Positions 1 through 64,000 of a DNA stretch of 64,000 bases are shown one piece after another. The stretch lies in assembly GCA_030867685.1 (NCBI GenBank), contig JAQOWU010000008.1, positions 744,001 through 808,000 on the forward strand, written 5' to 3'. Source of the DNA: Wickerhamiella versatilis. Its lineage: Eukaryota. Made by a program: the position numbers and the translations under genes. The notes under the pieces were generated by a model. That model ran no database searches. It was not told the DNA's origin and saw nothing but the letters and a program-made list of their open reading frames with translations. Position 1 is the stretch's first letter; every line of letters begins with the position of its first letter.

Positions 1-1
1 G

Positions 2-1501
2 GAAAATACCACGCTCACGTGGTGGCAGCGACTAGTGAAGCACTTGGGAGCCTCGGCCTTCTGCACAGCGCTTTGTATTTTTTGGGCTATTCCTGTGGCC
101 TTTGTTGGTTTCATTTCTCAGCCAATACAGCTCATAAAAGTGTTTCAGAATGATCAAGGTGAGGGCTGGATGAACTGGTTGTTACCAACTTCTCAAGGTG
201 GTAAGTTCCCTGGTGTCCTGTTTGGGCTGATATCCTCTCTGCTACCCACAATTCTACTTGCTGTACTAATGATGTTGGTACCGCCTATCATTCGTAAGGC
301 AGCGAAGATCTCGGGGTGCACCAGCCTGATTGAGGTGGAATATTATACGCAGAATGTTTTCTATGCATTCCAGGTTTGTCTCACATTCCTTGTAGTTACT
401 CTGGCAAGCTCCATTCTACAATCACTATCATCGATTTTAGCAGATCCTGGTACGGTACTGAATATGTTGCACCAGAATTTGCCTGGTGCCTCGAACTTCT
501 TTATCAATTGGATGTTGCTACAGGCATTGACCGTCCCGGCTGGTGGTCTTCTTCAAATGGTTGCTCTTATCCTATTCCATCTCCTTGGTACATTGCTTGA
601 TAACACACCAAGAAAGTTGTGGACTCGTTTCAATGCTATTGGGGGTAATGGGTGGGGAACCACTTTCCCCATATATTCTACAATGGCTACTATCATGTTC
701 ACCTATTCGATCATTGCCCCTATAATAATGCCATTTGCAGCGGTGCTCTTCTTCTTTTGTTACATTGCTTGGATCAACAACTTGACCTTCGTAACTGGTA
801 AAACAAATGGCCGTGGTATATACTATGCTCGTGGGCTAAACCAGCTCTTCGTGGGTATTTACTTAGCTGAAGTGATTCTTATCGTCATGTTTATTTTTGC
901 TAAGACTTGGGGGCCGCTTGTGCTGGAGATTGTGTTCACGCTTTTCACACTTTGGTTTCAACTGCATCTCAATGAAGCATTTTCGCCTCTTCTTTATAGT
1001 CTTCCAAATTCCTTGCTGGAGGGTGGTGATCCATTTGTTGATGCACCAGAGGAGAAGAAACAAACTGAAGAGACCCCTGCCCCCACCGGTGGTCTGGTCG
1101 CGCGTTTCTTCAAACCTCATATCTTTTATACGCCTGAGAATGTAGCAAGAGAGATGCTTACCGATGAGTACTGGAATATGCCACCACAGACAGATGACAA
1201 GGATGAAAGCACTGCGTATCATAATCCAGCAGTTCACGATCCAACGCCATTGGTGTGGTTCCCTGAGGATCCTAATGGTTTTGCTGAGGAACAACTCAGA
1301 GAGCTGACAGAAGCGAAGATTTCAGCGTCCATTTCTGGTGCTCGATGGGAGATCAGTGAGAAGAAGAACAAGAAGAAAGCTAAGATGGTGGTATCTCAAG
1401 AATTATCCGAGAATCCCTTGATCCAGGTTGATCAAGGTAATCAACCTCCTCGTAACGGAACTTCTGGTGCCTTCTTCCTAAATGCTTTCTCTTTCTTGTA
1501 G
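2..1501 (+). CDS. OSCA/TMEM63 (RSN1/PHM7/CSC1-like) membrane channel, 5'-partial
   Basis: Frame is open from the window edge. Many TM helices with family motifs FWAIPVAFVG, LPGASNFF and YSIIAPII, followed by a PHM7_ext-like tail (AYHNPAV...PLVWFPEDP). Confidence 0.85.
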   Translation, partial: ENTTLTWWQRLVKHLGASAFCTALCIFWAIPVAFVGFISQPIQLIKVFQNDQGEGWMNWLLPTSQGGKFPGVLFGLISSLLPTILLAVLMMLVPPIIRKAAKISGCTSLIEVEYYTQNVFYAFQVCLTFLVVTLASSILQSLSSILADPGTVLNMLHQNLPGASNFFINWMLLQALTVPAGGLLQMVALILFHLLGTLLDNTPRKLWTRFNAIGGNGWGTTFPIYSTMATIMFTYSIIAPIIMPFAAVLFFFCYIAWINNLTFVTGKTNGRGIYYARGLNQLFVGIYLAEVILIVMFIFAKTWGPLVLEIVFTLFTLWFQLHLNEAFSPLLYSLPNSLLEGGDPFVDAPEEKKQTEETPAPTGGLVARFFKPHIFYTPENVAREMLTDEYWNMPPQTDDKDESTAYHNPAVHDPTPLVWFPEDPNGFAEEQLRELTEAKISASISGARWEISEKKNKKKAKMVVSQELSENPLIQVDQGNQPPRNGTSGAFFLNAFSFL

Positions 1502-2567
1502 TCTAGCTCGTGCATATACATTTATCAAGTAATTTGTTCTATAATTTCGTCTTAGTTATTTTACCGAAGACATGTTTCTGGATTGGCAATTGTCACCATG
1601 TTCATTAAATTTCTAAGCACAACATGGCTTATTCTTGTTTGACAGTGCTAGGAATTCCTAGCTTTCTGCGAAACTAACGGGATGCCATAGTAGAATCTAA
1701 TCCAATTTCCAAGAGCCTACTGCTGGTGACTCTAAGAGACAAACAGGTAGCTTCTACCTTGAGAGCTTTGCCCATACAGCGCATATCGTATCTAAGTTAC
1801 TAGTAACATGATACTAGCCGATATTCTTCATTCACCATATCTAGAGGTTTCTTTCTGATATATTCAGTATAGCTTTTTCTCATTACTGGTCCAAGAAAGA
1901 AGCTAATTGGGTCATTTCCTGAAGACAGAAGCTTCTGCACGATCATGATGTGAAAAAGCCATACCACCTCAACTCAACCGACCTGCTGATGCTCTGCCCA
2001 CGCTCAAATATTGACTGCGTACACCATAAATCTCTTGTAAATGTAAATGCAAGCTCCAAGAGGACGCGCTACATGTCAGCCAATTATTCCCCTCATTTTA
2101 ATGCAGTATATATGCGTCGTGACATAATTATCAAATTCCAATTCAAATGGGGCTTAGACTCTATAGTATGGTTCGATTAATGCGAGCATCGTGCAAGGTG
2201 AGGATTGATTTCTACGAAAATAGCATGAAATCAGTGATCTACATGTTTTAGGCCTTCTTGACGGAAGACAAGTCGTATCCGCAATAATGTGGGATTATGT
2301 AATAGTACCCTGGTATTAACTCGGGCGCAGTTTCGGCTGGTGTATGGTACCTCTATGCTAATATTAAGACTGAAATCGTTTTGTTTCATTTTATTTGGAT
2401 GTGGGGCCTTCTCTACAAGTGAGAAATGCGTGATGGGTACTATCCGAAGAGTCGAAACGTACTATCTCAGATGCACCTCACCTAAGCATATGCAGGGTGA
2501 ACCCTAATCCCTCTCCACAAACATATATGTCAAAGGTGTTATCCTGATCCATAGTGGTTACTTGCAT

Positions 2568-4184
2568 ATGGTGGGTCTTAAGGAAGAGAAGCTCGATATC
2601 GAGCATGTCGAAGACAACAATTCAGACAGGTCCGGCAACTTTTCTACAGACGATTATAATAGCCATGTACCTGACGACACACAGTACCAATTTCTTGGTA
2701 TGACGGGGAAAAGACTCAGAAATTCGGTCTCTCTAATGGCTGGCATGGGTTTTCTGCTTTTTGGATACGATCAAGGAGTAATGGGATCTTTGCTCACGCT
2801 GAAGTCGTTCAAGGAGACATTCCAAGACATGGATACGTCTAAGGAATTGGATGCAGCTACCAGGTCGAAGAACTCAACTTGGCAGGGATTTGTTGTTGCG
2901 GTTTATGAGATAGGGTGTTTTGCTGGTGCGATTGCAACGATGTATCTAGGTGATAAGCTTGGGCGCCGCAAAATGATTTTTATCGGTTGTATTATAATGA
3001 TTATTGGAGCTGTCATACAAACCGCATCTTATTCAAGTGGCCAACTTCTTGCAGCTAGAATTATTACTGGTATTGGTAACGGTATGAATACCGCGACAGT
3101 GCCGGTTTGGCAAGCGGAGTGCGCGAAACCAGAAGCCCGTGGACGTCTTGTAATGATTGCTGGTGCCCTTATTTCCGGTGGCATCATGATTTCCTATTGG
3201 ATTGATTTTGCTTTCTATTGGATCAAGGAAAATTCAGTTTCTTGGCGGTTCCCCCTTGCGTTTCAAATTTTGTTTCCTCTTGGCATATTACCGTTTATTC
3301 TAAAGATGCCCGAGTCTCCTCGATGGCTTCTTAAAAGAGGGAATACCAAGCAAGCGATCAAAGTTTTCTCCGCATTGGAAGGTACCCCTGCCAATGACCC
3401 AGCTATTCTTGATCAAATCAATCAGGTAGATGAATCTATTGCTGCTGAGCGCCATATAGGCGGAGAGGCGAAGAACGGAATCTACCTGCTATTTACTCAA
3501 GGGAAGCATCGCAATTTTCATCGAGCTATGCTTGGTATTTGGGCGCAAATAATGCAACAAATTTCTGGTATCAATCTTATCACGTATTATGCGGGTACTA
3601 TATTCGAACAGTACCTTGGTATGACTACCACTGTTTCAAGAATTTTAGCTGCTTGCAATGGTACTGAATATTTTATTGCGTCATGGATTGCTTTCTATAC
3701 CATTGAGCGATTCGGTAGGCGCAATTTAATGCTATTTGGGGCTGCTGGTCAGGCTATAACGATGGGAATTCTCACCGGAACGACATGGTACGAGGATAAT
3801 ACATCAGCTCTAATTGCCGCAGTAGTGTTTCTATTCGTTTTCAATACATTCTTTGCCATTGGGTGGCTTGGAATGACATGGCTATACCCTGCAGAGGTAA
3901 CTCCATTGAATGTTAGGGCCCCTGCCAACGGAATTTCAACGGCAAGTAATTGGATCTTCAATTTCATGGTAGTGATGATAACGCCAATCGCTTTTGATTC
4001 AATCAAGTCCAATACTTACACAATTTTTGCAGCTATTAATGCTCTCATGGTCCCCACAGTTTATTTCCTCTATCCAGAGACCTCAGGTAAAACCTTGGAA
4101 GATATTGATAAAATATTCGAGCAATGTGATCCCTGGAAGCCGTGGCAGGTTGTCAGAATAGCAGATGAGTTACCACGCAAATAG
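2568..4184 (+). CDS. MFS sugar porter, STL1-like glycerol/H+ symporter
   Basis: Motifs GFLLFGYDQGVM, GDKLGRR, PESPRWL, QQISGINLITYY, WLYPAEV and YPETSGKTLE. First ATG at 2568. Confidence 0.85.
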   Translation: MVGLKEEKLDIEHVEDNNSDRSGNFSTDDYNSHVPDDTQYQFLGMTGKRLRNSVSLMAGMGFLLFGYDQGVMGSLLTLKSFKETFQDMDTSKELDAATRSKNSTWQGFVVAVYEIGCFAGAIATMYLGDKLGRRKMIFIGCIIMIIGAVIQTASYSSGQLLAARIITGIGNGMNTATVPVWQAECAKPEARGRLVMIAGALISGGIMISYWIDFAFYWIKENSVSWRFPLAFQILFPLGILPFILKMPESPRWLLKRGNTKQAIKVFSALEGTPANDPAILDQINQVDESIAAERHIGGEAKNGIYLLFTQGKHRNFHRAMLGIWAQIMQQISGINLITYYAGTIFEQYLGMTTTVSRILAACNGTEYFIASWIAFYTIERFGRRNLMLFGAAGQAITMGILTGTTWYEDNTSALIAAVVFLFVFNTFFAIGWLGMTWLYPAEVTPLNVRAPANGISTASNWIFNFMVVMITPIAFDSIKSNTYTIFAAINALMVPTVYFLYPETSGKTLEDIDKIFEQCDPWKPWQVVRIADELPRK

Positions 4185-4388
4185 GATGCTGAATGAGCCT
4201 CGAGCATCAATCGTGACCAAATATCCCCTCAGTACAATCAATATTCACATAATTTATCTTAAGTGACGATTTCATGTAATAATTAATCTATTACAGAACA
4301 GCGATAATCTTAGTTACTTGAACAGTTTTTAATGTTTACTTCTATCGTTTTAGACACCTGTTGTAGTCACACTTAACATGTGAGTGAA

Positions 4389-5129
4389 TTACATTGACGA
4401 GGTAATGGTTACAGCGTTGCTTGTGGGTGTCCCACCCCCAGAGCTTACTGTGCTTTCACTGGAGGATTGAGCGGTGATTGTTACAGGATCGGCTGTCACT
4501 ACAGATTGTTGTGCAGCTGTGGTCGATATCCCTGTAATAGAGGAGGCAACCGTAGTCTCAGTGGCACTCATGGATGTAGATACCTCTACAGAGCCCTCAC
4601 TTGTGTAGGTGAGGGTTGACGCGGGATATAAAGTCACAACAACTATTGAAGTTACTGTGGCAATTCCACCTGGAATAGTACTAAAGAAGCTGATGCCGTT
4701 GCCGCCTCCTCCGTTGCCGGCACCACCATTTACTGTAGTCACGGCTTGTGTGGCTGAATTACCCATACCACCAGCTCCTGATCCACCAGAACCTGTTGGA
4801 GCCACAGTTAATGTCGAAGTATAGCCACTTCCTTCCGTTTGTATTGGCAAAGAAGTAGTGTATGTTGCAGCAGTTTGATAGTATGACGCAGAAGAGACCT
4901 CACTGCTGTAATATTGAGTCTGGGTTTGCCCAGGTATAGTTGTGAAATCCGTTTCGGTATATGACATGTCCGAGGTGTAGTATATGGTGGATTGTTGTTG
5001 GCTCTGTTGGCCACCACCTCCGAAATGAAACCAATGGTTATCTACCGCGCTTCCCTCAGGGTCATCACGTTTCTGAAGTAATGGACTGGCGATTGCCAGC
5101 GACAGAAGTGTAGTACCAAAAAAGATCAT
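4389..5129 (-). CDS. Secreted Ser/Thr/Gly-rich protein, probably cell wall or mucin-like
   Basis: Signal peptide MIFFGTTLLSLAIA, Kex2-type KR site, S/T-rich body. TATA-like element near 5155-5168. Confidence 0.7.
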   Translation of the reverse strand: MIFFGTTLLSLAIASPLLQKRDDPEGSAVDNHWFHFGGGGQQSQQQSTIYYTSDMSYTETDFTTIPGQTQTQYYSSEVSSASYYQTAATYTTSLPIQTEGSGYTSTLTVAPTGSGGSGAGGMGNSATQAVTTVNGGAGNGGGGNGISFFSTIPGGIATVTSIVVVTLYPASTLTYTSEGSVEVSTSMSATETTVASSITGISTTAAQQSVVTADPVTITAQSSSESTVSSGGGTPTSNAVTITSSM

Positions 5130-5373
5130 GATAATATGAAGACTAACATCACGCTATACATATAAAAAGGTGGGAAAAAGCCAAACTATAACTAAAATCT
5201 TAACATTCGTGCAAGTTCTGAAGGCAAATAATTAACGGCCCCTACAACGGTTCAAAGCTTATCCACCCTTGAAATCAAAAAAAAAGATTGAAGTTGGCTG
5301 AATATATTACTGCAATCATCTACTCATTGAGGAATCAACGGGCTTATACTTTGAATTACTCAATGAAACCTTA

Positions 5374-8300
5374 TTACAGATAGAGTGAAGAGCAAAATAC
5401 AATGTCACGTTTGATTCGCTCTTGAGCCAATGAAACCTTGTCATAAAGGTCAACGTCACCTATTATGCGAGCTGCAGACATAACTGCCCTGCAAACTTCA
5501 TCCAACCTGTTTATCACACGAACAATTATTCCCTCCTGCACATCTACCAAAGAAGTGATTTCACTAAAGCTCATGCCACGTGCCCATTCATATACCGCGG
5601 CCATCAGCCCAAACCTTCCTCTTTCTGCAAATTCCTCTTCTTCCATGGTGAGAGGTACCTGATTCGCCTCACTTAGGCTGTGGACGTAATTCACGATCTT
5701 GAGAAGCTGGGCTTTTCCACGATCTAACTTTGGCGTGACGTGATCTGCATCTTCAACACCCCTCATGCCCTCGAAAACAAAGGCTGATAATAAAGCGACA
5801 ATCTCCTCAGGTTCATAACTTGCAAGGAAGTTGTCAAGAATAAGTTCCGTGACGTACATTTCAAACCCTGTCGTAATTTCACAGGCAACCCGCCCTTTAA
5901 GAAGTACGTTCAGGTTAGCATCGATGTAATTTGCCTCCTTGAGAACATTGAGTCGTTGTTCATAATCGGGTAGTAGCTCGGTATTTTGTGATACACTCAA
6001 AAGTTTCAGTTGAGACATTTGTTGTTCAAGGTTACCTACCTCACCCGCAAGCATATAGTTCTGACGAATTACGGAACTTTTAGTCCCCTTAATTTGAGGT
6101 ATAACCTGTTCTCGGAGCTTCTTCTCGCACTGATCACGTTTTCCTACCGCTAGTCGAGCTTCAACAGCCTTTGTACTGGTGACATTTATCTCCTCAAAAC
6201 TTTCCCCATTATCTAGCAATAAACGCTGTGCCTCTTTCAATTTTTCTGAATCTACTGTAGGCTCCTTCTTGAGCGAAGCAGCACCGATCACTTCAATATT
6301 GCTAACAGGAACAGAGTCATGGAAACTCTTGCGCATCAAATTTTGCTGTGGAACCTGGGCAAACTCCTGGCTAAAAGGCAATAAAGGAAGCTCATTTTGA
6401 TTTCGCCCCCCATAAGCTAGACGCAAAACAACTAATGGATCACGTCTCGAACTGAGAATCATACCTGCTCGCCTCAGACCTTCTTCGCTGCGGTATATGA
6501 CAAGGTGAGTGCTAAGCTTTTTCGACAACAAAATGTTAGTATATATTTGGGTAGTGAGTTGAGAATATTCCTGACACATATACCATAGGTCAGTATAAAC
6601 TTGAGGCAAAGACTTATATTCCTTTGACTCTTGGAGCTCAACAAGCCTTGATTGGAGTAAGAGCATTTCTTTTTCGCGTTCAGGTCGTAAAGCGTATGTT
6701 GCATTTTCACTGAAACTCTGCTTGATGACGTCCTCAACCTTCACAGCTTCAATACGCAGAAGTGAGAGAATCATGGTGTAGGTTAACCTGAACTGAGATG
6801 ATAATTTTGTAGGTGTTCCAAGAATGACTGATTGCAGCATTGACTGAGGCATCACGCCATCTCCTGTATTGATAATAATCACGGTACCAACTTTGTCAAG
6901 TCCTCGTCTCCCCGCGCGGCCAGCCATTTGGGTATATTCACCAGGAGTCAAGTTACGCATATTCTTTGAATCAAATTTCCTTAAGGCAGAAAACACTACT
7001 GTTCTCGTAGGCAAATTGAGACCCATGGCAAACGTTTCAGTTGCAAAAAGCAGTTTAACTAAACCTTTAGCAAATAAAATTTCAACAACCTCCTTCAGAA
7101 TGGGAAGAAGCCCAGAGTGATGGATGCCTACGCCTCGCATAAGCATTTCACGAAGTATTTGGATTTGCGGTAAGTCTCTGTCTTCCTGCCGCAAGCGTGC
7201 TATCGCTTGGTCAACAAACATATAGACTTCAGCCTTTTCTCGGCCGGTATTTAGTTCCATTGACTGAAGACTACTAGCATGCTGCTCCACCATTTTTCTG
7301 CTAAAAACAAATACAACCGCTGGCAACAATTTTTCTTTTTTCAGGTGAGATATAAGTTCTACAAATGTTGATTTTCCCGGTGCATTATTGTTGAAACGTC
7401 CTCGCTGGGGACCTTGCTGGACCTGAAGGGCTCTATTTCCTGCAGCTCCACCCCGAAGAGTATTTTTACCCCGACCTCTGACAGCCCCTCCACCTCGTGC
7501 ATTATTTCCACCACGAGCATTGGACCCGCCACGCCCTCCGCTCTGTTGCGAATTTTTGGGTGGTTCCGGTGGAGGTGGATTAATATGGTTCGAACATGCT
7601 CGCCATCCAACTTCATTGAATTTCCGGTTTTCATTTACTATCTCAAACATCTTTTTCTTGGCCCAAAGGTAGTGCTTGAGAGGAACAGGCCGTTTGGGTG
7701 TTGCAATAACATAAACATTTTTTTCTTTCGTACGACCAACCCAATTAGCAAACTCAAAGGTGTTAGGTACTGTCGCACTAAGTAATATCAGTTTAACATG
7801 TTCAGGAAGCATAATAATGACCTCTTCCCATACCACACCTCTATCACTGTCATTCACATAATGCACCTCATCAAAAATGATAAACTCCACGTCACGAATA
7901 ATATCTGCCCCTCGGTAAAGCATAGACCGCAGAATTTCTGTGGTCATGATAAGCGTTGTGGCCTCCGGATTTAGCTGCACATCACCTGTTAGAATACCCA
8001 CGTCATCATACTCTCTACTAAAGTCTCTGTATTTCTGATTTGACAATGCCTTGATTGGTGACGTGTAGATGCATTTCGTCATATGTTTTACAGCCATACT
8101 CATAGCATATTCTGCAATCACAGTCTTACCGGCAGACGTATGTGCAGCAACAAAAACAGAATCACCCTGTTCCAGATGAAAGACCGCTTCTTTTTGAAAG
8201 TTATCAAGCTCGAAAGGCCAGGTACGAGCAGGATTGGGGACAAGCTCATTAAAGTTGTCAAATGGTTGATTCACATCAACCATATGAGCCCATTCTTTTT

Positions 8301-9000
8301 TAGCCATAACTGGAGCAGTAGAAGCAGTTTTCCGCATGAAAGTTATGGAATCTGGAAGAAGCGTATCGATCTCTGCATCAGTAGGAGTTTTTGCCGTAGC
8401 CTTAGGCATTACCTCTGTTTCCTCTGAGACGTCCTCCTCATAACGTTCTCCCTCACTATTATCCTCATCCTCATCACTCTCAGATTCATCGGCATCTCCT
8501 GGTGCCATCTCTTTTATATCACTATCTCCAGGTGTGGGCAATGAAAGCCCCCGACTCAAGCCGGGAGCGACGTCGTAAAGACCTTGGTGGCTACGATGCA
8601 AGTCTTTCTTCGATGTTCCATCATGAATTTCGAGCCCGCCAGGCGTGAACGGCATCCTTCCAGAGCGTCCGCGCACTTGATCCTTACGTGCACCCATCTG
8701 GCGGGTCAACGAGAGCGCATGAGCACCACCGGATTCAACGAATGACGGTACGGTTTCCTCTATATGCGTGATGCGACCCTCAAGCCCAACGCGCTTAAAT
8801 TTAAGCTGCGTTTGGCTTTCGTACCCAGGGAGTTGAATTAATTTTTCCAGCACAGCAGGATCATCGAAAGAAAGCTCTGGCTGGAACCTATTAAGCCATT
8901 CAGATGACAAGGCGGGTGATGGCGTCAGAAAAAGCTCCTCTAGAGCATCTTTTTCAGGCACATCCTCCTTGGCCTCTAAATCTCTTACAATAGCGTCCAT
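5374..9000 (-). CDS. SKI2: Ski2 DExH RNA helicase
   Basis: Motifs AHTSAGKT, DEVHY, SAT and QMAGRAGRRG, an RG-rich insert, and DSHCT end IKRDIVFCSSLYL. Confidence 0.95.
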   Translation of the reverse strand: MDAIVRDLEAKEDVPEKDALEELFLTPSPALSSEWLNRFQPELSFDDPAVLEKLIQLPGYESQTQLKFKRVGLEGRITHIEETVPSFVESGGAHALSLTRQMGARKDQVRGRSGRMPFTPGGLEIHDGTSKKDLHRSHQGLYDVAPGLSRGLSLPTPGDSDIKEMAPGDADESESDEDEDNSEGERYEEDVSEETEVMPKATAKTPTDAEIDTLLPDSITFMRKTASTAPVMAKKEWAHMVDVNQPFDNFNELVPNPARTWPFELDNFQKEAVFHLEQGDSVFVAAHTSAGKTVIAEYAMSMAVKHMTKCIYTSPIKALSNQKYRDFSREYDDVGILTGDVQLNPEATTLIMTTEILRSMLYRGADIIRDVEFIIFDEVHYVNDSDRGVVWEEVIIMLPEHVKLILLSATVPNTFEFANWVGRTKEKNVYVIATPKRPVPLKHYLWAKKKMFEIVNENRKFNEVGWRACSNHINPPPPEPPKNSQQSGGRGGSNARGGNNARGGGAVRGRGKNTLRGGAAGNRALQVQQGPQRGRFNNNAPGKSTFVELISHLKKEKLLPAVVFVFSRKMVEQHASSLQSMELNTGREKAEVYMFVDQAIARLRQEDRDLPQIQILREMLMRGVGIHHSGLLPILKEVVEILFAKGLVKLLFATETFAMGLNLPTRTVVFSALRKFDSKNMRNLTPGEYTQMAGRAGRRGLDKVGTVIIINTGDGVMPQSMLQSVILGTPTKLSSQFRLTYTMILSLLRIEAVKVEDVIKQSFSENATYALRPEREKEMLLLQSRLVELQESKEYKSLPQVYTDLWYMCQEYSQLTTQIYTNILLSKKLSTHLVIYRSEEGLRRAGMILSSRRDPLVVLRLAYGGRNQNELPLLPFSQEFAQVPQQNLMRKSFHDSVPVSNIEVIGAASLKKEPTVDSEKLKEAQRLLLDNGESFEEINVTSTKAVEARLAVGKRDQCEKKLREQVIPQIKGTKSSVIRQNYMLAGEVGNLEQQMSQLKLLSVSQNTELLPDYEQRLNVLKEANYIDANLNVLLKGRVACEITTGFEMYVTELILDNFLASYEPEEIVALLSAFVFEGMRGVEDADHVTPKLDRGKAQLLKIVNYVHSLSEANQVPLTMEEEEFAERGRFGLMAAVYEWARGMSFSEITSLVDVQEGIIVRVINRLDEVCRAVMSAARIIGDVDLYDKVSLAQERIKRDIVFCSSLYL

Positions 9001-9057
9001 CCCCGGGACCTGGGAATCTTAGTAACTACATCTCAATGTCTATAAAGCATAATCTCA

Positions 9058-10455
9058 TTAATAGGTATATCTCTTTGGGCGCTTCTGCTCATTCCAATGC
9101 AGTGTTTTACTTAATTGTTGAACCCAGTGAACACTTGTGTAGTCATGAGGCAAAACCTTCGGGAACGGAAACCTCGATGCTGTTATTGTGAGAAAATCTC
9201 CTTGTCGCAGCTGAATACGCTCTTTGCCATCAAATGCTGCATATGCCTCACAGCGAGCATCATAAGGGACACCAATATGAAGAATCATATTATCGGGGAG
9301 TACAAGAGGCCGGAAGCTTAAGGTATGAGGACATATGGGGCTGATTATTGTCGCTGGACAGTCGGGATGCACAAGAGAGCCACCAGTGGACATCGAATAC
9401 GCTGTTGAGCCTGTAGGTGTAGAAACGACAACCCCATCGGCTTTGATCGAGGTAAGTAATTCGTAGTTTCCATATAGCTCGGTCATGGTAATTACTGCGT
9501 TAGGGCCTCTATCAACCACAACATCATTTAAAATCACGTATTCTTCACCTTTAGTGTGGGTTGTGAAATGCGAAGTTAAACCACCTATTTCAATTTCTCT
9601 GCGCAGGGTATCCATATCTCCTTTAGTTGGATTTTTCGAGCGCATAATTGTGCATTGAAATCGCATTCGCAAAGCGCAAGAAATGCCATTCTCAAAATGG
9701 TCGCTCATAATCTCTCGAAAGAAATCAAAGTCATTCTCAGTCATAAACCCTAAGGACCCCAAGCCAAATGACATTACAGGTGGAACTGTTTTCTGGAAGA
9801 GCCACGAGGTATAAAGTACAGTGCCATCTCCGCCGAGCGCGACTATCAGATCACATTTCTCAGGATTATTGCGCAGATCATCCAAGTTCCATAATTTAAG
9901 ACATTTATCAACATTTCTATGAGCTGCAACAAGCTTCTCATAGCCAAAAGCAGGGCGTTTGGCGAGTTCATCTTGGACACTAACCTGAAGCTCCTTGAAT
10001 TGGTTTGATTCTGCTAAACCCAACAGCCAGTCAACCATCTCAGATGCACAACGTGGTAGCGCCTCATCACTTAATTTTGTGACTATAACAATTGATCTGA
10101 TAGATAAATCAAGGCAGACGTTACTCAAGGCTGTACTAATACCTCGAATATTTGTAGCCATCTCACTCAGACGTTCTTTCGAGTCAACCCAGACCATTTC
10201 ACGCTGTACCCCGGACTTGGAACGCTCCCGATGTTGGTTACCGGCGCAAGACATTAGTGATGTGGTACTAGCACTTTGTGTCAAAGGAGGACTAGAAGCT
10301 GCTGATGGTGGAAAGTGCTCACACATTGAGCTTTCCCTCAACTGCGCTTGATTTGCCAACATATTATGGATATAGACCTTCGACGAAGGTCTGCCAAATT
10401 CTTGAGGCATGCTCACCTGGCGTTCCAAGGGAGACGAGACAGCAGGCTGACACAT
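9058..10455 (-). CDS. NAD(H) kinase, Utr1/Yef1 family
   Basis: Motifs LGGDGTVL, LNDVVVDRGP, DGVVVSTPTGSTAYS and PICPHTLSFRP. Confidence 0.9.
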   Translation of the reverse strand: MCQPAVSSPLERQVSMPQEFGRPSSKVYIHNMLANQAQLRESSMCEHFPPSAASSPPLTQSASTTSLMSCAGNQHRERSKSGVQREMVWVDSKERLSEMATNIRGISTALSNVCLDLSIRSIVIVTKLSDEALPRCASEMVDWLLGLAESNQFKELQVSVQDELAKRPAFGYEKLVAAHRNVDKCLKLWNLDDLRNNPEKCDLIVALGGDGTVLYTSWLFQKTVPPVMSFGLGSLGFMTENDFDFFREIMSDHFENGISCALRMRFQCTIMRSKNPTKGDMDTLRREIEIGGLTSHFTTHTKGEEYVILNDVVVDRGPNAVITMTELYGNYELLTSIKADGVVVSTPTGSTAYSMSTGGSLVHPDCPATIISPICPHTLSFRPLVLPDNMILHIGVPYDARCEAYAAFDGKERIQLRQGDFLTITASRFPFPKVLPHDYTSVHWVQQLSKTLHWNEQKRPKRYTY

Positions 10456-10655
10456 ATTCTTCCTGTACTGGCACCCAATTTACTGCTGCAAAGATTGAAT
10501 TGGCGGGTAAAGTACTATAAAATCACGATGCAAAAGTCTTTAAGCGTATCAAAACCATTTAAATGAAGACAAGACGCCAGCATGCAGCTAGCGGTTTCAT
10601 ACGAAACCCGTTTTGTAATTTCTACCTACATTGAAGCTGACACATACTGATATGA

Positions 10656-11804
10656 ATGGGGGCAGTTCCCAGGGTAGTAGTCTTTAAGGACTCAGTATCG
10701 GAAATAGCGCGACTTCGTACGCTATTTTATGGCTCTAAAGAGTCTCAAAGTCGAGCCCTCGCATTGTGTAGAGCCTATGAGGTTCGTGGGGTGCTTCCCG
10801 CAAGTATTCATCTCACTGCGCTTTTAATATCTGCTGTTCACATGGACGTGCCAATGAACGATATGTTTGCGATTCGTCAGACTTATGCCATGGCCTTAAT
10901 TAGATTTGTTAACGAGATTCTTGATGCTGCACAGTTAGGTCGTAATGCAATTCCCTTACATGCCCTAGCTCGCGAGATGGACCTGCCAAATTCTTTTGTT
11001 GAACTGCGCCATGCCGCAACCCACGAGGATTTGCCATCTGCACCTTTGCTTCGTGAAATGGCCCATAGGGCTGTCCATTGGCTTTGGATTAAATATTGGG
11101 CTCTCAACGATGCCCCTCAGGAGCCATCAACACTCATAAACAATAATTCTGATGTTGGAGATGAAGCTCCTCAAGATCGCATAAAAGAAACACTTCGTGA
11201 GTGGCGCCGGTCTCGGCGCCCAGACCCTGAAAATCCCGAACTCACGTACAAAGAGATTCAGCTGGTCGAGACATTGAAGAGAGACCTGCTCATAGATCAA
11301 ACTGCTTTCTTTGAAGTACTGTTTCATCGTAATATACTCGTTCCTGCCGGATCAGGGGAAGTCAGTAAGAAAGGGTCTCCATCTGTCATATTATGGGGTC
11401 CGCTTTTTAGCAAGTTAGGGGAGGACTACCTTGTGTCTCTGGCTGAAAAAATAGCAACGGCTCTTAACAAACAGGATTGGCCGGAAATAGGACCAAGTGA
11501 AAGACAATTCCCGGTGTATATGACCTGGCTCGAGTATCTTATACCCTTGGTGAACAAGCCTATTGCAGCTCTGTCGGCTTTACCCAGGCCATGGAATGCA
11601 ATTCTTCTTAATCTCTATGGACTTCATCATAATCACCAGCCTTCCATCCAGCTAGCACGAGATATGGCAGTCGTAACGGGGACTGAAATCCCCACCATTG
11701 AATTGAAAAAAATACCAGGTTCTGTAAATAATCACAATGAGGATGATAGCGAATCCCCATGGCCACGTGTATCTGAATGGGTGCCTAGGCCTATAGGAGT
11801 ATAA
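10656..11804 (+). CDS. LAS1: Las1 pre-rRNA ITS2 endonuclease (HEPN)
   Basis: YAMALIRFVN, HEPN motif VELRHAATHE, and C-terminal WVPRPIGV. Confidence 0.9.
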   Translation: MGAVPRVVVFKDSVSEIARLRTLFYGSKESQSRALALCRAYEVRGVLPASIHLTALLISAVHMDVPMNDMFAIRQTYAMALIRFVNEILDAAQLGRNAIPLHALAREMDLPNSFVELRHAATHEDLPSAPLLREMAHRAVHWLWIKYWALNDAPQEPSTLINNNSDVGDEAPQDRIKETLREWRRSRRPDPENPELTYKEIQLVETLKRDLLIDQTAFFEVLFHRNILVPAGSGEVSKKGSPSVILWGPLFSKLGEDYLVSLAEKIATALNKQDWPEIGPSERQFPVYMTWLEYLIPLVNKPIAALSALPRPWNAILLNLYGLHHNHQPSIQLARDMAVVTGTEIPTIELKKIPGSVNNHNEDDSESPWPRVSEWVPRPIGV

Positions 11805-11856
11805 AATAGTAGTACATGCTGGATGTTTTTGTACAAGTAAGTAAGCATCGCGAGAG

Positions 11857-13755
11857 ATGAGTAATATTTATATGGCTACCACTTCTGCGGAGGACAGGAC
11901 ATTCTTCGCTGATGGAACCGCTGTCTATCAGAAGACAGTATCCAGAAAAGCTAGCAAGCTAGTAGATGCAGGATTTGTACCTACGGCGATCTCTGTCAAC
12001 AAGAGTTTGTCCCTCATAGCAGTTGGCGGAGCCGATACCCTGGCTGTTTATACTATTTCTGGGAAACTAAAAACCAGCGCTAAAATCAAGTCATCCATTC
12101 AAAAACTAATTTGGCATCCATGTGGCGTTAATGACGCATGTCTCGTAGCATTGTCAGAGTCCGAAGTGCTGGTGTGCTCATGCGCAGCTACTGTCAAAAT
12201 AACAGGGTTCAGCTTGTCCCGTACCCCCAACGCAGAAATTAATATAGCAGATGAGCCACTGGACCCAGTTTCCATCGCATTTGGTCCTCCCAAAGCCGAT
12301 ACAGGGGTAATTTCTTTATATATTGCGACACGAGATGGGGATATCTTCGGTATTTGTCCTTTTGTTCCAGATAAATTCGTGTTGTCGGTAGATCACATGA
12401 AAAAGTTGATCAATTTAAGTCTAGATGACAAAACGACTGAGAAGGAACAATCTGGCTCCAATGGAAGGGAGTTATCGTGGGTTTCAGCAGTGACAAGACA
12501 ACTAGATGGTATGCCAACAACATGGGTTGACGAGCGAGAGGGTTTTATAATAGATGCTCCTCGAAATTATCTGTCTTCGGTTCAAGGGCCATTCAGATTA
12601 TGTCCTTATCCGGAGTCTCTCTACGGTGAGGAAACGGTGGACATCGCCTGTGTGGGAATCGCTAATTCCACTCTTTTAATCCAAGCAACCAAAAACTATT
12701 TGAATTTTTATTTGCAGGCTTCACATCTAAAGTTATCTTGGCAACACGACAAAGAAGTGGAAAGTACCACATTAGCACTCGTCAACTCGGTGAAAGTATC
12801 GTCCAGCTCTGATATAAGAAAACTCATTGTTCCTGGGCCTCAAGGACTTGCATTTCTCGTGAAGCCGGAAAAAATGATATGTGTGGACTACCGCCCTTGG
12901 CAGAGTCTCCTTGCTGAAGCGTTGAAAGGTGGAGAAATCTCAAAGCTTCCACCATCCATCGTTTCAGAAGAACCACTTTCCTTTGTATATGTGAACAACC
13001 TGAACACGGTCTTAATGGAAGACCGGCAAGGAGGAGAAATTAAGGCTTGGGAAACGGCCAAGTCTACCACTAATGATTATGAAAACTTCTCACAAAAGCT
13101 CACAAAATTGCAGGGCATAATAACTAGCCCAGACGACTATAGAAGACAGGTATGCGACGAAGTGAACAGCATTCTTCTGCGTCCAGTGGAGGAATTGCCG
13201 ACTCTGGGTGCAAATCTCCAAACTCTGGAAAAGCTCAATGAGCTCAGTGAATTTTATGGTAGAGGAATAAATGATCTCTCAAAGCAGATAATATTCACTG
13301 AACAGCACATAGAGGCACAAAAAAGGGAGGCTCGTCGCCAAAATGAGGAATTAGCCAGCATCCGAGCCAGAAAACAATCATTAGAGCCAAAGCAGCTTGA
13401 TGAAAAAGTTTCGAGATCCTCCAAACGGCATTCAGAGCTGAAGTCGAGGGTAGACGCACTGTCGCAAAAACTTTCTAGGGCCAGAACTAATGGGAAACCA
13501 TTAGGTCTAGCGGAAAAGCAGTGGTTCTCAGAACTTGAACGCATACAGAACAAAATGAAGGAGTATCAGAGACGTATTGAGGTTCTTGGGACTAATTTTT
13601 CAGCTGTAGGTCCACCCTCGGCGAGTCGACAGGCTGCCTCTTCAACCACTACCGGAGAACGGCCAAGCGATGTGGCTATTGCCGCCCTGCGAAATCAAGT
13701 CAATTTGCAATCTTCCCAGATAAAGAAACTTGAGCAAAAAATTAATGCATTCTGA
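11857..13755 (+). CDS. NUP82: Nucleoporin Nup82/Nup88 family
   Basis: Propeller motifs WHP, LYIATRDGDIFGICPFVP and QGPF, then a C-terminal coiled coil with EKQWFSEL. Confidence 0.8.
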   Translation: MSNIYMATTSAEDRTFFADGTAVYQKTVSRKASKLVDAGFVPTAISVNKSLSLIAVGGADTLAVYTISGKLKTSAKIKSSIQKLIWHPCGVNDACLVALSESEVLVCSCAATVKITGFSLSRTPNAEINIADEPLDPVSIAFGPPKADTGVISLYIATRDGDIFGICPFVPDKFVLSVDHMKKLINLSLDDKTTEKEQSGSNGRELSWVSAVTRQLDGMPTTWVDEREGFIIDAPRNYLSSVQGPFRLCPYPESLYGEETVDIACVGIANSTLLIQATKNYLNFYLQASHLKLSWQHDKEVESTTLALVNSVKVSSSSDIRKLIVPGPQGLAFLVKPEKMICVDYRPWQSLLAEALKGGEISKLPPSIVSEEPLSFVYVNNLNTVLMEDRQGGEIKAWETAKSTTNDYENFSQKLTKLQGIITSPDDYRRQVCDEVNSILLRPVEELPTLGANLQTLEKLNELSEFYGRGINDLSKQIIFTEQHIEAQKREARRQNEELASIRARKQSLEPKQLDEKVSRSSKRHSELKSRVDALSQKLSRARTNGKPLGLAEKQWFSELERIQNKMKEYQRRIEVLGTNFSAVGPPSASRQAASSTTTGERPSDVAIAALRNQVNLQSSQIKKLEQKINAF

Positions 13756-13811
13756 GGCTTCAGAATAATACAAATATATATATCATATCATTATATGCCG
13801 AGGTTTTTAGT

Positions 13812-14090
13812 CTAAAAATCAGTAACTTTGCCATTAAACGAGTAATCTCCATGTCGCAATGGGTCTTGCTTTGGTCCACCAATCTCTCCTGTTTCTGGAT
13901 TCTTCTCACCCTCAAAGTCGGCATATGGCTTGTAATACATCGTTTGATTCGGTTGGTTAACGGCCTCTCGCTGTAGCCGTTCAAATTCCTGCTGCTCCTC
14001 CTTAGGAAGAGGCATTGGGGAAGGCCGGTTCTTAAAGTCAACAGCGTATTTGCGCACCAACCGAGGGGTTTGCCTGAACGTTCGGAGCAT
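13812..14090 (-). CDS. SDH8: Succinate dehydrogenase assembly factor 4
   Basis: Arg-rich mitochondrial presequence and the DUF1674 motif FEGEKNPETGEIGGPKQDPLRHGDYSFNGKVTDF. Confidence 0.92.
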   Translation of the reverse strand: MLRTFRQTPRLVRKYAVDFKNRPSPMPLPKEEQQEFERLQREAVNQPNQTMYYKPYADFEGEKNPETGEIGGPKQDPLRHGDYSFNGKVTDF

Positions 14091-14135
14091 GGTTTCTTTT
14101 CTAATATGACTAATGGATCTAGGGGTTAGTTAGTA

Positions 14136-14244
14136 CTGCATCAGACTTCCAAGGAAGTATTTTGCGGTCACCGGCTCACGATTGGGTTCAGTGTGAGCTA
14201 CCGTGGAAACTGCGAATGTTTAAATGGAAATTTCTTCACCGCAG
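14136..14244 (-). ncRNA. SNR128: U14 (snR128) box C/D snoRNA
   Basis: Minus strand reads CTGCG, GTGAAGA (box C variant), AACATTCGCAGTTTCCACGGTAG (U14 domain A region), GAACCCAATCG...CGGTGACCGC (fungal Y domain), CTTCCTTGGAAGT (domain B), CTGA (box D), TGCAG. Terminal stem CTGCG/TGCAG. Confidence 0.92.
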
Positions 14245-14251
14245 ATACTTA

Positions 14252-14403
14252 CTGGTGGGTTAGTTCTGTCAGACAAAAAGTACTGGCAAGTAAGCCCGAA
14301 CAACGTACAAAGACGAAGCCGAGCAACCTTCGCTATCATCAGAGGCGGATAAGACGATCACTCGAAAACGAGGAAGACGTGGTGTTGTCATCATTCAACA
14401 TAC
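14252..14403 (-). other. Spliceosomal intron (internal, 152 nt) hosting the snR190-like RNA
   Basis: Donor GTATGT 14403-14398, branch ACTAAC 14264-14259, acceptor CAG 14254-14252. Confidence 0.8.
14266..14397 (-). ncRNA. SNR190: snR190-like box C/D snoRNA
   Basis: Box C ATGATGA at 14394-14388 and box D CTGA at 14272-14269. Blocks TTCCTCGT..TTCGA, GTTGCT and CGGG...TTGCCAGT resemble yeast snR190 from memory. It lies directly 5' of U14, as in the yeast snR190-U14 cluster. Ends are approximate. Confidence 0.75.
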
Positions 14404-14521
14404 CTTTTAAGATTTTCACTTCACCACACTATGTGGTGGAAGTGAGGAGTATGACATGTTTGCTGAAAAAATATTTATAATTGACGATGACTAAAGAAAG
14501 TAGCCCATGCTTAGTGAGACG

Positions 14522-15487
14522 CTAAGTGACCATATTGTAAATTACCGATCCGGTGGTGTCCTTGAAATTTTTTTGGACAATATTAGGATTTTGCTGCTTC
14601 AGTACTAGTGAAATGTCACCTAAGGACATATTAGGATCTAATTGCCATAGGTACGCAATCAGGCCCGATACGAACGCCGCTGCACAGGATGTGCCATCTA
14701 GATAACCATACTTCCCATTAGGAAAGCTTGAATATATGTCATTTCCTGGAGAATATACATCTATACAGCTGCCGTAGTTGGTGAATGATGCAGGGGTATT
14801 GGTATAATTAAGGGCCGCGGCCACGAAAAATCCCTCCTTCGCACCACCTCCCAGGTTACTTGGCCCGGACTGGCATGCATCCGCATTATCATTTCCAGCG
14901 GCACCGACTACTGGTATTCCTGCATTAAGTGCTTTGAGAATCGCCTTTTCACGTAGCCCGCTTATCTCTCCAACCGCGGAATAATTAATTACAGCGTGTC
15001 GAGCACCTGAGCCCTGAAAATGGCTTATCGTCCAGTCAATAGCCTTGACAAATGCCCCCACACTGCCCTCGAGATGATGATCTAAAACCTTTACGGCGAC
15101 GACGGACGCATTGCGTGCCACTCCTACCGTATTTCCCACTGTTATACCAGCCAGGTGTGTTCCATGCCCATTATCATCCGCGTATATACTATCGACGAAG
15201 CTGGTCCCCCAGGTCGCACGCCCATCAAATTGAGGATGGTTGACATCGACACCAGAATCTAAGACATAAACTATTGTCTTATCGAAATTTTCGTTATTTG
15301 CGATTGCCTTATAAGCATAGTCATTCTTGGGGTCTGTATAAAAGGCTGACCCATCAGGATTAAATTGGTAATGACAATGTGAGATGCGAGTCAAGCCCCA
15401 CGGCGCACCGGGTTGATACAGAGTCTCAGTATTAACTTCAAGCTGAAAGGCCACGACGGAAACCAAAAGATTGAGACTCAGGAACAT
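14522..15487 (-). CDS. Secreted subtilisin (S8A, proteinase K-like) protease
   Basis: Motifs QPGAPWGLTRIS, VLDSG (Asp), NGHGTH (His), AAGN and GTSCAA (Ser). Start placed at the signal peptide MFLSLNLLVSVVA. Confidence 0.88.
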   Translation of the reverse strand: MFLSLNLLVSVVAFQLEVNTETLYQPGAPWGLTRISHCHYQFNPDGSAFYTDPKNDYAYKAIANNENFDKTIVYVLDSGVDVNHPQFDGRATWGTSFVDSIYADDNGHGTHLAGITVGNTVGVARNASVVAVKVLDHHLEGSVGAFVKAIDWTISHFQGSGARHAVINYSAVGEISGLREKAILKALNAGIPVVGAAGNDNADACQSGPSNLGGGAKEGFFVAAALNYTNTPASFTNYGSCIDVYSPGNDIYSSFPNGKYGYLDGTSCAAAFVSGLIAYLWQLDPNMSLGDISLVLKQQNPNIVQKNFKDTTGSVIYNMVT

Positions 15488-15659
15488 ATTATGGGATGTG
15501 CAAGAATGCACAATTCCCCTAATGCTTCTAGTATTTAAAGAATCACAACATCTACAATAATACACACCCTCGTACATAATGTGTTTCGAGAATGCAATTA
15601 TTCCCATGTTGATTATGACAAGACATAAAGCCTATTACAGCAATCAATAAGTGCACTAC

Positions 15660-16562
15660 TTACTTGGAGCATAGCTCATAGATCATTCCGAGACGGTCAG
15701 CATAGTACTCAGGTCCAACTTTTGCCATATCCTCCTCGTTGTCAACACCGCTGAGTACAAAGAGCGTTCCAAGACCTCCATTCTGACCAAACTTCATGTC
15801 GGTATTCAGCCGATCTCCGACCATGCACGTCCGGCTAGGATCAAAGTTAAAACGGGCTTTCACAGCATCCATCATCTGTTGGCTCGGCTTACCCAACGCA
15901 GCAGATGGCTCACGTCCTGCACTCGTGGCAACGGCTTGAATGATGGTACCCGCGCCGGGAAGGAGCCGTCCTGCCGACGGAAATGTTGAGTCAATATTAG
16001 TGGCGAGAAATAGGCATTGTGGATCTTGCAGCTGTGCTTGGGCATAAGCTAACTTTCGATAATTTATATGTGTATCAAGTCCGGCAACAACACACCCTAT
16101 CTCTGGGTTGCGTTTGATTGTCTTCATAGCCTCTGCATCGAAAGGTTCACAGAAAACAGGATCTGTACCACCTAAATATTCTATACCAACTTCATGCAGT
16201 TCGTCTTCCAGTCCTTTTTCCCCAACAATGAACACCTTCTTGTCTTTTGGAAAGTTTATGACTTTACTGAGGTAAACTGCAGTTGAATAGGCAGATCCAA
16301 AGATTTCTTCCTTCTTCACAGAAATTCCAAGCTTCTCAAACTTTTTGGTGTAGTCCAATCGGCTCTTGGTTGAATTATTCGTAACAAAAATAAGTTGCTT
16401 GCCTTGGTCTCGAAGAAAAGTCAGTGTTTCTGGAGAACCCGGTAGCACGTCAGAGCCGCGCCATAGGACACCGTCACAATCGAAGATGAAAGTATCGTAA
16501 TTGCTCAGGAACTCTTTTGCGCTTTCTGAACTGGCAATCTTCTTGGTCATGACTAAACCCAT
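15660..16562 (-). CDS. PHO13: HAD IIA phosphatase (4-nitrophenylphosphatase)
   Basis: Motifs FDCDGVLW, VTNNSTKSR, GKPS and MVGDRLNTD. Confidence 0.92.
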   Translation of the reverse strand: MGLVMTKKIASSESAKEFLSNYDTFIFDCDGVLWRGSDVLPGSPETLTFLRDQGKQLIFVTNNSTKSRLDYTKKFEKLGISVKKEEIFGSAYSTAVYLSKVINFPKDKKVFIVGEKGLEDELHEVGIEYLGGTDPVFCEPFDAEAMKTIKRNPEIGCVVAGLDTHINYRKLAYAQAQLQDPQCLFLATNIDSTFPSAGRLLPGAGTIIQAVATSAGREPSAALGKPSQQMMDAVKARFNFDPSRTCMVGDRLNTDMKFGQNGGLGTLFVLSGVDNEEDMAKVGPEYYADRLGMIYELCSK

Positions 16563-16828
16563 CGTGCGTCAAACGAGACAAAGTACCTAAGTGTAAATCA
16601 CAAACTATTATTCAATTGCTTTTTTTTAACATATTGTACCTAATTACAATACGTCCCTACGTATTTTTATTGCAGAAGTAAGCGATTGGTGTGTGGCTCA
16701 AAGAGTTGCACCACCAAAAAACATTTTTTTTAACAGTGAATCAAAATAAACTTTGAGTGTCGATCCTCAACGGTACAGAAATAAGAGCCAGGTCAAAGTC
16801 AAAGCATTCTATCAATATAAATAAATCA

Positions 16829-17932
16829 TCACTTCTTGAGGATGGTGACGACATCTTCATCGGCAAGAACATGGGAGAGACCTACGTGCTGAGGTTGATG
16901 CTTGACTGAAACGCCATATACCACCGCATTCTTGAAATCTGTGACCAAACTTTTGTGAATTGCATTGCAAAAATCCTCCACAGTGCTTCTGTTCTGCCTC
17001 AAAACAATGGGCTCGTTATAATCTGGCTCTTTACCCTTTGGTTTTGTATAAACCCTGACAAGGTTAAGTTTTTCCCACATAGTTTCCAATAACTCATCGA
17101 GATTCCACTGATGCTCAGACGAAATTGGTACGGTGTTAGGGATCCTGCTGAGAAGATCGAGCTCTTCGATAGAAATTGAGTCTATCTTGTTTAAAACATA
17201 GACAACAGGAGTATAGAAACGGTTTTGTTCTTCAAGTACATCAATAACATCATCAATCGTAGCATCACACCGTAAGGCTACCTCAGCAGATGTAATACGG
17301 TATTCGGACATGACAGCCCTAATCTCATCCTCATCGACATTGTTTAGAGGAACAGTAGATGTGATACTAATGCCACCTTTCTCCTTCTTCCTAATTACGA
17401 TGTTAGGCTTTTCTTTGTTCACCCTTATTCCAAAACCCTCGAGCTCACGCTCAATAACCTGTTTGTGCTGAAGTGGTTTGTTCACGTCAAGAACAATGAA
17501 GATCAGGTTACAAGTACGAGCTACGGCAATAACCTGCTTACCTCGACCCTTGCCATCTTTCGCACCTTCAATAATACCGGGCAGATCTAACATCTGAATC
17601 TTTGCACCGCGATAACGGATAATACCAGGTACGGTAGTCAAAGTTGTAAACTCGTAAGCTGCTGCTTCAGATTCAGTTCCCGTCAAAGTACTTAGCAAAG
17701 TACTCTTACCAACGGAAGGAAAGCCTATAAAACCAACCGAACCAACACCAGTCCGCGCAACATCAAAACCAATTCCGCCACCACCACCACCAGAGGAAGG
17801 TGTGAGCAGCTCTCTCTTCAGCCGAGCTATCTTAGCCTTTAGCTGGCCAAGGTGGAAATTTGTGGCTTTGTTGACCTGCGTACGGGCCATCTCGGCCTCG
17901 ATGTCCTTGATTTTTTCAACCGTCGTTGACAT
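16829..17932 (-). CDS. RBG1: DRG-family ribosome-binding GTPase
   Basis: Motifs [20 protein letters not shown] and NKID, a TGS domain, and N-terminus MSTTVEKIK. Confidence 0.93.
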
Positions 17933-18176
17933 TTTTTGCAGTCTTTAAGATTACATAAGTGACATTACTTTTTGTATTTAACCGATTCAACCAACATCAT
18001 CGATATGAAAGAAAAAGTACAAAAAGCTTCTAGCGAGTTATGCATAGCTCAAATTAAAATAAGCTATCTAGCAAAGGTCAGACAATGCTGCTTGAGTCTA
18101 ATTTCGGATTCGCATCCTCTTCAAAAGATATCACACATACAGTCAGCAATTGGGATTTTTCATTTATACTAACAAT

Positions 18177-21100
18177 ATGGGGAAAAAGAAGGGAGCTAAG
18201 TCTGGTGGCGACTTTTGGGATGAAGATCCTGAGCTCAGTCAACAGCCTGAGAGTGAGGAATTATATCCAGAAGGTTCACCAGCGGTAGATGAAGATAGCT
18301 CCGCGCCTCAAATAGCAAGTGCTGCAGATGATGTAGAAGATGACGGTCTACTTGGCGCACTGAAGCGGTCGAAAAATAAGAAGGATAAGAAATCTGATGA
18401 GGCTGCTGCCAATGAAGCTGCGTCGAAGTCGCAACAGGGACCTGCTGTTAAGTCGAAGAAGGAAAAGGAGCGTGAAAAGAAGGAACGTGAAAAGGCAAAG
18501 AAGCGCGCTGCTGCACAAAGGAAGGTAACAATACCACCTCCGGAACCTAAGAAGTCACAAGATGATAACTCTGCTGAGCCCACTCCTGAACCGGAGGAAG
18601 CAGGTGCCTCTAAGAGTGCTTCGGCTAAGTCGACAGGCAAGAAGAAGAAGGTGAACCCAGCTTTGGCTGCTATACAGAAGCAGCAGGCTGCACGTAAAAA
18701 GGCTGAAGAGGCTAAAGCAAAGGCTGAGGAAGAAGAGGTGCGTCTTGCCGAGGAGGAGGAGCGCCGAATCATTGAGGAAGAAGAGGCTGCTGAGAGAGCT
18801 AAGCAGCTAAAGAAAGAGCAGCAGAAAAAGAAGAAGGAAGAACTTAAGGCACAAGGAAAGTATCTCACCAAGAAGCAAAGAGATCAGCAGGCACAAGCAG
18901 CTCGTTTCCGTGAGCAAATGATCGCCTCTGGTATGGTTGTTCCTGGGCTCATGGAGAAAGGCGGTTCACCGGCGACGAACAAGAGTAAGGAGCGATCTGC
19001 AACTCCAGAGGTGAAGCCGACACAGGCAGCCCCGAAACCTGAAGCTAAGAAGGAACCATCGACGGAAGTGAAGAAGGAGACCACAAAAGTCTCTGAGGCT
19101 AAACCTGCCAAGCCAAGTACTGAAGCTCCTAAGAATGCTGATGAGGCAAAGTCTGCAGAAGATTCTGATGACGATGCAATCATGGATGACTGGGAAGCGG
19201 CACTCTCCGACGAGGGTGAGAAGACAGCTCCTTCATCTGAGCCATCTCCTGTAGCAGAAAACAAGGCTGCTGAGACTCGTGAGCCTGAAGCGAAGCAGAC
19301 GCAAGAAGATCAAGTAAGTGAGGTTCCGAGAGAAGAGTGGAAATCTCTTGATGAAAGTCGGCGAAAGGAGGTCGATGCGAAACGTGAGGAGAGGCATAAC
19401 AAGGCAATGGCTAGTGCCAACGCAAAGAACCTCAGATCGCCTATTTGTGCTATCTTGGGTCATGTTGATACTGGTAAGACGAAGCTACTGGACAACATGC
19501 GTAAAACGAACGTGCAGCAGGGCGAAGCAGGTGGTATTACCCAGCAAATTGGTGCTACTTACTTCCCTATCGAATTGATCGAAAAGAAAACGGAGACAAT
19601 GCGCTCTCACGTTAACGTGAACTTTAACGTTCCTGGCTTGTTGATTATAGATACACCTGGACACGAATCTTTCAGTAATCTACGTTCGCGAGGTTCTTCT
19701 CTCTGTAATATCGCAATTCTAGTTGTTGATATCATGCATGGTTTGGAGCCTCAGACGCTAGAATCCATTCGACTCTTGCGTGACCGTCGCACCCCGTTCG
19801 TTGTAGCCCTGAACAAGATTGACCGCTTGTATGGCTGGGTATCGCACCCAGACAGCAATGTGAGAGATTCGCTAGAGGCGCAACCGGAATCAGTGAAGCG
19901 TGAATTCGAAGACCGTTTAGAAAAGACAAAGCTCTTGTTCGCAGAGCAAGGATTCAACTCAGAGCTCTATTATAAGAACCGTAACATGTCCAAGTATGTC
20001 TCGCTTGTCCCGACATCTGCTGTCACAGGTGAGGGTGTACCAGATTTGCTTTACTTGTTACTGGACCTTACGCAGAGCCGCATGAGCAAGCAATTGATGT
20101 ACTTGTCGCAGCTTGAAGCTACTATTCTTGAAGTTAAAGTTGTTGAAGGTCTCGGTACCACTATTGATGTCATCTTGTCTAATGGTTATCTCCATGAAGG
20201 TGATCGCATTGTTCTTTGTGGAACAAATGGACCCATATGCACCAATGTTCGTGCCCTGTTAACACCTCAGCCCGCCCGTGAACTGCGCGTTAAGAGTGCA
20301 TATGTTCATCACAAAGAAGTGAAGGCGGCATTAGGTGTGAAGATTTCTGCTCCTGACCTCGATCATGCCGTTGCAGGCTCACGTCTTCTTGTCGTTGGTC
20401 CTGGCGATAATGAAGAAGATCTCGAGGATGATGTCATGGAGGACATGACAGGACTCCTTGACTCTGTTGATAAGACAGGAGAAGGTGTATGTGTTCAGGC
20501 AAGCACTTTGGGTTCTCTCGAAGCTCTTCTTGACTTCCTAAAGGATATGAAGATCCCAGTGATGTCTATTGGTTTAGGACCTGTGTACAAGCGGGATGTC
20601 ATGCGTACGTCCACAATGCTTGAAAGAAATAAGGAGTTTGCCGTAATGCTTTGTTTCGATGTCCGTGTTGATAGGGAAGCTGAACAGTATGCGAATGAGC
20701 ATGGCATTCGTCTCTTTACCGCTGACATTATATATCATTTGTTCGATGCCTTCACTGCATACCAGAAGCAAATCCTTGAAGAAAGGCGGCGTGCGAACAT
20801 CCATGAAGCAGTATTCCCTGCTGTATGTCATACCGTTCATGTTATCAATAAGAGGAACCCAATGATTATTGGTGTTGACATTGTAGAAGGTTCTCTCCAC
20901 ATTGCTACACCACTAGCTATTGTCAAACCCGACCCTAATACCGGTGAAAAGATTGTGTATAACCTTGGTCGTATACAATCTATGGAAGTCGAACACAAGC
21001 CTAAGGACAGTCTGCGAAAAGGTCAAACAAACGCAGGTGTGGCTGTGCGTCTTGACTCAACTGGTTTGACAAATATGCCTACTTGGGGACGTCATATCGA

Positions 21101-21236
21101 TGAAAAGGATAACATATATTCCTTGATCTCCCGTAAATCGATTGATGTGCTCAAAGATCCGGCTTTCCGTGACCAGGTACCAAGAGAAGATTGGCTTCTT
21201 ATCAAGAAGCTAAAGACCGTGTTCGATATCAAATGA
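18177..21236 (+). CDS. FUN12: Translation initiation factor eIF5B
   Basis: Starts MGKKKG with a charged N-terminus. Motifs [25 protein letters not shown] and NKID. Confidence 0.96.
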
Positions 21237-21431
21237 TCGAGACGCTTTTAGAAACATGATATGTAGTTATTAGGAGGATAGAAAATCAGCATGGTCCATA
21301 AAACTTTTTCTGAACATTGTTTGACACATCAATACTTCTGTTTATAAAATTGCGTTTACAAGTTCACGGAGTTTAGCTTCTTGTATATCTAATATACAGC
21401 ATTTCATTAATACTATGTAGTCGTTCAGAAG

Positions 21432-23279
21432 CTAAAGCGAAAAATCATTAACGGGTGTCATCTGAGCAATACGAGCAATACTTTGACCCACTGCTCTCAC
21501 ATAGCACAACCCAGTCTCTTCGGTTGCCACACCAATTCCTGTCCCCCTACCTTCACTCATATTATGGCTCCCAGTGGTGATAAAGCCTATTAAAGAGTCA
21601 AATGGGGGATTTTCAATTTTTGGGTCTTGTTTATGCCCTTCTGGAGTATCTGGTAGCGCATAGATCCGGGCAAAATGCACCGGTACACCTCCTGCCAGAA
21701 AACGGACAGAAACCTGATGTACTTTTTTTTCTTTTGGCAAGAGTGACAAGTCAGCACTGAACGGGTTTCCTTGTTCTTTTTCAAAACTAGGCCTTTTCCC
21801 CGGAGGGCGCTGACGCCATTGCTGTTCAAGAAGTTCACGAGTGCTTTGCGCCCATTCGGCACCAGCAGGGAAATGAGGATAATCTCTAGGAAAGTGCGCC
21901 ATGCTTCGTTCATATGCAAGCTGTTCAGACTGTTCAAGACATCCTAGAAGCAAATTGGGCATTTTCATGATGGCATGCCATAAGATGAGTACCCACTGTC
22001 TAGGAAGTAAAATTCGAATACGTGCATCATTAAGCACATATATAGCGGCAGGTATCTTCGGGTCTTTCTGTGAAGCTCCACGATCAGGCTTTTGTCTACG
22101 TCTTTTGTCAATTTCTGACTGAGACTCTTGAGCTCTTACAGAATTGAGCCGTTCTTCGTTTATATAGAGTCCAAATATTTCATGAAATTCGTGTTTTGGC
22201 CAACTTTCAGAAACGTGAACAGCAGATTCGTGAGTCCCTTTGTATTGATTTCTGTGAGGATATGTCAAACGGGGATCATGAAAGCGAATTTGAAGTACTG
22301 CCTGGCGAGGCAAAGAACTCGGTGTACCAATTTGCTGTATTCTATTCCAAAATGTCCCATTACTTGCCATATCATTTGGAACCATACAAGATACCAGAGT
22401 TCTGAGCGCCTGAGATCCTGCCAGATCAATAGATCCAATAGAATATCGACAATCTTCACGTCTGAAGTCCTTGAAATGTTCCCAGAAGTCATTAAAAAGA
22501 GCTGGATGCACATGCAGAACCACTAGGTTTGCCCCATTTTGCCAATGCATCAGAAAAGGACCTAAGAGCTCTGCGATTCCTTGGTATGACTTTGAACCAT
22601 TTAAATAAATTTTTTTTATACATTCAGGATTTAGCCGTTCAGCCACTTCTATCAAATGACGATTAGCATCCGCATTACCACCCCAAACAAGAAGGGTTGA
22701 ATAATAGCTTGTATCCCATGCAATTGATCCACACATATGCAGTCCTACCCGGTGTGTGGGGCGGTACTGCTTTTGGCTTGGCTTTATGGGAATCATCTGA
22801 CCCCATAATTTCATCAGATGGGCACGTTTCTTGTGCCACACATGAGTCGGCAACCACACTTTATCATTCTGACGTTTCGCATATCGCTTGGGAACTACTG
22901 GAAGCGGCGCATATTCATTGAAATCAGGCGTCTCTTGCAGTCCTTCTGCTGGATCTGATGAGGGAACAGCAATAGGAGGTCTCCGACTTTTCGGTTTTTT
23001 GGCATTACCTTTCTCAATCTCCATTTCAGCACGATCTCTCAATCTTTTTGGAACTCTTTTGGCATCATGTGAAGCTGTTCGTCTTCGAAGGACTCTAGGA
23101 ACATTCTGAAAAGCTCGCTTTTTAGCATTCGTATTGGATGCTCCTAATGCTGCTTCAAGCCGCCCTATCTCTGCCTTTCGACTAGCCACAAACTCTTGAA
23201 CATTAAGGCGTCCAGTTACTAGGGCAGGATCCTGGTTCTGTTGTAGTATTTCTCTGCTCTTGAACTTTGGCCGAGCCAT
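21432..23279 (-). CDS. POP1: RNase P/MRP subunit Pop1
   Basis: Motifs RAFQNVPRVLRRRTASH, WLPTHVWHKKR, WDTSY, FPRDYP and IGFITTG. Start taken at MARPK (23279). Confidence 0.92.
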   Translation of the reverse strand: MARPKFKSREILQQNQDPALVTGRLNVQEFVASRKAEIGRLEAALGASNTNAKKRAFQNVPRVLRRRTASHDAKRVPKRLRDRAEMEIEKGNAKKPKSRRPPIAVPSSDPAEGLQETPDFNEYAPLPVVPKRYAKRQNDKVWLPTHVWHKKRAHLMKLWGQMIPIKPSQKQYRPTHRVGLHMCGSIAWDTSYYSTLLVWGGNADANRHLIEVAERLNPECIKKIYLNGSKSYQGIAELLGPFLMHWQNGANLVVLHVHPALFNDFWEHFKDFRREDCRYSIGSIDLAGSQALRTLVSCMVPNDMASNGTFWNRIQQIGTPSSLPRQAVLQIRFHDPRLTYPHRNQYKGTHESAVHVSESWPKHEFHEIFGLYINEERLNSVRAQESQSEIDKRRRQKPDRGASQKDPKIPAAIYVLNDARIRILLPRQWVLILWHAIMKMPNLLLGCLEQSEQLAYERSMAHFPRDYPHFPAGAEWAQSTRELLEQQWRQRPPGKRPSFEKEQGNPFSADLSLLPKEKKVHQVSVRFLAGGVPVHFARIYALPDTPEGHKQDPKIENPPFDSLIGFITTGSHNMSEGRGTGIGVATEETGLCYVRAVGQSIARIAQMTPVNDFSL

Positions 23280-23311
23280 CACGTAAGTGTCTCTATATAA
23301 ACTGGGAATAA

Positions 23312-24823
23312 ATGCTATTGTTCGGATGTCTTTTGACAGCTCGGATATTAGCTGCGCTTTATTCACCTATTCAAGATTGTGATGAAGTCTATAATTTCTG
23401 GGAGCCAACACATTTTCTAACTCATGGCTGGGGGCTTCAGACCTGGGAGTGGTCACCAGTGTATGCTATTAGATCATGGAGCTACGTGGGTCTACATGCA
23501 ACGATCGTAAAAGCTTTAATGCTGTTGGGCGCAAAAAATGAACAGCTATTTTGGGGACTTAGAATTTTCTTGGCTATTTGCGAAGCCTTCGTAGAGAGTC
23601 GTTTGGTTAATGTGCTTTCTCGGCGATTCAATTATAATACGGCAGCACTCTACGTAGCAATAAGTGCTCCTGCAACAGGCATGTTTCATGCCTCTGTATC
23701 CTATTTGCCTAGTAGCTTTGCGATGTATTCCACGGCGTTGGCCACTGCTTATTTTCTCGAAAGTCCGGTGCTTAACGTGGTGAAATACTTGACAATAATA
23801 GCAATAGGTGGACTTCTAGGCTGGCCTTTTGCATTGGTCACCGCATTGCCTCTAGGTTTGTACTACACGGGCCGCGTCGGGATAGGAAGTCGGTGGATTC
23901 GGGCAGCCAGTATCTCTGCCGTTATAATAGGATCGATACTCATCCTGATTACCGCAGTTGATTCTCTGGTTTTTCGTAAATTCGCTGTTGTTCCCTTTAA
24001 TATTGTAGCCTATAATGTGCTGTTTACGGATGCAGATGTTGGTCCAGACATTTTCGGAACAGAACCGTGGACATATTATATTCTCAACGGATTATTGAAC
24101 TTTAACCTCATTTTTCCGATTGCCTTCCTATCGATTCTGCTTTTCACTCGAGCAAAACTGATAGCTAGTATTTCACCTTTCTATCTATGGTTTTGCATTT
24201 TCATGTCCCAACCGCATAAGGAAGAACGGTTCCTATACGTTGTTTATCCTCTTATATGTCTTTCTGCAGCTTTTGCTCTGTCTCGTGTTCCAAGACCACT
24301 GGCGTGGATTCTTGTATCATTCTGCGCAGTCATATCTATATCTCGCAACACAGCGTTGTCTTCTTTCTATACCGCACCATTTGATGTCTATGCTGGAGTA
24401 CCAGAGAATTCAAGTATTTGTGTCGGGCGTGAGTGGTATCGTTACCCTTCATCTTATTTTAACGAAGGGCATTTGAAATTTGTTGAAAGCGGCTACCGAG
24501 GTTTGCTTCCCGGTGAATTTGTCTCTTTTTCAGCAATACCAGATAATATGAATCCCAGAAATGAGTTTGACTCTTCAAAGATCACTTCACTAGATGAGTG
24601 CGACTATCTCGTCGAGTTAAATATACCGGTGAATCCGCAGGCAGGAGAGATTGACCCCAGGCAGTATGATGAATGGGAAGTTGATAAATGTTCATCATTT
24701 CTCGATGCCGATTCATCAACAGGCTTATCCAGGCTGCTCTATTTTGGCATGGAGGAATCACCGCTTGGCATACTAAAAAGAACACAATATTGTCGTTATC
24801 GCCATGTGAGGCAAGCTGTTTAA
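23312..24823 (+). CDS. ALG9: Dol-P-Man alpha-1,2-mannosyltransferase
   Basis: Motifs DCDEVYNFWEP, QTWEWSP, QPHKEERF and GREWYRYPSS. Confidence 0.93.
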   Translation: MLLFGCLLTARILAALYSPIQDCDEVYNFWEPTHFLTHGWGLQTWEWSPVYAIRSWSYVGLHATIVKALMLLGAKNEQLFWGLRIFLAICEAFVESRLVNVLSRRFNYNTAALYVAISAPATGMFHASVSYLPSSFAMYSTALATAYFLESPVLNVVKYLTIIAIGGLLGWPFALVTALPLGLYYTGRVGIGSRWIRAASISAVIIGSILILITAVDSLVFRKFAVVPFNIVAYNVLFTDADVGPDIFGTEPWTYYILNGLLNFNLIFPIAFLSILLFTRAKLIASISPFYLWFCIFMSQPHKEERFLYVVYPLICLSAAFALSRVPRPLAWILVSFCAVISISRNTALSSFYTAPFDVYAGVPENSSICVGREWYRYPSSYFNEGHLKFVESGYRGLLPGEFVSFSAIPDNMNPRNEFDSSKITSLDECDYLVELNIPVNPQAGEIDPRQYDEWEVDKCSSFLDADSSTGLSRLLYFGMEESPLGILKRTQYCRYRHVRQAV

Positions 24824-24972
24824 AGCATGGATGATTTTTTTTGGAGATAACTTCACTTAACAGACTATACTATTATACTTTTTCAAAGCTTTTAATCGTC
24901 CTACGTATCTTGTTGTCAGCAAAACTGGTACTCAAGGCCATATTAAGAAGTGAATCCGACAAACTCGTAGAA

Positions 24973-26238
24973 TTAGGCCTTGTGCAGCATTGCATCGCGA
25001 CCTGCTCCAACGCCTACCCACTTCACAGGAACCTTGATAAAGTCCTCAATGAATGAGATATAATCTTTTGCCTTTTGCGGAAGGTCGCTGTAATTTGTGA
25101 TACCTGATGTGGTTTGCTGCCATCCAGGGAGAGTCTTGTATATCACTTCGACATCCTCTAGCTTCTTAAGGTCAGCTGGGAATGTTTCAAGAATCTCATC
25201 TTTGTACTTATATGCAACAGCAACCTTGATCTCAGGAAGATGGTCCAATACATCAAGCTTCGTGATGTTTATTTGAGTATAACCATTGATGAGAGTTGAA
25301 TACTTAACCACTACCAGGTCAAGCCAACCGCAACGTCGACGTCGGCCGGTAGTGACTCCGAATTCAGCTCCAGTATCCTGAAGATAAACGCCAGTGTCAT
25401 TCAACTGCTCAGTAGGGAATGGTCCCGCTCCAACCCTGGTTGTATAGGCTTTAACTACGCCAATAACCTCACCTATCTTTGAGGGTGGTATTCCGAGACC
25501 AGTACATACACCTCCGACTCCCGTGTTCGAGGAGGTGACAAATGGATAGGTTCCAAAATCAATATCAAGCATGAGGGCGTTGGCGCCCTCTATCAAAACC
25601 TTCTTTTTCGAGGCGATCGCGTGGTGCATGAATGGAACGCTGTCGACAACAAAAGGACGAACCCTTTCACGATAATCCTTAAAACGATCGAGCTCTTCAT
25701 TGGCGTCGAAGTCAAATCCACCAAACCTTCGCTGCTCACCGGCGAGCATACGACGGTAGTTGGTTTCGAATTCATTCCAGTCGCCTAAAAGATGGTGGAC
25801 ACGCAGCCCCTGTCGCGTAGCCTTTGTGGCATATGTAGGACCAATTCCTTTGCCCGTCGTACCGATGGCTTTTCCACTCAGTTCGGCTTCACGTAGCCCG
25901 TCGATTCGCTGATGAAAGTCGAAGACGAGCTGAGCCCTGTCTGAAATGAACAATCGATCAGCACATTTTAGACCCTTGGATTCGATTTTCTCAAGCTCAT
26001 CAAATAGAGACTTGATATGTATCACAACGCCTGAGCCTACAAGGTTTTGGCATCTCGCGTTGACCAATCCGGATGGTAGCATATGGAAGTCGTATTTAAC
26101 CCCGTTTACCACAATGGTATGACCCGCGTTATTTCCGCCTTGGCATCGGGCACATACTTCGACATCATCACAAAGAATGTCGACTAGTTTTCCTTTGCCT
26201 TCGTCTCCCCACTGGCCGCCCAAAACAACAGTAGCCAT
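24973..26238 (-). CDS. ADE12: Adenylosuccinate synthetase
   Basis: Motifs [26 protein letters not shown] and [12 protein letters not shown]. Confidence 0.97.
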
Positions 26239-26645
26239 TCTAAAGAAGTACTTGTTGATGTGTCAAACTCATCTCCCCGATGAGTAAATTATTTCTGGGT
26301 TTAGGGTTGTAAATGTGTTTTAACTTACAATATATAGCGTGAGTATCGGTTGGCGAACCGCTCTCGGCCATTTTACAGAGGTCCTGCCCGCATGGTTGCG
26401 TAGGACCTAGAGATGTCGCTCTAAGTTACAATTTAAGCGCACGTGCTTATTTATCTTCTACTTGTGAAATTGAGGATAAGTATCAAATTCAAATCAGTGT
26501 TTTAAGAAGTAAGAATAATATCGGAGCACCATGTGGAGCCACATCCAGTGAATGTCATAGCCCTCTTGCAACAGGATCTAAAAACTAGTTAAATCTTGTG
26601 CTGGTGGGTTGATATGACTAAGTGTGTTGTTTACTTGCGTTACCC

Positions 26646-27317
26646 ATGCTCGCTGTAGGAGAGAACCTCTCCCCTGAGCTTTCGGAAGTATCATTCGCTT
26701 CTAGCAATCGAAATTCGCATACGAAAATTCCCTCCAGTAGAAATTGGGCTTCTCTTCTGCGCTTCCCACGGGATGAGGTCTTAAAGAGACTACCTAAGGA
26801 AGGGACCCGGTTTACCTCAAGGGAAACATTTGATTATTTGATAGAGGACCTGGCTCAGGAAAACATTAAACTACGTGAAGAAAATAGCCGCTTGTCGAGT
26901 GATTGTATGAGCAGAGCTAAAATCACATCTGAATTGGAGAATCAATTGGAAACCGCTTGTAGACGAATCCAGGAACTTGAAATAAAGTTCAAGAACTCGC
27001 AAGCTGCCTATGAGGAAAATTTGGCATCAGATAGATCGCAGTCGCAGATGCCGAGACACAACGATCCGAAAGTCGTTGAATCTAGGACACCAACTCAAGA
27101 GCTAACAGAAACCCTCATATCCAGGCCCATTGATATCCAAAAGATACAAGACATCTTCTACAGGCGAGAAATGGTAGGTCGCCATCAGCCTGGCGTTGTC
27201 CTGGAATGCTTAGACTTAATAGACCACATGAGCTCTCAGGAAAGAGAAGGGTCTGAACGCCGTTTAATGCTAGATGCAGCAAGAAAAACCGCAAAGGGAT
27301 TTCTCCCAAAGTACTAG
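26646..27317 (+). CDS. Hypothetical coiled-coil protein (start uncertain)
   Basis: ORF of over 220 codons filling an otherwise empty gap, with a heptad-rich central region. No family recognised. Confidence 0.55.
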   Translation: MLAVGENLSPELSEVSFASSNRNSHTKIPSSRNWASLLRFPRDEVLKRLPKEGTRFTSRETFDYLIEDLAQENIKLREENSRLSSDCMSRAKITSELENQLETACRRIQELEIKFKNSQAAYEENLASDRSQSQMPRHNDPKVVESRTPTQELTETLISRPIDIQKIQDIFYRREMVGRHQPGVVLECLDLIDHMSSQEREGSERRLMLDAARKTAKGFLPKY

Positions 27318-27437
27318 CCTTATTTAAAAATCCTCTGCAAGCTAAACGTTCTGCAGATAGTTTCTAAGATTAATTGCCGGCTTAACGCACGTAATCACAA
27401 GTGAATGGTTTATCAACTAGAGACAATATAATGGTGC

Positions 27438-29969
27438 TTACAGCTTGTCGTAGTATTCCTCATAGCCTGGGACGTTCTCCTTAAGACCACGGCGCTTACG
27501 GGCCTCAGTGACAATAACACCAGGCTTGCTGGTAGGGTCAAGAGGGTCACCGTTCATAGTTTGCCAGTGATCGAAGAACATCTGTGGGAATGCCTGTCCA
27601 CCAGTGGCCTGGCGCAACTCAGTGGTGAAACCGAAAGACTCGTTCACGGGCAAGTAGGCCTTGATGGTGAACATCGGGGTACCAGGACGCTGAACTTCAG
27701 AAACAACTTGACCACGCTTCTTGTTAAGAACAGAGTAGATACCACCGATACCAGTCTCACGGCACTGGATTTCAACCATGAAGACGGGCTCCTGGATGCG
27801 AGGTTCAGCCAAGAGAACACCAGCGAAAGTGGCACGACGCATGGTGGGGATGATTTGACCACCACCACGGTGGATAGCATCAGGATGCAGGGTAACATCG
27901 AGAAGGTTGACACGAATAGAACGCATAGTCTCACCCAAAATTGGACCGTCACGAGTAGCAACCTGGAAAGCAGCAACAACCGAGTCCTTGATTTCATTCA
28001 AGTACTGAACGGCCTTTGTCTGATCAACCACGATATTAGGTCCCATTCCGTCTGGTCCAAAGCACCAGATCTTACGGGCGTCAGTGACATCCCAGCCGAA
28101 CTCGTCGGCCATTATACGCGCACGGGCCTTGATATCACCGTGAGGATCAACCTTACCCTGTTCGATGGCATCAGCCAACTCCTCATCAATAGGCTCGGCC
28201 TTGAGGTAGATACGGTTGTGCTTGTTAGGAGACTTGGAAAGAGCAACCATGCTCGATTCGGCCTCTACGGTCTCACGGTATGAGACAACAGGATCAGAGC
28301 GTCTCAATGGCACACCCGCATGGTCTTCCTCAAGATCCTTCAAGCAAATTTCGAGATGCAGCTCACCAGTGCAAGCAACAATGTGCTCACCGGACTCCGA
28401 GATAGAGGTCTGCACCAATGGGTCGGACTTAGACAAACGCTTAAGACCCTCGACAAGCTTAGGCAAGTCGTTGGCATTCTTGACCTCAACAGCAACCTCA
28501 ACGACAGGAGAGACACTGAACTTCATGACACGCATGTTGTGAGCGTTCTCGTCAGTGGTAAGAGTACCAGATTTAAGCAAGAACTGGTCAATACCGACAA
28601 GACCGACAATGTTACCAGGGGGGCAGTCGTCAATAGACTCAACGCTACGACCCATCATCAGAACGGTACGCTGAATGTTCTTAACGAACAAGTCATCCTT
28701 CTTTCCTGGAACATAGTTAGGGCCCTGGATACGGACCTTCTGGCCTGAGCGGACGGTACCAGCGAAAACACGGCCCATGGCATAGAAACGGCCCTTATCA
28801 GAGGTTGGAACCATCTTAGATACGTAAAGCATCAGCTCAGCCTTAGGATCGCAGTTCTTAATGCCAAGGTAGGCAGCATCATCCTTAGGACCCTCGTAGA
28901 GAGTGTCGACACGGTACTTCTGGGCAGTTGACGGGGAAGGCAAGTGGACACAGATCATCTCCAGAAGGGCATCAGCAGCAGGAAGGAACTTACGCATGAC
29001 ACACTTCAGCAAGGCCTTGTCACGAAGTTCCTTCTCGTCGGCCTTCATGTTGATCTCAAGCTTCTCAAGAAGTGTCCAGAGCTCCTCGAGACGAGAGTTC
29101 TGAACAGCAGAGAAGATGCGGAAAATTGGGTCGAGAACGAAAAGGTTGAAAGCACGCTCAAGAGGCTTTCCATCGGCATCAGTGGCGCTATGAGTCCACT
29201 TCTTGGTCTTGGGGTTGAAGAAGTTATCACCCCAAAGACGCTTCATCATCTTCATCTTGTCGACACCAAACTTCTTGCTGTAACGGATAGCGAACTGGCG
29301 CAATGTGAAGGCCCAGCCCTGCAAAGCAGAGGCAAAGGCAACGGTACCGTTCTCAGGGTAGACCTGGACATCACCAAGAGCCTCGTCATTGTAAGTAGCA
29401 ATGACGACGTTTACGTTCTCAATGACACGCTGGAAGTTCTGATAAAGGTCTTCCTTGGTGGTCTGCAGCTCAAGAAGAGCACGGTCAACCTTGTTAATAC
29501 AGACAACAGGCTTGATACGCTCAGTAAGGGCCTGGCGAAGCACAGTCTCGGTCTGTACACAGCACCCGTCAATCGTGTCAACAACGACAAGAGCACCATC
29601 AGTAACACGCAATGCAGCAGTGACCTCAGAGCTGAAGTCAACGTGACCTGGAGAGTCGATCAAGTTGATCAGGAAAGAGCTGCCGTCAGTTGGTTCCTTG
29701 ACCTCCTCGACCTCATCCTCTGGGATCTTGGCGTACAGAGAGATGGCAGTAGATTTGATAGTGATACCACGCTCCTGCTCGTCCTTACGGGTATCCGTGA
29801 AACGAGCTTCACCAGCCTTGGCAGCCGAAATAATACCGGCACGCTGAACAAGACTATCTGTGAGTGTACTCTTACCATGGTCTACATGGGCAATAATAGC
29901 AATATTTCGCAGGTTGTTCCTCTTGTCCATAAGCTCGCGAATCTGCGAGACTTCAAGAGCCGACACCAT
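27438..29969 (-). CDS. EFT1: Translation elongation factor eEF2
   Basis: Motifs [25 protein letters not shown] and NKVD, diphthamide loop DAIHRGGGQ, and strong codon bias. Confidence 0.97.
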
Positions 29970-30349
29970 GAGGGGCGTATGTGTGAAAAATTGAACGTTT
30001 GTAAGCCACGAGGTAGTTGGGCTGTTTGGGTAAGGGTGGATCTTATTGAAGTGACTAACACGGTAGCTCGTTACTCGTTACTGGATATCTTCAACTACAC
30101 GTATACAACTCTATAAAAAAAATAATAATACGCAAAAAGTACTTATTTATTTTACTGGACATTGTTTATTCCATTGAAGCGACTTTTCTGAATATCCCCC
30201 AATTGATTATTCTTAATACTATAGTCTATAGCAAATACTCCCTACGCCTTGTAAAATTCATCAAAGACACTATAGAGTTTAGTTTCGTCACGTGTTGAAA
30301 GCACAGCTTCCAAAATTCCACTATTAGCGATATCATCATTCGTGTAAGC

Positions 30350-30808
30350 ATGTTTCGCCGCCTAGTTTTCCCCATTGCTACTTCACCGTTGCTCCTACTG
30401 TCCACTCAACTGTGTCGGCCTAAGAAAGTCTTCTGTGAAAGCCCATCCCAAGCACAAATTCAATCCCCTAACTCGCTAGCCCGGGTTGCATCCCCCGCTC
30501 ATGGTGTGGGGGGTAAGTCCAGGTTCGGGGGGAAGTTGGACTACCACCAGTTGACTTTCGGGTCATTCGCTGGGTTGCTAACGGGTTTCGTAGTTGGGAA
30601 GGTGAGCAAAATTCTGGTTACGCTCTTCGTTAGTGTTGTCATGGGTGCTGAATATCTCGGTGCGGCAGGCTACGTGGACCTCACTCCTGTATATCGAGGT
30701 ATATACAGATTTTCGAAGCACCATTTGAGCCAGGAAGTTTTGGTCGATGACCCTAGCTTTAAGTACAGTTTTGCTGCGGCATTTCTTATTTCTGCTTTTA
30801 ACTCTTAG
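30350..30808 (+). CDS. FUN14: FUN14-family mitochondrial outer-membrane protein
   Basis: QLTFGSFAGLLTGFVVGKVSK and PSFKYSFAAAFLI. Confidence 0.8.
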   Translation: MFRRLVFPIATSPLLLLSTQLCRPKKVFCESPSQAQIQSPNSLARVASPAHGVGGKSRFGGKLDYHQLTFGSFAGLLTGFVVGKVSKILVTLFVSVVMGAEYLGAAGYVDLTPVYRGIYRFSKHHLSQEVLVDDPSFKYSFAAAFLISAFNS

Positions 30809-30885
30809 ATATGCAATAGAACAAGACGAGCGCTCTCCTTCCACATTTGGTGTGTATCTAATTTGTTTCTTTTCTTTGGGCTAAG

Positions 30886-33800
30886 CTAACATAAGACCTC
30901 CATGGGCGTCTTATCCATTTGGAAAACTTGCCCACCGCCTATGACGTCGAGGACGGATGTCCACTCAAATTTGCCAGCGCAAAGATATATAACATCCACT
31001 TTAAAAACTGTCGATGAATGAGCAGGAACAGATATGGGACTCTGCAGAGTTCCAATATATAAAAAGTGCTCGTCTGTATCTGGAACGAGACGTAGCATAC
31101 CTCTCGCCGATTTGGAGGTCTTATTGCTTAATTCGACACTGATAGTTACCACCCTATCAACCTTAAAGGTTGAAGGGGCTTTCAGACATATATCCAATGG
31201 ATCTGAGCGTAGAATATCTGCCATTTTGCGGCTGAGTTGGATGCCACGTAACTCAACGCTACCGCTTCGGGAACCATCAAGTGTCTTCCAATTACAGTCA
31301 AGCTGTGATAAAAGTTGCTCCCGTAGCCAGAATATCTGAGTTGATTCTGCGCCAGTAGCTCTATCCAACACGAATTGTTTACTACCCAGCCTAGGTATTG
31401 GTCGAGACAACTGCTCTTGAGACAGATACTGCCAAGGCATCAGGACTAAAAATCTCTGTACACTTAGGCTTGGAATCATATGAGTGGTGGTCTCCAGTTC
31501 AGTCCATAGCGTCACTTCAAGCGTGTCCCGCCAAGAGTTTCGCAGGTCCAAGATGACAATGATTCCGCGAGGATCTGGCACAAAATCCACGCGATCAAGC
31601 TCTATGCTCGAATAAACCGATAGCTGCAACGGAATTCGAAGCCTTCTTAGAGCATTCTTAGATACTCCATGGTCAACAAGAATCGTTGCACTCGTTACTC
31701 CCCGCTTTCCCATCATAACGAACTCGAACTGGGCTGTTTTATGAGGTGGTATTTCCTCTATTTGGGAGATCAACTCGACTGCATGCCTCTTATAGAGGAA
31801 GTATTCGTATTCATAAAGTTCCGCTCTGGGTGTATCACTGCGGCTTGCTGCTTGACGAAGAGGTTCAACAGTGGAGTCTGTAAATCCAAATTGCAACATA
31901 TTCGAAGGCGTGTCACTCGAGTTATGCAGCTTTACAGTAAAGGGAATACGTTCTCCCTCAAGAAGCATTGCCCAGCCCTTGGAGATTGAGAGATATTCCA
32001 GTAACAGTATAGGCCTGGACGGGGAAACTTCGATATTTATTTCTTCTGGAAGAGAGTATTCGGACCCTCTACAGCCACTTATCTGAATGTAACACCCTGT
32101 AATCGCTAAGTTTCCTTCGTCTCCAACAACTTGCACATCAACAACTACTAGTGATTCAGCAGGAAGCATGACATCGCGAACTTCTGGACCAACTCTTTTT
32201 TCACCACTCAATATTGCAAGTGCGTAAACATGTACGTCAAATGCGAAAGGATTGCGTAGTGTGACTTGTGCTGTGGCAGGAATTCCCGCTTCAATGGCCT
32301 CTTTGGTGTCGAGTCTCTCGAATGGATTGTACATGAAATGCTTCTTCTGCTGCTTGGGAGCATGAGTTATCTGTTGCGTCTCCACATCGATTCCCTGTAA
32401 TATGTTGGGGTCCCAGTATGGGTGAGGATTTGCATCCTCTTTTGCTTTAATCAGTTGATGAAGTGCCATTTGTTCTTTCGCATCAAGCACTTTATATGCA
32501 CTTGTGAGCAATTGGGCTGCTAACTTCAATTGCAAAGCTTCATTGCCTATTCGACCTGCCAAAGCAACACAATTTCTCAGAGTCGTCGCATTGAGTGTAG
32601 TCCAATTTCCATATATTCCAGTGAGCAACTCAATGAGACTCACTGAAGGAATACCCGGTGCCCCTGCAGCTATTTTGGCAATGAGCTGCTCAGCAGCAAA
32701 CGCCCATTTTCTCCGTAAACCCAGACATGCATAGATAGATGCCGCACGAACCAGCACGTGAACCTGATTTAACAAACTTAAGCCACGTAGATGCAGCCCT
32801 AGGGCACTTTCTACCCAATAATCAATTTCCCTAATTGTTGGCGAGTTGCTTGTAATGGTGGGATTCTGTATTGGTCTGCCAAGTATTGCCGCAGATAGTG
32901 CTGTGTGTGTCCAGCCTCCACCTAGTCGTATAAACGTCATCAACGTAGCATATCTCAAAGTCGTATCGTGATAAATAAATGAGATTTCTTCGGAAGCAAT
33001 TTTAGGACGTTGCGTTGCCGTGATATCCACTTCAGATCGATTTGCCTCTAGCTCCTTGATTTTCACATCATTTGATTTTTTGTGAAGTTCAAGCACTGTA
33101 CGTGTCAATAGAGGTAAGAATTCCTCAAGTGGTTTCTGGGCAGCACCTTTTTGTTTTGTATCACCCATTATTGTAAGAACTATATTCGGTATTGCAGGCA
33201 GTGGTGCCTCAGAGAAAAATAGGAGTACAAAACAAACACCAATCAGTTCTAAAGCAGATCCAATCCATAAAGAATCATTAAATTCGCTCAAGCTCTCAGC
33301 AGAAGCTGAGAGATGATTTATGGCGTCTGGGAGCCTGCCGGCCATCAAGAACAAAGAGCCAATAAATTTCGAGGTTCTTGCACTCTGTTTCGATTTTATT
33401 TGATCGGCATTGTTCATCGATATGGAACCGTTACGACCAACACTGGGTCTGGCTCGATGCCTATGATTGACACTAATTTGCTTCTCATCGGGACTTTCAA
33501 AAAGCCCCATGCATCTTGTTATTGAGTACAGGGAAAGCTGAGCAAGGAACTCTGCAGTTACATTTGCTAGTGCCAGCTCCAGGCCGGTAAAGTTCGACTT
33601 TCTTATCTCAAACACATTAGGAATGTCACTGCTTCTTGGGGCATCTCCTGGGGTCTCAAATATCAAAATAACATGGCAAAGGCTGCGCGGATACTTTTTA
33701 CGCAGTTTTTGCAGCGCTTCAGATCTCTCGGAAGCAGGGAGGCCATTATCACTGGCGGCACCCACTACCAACAACTGCTGGCGCCACGGATCCAAATCGA

Positions 33801-34041
33801 AAAGCGGTTCCTCTACCTGGGGAACAACTTGTTTGGAGAAATCATATAATATTCTGCCATTTGGGTATCCTTTAGGACTGAAATGCGCACGTTCTGGAAC
33901 TGGATCCTCGCGGACGTCCTCCAACCATACATGCGCGGATTTCTGGAGTCTCTTGGTGTATCCGTCCAGATCTTCCCGCTGTAGATGCCCACAAGGTACT
34001 ACTAAAGATTTTACACGCCCAGGCGCTGCATAAAAGTCCAT
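30886..34041 (-). CDS. TRS120: TRAPP II subunit Trs120
   Basis: Motifs FSPKGYPNGRILYDF, LMAGRLPDA, DSLWIGSALE, YWDP, FMYNPF and LRNPF. Start placed at MDFYAAP. Confidence 0.9.
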   Translation of the reverse strand: MDFYAAPGRVKSLVVPCGHLQREDLDGYTKRLQKSAHVWLEDVREDPVPERAHFSPKGYPNGRILYDFSKQVVPQVEEPLFDLDPWRQQLLVVGAASDNGLPASERSEALQKLRKKYPRSLCHVILIFETPGDAPRSSDIPNVFEIRKSNFTGLELALANVTAEFLAQLSLYSITRCMGLFESPDEKQISVNHRHRARPSVGRNGSISMNNADQIKSKQSARTSKFIGSLFLMAGRLPDAINHLSASAESLSEFNDSLWIGSALELIGVCFVLLFFSEAPLPAIPNIVLTIMGDTKQKGAAQKPLEEFLPLLTRTVLELHKKSNDVKIKELEANRSEVDITATQRPKIASEEISFIYHDTTLRYATLMTFIRLGGGWTHTALSAAILGRPIQNPTITSNSPTIREIDYWVESALGLHLRGLSLLNQVHVLVRAASIYACLGLRRKWAFAAEQLIAKIAAGAPGIPSVSLIELLTGIYGNWTTLNATTLRNCVALAGRIGNEALQLKLAAQLLTSAYKVLDAKEQMALHQLIKAKEDANPHPYWDPNILQGIDVETQQITHAPKQQKKHFMYNPFERLDTKEAIEAGIPATAQVTLRNPFAFDVHVYALAILSGEKRVGPEVRDVMLPAESLVVVDVQVVGDEGNLAITGCYIQISGCRGSEYSLPEEINIEVSPSRPILLLEYLSISKGWAMLLEGERIPFTVKLHNSSDTPSNMLQFGFTDSTVEPLRQAASRSDTPRAELYEYEYFLYKRHAVELISQIEEIPPHKTAQFEFVMMGKRGVTSATILVDHGVSKNALRRLRIPLQLSVYSSIELDRVDFVPDPRGIIVILDLRNSWRDTLEVTLWTELETTTHMIPSLSVQRFLVLMPWQYLSQEQLSRPIPRLGSKQFVLDRATGAESTQIFWLREQLLSQLDCNWKTLDGSRSGSVELRGIQLSRKMADILRSDPLDICLKAPSTFKVDRVVTISVELSNKTSKSARGMLRLVPDTDEHFLYIGTLQSPISVPAHSSTVFKVDVIYLCAGKFEWTSVLDVIGGGQVFQMDKTPMEVLC

Positions 34042-34225
34042 GCGTCCTCCCACTTCTTCCTTACACTGCCTGACAAATTCAATGCGTGTGTGACAACCCA
34101 TATATTTACCACGCCAGCATTCTAATATCTTAGCATCCTGAGGTCTCATTCCTTCTTAAATCTATTGAATTTAGGTTTTATTGACCATGAATTATCCAAA
34201 GGTCCTGAGTCCCTGAACGACATTC

Positions 34226-34774
34226 ATGAATTGCGACTCGTTCCCAGAATATATGTATCCAAACTTGCGCGTAAAAGCGCGCAATCGTGCATCATACTAT
34301 GGGCGTCAAATGTGTGTCTCGGCGTTGAAGGCACTGTTTCTTGCCCGCGATCTCACGGAGGTTTTCAGCACACAATTCCATGACCGGACAATCGATCTCA
34401 TTTCGTCCACTTTACCACTGCCGTATCGTGTCGCCCGTTTCGTCAACAACTATAGCGACAATGATGCCGACGTAGAGGAGCTCAGAAAGGCATTTATTAC
34501 GGGGTCGTCTCTCAATTGGGATAGCCAAAAGGGTGTATTTACTGCGGCCACCATCCCTGCCACATGGAATGACCCGCCAATTATAGATAACTGCAAAGTC
34601 AAGAGATCTATTTCGCGCACTAGAAAGCAAAGGGCAAAAAGACAAAAAGTCCGTCGTCACTTCCTACGCAAATCTACACCTAGTGGCAACCCCGCTAAAA
34701 ACATAGGAACCGCTGGGTCTTACAGAAAGCCGAGATACTCGTGGTTTCGACGCACATCTAAGACGGCAAAGTAG
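34226..34774 (+). CDS. Hypothetical protein with a basic C-terminus
   Basis: 182-codon ATG ORF filling the TRS120-COG4 gap. No family recognised. Confidence 0.5.
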   Translation: MNCDSFPEYMYPNLRVKARNRASYYGRQMCVSALKALFLARDLTEVFSTQFHDRTIDLISSTLPLPYRVARFVNNYSDNDADVEELRKAFITGSSLNWDSQKGVFTAATIPATWNDPPIIDNCKVKRSISRTRKQRAKRQKVRRHFLRKSTPSGNPAKNIGTAGSYRKPRYSWFRRTSKTAK

Positions 34775-34987
34775 TTTTAAAATTGTCCTAATCATAGACC
34801 GTTATTTCGTACGACTTGAAATTGGTGTGTCCTACACATAAAGTAAACTTTTTCCCATATAATGTCGAATATAAAATTAAGTGATAACGGCAATAATACT
34901 TATAATAAAAATAATAATATATGTACGTATATATGTATCCTTTTGTAATGAGCACGACGGCCTCACTAAATTATATCTACAAGCCGC

Positions 34988-36991
34988 TCAAACAGTCGAT
35001 GTGAGCAGGCTTCGCATTTTCAAAATATCCTCCTGGCTTAAGCTAGGATCCGGAGTGGAATCGCTATCACTGATGACAGCGATAAGTTTTTGTACATATG
35101 CAAATTTTTTCCTCAGAGAATAGTTTGATTCCGCAACCGTGGAAACTATCTTGCCAATGTCTCTGTCAAGTGCAATTGCACCGAGTTCATTTATCTTTCC
35201 CTTTAAAGACCAGATCCACTGTTCTATGCCCTTAGCCACAATTTCGGCGGCCCTTTCGATTATATTTTGGAAAACAGAGTGATGCAACTGATTCCTATAA
35301 GGTTGCATAATGGCTCTCCAACGAGGGGCAAAACTCATAGACTGATAAGATTCTGGGTTCGACGGAGTGAGCAGGAAGTTCCCTTTAAATTCTGCACTAC
35401 AAAGATTCCTCAATTTCGGGCCAAAGGATCGAACCAGCCTCGCACAACCCTCATCCAATAACTCATCTGCGCTCACGCGAAATCCCGTCGTCATCTTCTC
35501 TAGGCCTTTATAAGGCGAAGTTATACGTATGATACACTCAATAGAAGTCTGTATGTTATTGAGATAGACACAATGGTCTTTTTCTGATGCTTCGTTCAGT
35601 TTTCGCTGGCTAATTCCAAGATAGTCACTTTCTAGAACACGACGAAAGCTCTGGGAAACTTGTTCACAGATTATACTGTTGCCAGTATCCAGAGCTTGGA
35701 TAAGAAGGGTATTGAGAACATACATGACATCATCCACGATTGATGAGGTCACTGGCTCGTCATGATTCTGAAAATTATCCCTTGGAATTGCATCAAGCCT
35801 AATTGCCTTTTCAACTGATCTCCGAAATACATAGAGTGTTAGAGTTGAATAAGTAGGTACAAGCAATTCTGTGACTTTTTTGTAAATAGAACTCTCATCT
35901 AGGTTGGCTTTAGCCTCACTCCACCGGTCAGTTATAAACTGCTGGTAAAGAGACCACCTACTGATGAGCAAAGATAGCTCGGCAATATCGTTTGATGCTT
36001 GCAAAAATTCTTCTTCTGTTTCATTTGGCAGCGTTATATTCGTGTCAAGGTTTCCTGTGAAGGCCTGAACCAGAAAAGGATAGCTATAAGTACGACAGTC
36101 TGCCAACACCCTTTCCAACCTGCGTTCATCCCATAGTGTATCAATTATGAGACAACCTTGTGAATCTATTTCTGACTGTATTGCTTCCAAAACCACAGGC
36201 ATAGCATTACCATAATTCTTCTCAACTATGGGTGCATGTTGCTGAACGATCATAGCAAGATTTTCAAACAGACGGGACATTGCAAGTCCATATATTTTAG
36301 GATTGGAACTATCAAGTCCCCTGATAAGCGTTCTACTGGTCCCTGCAATTATTTGGCGAACGAAAGAGGAGTATTTCATTAACCCGGTCTTCGCATCCCC
36401 GATCAACGGAAAAAGCTTGAAAAATCGTGTTACTTCACTCATTTGCCGCTCCTTGGTGGCATTATCAAACTTTTGAGCGAAAAGTTTAGACATTTGCTCG
36501 CAGGATGCCGTGAGTATGTCGTTCGGAGGATCTGGTAATTCTGAACTCGGAACCATCTTTCCCGCGAAAGCCCCAAGACGAACCTCCTCGCGAATAGCTC
36601 GGGCCTTGGAAGCGGCTACTGCTGCCCGATCCCAATCTCCCACATCCATAGCCCCACGAATCGAGCTGATAAGCTCTCTGAAATCAGCTGTGTCATTAAC
36701 ATACTCCCTAAGGATACGAGCACGCTCCCAGTTAACTCGAGCAGCGGTGAGACGATGTAAAACATCAGATGCTCCACTGGAAGTGGCGTTCAAGAGCGTA
36801 TCCAGAGCGGAAATAGGTATAAAAGCAGTATCCAGCTTGGCTCGCATTCCACTGACATTTGCTACTTGGGCATCTGCATTGGTATCAGAAACAAGTTCCC
36901 TGGAAAGCCGCATTTTTTCGCCTATCCTCAGCTCCAAAGCACCCAGCTCCCGCTCAAGCTCGACCCTCGAGCCACATGATTGCAATCCCAT
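34988..36991 (-). CDS. COG4: COG complex subunit 4
   Basis: Motifs RFFKLFPLIG, SSIVDDVMY and NELGAIALDRDI. Confidence 0.9.
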   Translation of the reverse strand: MGLQSCGSRVELERELGALELRIGEKMRLSRELVSDTNADAQVANVSGMRAKLDTAFIPISALDTLLNATSSGASDVLHRLTAARVNWERARILREYVNDTADFRELISSIRGAMDVGDWDRAAVAASKARAIREEVRLGAFAGKMVPSSELPDPPNDILTASCEQMSKLFAQKFDNATKERQMSEVTRFFKLFPLIGDAKTGLMKYSSFVRQIIAGTSRTLIRGLDSSNPKIYGLAMSRLFENLAMIVQQHAPIVEKNYGNAMPVVLEAIQSEIDSQGCLIIDTLWDERRLERVLADCRTYSYPFLVQAFTGNLDTNITLPNETEEEFLQASNDIAELSLLISRWSLYQQFITDRWSEAKANLDESSIYKKVTELLVPTYSTLTLYVFRRSVEKAIRLDAIPRDNFQNHDEPVTSSIVDDVMYVLNTLLIQALDTGNSIICEQVSQSFRRVLESDYLGISQRKLNEASEKDHCVYLNNIQTSIECIIRITSPYKGLEKMTTGFRVSADELLDEGCARLVRSFGPKLRNLCSAEFKGNFLLTPSNPESYQSMSFAPRWRAIMQPYRNQLHHSVFQNIIERAAEIVAKGIEQWIWSLKGKINELGAIALDRDIGKIVSTVAESNYSLRKKFAYVQKLIAVISDSDSTPDPSLSQEDILKMRSLLTSTV

Positions 36992-37335
36992 GCTTACGTG
37001 CCCACGCCGACAAATGCTCGTGAACGTGTATCCTTCCTAAAGAGAGTCAGTAAAGCACATGAACGAGATTCTGGTAATATCGTGACCTAAAACGCCTTTT
37101 TTTAGGGCTATTCCTCCTCTAATCAGAAAAAAATGCATAAACAAAAGAAACCTTGACCAAGCAAGTCGTGTTACCTGCATGTTTAAGTAGCATCGTAAGA
37201 ACAGACTGCTAATTTTTGCTGCCCCTATTCCGTGGTGGCAAATGTAAATTCTGGAACTCGCCAATGGCTTGGTATATGAGAATCAACTTGGGTCTGAGAT
37301 AGGCTCTCTTGCTGACATACAATTTTTTGGGCCTC

Positions 37336-37953
37336 ATGTCAATTGTTGTGTTGATTTCCGGAAATGGGTCAAATTTGCAAGCACTCATTGATGCTAACCT
37401 ACCTGCTCCCATTTCACATGTAATATCGAGCTCATCCGATGCCTATGGACTCCAACGAGCTCACAAGGCTGGTATCCCAACATCTGTACATTCTTTGAAA
37501 ACGTATTACAATAATGTTCCTGTGTCGAACAAGGCTGAACGGCGGAGTAAGCGTCAAATATTTGACCGTGATCTTGCAGATATAGTCATTGCATTAAAGC
37601 CGAAACTAGTGGTTTGTGCCGGCTGGATGCTCATCCTTTCCCCGATATTCCTTGACGCAATTAGTGAAGCTGGTATCTCAATAATTAATCTTCATCCAGC
37701 GCTTCCTGGAACATTTTTAGGCCTTAATGCCATTGAAAGAGCATGGGAAGCTGGCCAACGCGGTGAAATCACAGAAGCGGGCCTCATGATCCACTATGTA
37801 ACGGCAGCTGTGGATGAGGGCGAATCTTTGGTGGTCAAGAAATTAGCGTTGAGCAAGGACGAGCCACTAGAAAAATATGAGGAAAGGCTGCATGCTGCGG
37901 AGCATGAAGCAATCGTTGAAGGAACAATAAAAGCTTATAATTCCATTCACTAA
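37336..37953 (+). CDS. ADE8: Phosphoribosylglycinamide formyltransferase
   Basis: Motifs VLISGNGSNLQALID, CAGWM, INLHPALPG and VDEG. Confidence 0.95.
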   Translation: MSIVVLISGNGSNLQALIDANLPAPISHVISSSSDAYGLQRAHKAGIPTSVHSLKTYYNNVPVSNKAERRSKRQIFDRDLADIVIALKPKLVVCAGWMLILSPIFLDAISEAGISIINLHPALPGTFLGLNAIERAWEAGQRGEITEAGLMIHYVTAAVDEGESLVVKKLALSKDEPLEKYEERLHAAEHEAIVEGTIKAYNSIH

Positions 37954-38009
37954 GAACGGTGATAAAACTACGTACTTAGATATTACGGAAACTATATAAT
38001 CTGGAAATT

Positions 38010-38777
38010 TTAAGCATCCACCTCCATTGCCTCTGGCTCCACGGCCGTTGATACAAATGGCGTAGTCCCTAAAGGATACTTGTAAGATTTTTGCTTTTCG
38101 AGACGCTTATTGGGCTGGCGGTATCCTCTTGTAAGACGTGCAGGCTGGCCCATTTGCATCACACAGACGTCGACATTCGAGCCACTTCCCAAATCGTTAA
38201 AAATCCCTGATTCAATGGCGTTTGCACACAGATTTATGGCCTCTTCCTTGGTCAGATTATCATGCCATTGCGATTCCAGGACCGACAACGCACCCATGGA
38301 ACCAGATCCAAGTGACATGTAAGGCCCTACATCGGTGGAACCATGGGCTTGGATTGAGAAAAGGTGAGCGCCTGTTGGATCTACGCCAGCGAGGATCAGA
38401 TAGGCGCCCACATACCCCTGGTATCTGAACAAATGCTGCTTCAAATGTGTTAGTGCCGCCACTACTCTAGGCTTACGCCCTGTCCACTGTGAGTGCAGCT
38501 CCAGATTCGAAGACTCAAGCTCCGTGACTTTATCATTATCTGCAGCAGTACCCGCCCCTGCACACCAAATTGTAGGTGCAAGACAGTGAAGCTTCGCGCA
38601 GTTTTTGTCGGCCACTATAGACCCTGCTGTGGCCCGCGTATCTGCAGCTATAACGACACCATCAACAAACTTACAGCCAACGATGGTCGTACCTGTCGAT
38701 GTCGTCTTCGGAGGCGCCACTCCAGCCGCTATCAAAGCCTTGTTGCGGCGATAGTTGTCGAAGCCGAGGCCAGCCAT
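38010..38777 (-). CDS. PUP1: 20S proteasome beta-2 subunit
   Basis: Propeptide MAGLGFDNYRRN, cleavage site TG/TTIVG, and GIFNDLGSGSNVD. Confidence 0.95.
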   Translation of the reverse strand: MAGLGFDNYRRNKALIAAGVAPPKTTSTGTTIVGCKFVDGVVIAADTRATAGSIVADKNCAKLHCLAPTIWCAGAGTAADNDKVTELESSNLELHSQWTGRKPRVVAALTHLKQHLFRYQGYVGAYLILAGVDPTGAHLFSIQAHGSTDVGPYMSLGSGSMGALSVLESQWHDNLTKEEAINLCANAIESGIFNDLGSGSNVDVCVMQMGQPARLTRGYRQPNKRLEKQKSYKYPLGTTPFVSTAVEPEAMEVDA

Positions 38778-38811
38778 ATATATGCTTATGTAATTATGAA
38801 CAGTGTCGCCA

Positions 38812-38814
<3 letters not shown>

Positions 38815-38842
<28 letters not shown>
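38815..38842. repeat. (AT)14 microsatellite
   Basis: Perfect AT dinucleotide run 37 nt upstream of the PUP1 ATG. Confidence 0.95.
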
Positions 38843-38848
<6 letters not shown>

Positions 38849-39143
38849 TGTGGCAGTGACGGAGGGGACCACAATAGTTGGCTAGCATATAATTGAGTGA
38901 GGAATCCAAAGATTATCCTTGAATTTCTTGCTGAAAGAGCTCCATAACTGTCGACACCTAAATCCCTTTCAATATATATCTAGATATATGTTTCCTTGAG
39001 ACTGCTGAATTCTTCGTTCGCCATACTTTATGTAGTGCTAACACACCCTTTTACAACAACTATTACTTGCGAATACATCCTATTTTGCTACAGGGAGTTT
39101 TAGAGAGGCTTATGTGATCCACAGGATAGACCTTAACAGCTCT

Positions 39144-39620
<477 letters not shown>

Positions 39621-40073
39621 TCAATTGAGCCAGCTCTAATGAGAAGTACTGTTGAGTCAACCTGTCTGACCAAGGGGGGCGGGCAATCCTTATATACTCC
39701 CATTGCTCTAGGTGGCGACTCTGACCCTAGCCCTAGAGCCTTGTTTGGGCACGTTCACGCCACAGGATGCCATCATGAGGGGATTCAGTAGCCCAATTCT
39801 GGGCTTGTTTCGGACTTAAACCCCTCAATTTTCATATATATTTACAATTTTATCAGTATGTAAATCCTTAGGGCCCTTGGACAGTTATAGAACAAATAGA
39901 AATAGTACGTGCATGCTATGGTCCCCACCGATGAGGTGGGTATGATTAATCAAAAGATAGGCTTGCCATCTGGCCATCGTGTCTGCAACGACATCTGAAC
40001 ACGGTCTGAAAACAAAGTTTTTCTACTTTCTATGCTATAATTGATCTTTTTAACGTTAGAAAATGAGTGCTTT

Positions 40074-42173
40074 CTAGTGATACAGTGTTACATCATCATT
40101 CAAGGAGATAACGCTATCGGCACCCAGACAGCGAGCCTGCATGTGCCGTCCAAAGAGCAGCTTTCCGTCTATTTTGCGATGCTTGCACAGCTGCATATAT
40201 GGATAGGGGTCGGTGTGGCCATTGGAAGTCACGCACACCATATTACAACGCCTACATGCCCCTATCAGGTCAAATATGGCACTTCCAATCTTAATTGACT
40301 GAATGTCATCCTCGTCCCAAGGACGCGGCATATTCAAAACGATATTTGCCCTGAATACACCTACATCGGAGAGACCAAGCTGAGATGCACTTGTTTCGTT
40401 TATGAGAAGGAAGGGGCTCGAATTTGCCAACGTATGATTCTCCTGATCTTTGAAGAACCGGGTCTGGCCTGGCGCTACCTTCGCAATGGTACAGGGGGTA
40501 CCAATTGAATCGCTCAGAAATGAACAGATCTCCGGATCCAAATTAACAATTAGATGTGCGTCAAGATTTGTGCACACGTGGTTTTTAGGTTCATTCCCAT
40601 AGGTTCTCTGTTCCCATTGAGCACAGTCCATGCTCAACTTGACCTTTTTATGTCCATAGGTCAAGATAAGAAATTGATCGACTATTCGAGGAGCCAAAAG
40701 CGCCATCTTCGGGTGACGCTTGAGAGATAGCGCTTTTCCTGTACTCGTACTGATTAAACAAAATTCCCTATCATGCTTAAGACCATCACCAAAGACTTGA
40801 GACTCTGTTACTTGCAAAGCACGACACGATTTTACAGGGTAAATGAAGAGGCCAACCACATGGGCTGCATTGCCCTGAGGGCCAGGCTCTGGTATAGTTT
40901 CCACATGTCTGATTTTATCGATAAATTCCATCAGTGTATTCACGTCAGAAATACTTGAATAAGGACCAAAACTGATGCGGATTACTCCCGTATGATTCCC
41001 ATTTAAAATATCGACATCGTCGTTACATGTCTTTCCATATTTCCTGTGGTTTTCCTCTATGATGCTGTCTGGGATATTCATGCGTGAAGAAAATGCTCCA
41101 ATATTACACAGGGTGCCTGCCCTAACATAAATACCTGCCTCAGCAGCTGCGTTAGCGAATTCATTATGGCCAATAGAGCGAAGGTTGAATGCAATGATAG
41201 GAGAGGGTTGATCGAAGTCACTGATCAGGTCACAGTCGGATATTTCTCGGAGTTTCGATTTGCAATATCCAGCTATCCTTTGCGTATGAGTCGATATAGC
41301 TTCCCAAGAATGAAAAATTCGTTCGAATTCCCGGATAGCCACCCCCAACATAGCTATGGTATGAAACGGAACTGTACCATCCTCCAGGCTTGCTACTAAG
41401 TCACTATTGCGAACCATCAATCCAGAGGGCCCAGCAGTGATAGCCGCCACAGTACCACCGCCAGCATATCGTCTGTGGGTAAAATACTCGCGGGTGGAAT
41501 CCGACTTACGAATGAGTAGTCCTCCAAGATCTGGGAATCCAAGTATCTTATAAAAAGAAATGGACGCAAAATCAGGCTTTATTTTCCGGAAGTCAGGCCA
41601 TGACGTACTGCAATAAGCAGCGATATCAAGCAGAGTAAGTGCATTCGACTGAGATGCATTGTCCAACCAATTTTGGGTTGGGTATATTTTTCCATCAAAG
41701 TTAGACATCATCGGCCACGATATTACCGACCCTCTTGGATAATTTCCAGGAACAATTTCGTCGACAACTGACCAGCTTTTTGCTAAGCCTCTCAGGCCGA
41801 CAATTGATGTATGCGAGTCTTTAAGATATACAAAATTTCTTTCATGGATACATTCACCAACCAATTTTATTGCTGCGGTTGAGTTTGCAGTGAAAACAAG
41901 GTCATATTCTGTATAATCTACACCAAGTAAGGAAAGAACCCGTGCCCTCGTATCGTCAATTAACTGAGCAGTTTCCTTGGATAGACGAGAATTGGAATGG
42001 GGGTTCACCAAAATCCTCGTGGTCAGCATCTTGGTAGATTCCTGGACGAGTGAATTAGCGCACATTGGAGACGCGGCATTGTCAAGATATGCCCGTGGCA
42101 AATTGGGATACTCCTTCTCTCTGATTTCTGAAAGCTTCCCATCATAATCATCCCTAACACCACTGTGTACCAT
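40074..42173 (-). CDS. Molybdenum cofactor sulfurase (HxB/ABA3/MOCOS family)
   Basis: NifS-like domain (YLDNAA, NPHS, SFYKILGFP, EDGT, RAGTLCN) plus MOSC domains (IYPVKSC, DREF, FRANI, CRRCNMV). Confidence 0.9.
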   Translation of the reverse strand: MVHSGVRDDYDGKLSEIREKEYPNLPRAYLDNAASPMCANSLVQESTKMLTTRILVNPHSNSRLSKETAQLIDDTRARVLSLLGVDYTEYDLVFTANSTAAIKLVGECIHERNFVYLKDSHTSIVGLRGLAKSWSVVDEIVPGNYPRGSVISWPMMSNFDGKIYPTQNWLDNASQSNALTLLDIAAYCSTSWPDFRKIKPDFASISFYKILGFPDLGGLLIRKSDSTREYFTHRRYAGGGTVAAITAGPSGLMVRNSDLVASLEDGTVPFHTIAMLGVAIREFERIFHSWEAISTHTQRIAGYCKSKLREISDCDLISDFDQPSPIIAFNLRSIGHNEFANAAAEAGIYVRAGTLCNIGAFSSRMNIPDSIIEENHRKYGKTCNDDVDILNGNHTGVIRISFGPYSSISDVNTLMEFIDKIRHVETIPEPGPQGNAAHVVGLFIYPVKSCRALQVTESQVFGDGLKHDREFCLISTSTGKALSLKRHPKMALLAPRIVDQFLILTYGHKKVKLSMDCAQWEQRTYGNEPKNHVCTNLDAHLIVNLDPEICSFLSDSIGTPCTIAKVAPGQTRFFKDQENHTLANSSPFLLINETSASQLGLSDVGVFRANIVLNMPRPWDEDDIQSIKIGSAIFDLIGACRRCNMVCVTSNGHTDPYPYMQLCKHRKIDGKLLFGRHMQARCLGADSVISLNDDVTLYH

Positions 42174-42348
42174 GTGGAAACATGCGAATTTTCAACCGCT
42201 CGTCAGTCGAATCAATATATAAGCTAGTTTTCGAATTATCTCTGTATTAGCTAAGCAAAGAGACCGGCCGAGGAGGCAGTTTCTTGATGTAATGAATTAT
42301 TAATTAGTTTGTTTACACAGCGCGCAGCGGCTTCTGACATTCATTCAT

Positions 42349-43719
42349 ATGGCACCAGCTGGAGCTCTATCTCCACATAGACTTAGTCCAAGGAAACGTG
42401 GACCTGCTCATGTTGTTTTTAACAGAGCTGGGGCTCGTGTGTCCTCCGGACCTGGGCTCAAGGCATTGTCTCTCTCCCCACAGCGTAAAGTGAGCCGCGG
42501 AAGTGAAACGAAAACCACACAAACCCAACCAGAAACAGTGCCTAAAGATGAAGGCAGTCAAAAGACTATGGGACTTGGTCCAGTACCGCAGCTGCAACTT
42601 AGCAGTAATACTTCGACCAGTTTGCTAGAGACACCAACAAAGCAGCAATCACGAAAACCTGCTAACACGGAGGACGAATGGCAGGATATTGACGATAACG
42701 AGCAACCTCGTAATGATTTAGGTTCACGCCCCAGACAAGAAGAAAACAGTGCATCTAGTTTTCTTGGCTTTTCGCCAGCAAGCGCCAGCCGTTCGTCAAG
42801 CGGCGGAAAATCTCGGTTTAGTTTTCGCAACAGCTTTGGATTCTCTAATTGGTATGGAGATGGTGGTTCAAGTAGACCAGAGGGTCGAAATCAGGGTCCT
42901 GACTGGGGAAAGCCGTCTGTCAGCCCAGAATATGACACTTCTGTGTCCACAGAGGGTGGTTGGAAGAGATCTAGAGGCTCCACAGGAGAACCAAGAAAGC
43001 GTTCTCGTCACCCTTCTTGGTTGTCGTCATTTCGAGACTTCTGGCTTGATCCTGGGACCCCGGTGATAATGGCCGCCTACCTTCAGCTAGGTTTCAACCT
43101 TACAATGCTCTCCCTTCTCGTATTTGGTATCGTTACTTTTTATACAAGTATCAGCAATGATGTGAATCTAAAAGTGGAGGAGTACTCTGTTGACATAGTC
43201 AACGAAATGGCACATTGTTCCCAGGAGTACCTTCGCAACAACTGCCAACCATCTAAGCGTGTTCCAGCTTTAGAGACTGTTTGCACTACGTGGGAGCATT
43301 GCATGAATCGAGATCCCCGCATGATTGGTCGTGCTAAAGTATCTGCTGAGACGTTTGGGGAAATAATTGAAAGCTTCCTTCGGCCTATAGGCGTCCGCTC
43401 CATGATATTCCTAGTATTTGTATTTGCTGGCTCTTTCATATTGGTTAACGGCGTTTTTGCATCCAAGATTAGTCCTAGGACTACTGCACAGCATGCGTCC
43501 TCTTCCTATGCACACACATCATCTCGCCCTTCAACGACACCAAGCTACACCGGTTTTGATCCGCCATATTCCCCTTCTAGAATACCGGGATCTGTCCCAC
43601 GCACACCTATGCATCGAAGCTCTCCCATGCAACCGTACTACATTGGATACCAGCCGCGAATGTATTCACCCTTATCACGTCAGTTTTATGGACAAACGCC
43701 ACGATCGGTGCGTGGGTGA
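42349..43719 (+). CDS. Brl1/Brr6 nuclear-envelope protein
   Basis: YLQLGFN TM segment, four-Cys lumenal motif CSQEYLRNNC...VPALETVCTTWEHCM, and a second TM. Confidence 0.9.
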   Translation: MAPAGALSPHRLSPRKRGPAHVVFNRAGARVSSGPGLKALSLSPQRKVSRGSETKTTQTQPETVPKDEGSQKTMGLGPVPQLQLSSNTSTSLLETPTKQQSRKPANTEDEWQDIDDNEQPRNDLGSRPRQEENSASSFLGFSPASASRSSSGGKSRFSFRNSFGFSNWYGDGGSSRPEGRNQGPDWGKPSVSPEYDTSVSTEGGWKRSRGSTGEPRKRSRHPSWLSSFRDFWLDPGTPVIMAAYLQLGFNLTMLSLLVFGIVTFYTSISNDVNLKVEEYSVDIVNEMAHCSQEYLRNNCQPSKRVPALETVCTTWEHCMNRDPRMIGRAKVSAETFGEIIESFLRPIGVRSMIFLVFVFAGSFILVNGVFASKISPRTTAQHASSSYAHTSSRPSTTPSYTGFDPPYSPSRIPGSVPRTPMHRSSPMQPYYIGYQPRMYSPLSRQFYGQTPRSVRG

Positions 43720-44039
43720 CTGCGGGAATAGAATTTGCATGGTAAAATGACAAGTGATATTTTCGACGATCCTACTGTAATTGTCGACCTGACATTATTC
43801 TTTAGCAACAAATGAGATCACCGTTTCCTAGACCTCGTTGTCTCTTAATCTATCTAGCTTCCGGTATAAAGCATCTTCCGCATCTCCTATATAATTTCTC
43901 GCTGAGTAGCAAACACGTATGTGCGTCTTCCCAGAGCATATCTGATAGTCAATCAAGAAGGTGCTGCTTTATCCACTATATGCTGTGCTCTACGCTTTGC
44001 AGATACGTTAAAAGATTTTTTTTAAATTACCCGTAAACC

Positions 44040-44057
44040 AAAAAAAAGAAAAAAAAA
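44040..44057 (-). terminator. RNA polymerase III oligo-T terminator
   Basis: T-runs on the minus strand starting 4 nt after the tRNA 3' end. Confidence 0.85.
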
Positions 44058-44061
44058 CGAG

Positions 44062-44135
44062 TGGACATTACCGGAGTCGAACCGGGGACCTCGCGCATGC
44101 TAAGCGCACGTGATAACCAACTACACCAAATGCCC
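44062..44135 (-). tRNA. tRNA-Ala(AGC), intronless
   Basis: Acceptor stem GGGCATT/AATGTCC with G3:U70 and discriminator A. Anticodon arm TGCGC-TTAGCAT-GCGCG. T-loop TTCGACT. Confidence 0.96.
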
Positions 44136-44432
44136 GAACTTGTTGGTAACGATCTATCAAATTCATTCATAAACCCAATGATGGCAACAGGAGTTTTCCC
44201 CTCACTTCAGTTCGCAAGGACTAATGGAAAATAAAAGGTTCCTCATGAATAGTGGTAAGTATAAAGTTTGTATAAATATATTTTGGGGTTCCTTCTCAAT
44301 TTTCATATGCAGATGTCTATATTTTTTACTTTTTAGATAACGATACCTAATTTGGATTCATATTCTGGGGACATTTAACTGGTAGGAATCCATTGTGACA
44401 TATCAAAAAATTCAACCTAAATAAATCAGGCA

Positions 44433-47060
44433 CTATTGAATCAAAGCCACACCGGATGTTCGGGGTTCAAAATATGCTGCTGCAATGGGACCACGACTGA
44501 CATGGACATGCTCTGAGGCAAATACCCATGCATGATAGAGCGCGGATAGCATAAAGTGTTGGCTGTTGTTTTCTTCTTGTAAACTGATTATACCTTCCTC
44601 ATATAACCGTTTAATTGCTGCTAATAGAGAGCTTAGTCGATTCTGTGAGACCTCAACACGCTCAATCATGCGACTAATCTCTGTGACTTCTTTGCAGAGT
44701 ATGCCGACTGCATCGCAGTAAGACCTTTGGTGGCATTTTGTGAAAACCTCTTCCAAGATACGTGTACCACGTATTCCGGTCTTACGTGCAGAAACCAGAT
44801 AGTCTTCATCTTCCTGGATTTCAGCAGAAAACTGAACGGGAAGCCTTGAAGTTACCTCTTGACGATTATTTTCACCTGCATTCGTGGCTGTAATTTTCGC
44901 AGCGATAAGATCACAAGTACCACTTGGAAGACCAGCTAGACTGCTTATTTCGATATCAAGCAAGATAGATTTGCTATCGCCCTCTCTCATATTTCCAATA
45001 ATCCAAGTATTATCATCCTGAGGAAGCAATGAAGACTGGCGAGGGCAGAGAATAGTGTCAGGGAGCAAAGTGTTTAGATCTGGTGATGCACGTGCTCCAT
45101 GAAGACCTAGTAGCTTCACACCTATACGCGGAATGATTTTCACAGAAACATTGTTATGTGTGTATCTTCCTTCTTCCACAATCAAAGACTCTAGAGCTTT
45201 TCCTGCCTCTTCAAATGTCAAACAGTAGGAATATGATGCCGTGGTTTGACGCGAGAGTGTACTGAGTTTGATTGCATCATGGTTTTTCGTGACCCCAACC
45301 GTATGTATTGGGACTCTTGATGATAAAATTGCTTCAGGTATCGCATCAATATTCATATTTTGTTGGCAATTTAAAATTATAATCGATGTCACTGTCTCGC
45401 GTCGCCAAGTATCATCTAGCATTGATGAAGCTACCCTCAATAGTGAACCTGGTCGATATTCAGAAAAAAATACTACATCATCAGGCTCTGGTGTACTTCT
45501 CCAAGTGATCTTGTCTCTCTGTACTGGTAGTGAATAGCATTTGACACTGCTATCGGGGTTATAAAATATGATCCCCATTTTGTCACAAGGTTGAAGATTT
45601 AACTTGCTAGCTGATAAAAACTCATCGATCTGTTTGTCACTCAGTATACTCGGAAGACACATGATCACTTTCGTACGACATCTTAAAGCCCTTCCAATCC
45701 CATTATCTAGCCGTGGAGCGAGAGGAAATTCTGCAGAGCTGTCCTCGAAAGCTCGCCACCAGCAATCGAGGCGAAAATTATCGGCAGTTTCAATTAATAT
45801 GTCTGGAATTTTTACACTGCTGAGGTGTATCTTCAATGCTGTGGGATGATGCTTTCCTTGGACTTGTTGCACTGACGAGATATGATGACGCACATCAAGC
45901 ACTGCTTTGACAGGCCTTTGATCAGACTGATGCCGCAAAATCACAATATATTTTGAGAAGAGGTACCAATATTCCAGTTGCCATGTATTTCCCATGTCTT
46001 GCGAGACCATAAGGCGATCATGAATCCTAAGTCTTCCAGGTTTTAGGCTTTTCAAAAGTAATCCCTTGAAAGTAAGTTGACGCAATGCATTCTGTATCCT
46101 CAATCCATACTCAAAATCGTCGGCATTCATTCGATACTCATAGTGCGAGAAAACGTTGTCAGGAATCGAAACATTCAACATGACTGTGGTGCGAGCAGTT
46201 TTTTTATATATTTGGCCCGTTTCTGGTAAAAGAGCGACACGCAATGCTACCTCTTGGTTTCCACAGCACACATACTTGGCATTTATGTCAGGCCTGCGAC
46301 GTATTTCGGAGATGATAGATCGTTGTGGCCACTGAATAGGGGAGTGCAGCTTATCATGTTTTGTCGCAAAAGCTGCATTCAAAGGTGATGATTCATTTCC
46401 AGGGATATCAACTGCAATCTCTACAGTACCCAGCTCATTAAAATTGATTGCCTGATTTTCTTCCAAGTTCTCAATATCTTCATCCCACGGTTGCGTGGTT
46501 GCGTCCTTAATGATTTCTTCGCAGCGGCCTGACGATAAGGGAGCACAGACTACTTCAGTTACTAGAGGTGATTGCAACTGTTGTTTAGAATTCTTACTAT
46601 TGAATAGCGAACTGGCCGAATATGGTTCTGCAAAGTCTGGTTCTGCAAGTCCATCTTTAATATCAAACGGAGGGGCAAATTCAACGTCATCTTCGGGCTC
46701 ATACATGAAATCTTCGACAGTTTCTGGGTGACACAGCATACCACAAGTTCCACAGTGGGGGCGTTTTTTAGTGCTCGTCATTTTTAGCTGATGATAACAG
46801 TGGCAATGTACAGTGTGTCCACAGTTGAGTTTCATTAGAGATTCATTCGTTAACGTCACATCAAGTGGCATTTCACAAAAACTGCACTGTTGGAAATACT
46901 CTGTGCCAGCAGCACTAATATAGTCACTCTCGAGCGATTCTACCACTGAAGGCGGCGAAGAAGGCACCCGCGGCTTGTGTACGCTCAATTGTGAAGGTAC
47001 GGTTTGCACCCAGGGCATTCGCGAGGACCTCAGTGCAGAGTAATTTAGAGATTTTTGCAT
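44433..47060 (-). CDS. RING-H2 + PH-like + VWA-like scaffold, Far1/Ste5 family
   Basis: RING CSFC...CGHTVHCHC...CGTC, PH-like GRLRIHDRL...YLFSKYI, and VWA-like VPIHTVGVTKNHD...LSRQTTASYSY. First ATG at 47060. Confidence 0.7.
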   Translation of the reverse strand: MQKSLNYSALRSSRMPWVQTVPSQLSVHKPRVPSSPPSVVESLESDYISAAGTEYFQQCSFCEMPLDVTLTNESLMKLNCGHTVHCHCYHQLKMTSTKKRPHCGTCGMLCHPETVEDFMYEPEDDVEFAPPFDIKDGLAEPDFAEPYSASSLFNSKNSKQQLQSPLVTEVVCAPLSSGRCEEIIKDATTQPWDEDIENLEENQAINFNELGTVEIAVDIPGNESSPLNAAFATKHDKLHSPIQWPQRSIISEIRRRPDINAKYVCCGNQEVALRVALLPETGQIYKKTARTTVMLNVSIPDNVFSHYEYRMNADDFEYGLRIQNALRQLTFKGLLLKSLKPGRLRIHDRLMVSQDMGNTWQLEYWYLFSKYIVILRHQSDQRPVKAVLDVRHHISSVQQVQGKHHPTALKIHLSSVKIPDILIETADNFRLDCWWRAFEDSSAEFPLAPRLDNGIGRALRCRTKVIMCLPSILSDKQIDEFLSASKLNLQPCDKMGIIFYNPDSSVKCYSLPVQRDKITWRSTPEPDDVVFFSEYRPGSLLRVASSMLDDTWRRETVTSIIILNCQQNMNIDAIPEAILSSRVPIHTVGVTKNHDAIKLSTLSRQTTASYSYCLTFEEAGKALESLIVEEGRYTHNNVSVKIIPRIGVKLLGLHGARASPDLNTLLPDTILCPRQSSLLPQDDNTWIIGNMREGDSKSILLDIEISSLAGLPSGTCDLIAAKITATNAGENNRQEVTSRLPVQFSAEIQEDEDYLVSARKTGIRGTRILEEVFTKCHQRSYCDAVGILCKEVTEISRMIERVEVSQNRLSSLLAAIKRLYEEGIISLQEENNSQHFMLSALYHAWVFASEHVHVSRGPIAAAYFEPRTSGVALIQ

Positions 47061-47689
47061 CGTAGATTTCACTGTGATGAATATGACAGTCACTTTTTAG
47101 CATTGCCGATTGCTCAGAGATGGGTCCAAGCTGCATTAGGGTAGGGGTTACACAACCCTGGGACTTTTATCAAGTGGAAATCGCCGTGATAACATCAATT
47201 AAAACATAAGTATAACAACGAGGAAGCCCCAAAGGTTCTTATCAGTATTTTTATATAGCTTTTACACGTGATTATTGCCGTAGGCCAGCTTCATTTTAGA
47301 TGTATGATAAACACATACTGCAAAATAAATAAGTGGAAACGAGTTACTTGGTTAATTTTTGGGATTTGCTCTCAAAAATACGACCCTTACTTGGCTCCTT
47401 GTGTGTGATTGACAAGACACCCACCGCTGAAGCTATCGGGTAGGGGTTCCATGTGATTAGCGATTCTAACAGGAACTTGATTCTATCTCTTAAACTACCC
47501 ATAGCTTAGAATCAAGGGGAAATAAAATACCCAAAGTCCTTAATTCCCTTCAAGTCCGATGACAATAGGTGAAGTATGTAAAAAAATCCACTAATACTAC
47601 ATTATCGTGTCACGCTGCGACTGAAGGTGTGGATGACAAGTGCTACCGAAGGAAGATAATAATATCAAGCTTTTGTGAAACAATCCTGA

Positions 47690-48685
47690 CTATACATTTC
47701 CATCAAAAAGCGCCTCGACAGCACCTTCGACGTTACCACCACTTCGTCTCAACGCACGAACGTTTCGATCAAAGTCATGGAATCCCATTTCATTGAGTTG
47801 CCTTAACTGGAGTTCATACCGCTCCTCAGGAGGTCTGCTATCCTGCGGAGGCTCATAGGCTCTGCGAAATGCTTCAAATGGGTCCGAAAAACCAGCGCCT
47901 GGGCTTATATCTTCTCCAGCGCCCCGAGGTATTCCGGCACCGCCGGAACCAGCCCCAAGAGCAGCCAAGGGATCCATACCATCCAAAGACGGAAGACCGC
48001 CTGACCCCATAATGTTGCGAAGACTTCCAGTAAGTCTACGCATACGGTCTGGATTAGTGAATAATTCACGGAACATGGGTGAACTGATCGTTTCGCGAAT
48101 GCGACGATACTGATCCGGTGGTAGATCACGCATGCGCGGGTTCTGGCTCAGGAAGAAATCTGGGTCTGACAGCATGTGCTCTACACTACTCATTACTTCC
48201 GGATTCTCCATCATATCCAGCATTTGATCCATTGAAGGCTGCGGTCCCTGTCCTCCGTCGGGGCCAAAAATATCTGCACTAGGCAAGTTTGCCAATCCAC
48301 TATATCTTGCTCCTGTCAAATCGGCTAAAACATTACCAGCACCTTGACCGGCTGCCATGCGAGGTGCGGCAGGCTGTGATGCTGTCGTTTGACTATTTTC
48401 TGTGCTCGCCGCAGACTGTGTTGCCGGATTCTTAGGAGCAGCACCCTTCACTAGATGTACTGCATGACCTGTCTTGACTTTATAATGATCTAAAGTGTCA
48501 GGATCTTTTAACACGCGCCCCGAATAAATGAGGCGTTGTCGATCAGCGCTGATACCAGTCTTTTCGACCAAAAGCTGTTTCAGCTCAGCAACAGTAGTCT
48601 CAACAGTAACGTTAACATCATACTTTTTGTCACCGCTAGACTTGATAACCAGGTTTATCCTCTCAGCTGTCTCTGAGTCTGCCAT
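47690..48685 (-). CDS. DSK2: Ubiquilin (UBL-STI1-UBA)
   Basis: UBL QRLIYSGRVLKD and UBA PPEERYELQLRQLNEMGF. Confidence 0.93.
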   Translation of the reverse strand: MADSETAERINLVIKSSGDKKYDVNVTVETTVAELKQLLVEKTGISADRQRLIYSGRVLKDPDTLDHYKVKTGHAVHLVKGAAPKNPATQSAASTENSQTTASQPAAPRMAAGQGAGNVLADLTGARYSGLANLPSADIFGPDGGQGPQPSMDQMLDMMENPEVMSSVEHMLSDPDFFLSQNPRMRDLPPDQYRRIRETISSPMFRELFTNPDRMRRLTGSLRNIMGSGGLPSLDGMDPLAALGAGSGGAGIPRGAGEDISPGAGFSDPFEAFRRAYEPPQDSRPPEERYELQLRQLNEMGFHDFDRNVRALRRSGGNVEGAVEALFDGNV

Positions 48686-48884
48686 GGCTTCTTAGGTCAG
48701 CATTGAGCTGGTGGCGTTTAAAGCAACATATAGCCGACAATTACTACACAAATTATCATGAAAAACACATAAATCGACCCCAAATGATGCATTGCGTTTA
48801 ACCTGCTCTATGGATTTTATTGATAAGTGAAACAAGGCAATTACGAGACCATACTACGCTCTTCGTAGCCATAGAAGATTAGTC

Positions 48885-50363
48885 ATGGACTCTTTGGGGG
48901 GCCTTGAGGATAACGCTCCTGACGCTGGATTGTGGGATGCAAATAACCAAGACCCTGCTAATGGAGAATCCATTGGCCAGGAATGGGTGGGTAGTCCTGA
49001 ATCAAATGAAAATTCGACCGTCGATACTTCGAGTCCAGATAAACATGGCCGACCTGCAGCCAACCCCATAAGGAAGGCAAGACCCAGTCGACTTTCGATT
49101 AGAATAACTCAAATTGAGCCAACAAAATCAGAGATTATTATTTGGTTCGACGTAAATACATCTTTACCAAGGTTTCGAACTCCTAACTATCGGGATGTTC
49201 GACGAACTCACAATGAAATCAAGCGATTTGCGGCACACCTAGCTAGCGCAAACCCAGAGTGTTTTGTACCAGCTTTGCCACCGGCGACTAATTCATATCC
49301 TAAAAACTCGCCGAAACATGACCAAAAACTATACACAGATCTACAGCGTTGGTTCGACCGGGTCACTCGGTCTCCGTTGCTAGCTCGTGACGAGGAATTC
49401 CTATATTTCGTTGAATCCAGCTTTGGATATACACCTGCCGTAAAGATACGGCCACCTGCCACCGGGCTTGCTCGTAAGCTGCTAAAGCAACTACAGCCAC
49501 CTCCGGATAGTTGTGATGAACTTCGCGAATTTCGCCCAGTTGCTAAGCTTGTCCACCAATACGGGACAGAAAATGCGGGGCGTATGAGAACAGTTGGAAA
49601 AGTTCGCCAACAATTGTCCCACTCTTTATCTGATTTTAGCTCGAAGCTTCAGCAACTCGTAACTTGCGAAAGCCAGCCTGGCCTGGTGAACATGTGGCAG
49701 AAGCTTAGCAAAGTGATGAATGTTGTAAGTGAGACTGAGTATCAAAAATCAATAGTAGGGGATGCTTTATTTGCAGATGGAATTGCATTGGTAGCTGATG
49801 ACGCCTTTATTATCAAGGAAACTTTGACCAACCGGCATATTCTCATGCGTGACCTTGTCAAGGCCCAGCAAAATTCTAAATCGCGCCATCAGACTGCTAC
49901 GCGATTGAAGGGGGCCACAAACATTAGTCCGGCTCGGGTTGACGAAGCAATCACACAGCTTGAGGAGGCAACTTCTTTGGAGAAGAGAGTGACGAGTGCG
50001 GTCAGAAGGGTAACGGACAATCTGGTAGTGGAGAAGCATGTTGCTATTAACCGGATGGAGACCGATATTCTTGGACAACTCGCTCAATATGCGCTCCGCT
50101 CTATTGATAGTGAACGCAGAACACTTACAGCCTGGGAAAGCATTCGCAACGATGTACGTCTTGCAGACTCTAATGGAGGTCTCAGTAAACTTGGGAGGGA
50201 GCGGACGAGTCACCGGTCACACATATCTCAGGGATATTTCGAAGACGACTGGTCTGGTGACCGGCATGTGAGGGCCAAAGACCTCGTGCCACCTGTAGCT
50301 GCTGCTGACGAGGTTCTAGATGCAAAGCGTGCGGCTAGTTTATTATCTGAGTCACAATTTTAA
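48885..50363 (+). CDS. VPS17: Retromer PX-BAR subunit
   Basis: PX motifs VRRTHNE and NPECFVP, AFIIKETLTNRHILMR, and a C-terminal AKRAASLL. Confidence 0.9.
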   Translation: MDSLGGLEDNAPDAGLWDANNQDPANGESIGQEWVGSPESNENSTVDTSSPDKHGRPAANPIRKARPSRLSIRITQIEPTKSEIIIWFDVNTSLPRFRTPNYRDVRRTHNEIKRFAAHLASANPECFVPALPPATNSYPKNSPKHDQKLYTDLQRWFDRVTRSPLLARDEEFLYFVESSFGYTPAVKIRPPATGLARKLLKQLQPPPDSCDELREFRPVAKLVHQYGTENAGRMRTVGKVRQQLSHSLSDFSSKLQQLVTCESQPGLVNMWQKLSKVMNVVSETEYQKSIVGDALFADGIALVADDAFIIKETLTNRHILMRDLVKAQQNSKSRHQTATRLKGATNISPARVDEAITQLEEATSLEKRVTSAVRRVTDNLVVEKHVAINRMETDILGQLAQYALRSIDSERRTLTAWESIRNDVRLADSNGGLSKLGRERTSHRSHISQGYFEDDWSGDRHVRAKDLVPPVAAADEVLDAKRAASLLSESQF

Positions 50364-50471
50364 TTTGTACGTACCACATTAGAGACTTCGGCCTGGCGTC
50401 GAAGTATTAAGAAATTCTTTTTTTGTTTAAGCTTGTTATAACAATCCAAAGATCTATAAGAAGAGTTCAAG

Positions 50472-51290
50472 CTATAGTTTTTCAACAATCTGGCCACCAC
50501 AAACGCCAATGACTCCGTTAAATACAAGCACTTCAACTCCTGGAGTTAGGTCTGAAATGTCTACACGCCCCTCCTGCACGAAACCAAGTTCAATGAGAAA
50601 AGACCGCAAAACACCAGCAGCACCACCTTTTTTCAAGGGTGGTGTTATCCACTCCTCATTTTGCCCTTTCACTGCTATACTCGTGGTCGAACCCTCTTGA
50701 GCTTCACCTTCCGGAGAACAAATGATAACTTCTGCAGGCTCCTTTGAACTGGAAACGCCACTCTTATCTCGGGAGGTATTGTAGTGATCTCTGACACTCG
50801 TCTTCAGACTATTGTACAATGAATGGGGAATACTCTCGGTGCCAATCACGACCTTGTATACGGGATCGTTAGATTCTGCCCCTTTGGGTATGTCTGACAG
50901 TCCACTAAAAAGATTGTCACGCTCGGGTATAGCGGTTGCAGTAGCCGTCAGTTTTCCTGTGCGTGACACAGATACTCTGATTCTATGGGGCTCTTGTGTG
51001 TTTTGGATTGCGGAAGCCATGGCATTAATGAACATTTCATGGGTGAATTTAACTTCCCAGTTTAGTAGCTTTACACCATACCGCAATCTTTGATAATGAA
51101 GTCGTGATAGAAAAAAGACTTCGTCGTCACTCTCCTCCATGGCAATAGGAATGCGGCGAGTGAGGTCCAATAAGCGTGGGTCAAAGCGTAAAGAAGTAAA
51201 CAGCTCAAATTCCGGATTTTCTGCAGCAGCAGAATTCAGGCTCTTGGCCACGACTGCCTCTGCTTCCTTAGGGAGCCCCCGAAATCTCAT
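50472..51290 (-). CDS. ABZ2: Aminodeoxychorismate lyase (class IV PLP enzyme)
   Basis: Motifs FELFTSLRFDP, HYQRL, KTSVRDHYN, EGSTT, WITPPL and GVLR. Confidence 0.82.
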   Translation of the reverse strand: MRFRGLPKEAEAVVAKSLNSAAAENPEFELFTSLRFDPRLLDLTRRIPIAMEESDDEVFFLSRLHYQRLRYGVKLLNWEVKFTHEMFINAMASAIQNTQEPHRIRVSVSRTGKLTATATAIPERDNLFSGLSDIPKGAESNDPVYKVVIGTESIPHSLYNSLKTSVRDHYNTSRDKSGVSSSKEPAEVIICSPEGEAQEGSTTSIAVKGQNEEWITPPLKKGGAAGVLRSFLIELGFVQEGRVDISDLTPGVEVLVFNGVIGVCGGQIVEKL

Positions 51291-51409
51291 GGAGTTTACA
51301 CACTTGGCTTACAATGAGAATAAAAGTCACTCGAAATACGGCATCTTCTCTACTTTATTTCGAGTAAGCTAGAGAAGTTTGTGTTAAAAAAAATTTAGTT
51401 TTCAGTTTA

Positions 51410-51416
51410 TGACTCA
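51410..51416. promoter_or_regulatory. Gcn4/AP-1 site TGACTCA upstream of ABZ2
   Basis: Perfect consensus 120 nt upstream of a biosynthetic gene. Single site. Confidence 0.35.
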
Positions 51417-51646
51417 ATGTTCAATACTTTCTGCGCTTTGGATCCTAGGTATCCTTAACGCCATCTCTTCTCTCAGGAATGCGTCTCTTGAGCTCCAAAA
51501 CAAAAACAAAAAAACTAAAGAAGAATTATATAACTAAGCTGCAGAAGGCAGTCGTTTTCCTTAATTTATCATGTTTTCAGTATACGATAGAGACAATACT
51601 ACTCTGAGTGCCTTATAACCAGAGGTTAGGGTAACTGGTCAACGCT

Positions 51647-53242
51647 ATGGGCCTTGTCGCTATAGTCACGGCGAAAATACGCCGTGCCGGACTTGGTCCC
51701 CGCATAGTAGGATATCTTCCACTTGTGTCACTGTTATGTGCTATTTTAGGTGTCGCTTGGCTTGCTATGCTTCCTATGGAAGGCCAGTTTCGTCGAACAT
51801 ATATTAGCGAGAATGCCCTGTTACCCCATCAGGCAGATACACATTTTCGTGAGAGCGAATGGAATTTACTTAGAGGATTTCGACAAAAGGTTCGCGAAGT
51901 TAAAACGGAACCAAATCCATTACACGAAATTCAGCATATCTTAGAGACCAATGTTGGCTTGAAAACAGCCACTGATGACTGGGGCAATGTATATGCGATC
52001 ATGCATGCACCAAGAGGGTCTCAAAGTGAGGCCATAGTATTGGTGGCCCCTTGGACTGCTATGGATGGCAACTTCAATGATGGCGGCGTTTCTGTACTCA
52101 TTGCCCTCTCGCGATTCTTTAAAAAGTGGAGCATTTGGCACAAAAACCTTGTTTATGTGATCCCACATGATGGCCATGAATCTCTTCGGCACTGGGTGGA
52201 GGCATATCACTCGACTTTGCCCAACACAGCAGGCAGCATTGAGGGTGCCTTAGTGCTCGACTATTCTAGTGAAAACGAGCATTTTGATCACATAGACGTA
52301 TTATTTGACGGACTTAATGGTGAGCAACCAAACTTGGATCTCGTGAACATAGCAATAATGATTTCTGAAGCGGAGTGGGTTCGAGCTGAGGTTTGCGAGT
52401 CTGGCCCCAGCCATAACCTTTATGAACAGCGTCTACGTACAATGCTTACAGGAATTTGGAACCAACTGGTTAGTGGTATCAATCCCCGTGGACCTGGCTC
52501 AGAGATGTTTAGTGGCTGGAGGATCGATGCTATCACTCTTCGAGCACGGGGAGACTCAGGAAATGTGGATATCACGTATTTCGGAAGGGTAGTCGAATCA
52601 CTAACCCGCTCGATTAACAATCTTTTGGAGCATTTTCATCAATCTTTCTTTTTCTACCTTCTGCTAGGCAGCCATTACTTCGTGAGTATTGGAACTTACC
52701 TACCGGTTGCGATGTTACTTGCCAACAGTTTCCCCATTATGGCTATATATATATTTTCAATTGACAAGGAGATAAGTCTGTTGAGCGTGGTGGGCTTTGC
52801 TGCCATCTGGATTAGCACCGTGGGTGCAGGATTGTTAAGTAGAAACACCACACCTCTACTGCTAACTTGTCCCCTCTCTATGTCGACTCTCCTCCATTTC
52901 ATGATGTCAAGTTCTCAAAAAAGGGCCATGCATGCGCTCTCTCTTGTCCTATATGGGCTGGCTCTTACAACACTGGCAATGTTGAATTTTAGCATGTCTT
53001 TTACTCTTGGACTTGTATCGTTACCCCTCGCTTGGATAAGGCCTAAGAGTACAATTTCGCTCCTACTTGTGGCCCTGACTTGCCCATTGAGCTACTTATT
53101 TTGTTTACAGTGGCTTACGGGCACGGAATTCACAAAACTTTTGTCCGAAATAATGGCCTCTCAAGATCTTGGAGTATGGACCTGGCCGCTCATAATAGGA
53201 ATATGGCTTCCAATGTGGTTCATCTCTTGGGCTGTTGTTTAA
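51647..53242 (+). CDS. GAA1: GPI transamidase subunit Gaa1
   Basis: Motifs RTYISENAL, APRG, PNLDL and RSINNLLEHFHQSFFFY. Confidence 0.93.
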   Translation: MGLVAIVTAKIRRAGLGPRIVGYLPLVSLLCAILGVAWLAMLPMEGQFRRTYISENALLPHQADTHFRESEWNLLRGFRQKVREVKTEPNPLHEIQHILETNVGLKTATDDWGNVYAIMHAPRGSQSEAIVLVAPWTAMDGNFNDGGVSVLIALSRFFKKWSIWHKNLVYVIPHDGHESLRHWVEAYHSTLPNTAGSIEGALVLDYSSENEHFDHIDVLFDGLNGEQPNLDLVNIAIMISEAEWVRAEVCESGPSHNLYEQRLRTMLTGIWNQLVSGINPRGPGSEMFSGWRIDAITLRARGDSGNVDITYFGRVVESLTRSINNLLEHFHQSFFFYLLLGSHYFVSIGTYLPVAMLLANSFPIMAIYIFSIDKEISLLSVVGFAAIWISTVGAGLLSRNTTPLLLTCPLSMSTLLHFMMSSSQKRAMHALSLVLYGLALTTLAMLNFSMSFTLGLVSLPLAWIRPKSTISLLLVALTCPLSYLFCLQWLTGTEFTKLLSEIMASQDLGVWTWPLIIGIWLPMWFISWAVV

Positions 53243-53387
53243 TGTTTCCTAGAAATGATTCATTAATTTTAGTATATGCACCCTTTTAAGCTTGAAAATA
53301 CGCTTTCGTCTTAATGAAAGCTTTTATTAGATGTAACACAACAAGAGAGAGGGATATATATGGTGCATCAAGAGATATCGCCAAACT

Positions 53388-55064
53388 CTAGAGAATTTCA
53401 ACAGGCTGGTCTGTCTTCTGTTTTTTAGTAGGCCCTTCTGAAAGGTCTATTACATCCGGCTCTTGTGGCAAGTCAATATCATCCTCGTCGGTCTCGCGTG
53501 AACGTTTAACAGATGGACGAAGAGGAATATCAATTGATTCAACAGTGATTTCATCACCCTCTGCAACATATAGTTCCAAATTTACCCTTCGATCATCGTC
53601 GTCAACGACCGTAACAAAATTATCGAGCAAATTCAAATCCTTTAGGCTTCTCTGGATGTTATCCTCAAAATCTGGATCATATATCAGCTTGTCCGTAACC
53701 AGTCCAACTTCATCATAACCCAACTTTCCCTTCAAAACTTCTTCAATAATAACTTCCAATGTTGATGAGCTTGGTGCTCTCAGAATGGTTCTGGCCACAC
53801 TGCTAACTGGACACTCATCGCTCGGTGGGGCCAATCGGTCACCAATAAGAGCTCTGGATCCATCTCGCCAAATGTTCACAGAGCGGAGGTCGTCATAATC
53901 TTCACACACTATTTTCAATGCTTCTACAACTCCCATGCCTGACACTACAGCATTCGTGGAAGCAATTGCGGGGATTATATTTCCCGCTATCTCTTTTATG
54001 TCAAACTTGCTCTTCTGCTCAATGCCAAATATATGTGAGCGTAGTACTGTAGCAGCCGCTACAAAAGTTAATGCATCATCGTCATCTTTATCAAAGTTAA
54101 GCGGGGCTCGTTTAGCGAGCTTTTCTGCGCTGTCCTTAAATACGGCCAAAGCTTCTGATGGAGACCAGATGCGTTGATCCTGATCCTCAACCTCATTCAC
54201 ATTTACATTGGCAGGCTTAATGTCAAGAGGAACGGGACGCGATCGTCCTATCCACATTTCTTCATTTGCAGATGCAAGGCGATCAATATCAACGACATAA
54301 ACTTTTTGGATAACACTTGACACGAAATCCGGCGAATTTATATTTTTCTTGAGCTCAGCAAGTTCATTGTGCTCTTTGCGGAGATTCTCAAGTTCACCGG
54401 CATCTTCGTCTGCGCCATTAGTGTCGGGGACCTCGCTACTAACACTATCTTCACCGAACAGTAAGTTAAATAAGTAGCTCTTTGACCAGAGCACGCAATG
54501 AATAGGCTGACTCGGAGTACTTCTGATTGTGCAGACAGGGTACTGCGTTGGTGCCGGATGGGATCGACAGTCATAACATTCACTTTTGCCGGGCAGGATG
54601 ACTTGAACTTGACCGCTAAACCCAGCTGTACCACAATCTATAAGCGGCACCCCTGTGGAAACGCACATGCGGTTTACATGACGTCTTGCTTCAGCGTTAT
54701 CTAATGCGTTGAAGGCTACATTAAACTGTTTAAACCAAGATGGCTTAAATAGCGGATCTGTGATAATATTTGCGTCGTGGGGGTATATATGGACATTGGG
54801 GTTAAATTTACCCGCAACATCAGCCGCAACCTTTGCTTTAGACTGCTTTATATGCTCCGGTCCAAATAAGAACTGCCGGTTCAAATTGCTCAAGTCAATA
54901 GTGTCCAGATCCACAATATGAATTTCCTTAAACCCAGCCAAGGAGAGATCTTTAACTACTTCACAGCCAATACCACCAGCACCGACAAGAAGTACCTTGG
55001 ATTGCTGAATCCTTGCTACTCCCTCGGAACCAAGTAGCTTTTCAAGACCTGCTATGCGTCCCAT
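53388..55064 (-). CDS. UBA2: SUMO E1 catalytic subunit
   Basis: Motifs VGAGGIGCE, DLSNLNRQFLF, catalytic PVCTIRSTP and IIPAIASTNA. Start at MGRIAG. Confidence 0.93.
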   Translation of the reverse strand: MGRIAGLEKLLGSEGVARIQQSKVLLVGAGGIGCEVVKDLSLAGFKEIHIVDLDTIDLSNLNRQFLFGPEHIKQSKAKVAADVAGKFNPNVHIYPHDANIITDPLFKPSWFKQFNVAFNALDNAEARRHVNRMCVSTGVPLIDCGTAGFSGQVQVILPGKSECYDCRSHPAPTQYPVCTIRSTPSQPIHCVLWSKSYLFNLLFGEDSVSSEVPDTNGADEDAGELENLRKEHNELAELKKNINSPDFVSSVIQKVYVVDIDRLASANEEMWIGRSRPVPLDIKPANVNVNEVEDQDQRIWSPSEALAVFKDSAEKLAKRAPLNFDKDDDDALTFVAAATVLRSHIFGIEQKSKFDIKEIAGNIIPAIASTNAVVSGMGVVEALKIVCEDYDDLRSVNIWRDGSRALIGDRLAPPSDECPVSSVARTILRAPSSSTLEVIIEEVLKGKLGYDEVGLVTDKLIYDPDFEDNIQRSLKDLNLLDNFVTVVDDDDRRVNLELYVAEGDEITVESIDIPLRPSVKRSRETDEDDIDLPQEPDVIDLSEGPTKKQKTDQPVEIL

Positions 55065-55382
55065 CAATACTCGATGAATAATAATGTTGCATAGGTGAAG
55101 TAGGCGACATGCTATTGTCAAGAGAGGACCGGAGGAAGTGATTTTATCCCCCCACAAATTTAGTTTTGTTTCACCAGATATGTATCTTACCAGAAGTATA
55201 TAAGTGCTTCCCTTCAAATGGCTTAATATGCCTTAGAAAGTTATTCGCGTACTGTTAGCTATTGACTGAGTGCTTTAACTTATTGGTTTGGTTAACAATT
55301 CCAAAGATTTAGGGCTTTTTTTAGCATTGTCGTAACTTTACTTCTCTGGCAGGTCGGATACATCGAGTGATTAAGTGGCTGA

Positions 55383-56117
<735 letters not shown>

Positions 56118-56246
56118 ATAAAGGGGGAGCGCATTTATCTCTCAATCTATATTATTCGTACCTAGCACATTTCGAAATTACTAATAAAATCGGCTTTTAC
56201 TGTAATGCCCAATGAGTAGCTCGCTCCGATTTGTCAGTTTGTCACC

Positions 56247-57365
56247 ATGTTGTCTGCCGGCAAAGCTGCTTTGTGTAGACCTGCAAGTTTAGTGCTTCCT
56301 CTTGCTAGCAGATCTTATGCCACTTCTGTTGCCTCATACAATGCTCAGAAAAATGAAAATGGTAGATATGTCGTTCCCATCATTGAAGGTGATGGTATCG
56401 GCCCTGAGATTTCGCAGGCCGTGAAGGATGTGTTCGGAGCAGCCAAAGTTCCTGTTGACTGGGTCCCTGTAGATGTGACCCCACGTCTGGTTAATGGAAA
56501 GACTGCTATTCCTGAAGAGACAATCGAAATCATAAACAAAAACAAAATTGCTCTTAAGGGTCCTCTCGCTACACCGGTCGGAAAGGGTCATGTCAGTCTT
56601 AATCTGACGCTTAGACGTACCTTCAACCTTTTCGCCAATGTGAGGCCATGCAAGAGCATTGCAGGCTACAAGACAGCCTATGACGATGTGAATACTGTTC
56701 TAATTCGTGAGAACACGGAGGGTGAGTATTCTGGTATAGAGCACACTGTCGTTCCTGGTGTGGTTCAGTCGATTAAATTGATTACGCGTCCTGCTAGTGA
56801 GCGTGTTTGCCGTTACGCGTTCGAGTATGCTCGCCAGCAGGGTAAGAAGAAGGTTTTGGTTGTGCACAAGGCAACTGTCATGAAGTTGGGTGATGGCTTG
56901 TTCTTGGATTCGGCCCTTGCTGTTGGAAAGGATTATCCTGATATTGAAATCACTACTGAGCTCATTGATAACACTTGTCTGCGTATGGTTACTGATCCTC
57001 ATGTTTATGAGCCATACGTCATGGTGATGCCCAACTTGTATGGTGATATCATGTCTGACCTTTGCTCCGGTTTGATTGGTGGACTAGGCCTCACACCCTC
57101 GGGAAATATGGGTACTGAGACCTCTATCTTCGAAGCCGTCCACGGATCGGCACCAGATATTGCTGGCAAGGGCTTGGCCAACCCAACTGCTCTTCTTCTC
57201 TCGTCTGTGATGATGCTCCGTCATATGCAGTTGTTCGAAAAGGCTGACAAGATTGAGCAGGCTGTACTTAGCACCTTGGCTTCTGGTAAGGAAAATATCA
57301 CCGGAGACCTTAAGGGTACTGCCACCACAAAGCACTTTACGGAGCAGGTGGTCTCGCGTCTTTAA
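56247..57365 (+). CDS. IDH2: Mitochondrial NAD-isocitrate dehydrogenase catalytic subunit
   Basis: Motifs [27 protein letters not shown] and [12 protein letters not shown]. Confidence 0.93.
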
Positions 57366-57535
57366 ATTTATCATAGATAGAAAAACCTCTTAGGACTATA
57401 TGACGTGCCATTTTTAGGAGTGAAACTAAAAATAATTTCAACTTGTTCGTTACGACCGTTGGTCTATCAATGCTGCCAAAAGAGTATGAGCATACTTAGC
57501 CGCACCCCCCACTGGATGAACGAGCTCGGGCTGAT

Positions 57536-58963
57536 TTAAGCATACTTTTCCATGAAACGGCGATGAAAGTTCACAAATTTATCACTCAGGTCTGGACCCC
57601 CTGGTGCTAAGAATGTAGTACGAAAGTGATACGTGTTTGGCACTTGTCCGAACCCTGAACCTGGAACGACACAAATTCCAGTCTCGTTCAGCAAATCCAT
57701 AGCATACATCTCATCAGCGGCCACTCCTTTCAGAGCTGCAGCCTCAATGGCTTTTTTGGGCATCTCAATCCTTGGGAACAGATACATTGCACCTTGAGGG
57801 GGTTGGCATTCAACACCAGGCATTTTTACGAAAGCATTATAGAGGTTCATAGCACGAGAGTAGAGAGTCTCCAAAATTGAATTGGATTCAGCCTTATACT
57901 GGTCATAACTTTCGTCTTCTGGCTTTGGCGGGTTTACCATCAACTCGGTCAAAATCTGACCACCTACGGGTGGGCAAAGTTCAACACTTGCCAATTTGTA
58001 GACTTGATCTAGAAACTCCTGTGGGAATCCTACCAACTCCATGTAGCCACCACGCTGGCCACATTCACCTACAAATCCTTTAGAAGTGGAGTGCACGGAA
58101 CAGAGCGGTACGTTTTCAATCTCGGGATCGCTCAACAACATCTCGCTGCGGACCTTCTTGAAAGAGACGAACTCTTTTTCATTAAAAATATTCGTCTGAT
58201 ATACCTCATCTGCCAAAACTGCAAGGTCATGACGTTGGGCTACTTGGAGTATTTCTTTGATATCCTGCGGGGTGAGAACACTCCCCGTCGGGTTACCGGG
58301 ATTAATGACGACAAGCAGGCTGGGATTGAGGCCATCATTTTTTGCAGCTACAATTTTTTCCTCAATACTCTTTGCAGTCGTTTTCCAGCCTTGAGATTCA
58401 TCCAGATAATAGCTAATGGGGCTAGCACCATTTAGCGTAAGTGTGGCGGAATACAAAGGATATTGCGGAATGGGGATAAGAACGCCAGTCTTTTCACTTG
58501 TAGTAAGAAGTTGGATTAAACGCTGTACACCAGCAGAGGCTCCAGTCAAAGTAAAGATACTGTCAGGATTAGCAGGAAAGCCATCTCTTCTCTCTATAAA
58601 TTTAGCAATACTTTCCCGAATCACAGGTGGGCCATTTGAAGTCGAGTAGGCACCAACTGAGCCAATCGACGAAAGTAAAAATTTGGCACGCTGAATCGCG
58701 TCATTTTTGTAGACTTTTGGTGGGTTCTTCAGAAGTTCTGGGTACTCCACGAGGGATAGAACTTGACGAAAAAAAGTAACAGGCTTTTGATCCAACTGTT
58801 GTGGGTTGCCGATATTTAGATTCGTGACCTTCGCGATAGGATGAGATGAGGAGTCTTTGGCCAGCTCAGCCCTTATTTGCTCTGCACGGAGAGCTATTTG
58901 CCCTCGTACTGCGTACTGTGCATCCAAAACCTTCTTGCTGATATTTGAAATGCGAAGCACCAT
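57536..58963 (-). CDS. ALT1: Alanine aminotransferase
   Basis: Motifs YAVRG, NIGNPQ, INPGNPTG, DEVYQ and STSKG..GECGQRGG. Confidence 0.92.
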   Translation of the reverse strand: MVLRISNISKKVLDAQYAVRGQIALRAEQIRAELAKDSSSHPIAKVTNLNIGNPQQLDQKPVTFFRQVLSLVEYPELLKNPPKVYKNDAIQRAKFLLSSIGSVGAYSTSNGPPVIRESIAKFIERRDGFPANPDSIFTLTGASAGVQRLIQLLTTSEKTGVLIPIPQYPLYSATLTLNGASPISYYLDESQGWKTTAKSIEEKIVAAKNDGLNPSLLVVINPGNPTGSVLTPQDIKEILQVAQRHDLAVLADEVYQTNIFNEKEFVSFKKVRSEMLLSDPEIENVPLCSVHSTSKGFVGECGQRGGYMELVGFPQEFLDQVYKLASVELCPPVGGQILTELMVNPPKPEDESYDQYKAESNSILETLYSRAMNLYNAFVKMPGVECQPPQGAMYLFPRIEMPKKAIEAAALKGVAADEMYAMDLLNETGICVVPGSGFGQVPNTYHFRTTFLAPGGPDLSDKFVNFHRRFMEKYA

Positions 58964-59093
58964 CGACTAAATTAACCTCGTTATCTAGCTTATGTGAGCT
59001 AAATATATTCTCTCTTTTTCTAGGGAGTGTGTTGATGGCTGCCTATAGAGGTCAGTTTATATTTTAACAAAGGATGAAGTGTTCTAGGTATTA

Positions 59094-60761
59094 TTATGGT
59101 ATATTATTATTTTGCTCGTTAGGGGAAAGCTTGGCCATTCTGTCATTGGCTTTTCGGAGGTAAGCTATAACGCGGTCCTGATCCTCGATACGCTCGCGAA
59201 GCTCTTTAAGCTCCAATCTATCAGAACTTGCAATTTTTTCTGGAACCGCTGGTTCTGGTGATTTTGGAGGTAATGGAGGAGCAACACCTAGTGATGCCAG
59301 CTCACTGTTAGTTTGCGCTATTTCTTCACCGAGCTGGCGAATTCGCCCCTGTAGCTTTTTATTCTCACGCAATAATCTCTCATTCTCTATCATGCTTGCC
59401 TGATATCTATCTTCAGTTGCTCCCTCAATGCCAGCAAGCTGTTCCAGTGAGGTGTCATTTCTTTCATCTTCCGCATTAACGTGTAGATCTAGCTGCTCCT
59501 GTAAATCTCCGATCGCTGATTGAGCTGCTACCAACTCAAGTTTAAGTGAATTATTTTCTTGACGCAAAATTTCAATCACCTGAGCCTGTTTTTCACTTCC
59601 TCCATCATCAAATAAATTATTTCTCTTGGCGACAACAACAATATTTTTTGCCTTAGCCGCAAAGCGTAAGGTGTTGAGTGTTTCAGTGTTTGCAATGGGG
59701 TCCAAATCAACAGTACAGAGAACAGACACCAACGCGTGGCCCGATAGTGAGGGCTGCAAAAGTCGTGTGAGTTTGGAATCGCGGTAAGGAACATGTCCAC
59801 CACCACCTTGGGATAATCGTGAGATAATTGTACTCAAAGTTAGTAGCGATTTGTTAATGTAAGCTCCTTCCTTGCGCCGAGCCATTTCTACGACGGCTTT
59901 CTCACTTCCTGCCAGGTCGCAGAGGTATAGCACACTTTGCTGAGCATTAGTAGTAACTGTCACTTGTACAACAGCATGGCTCCGGGAGGATCGCTCGTTG
60001 AACTCGGTAGAGGAGGTTTTTCTAATTGTGTCTCCTTGAGCTACTGCATCAAGGAGCTCTTCAGCCGAGTTCACTTCAACCTCAGTCAATCCAACTGCAC
60101 GTACTCCATTGCCGGTATCATCCCTCAGAGCAATCTCAGGAACGGAGTCGGATCTAACGTTGCTAAGAAGATCGCCTACCCGCTCGTTGTAGATCTCAAG
60201 ATATGAGACGCGAACTTTGGAAGTCCTAGGATTTAGAAGCCGGAATAGGAGCTCCGCAGAGAGCATGATAATACCCGGGTCATTATCATCACCTTGCATT
60301 GTCCACGTTTTTCCCGAACCGGTCATACCATAGGCAAAAACCGTTGCATTATACCCATTTACAACCTGGGTCACAAGGTGACGCACAGAGCGTTCAAATA
60401 TCTTTGCATTAGTGTCATGTCCCTCGAAAACAGCATCAAATCCAAAGTCACCAGCGTTAGGATGGCGTATCATATCCTGATTGCCACTTACGATCCAACT
60501 ACTATTACATCTCCCACTAAAATCAGGCTTTGCTCGAACACCAACATGTATAGTGCCCCGATATACAGGGGAAGATGTTCCCAATCGACTGGAGGATCTT
60601 GGTGCTGAAAGGGTCATCATAGATGCCGGTCGTCTCAGAACCCGGTCCGTGGGCGTGGCAGGCGGCTGCGGGGGACTCATAGGAAATGCAGGAAGACGTA
60701 AAGCTGAAGGAGTCTGACCCTGTCGCGACAATGCTGTGCGAGACGGGGTACGCGAATTCAT
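59094..60761 (-). CDS. KIP2: Kip2-like kinesin
   Basis: Motifs YGMTGSGKT, NERSSRSH, DLAGSE and HVPYRDSKLTRLLQ, with an S/P/R-rich N-terminus and coiled-coil tail. First ATG at 60761. Confidence 0.85.
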   Translation of the reverse strand: MNSRTPSRTALSRQGQTPSALRLPAFPMSPPQPPATPTDRVLRRPASMMTLSAPRSSSRLGTSSPVYRGTIHVGVRAKPDFSGRCNSSWIVSGNQDMIRHPNAGDFGFDAVFEGHDTNAKIFERSVRHLVTQVVNGYNATVFAYGMTGSGKTWTMQGDDNDPGIIMLSAELLFRLLNPRTSKVRVSYLEIYNERVGDLLSNVRSDSVPEIALRDDTGNGVRAVGLTEVEVNSAEELLDAVAQGDTIRKTSSTEFNERSSRSHAVVQVTVTTNAQQSVLYLCDLAGSEKAVVEMARRKEGAYINKSLLTLSTIISRLSQGGGGHVPYRDSKLTRLLQPSLSGHALVSVLCTVDLDPIANTETLNTLRFAAKAKNIVVVAKRNNLFDDGGSEKQAQVIEILRQENNSLKLELVAAQSAIGDLQEQLDLHVNAEDERNDTSLEQLAGIEGATEDRYQASMIENERLLRENKKLQGRIRQLGEEIAQTNSELASLGVAPPLPPKSPEPAVPEKIASSDRLELKELRERIEDQDRVIAYLRKANDRMAKLSPNEQNNNIP

Positions 60762-61018
60762 GTTACGCGACGTACCTCGTTTGTTTTGATCAAAGTACGT
60801 TGTGGGCAAACAACACCCCTAACCCACATAAAGCTCAATTGACACCTTTGACCGAAACTATCGCAGATGTTAAATTAGATTAAGAGATTGAGTTGGTATA
60901 GTAGATCAGATTAACCAGGAATCACTTGAGTGGAAGTGAAAACAAAAGTGAAAAGCCATAACCAATAAGAAGCTAAGTAACTAAGGAAAGGTAATTACTA
61001 TTATTTTTGTTACGAACC

Positions 61019-61160
61019 ACGCGTATGAAGAGAATTAGTGGTTCCTGAATGGTTCGATCGTCGTACTGGCTCAAGCAATTAAAAGACAGACGCCTGGTAT
61101 AATTGAGACTATGTGCCACTATGATTATGTGATGTTAAACAATGAACGAGGTTGACGCGT
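61019..61160. promoter_or_regulatory. Two MCB-like ACGCGT elements in the KIP2/tropomyosin divergent promoter
   Basis: ACGCGT at 61019-61024 and 61155-61160. Confidence 0.4.
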
Positions 61161-61199
61161 GGGAGGTACACGCGCTGACAAAACCACCCACGTACACAG

Positions 61200-61685
61200 A
61201 TGGATCGCATCAAAGAGAAACTTTCGCAGCTGAAAATTGAGGCCGAGGATGCCCAGGTAAAGCTCGAGGAATCTGAGAAGCGTGCTCGTGACCTTGAGGA
61301 TGAAAGCACGAAGCAGGAGCAGCAGATTTCGTCCTTGGTTCACAAGAATACCCAGCTTGAGGAAGAAATTGAGGAGCTCGAAAAGAAGCTGAAGGAAGCG
61401 AAGGCGGATGCCGAGGAGAATGCAGACGCTGGAGAAGAAAAGGATGTGCTACGTTCGAAGGTTTCTGCCCTCGAGGAAGAGCTGGAGGACTCTGACAAGA
61501 AGCGGGCTGAGGCTGAGGCTAAGGTCAAGGAACTTGAGGTGAAGCTCGAGGCCAGCGAGCGTCGCATTACTTCAGTTGAAGAGGAGCGTGACCTCACGGA
61601 GAAGAAGCTTGATGAAATGACTCAGAAGCACAGCCAGGCCCAGACCGACCTGGAGGAGATTACCACACAGCTTGAAGCCCTTTAA
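61200..61685 (+). CDS. Tropomyosin (161 aa)
   Basis: N-terminus MDRIKEKLSQLKIEAE, continuous coiled coil, and a length typical of Tpm2/Cdc8. Confidence 0.9.
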   Translation: MDRIKEKLSQLKIEAEDAQVKLEESEKRARDLEDESTKQEQQISSLVHKNTQLEEEIEELEKKLKEAKADAEENADAGEEKDVLRSKVSALEEELEDSDKKRAEAEAKVKELEVKLEASERRITSVEEERDLTEKKLDEMTQKHSQAQTDLEEITTQLEAL

Positions 61686-61804
61686 GTTATACAGTTAGCA
61701 TAAATCTTCAAGAGCCAATGAAAGGCTCATAGACCTTTCTCAAATGCCGGGAAATACGCTAGCTACTTAGTTACTTACACTATCGATTCGAAGCAATTTT
61801 CTAG

Positions 61805-63076
<1,272 letters not shown>

Positions 63077-63266
63077 TTAGCTAGGATATTGATGGGCGAG
63101 GGTGGCGACTGATGAGGGAACTGGGCTAGGGTATAAGTCTAAACTAGTCCAATAACCAGGCAAAAGTAACCATGTTGCCCAAACGGAATTAAGCGTGGGT
63201 ATATATAGTCTATGAAGCAATGCTAGGAAGAAAACGACATACTGTTAACGGCACATTAAATAACAT

Positions 63267-63860
63267 TTAGATATTGGGTGGAAGGAGCAATGCAGCCACC
63301 ACGCTACCTCGCTCAGAGGCAAGAAGGTCGAAGTTACTTGCACTATTAAGGGTGGTCCCTATTTCTGTCTGCATCCCACGACTGACAAAATAATTTTTTG
63401 TAGCCTGGCCAAGAATTCGACTCTTACCTCCAAGGCCCAATACCAAGAGTTCGGGCTTGGGATGCACGACGTCAAATATTGCTAGTAGCTTGTCTTTATC
63501 CAGCTCCACGCGACCCGACTGGATACCCTTCACCGAATCATCGTCCATATTTACCACAAACGCTTCACGGCCTAATAGGATAAGTCCCTTTAGTGCACCG
63601 GGCTTCGATTCAATTCTAGCCCCACTTGTTAGCACAAAGCCGTTGGAAGTTACACTTTCAATATTATTTGCCGGTGTTACTTGATCAGCGATGTTGAAAT
63701 CCTCTATAGTATTTGTTTTTTTTGGTGCATTGGCGAGAACATCAATGGGTTCTGATCGAGGAACTTTATTGGGGTCAGGTTTCAAAATCTTGCTTGACAG
63801 AAAAAGCCTTGGTACTACACTGGCAACCCGAAAGCGTCGAGGAGCGTAACGTAGAAGCAT
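63267..63860 (-). CDS. Mth938/DUF498 protein, NDUFAF3-like complex I assembly factor
   Basis: Mitochondrial presequence, HPKPELLVLGLG and NSASNFDLLASER..VAALL. Start is at 63860 or slightly upstream. Confidence 0.8.
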   Translation of the reverse strand: MLLRYAPRRFRVASVVPRLFLSSKILKPDPNKVPRSEPIDVLANAPKKTNTIEDFNIADQVTPANNIESVTSNGFVLTSGARIESKPGALKGLILLGREAFVVNMDDDSVKGIQSGRVELDKDKLLAIFDVVHPKPELLVLGLGGKSRILGQATKNYFVSRGMQTEIGTTLNSASNFDLLASERGSVVAALLLPPNI

Positions 63861-64000
63861 AGTGTCTTGCGTACGTAATCGAATTTGCACCTCCCATTAG
63901 TTCGAGATTTCTCCTACATGCCTGTTAGCGCCATTAAAGGTGTGCAGACCTCCATCCAAAATGGTATTGGTGCATTTGTTCAGCCATGTAAGAAGATAAC

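Follow-up and report, generated by a model that had tools for sequence, protein, structure and literature searches.

In metazoan recursive splicing, a 5' splice site is regenerated at a zero-length exon junction after the first splice. The donor G is supplied there by a downstream ratchet site (AG/GT) and the process serves very long introns, which are removed stepwise. At the locus described in this work the donor G comes instead from the upstream exon and two RNAs would be released. Related arrangements have been described in fungi. For the snR57-snR55-snR61 cluster of Candida albicans, C. parapsilosis and their relatives, both nested splicing (exon size −1) and recursive splicing (exon size 0) were reported (PMC5033589), and the same source credits the ordered splicing in C. 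albicans to Mitrovich et al. 2010 (Science 330:838). Exon-loss "complex introns" were also described in fungal snoRNA clusters I-III, with 61 exon-loss events (PMC3596301). A separate body of work concerns stwintrons, where [D1,2] and alternatively spliced [D1,2]/[A2,3] forms were described in Pezizomycotina (PMC5587772) and complex introns in the yeast Lipomyces (PMC12403724, PMC7138796). As for the two snoRNAs considered here, SNR190-U14 is a dicistronic unit in S. cerevisiae (PMC8536666, citing Chanfreau et al. 1998), and in cluster V of Neurospora the intronic CD16, which is the homologue of snR190, is linked to CD37, which is U14 (PMC2780460).

We analysed a 64-kb stretch of Wickerhamiella versatilis DNA (the window), for which an earlier note had claimed two snoRNA introns on the minus strand that overlap by a single nucleotide. 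Each signal of that claim was found where it had been placed, including the overlap at G14252, and the minus-strand order reads AAAAG(14404)/GTATGT…ACTAAC-CCAC-CAG(14252)/TAAGT…TACTAAC-TAACCCC-TAG(14119)/ATCC. All six splice signals are present and no exon lies between the two introns. The internal intron (14252..14403, 152 nt) has its own canonical donor GTATGT (14403-14398), branch site ACTAAC (14264-14259, branch A at 14260) and acceptor CAG (14254-14252), and is supported by 276 reads that join exon 1 to 14251. G14252 is common to this CAG and to a GTAAGT donor that is present in the unspliced RNA (14252-14247). The remainder of the external intron (14119..14251), which is delimited by the sequence and by read joints, consists of TAAGT (14251-14247), three bases, U14, one base, the branch site TACTAAC (14135-14129, branch A at 14130) and the acceptor TAG (14121-14119), after which ATCC starts at 14118. 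The internal intron is inserted directly after the first base of the external donor, in the order G14404, 14403-14252 and TAAGT. G14404, as base 1 of the external donor, would adjoin TAAGT after the first step and leave with the U14 intron. The external intron measures 134 nt with G14404, and an equal 134 nt can be excised from the unspliced RNA with G14252.

The spacer that runs from box D of the first snoRNA to the start of U14 is only 25 nt long and is formed almost entirely by branch point, acceptor and donor, with four bases between box D and ACTAAC. The composite motif ACTAAC-N(3-12)-YAGTAAGT was found once in the 64-kb window when both strands were searched; in dinucleotide shuffles the mean was 0.01 matches, with 1 of 100 shuffles giving a match. 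A loose intron scan of the 64-kb window was too permissive and no species consensus was obtained from it. The signals are also well preserved between strains. The strain from which the RNA reads were derived differs from the window strain by ~2%, with 18 fixed single-base differences over 1051 bases. Only one of these falls within the 286 nt of the twin intron (14119-14404), at position 14122 where the TAG is kept, compared with eight in the 279-nt DUF1674 ORF downstream, and none was found at G14404 or in 14264-14247. A diverged and shorter block was observed in the read strain beyond 14426, around the start site, next to the almost invariant twin intron.

The first intron carries a box C/D snoRNA of the snR190/CD16 family (14263..14400, minus strand). 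Box C (ATGATGA, 14394-14388), box D (CTGA, 14272-14269), a C' box UGAUGA near 14334 and a conserved 3' element, TTACTTGCCAGTA, upstream of box D were identified. The earlier note had expected covariance models to recognise both snoRNAs, and for this one no Rfam family was matched, even at E<=10 on 176 bases. We therefore turn to our own covariance model, R1, which was built from 26 U14-linked fungal snoRNAs (alignment A1) after removing copies >90% identical and truncated copies, with the window sequence left out. R1 finds 14400-14263 on the minus strand with 43.5 bits (E 7.9e-10) over model positions 1-124, which is the full model, and this score is to be read with the fact that a 7-mer shared with the first snoRNA of the window served to select the 26 training loci. 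The next-best match in the 64 kb reached 8.7 bits. By blastn, the 3' part of the snoRNA is 92-96% identical over 25-27 nt to fungal U14-linked loci. In the snR190/CD16 family, box A is the antisense element for helix 73 of 25S rRNA and box B the one for domain I. At the box-A position the alignment of the window's snoRNA to R1 is imperfect (UCUUCCUCGUUUUC compared with the consensus UCUUCUUUUCC) and D' looks degenerate, which has also been described for yeast snR190 (PMC8536666, PMC3116282). The name "snR190-family" thus appears well founded, as judged from its position and its homology to the U14-linked fungal family. At 14264 (minus strand), three reads in each of two poly(A) runs, X13 and X14, join the end of this snoRNA to unrelated letters, which presumably resemble the antisense of large-subunit rRNA. 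A chimera formed in the library could account for these joins, which would then mark the mature 3' end of the snoRNA, ~5 nt beyond box D.

U14 (14137..14243, minus strand) is recognised by Rfam SNORD14 (RF00016) over the full model (1-111) with 52.4 bits and E 2.6e-9, although the gathering score of 64 is not reached. Its box C is the variant GTGAAGA (GUGAAGA in the RNA, 14238-14232). The 18S-complementary element ACATTCGCAGTTTCCAC is found at 14219-14203, and the 3' part contains TTCCTTGGA and box D (CTGA, 14144-14141). Compared with the SNORD14 consensus, the sequence is exact in both conserved elements and box D, namely in ACAUUCGCAGUUUCCAC and in UUCCUUGGA-GUCUGA. The identity of U14 is secure in substance despite the score below gathering. 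The expectation of model support thus holds for U14 through Rfam and for the first snoRNA through R1, and fails for an Rfam snR190 family. No other Rfam snoRNA was found in the 64-kb window. The only family to reach its gathering score in the window was a tRNA gene at 44062-44135 on the minus strand (Rfam tRNA, 49.5 bits).

The twin introns occupy the 5' UTR of a gene for a DUF1674 protein, which belongs to the SDHAF4/Sdh8-type succinate dehydrogenase assembly factor family. The 92-aa ORF (13812..14090, minus strand, with its ATG at 14090) was assigned by Pfam PF07896 with E 6.2e-16 and 59 bits, where the cut-off is 23.5. Exon 1 (14405..14437, minus strand) is non-coding, ~33 nt long and without an ATG, and its letters were found joined to 14253 and to 14118 in the reads. 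Its 5' end was placed at ~14437 from reads which extend 10 letters past 14426 and then show a constant adapter-like tag (71 reads in X13 and 43 in X14); it is given as +/-2 because the read strain has indels there. A putative promoter element of the host transcript, the TATA box TATAAATA (14472..14479, minus strand), lies ~42 nt upstream of this mapped 5' end and ~43 nt downstream of the stop codon (14522) of a same-strand ORF of the subtilase family (Pfam Peptidase_S8). Given this distance, the 3' end of the subtilase gene and the promoter of the snoRNA host must overlap. Read depth was observed to be low over the 3' part of the subtilase gene.

Exon 2 begins with a 28-nt leader without an ATG (14091..14118, minus strand), and the main poly(A) site is taken to lie where reads begin, at 13775/13776. 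The ATG-free leader is a property of the fully spliced form, since retained introns add upstream ATGs to it. For example, a short uORF (ATG CAG TAC TAA, 14141-14130, minus strand) overlaps box D of U14 and the branch site, and a long one (14394-14269, minus strand) extends across the first snoRNA from its box C to its box D. Another cluster of tagged 5' ends was observed at 14100-14102 on the minus strand, 11-13 nt upstream of the DUF1674 ATG, with 53+17 reads in X13 and 39+7 in X14 (116 in all). These ends may represent a start of the DUF1674 mRNA of its own inside the host unit, or else a processing or decay end. In addition, T runs were found before 14081 in 19 reads of X13 and 19 of X14, which points to polyadenylation 9 nt inside the ORF. 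Part of the host transcripts may thus stop 37 nt beyond the start of exon 2, as non-coding snoRNA precursors.

The splicing of this locus was followed in four RNA runs which carry the same species label and represent two studies and at most three samples. X10 and X11 are random-primed runs of one sample while X13 and X14 are poly(A) runs. Owing to the strain differences, parts of exon 1 often appear as "loose ends" rather than as joints; exon 1 of the read strain carries an additional base behind 14408 (plus strand). The intermediate predicted by the earlier note, 14404^14251, in which exon 1 is joined to TAAGT with the U14 intron retained, was observed in all four runs with 276 reads (97 in X13, 166 in X14, 5 in X10 and 8 in X11). 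These reads align to 14253 and continue into exon 1 of the read strain (TTTAAAGATTTTCACTTCACC…), so that the RNA reads …AAAAG/TAAGT…. The placement has a 2-nt ambiguity as A and G fit both sides, and GT..AG borders are obtained at 14404^14251 only. Unspliced RNA running from exon 1 into the first intron appears to be represented in poly(A) RNA by about 83 and 55 further reads, as estimated from the insertion at 14408.

The final junction, 14405^14118 (AAAA/ATCC, without the G), had likewise been predicted and was observed with 22 reads in three of the four runs, a call which depends on how the aligner's treatment of the strain's 1-nt insertion is read. In X13, ten reads join 14118 to 14405 with 286 nt skipped and three more join 14118 to 14409, and X14 gave six of the former. 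In X11, three reads run from 14118 into TTTTAAAG… (TTTTAAAGATTTTCAC). The final joints carry one T between their two sides which, together with a T>A at 14408 (12 and 8 reads), is the extra base of the strain. On the plus strand, exon 2 is followed directly by TTTT in these reads, and the C that would be expected from a kept G14404 was found in none of them. The one-step junction 14404^14118 (AAAAG/ATCC), whose exclusive use the earlier note had named as evidence against its proposal, was absent among the joints and loose ends listed, beyond which 15 further loose-end rows could hide rare one-step products; such a product would align onward through 14119-14120.

Removal of the U14 unit with the tail of the first intron kept was observed in ten reads, seven as a joint and three as a loose end. 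The joint runs from 14118 to 14253, skips 134 nt with GT..AG ends on the minus strand, has up to 64 letters on its shorter side and occurs twice in X10, four times in X11 and once in X13; the three loose ends, all in X10, show letters of exon 2 ahead of 14253. In the random-primed runs this reverse first step accounts for 9 reads compared with 13 for the main intermediate, while in the poly(A) runs once-spliced RNA accounts for 263 reads compared with 19 for the final form. Some reads also start within the second intron: five molecules in X10 start at 14119, and 39 (X13) and 37 (X14) molecules start at 14128, two nucleotides downstream of the branch A. The former would be expected at the 3' end of a removed intron, and the latter from a lariat whose tail has been trimmed back to the branch. 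No lariat or branch-point reads were seen in the four runs.

We observed both junctions and the loss of the G from the end product, and both snoRNAs were identified. The GTATGT donor cannot account for the loss of G14404, which requires a cut between A14405 and G14404, at a GTAAGT which exists there only after intron 1 has left. Together with the abundant intermediate, it supports an ordered two-step route with a rebuilt donor that yields two snoRNA lariats in the DUF1674 5' UTR, which we consider very probable. In this route, the short non-coding exon 1 (about 14437-14405) would be transcribed from the TATA-box promoter and the spliceosome would excise 14403-14252, which releases the snR190-family snoRNA in a lariat of its own. 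The join would set the exon-final G14404 before TAAGT and rebuild GTAAGT. In the second step G14404 would then be excised together with 14251-14119, which releases U14 in a second lariat and leaves …AAAA/ATCC…. The lariats would presumably form at A14260 and A14130, and the snoRNAs would probably be freed by debranching and exonuclease trimming. The 5'-to-3' order may stem from transcription, which reaches the first acceptor 134 nt ahead of the second. The ordered two-step splicing proposed by the earlier note is thus borne out by the intermediate and by the G-less product but not as a strict order, as the ten reverse-first reads show that the 5'-to-3' order is preferred and not absolute. Since exon 2 starts with A, the acceptor lost in the reverse first step is not rebuilt, and we take removal of U14 first as a minor or dead-end branch.

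The large excess of the intermediate over the final form in poly(A) RNA means either that the second step is slow or that much of the RNA never takes it. The latter leads to a different account, in which splicing of the second intron is a side route, exonucleases produce most of the mature U14 from a once-spliced and often early-ending transcript, and the TAAGT…TAG unit mostly behaves as retained sequence. The 263 once-spliced reads against 19 final ones agree with this account, although steady-state read counts do not measure flux through the second step. It would also explain poly(A) addition 37 nt into exon 2 (the T runs before 14081, 19 reads in each of X13 and X14), and the coding mRNA could have an independent source in the tagged 5' ends at 14100-14102 (116 reads). 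S. cerevisiae, moreover, makes both snoRNAs without splicing from a dicistronic precursor (PMC8536666), but the 25-nt spacer found here is too small for an RNase III stem. The G-less final product nevertheless exists (22 reads), TACTAAC and TAG are intact in both strains, and the read starts at 14119 and 14128 fit excised or trimmed introns. We consider this account unlikely.

The ten reads of the U14-first step, and the GTAAGT that is intact in the unspliced RNA, bear on whether either order could be productive. After removal of the U14 unit, intron 1 would then have to be spliced to the next TAG (14112-14110), located 16 nt beyond the branch A once the U14-first join is made; both snoRNAs would still be freed and the leader would differ. 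Two-way processing of this kind is described for cluster II of Candida parapsilosis, but there a one-base G exon rebuilds the acceptor (PMC5033589), whereas exon 2 starts with A here and the acceptor is not rebuilt, unlike in the [D1,2]/[A2,3] stwintron (PMC5587772). The expected joint 14109->14404 was absent among the joints listed at a threshold of 3 reads, and we give this possibility little credence. It is even harder to uphold a single long intron (14403-14119) removed in one reaction, with the internal signals as relics of a lost exon. The outer GTATGT and the TACTAAC…TAG are perfect, and Luo et al. considered a single donor with alternative acceptors for their own data (PMC3596301). A one-step cut would however keep G14404, which the final product lacks, the one-step junction was absent among the joints listed while the intermediate was abundant, and two snoRNAs held in one lariat would be inseparable by exonucleases alone. 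This last reading is highly improbable, and the ordered two-step route with a rebuilt donor is retained in what follows.

To place the locus among other fungi, metagenome contigs were scanned with a pattern of two conserved U14 elements, which gave 111 loci with 116 matches. These loci are mostly from filamentous fungi, with some animal- or plant-like U14 genes, and no close yeast relatives were found among the 111. In many of the fungal loci a box C/D snoRNA is located 170-540 nt upstream of U14; the locus counts omit loci without GCCAGTA <=900 nt upstream of U14 and copies >90% identical. Among 36 non-redundant fungal loci (spacers <90% identical), a simple signal search predicted an exon of 48-393 nt between the introns in 35, while the exon of the remaining locus was not resolved by this search. 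In 31 of the 36 filamentous-fungal loci, the distance from box D of the upstream snoRNA to the start of the first branch-like motif is 45-56 nt. In the window, the branch site starts 4 nt after box D, and 3 nt separate the donor hexamer from U14. Judged from these sequence comparisons, the W. versatilis locus is in a strongly compacted, derived state, in agreement with exon loss as proposed by Luo et al. and by Mitrovich et al., the latter as cited in PMC5033589. A DUF1674 protein was found near U14 in none of the 111 metagenome loci (tblastn, E<=1e-3), and the association of U14 with this gene is therefore lineage-specific and not general.

The upstream snR190-type snoRNAs of filamentous fungi were also observed to share an invariant 12-mer, TACTTGCCAGTA, 8-11 nt upstream of box D, with the variants TACTAGCCAGTA or TGCTAGCCAGTA in a few loci, and a conserved GTCTTCTTTTCC element before D' (alignment A1). 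The distance between the 12-mer and box D is too large for a standard methylation guide, and this 12-mer may correspond to the additional conserved element of snR190 described in PMC3116282.

Compared with the Candida snR57-snR55-snR61 cluster, the W. versatilis locus likewise has adjacent snoRNA introns with a common G, one snoRNA per intron and RNA-seq support. As in the nested splicing described there, the donor of the next intron is lost when intron 1 is removed and is restored with a G from the upstream exon (PMC5033589). The G common to the two snoRNA introns found here, together with the regenerating G at the end of the upstream exon, corresponds to the −1-exon state of nested splicing. 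It differs from the published Candida cluster in that the pair is an snR190-type snoRNA with U14, the intermediate predominates, and there is no one-base downstream exon which could rescue the reverse order (PMC5033589). The G-donating mechanism is thus already in print and no new mechanism is involved here; the locus is a well-supported new example of a splicing arrangement described in other yeasts.

The locus also compares closely with the [D1,2] stwintrons, in which the external donor is interrupted after its first base by an internal U2-type intron, and two consecutive reactions proceed through a detectable intermediate (PMC5587772). Here, the intermediate without the internal intron (276 reads) and the mature RNA without the donor G (22 reads) were both found. 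Strict dependence of the external intron on prior removal of the internal one was not found, as G14252 completes a GTAAGT and ten reads are reverse-first. In this respect the locus resembles the [D1,2]/[A2,3] stwintron, whose units overlap by one G in the same way, although the [A2,3] alternative is not available here. The stwintrons described in PMC5587772 lie in coding sequence without snoRNAs, whereas both units here are functional snoRNA carriers. We found no description of a snoRNA-bearing stwintron in the literature searched; the stwintron paper that mentions snoRNAs does so in passing only.

With the clusters described in PMC3596301 the locus shares juxtaposed snoRNA introns without exons, for which stepwise 5'-to-3' removal was followed there by ESTs and RT-PCR. 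Neither U14 nor snR190 occurs in that paper. In the zero-length cases it presents, stepwise removal and use of alternative acceptors were not separable, and the 1-nt scar found here separates the two. The snR190/U14 pair itself has the same order and is co-transcribed as in S. cerevisiae and in cluster V of Neurospora crassa (PMC8536666, PMC2780460). The S. cerevisiae unit, whose U14 is essential, is intronless and relies on endo- and exonucleolytic processing (PMC8536666), unlike the W. versatilis locus, whereas in N. crassa both CD16 and CD37 are intronic (PMC2780460). An snR190-U14 pair in the −1-exon state was not found described in the running text of the literature searched.

The −1 geometry leaves a one-base scar, the lost G, in a natural locus, and short reads alone can therefore tell splicing at a rebuilt donor from use of a distal acceptor. 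The doubt about successive acceptors raised by Luo et al. (PMC3596301) is answered here because that alternative would keep the G. The locus also links two literatures that rarely cite each other, one on stwintrons and the other on the "nested" splicing of snoRNA clusters, and its extreme compaction bears on how snoRNP and spliceosome assembly share an intron. It is possible, though we advance it only tentatively, that the shared-G twin intron goes beyond a relic of exon loss and acts as a kinetic gate in a dual-purpose locus. If so, transcripts from the upstream promoter would be mainly snoRNA precursors, with a fast first splice, a slow second one and poly(A) addition at 14081, and a few percent of them would become coding mRNA. 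The SDHAF4-type mRNA would then come mostly from a start of its own at 14100-14102. Such a gate would uncouple the output of U14 and snR190 from the expression of a mitochondrial assembly factor, and the locus would represent a protein-coding 5' UTR in the course of capturing, or of being abandoned by, a snoRNA host unit.
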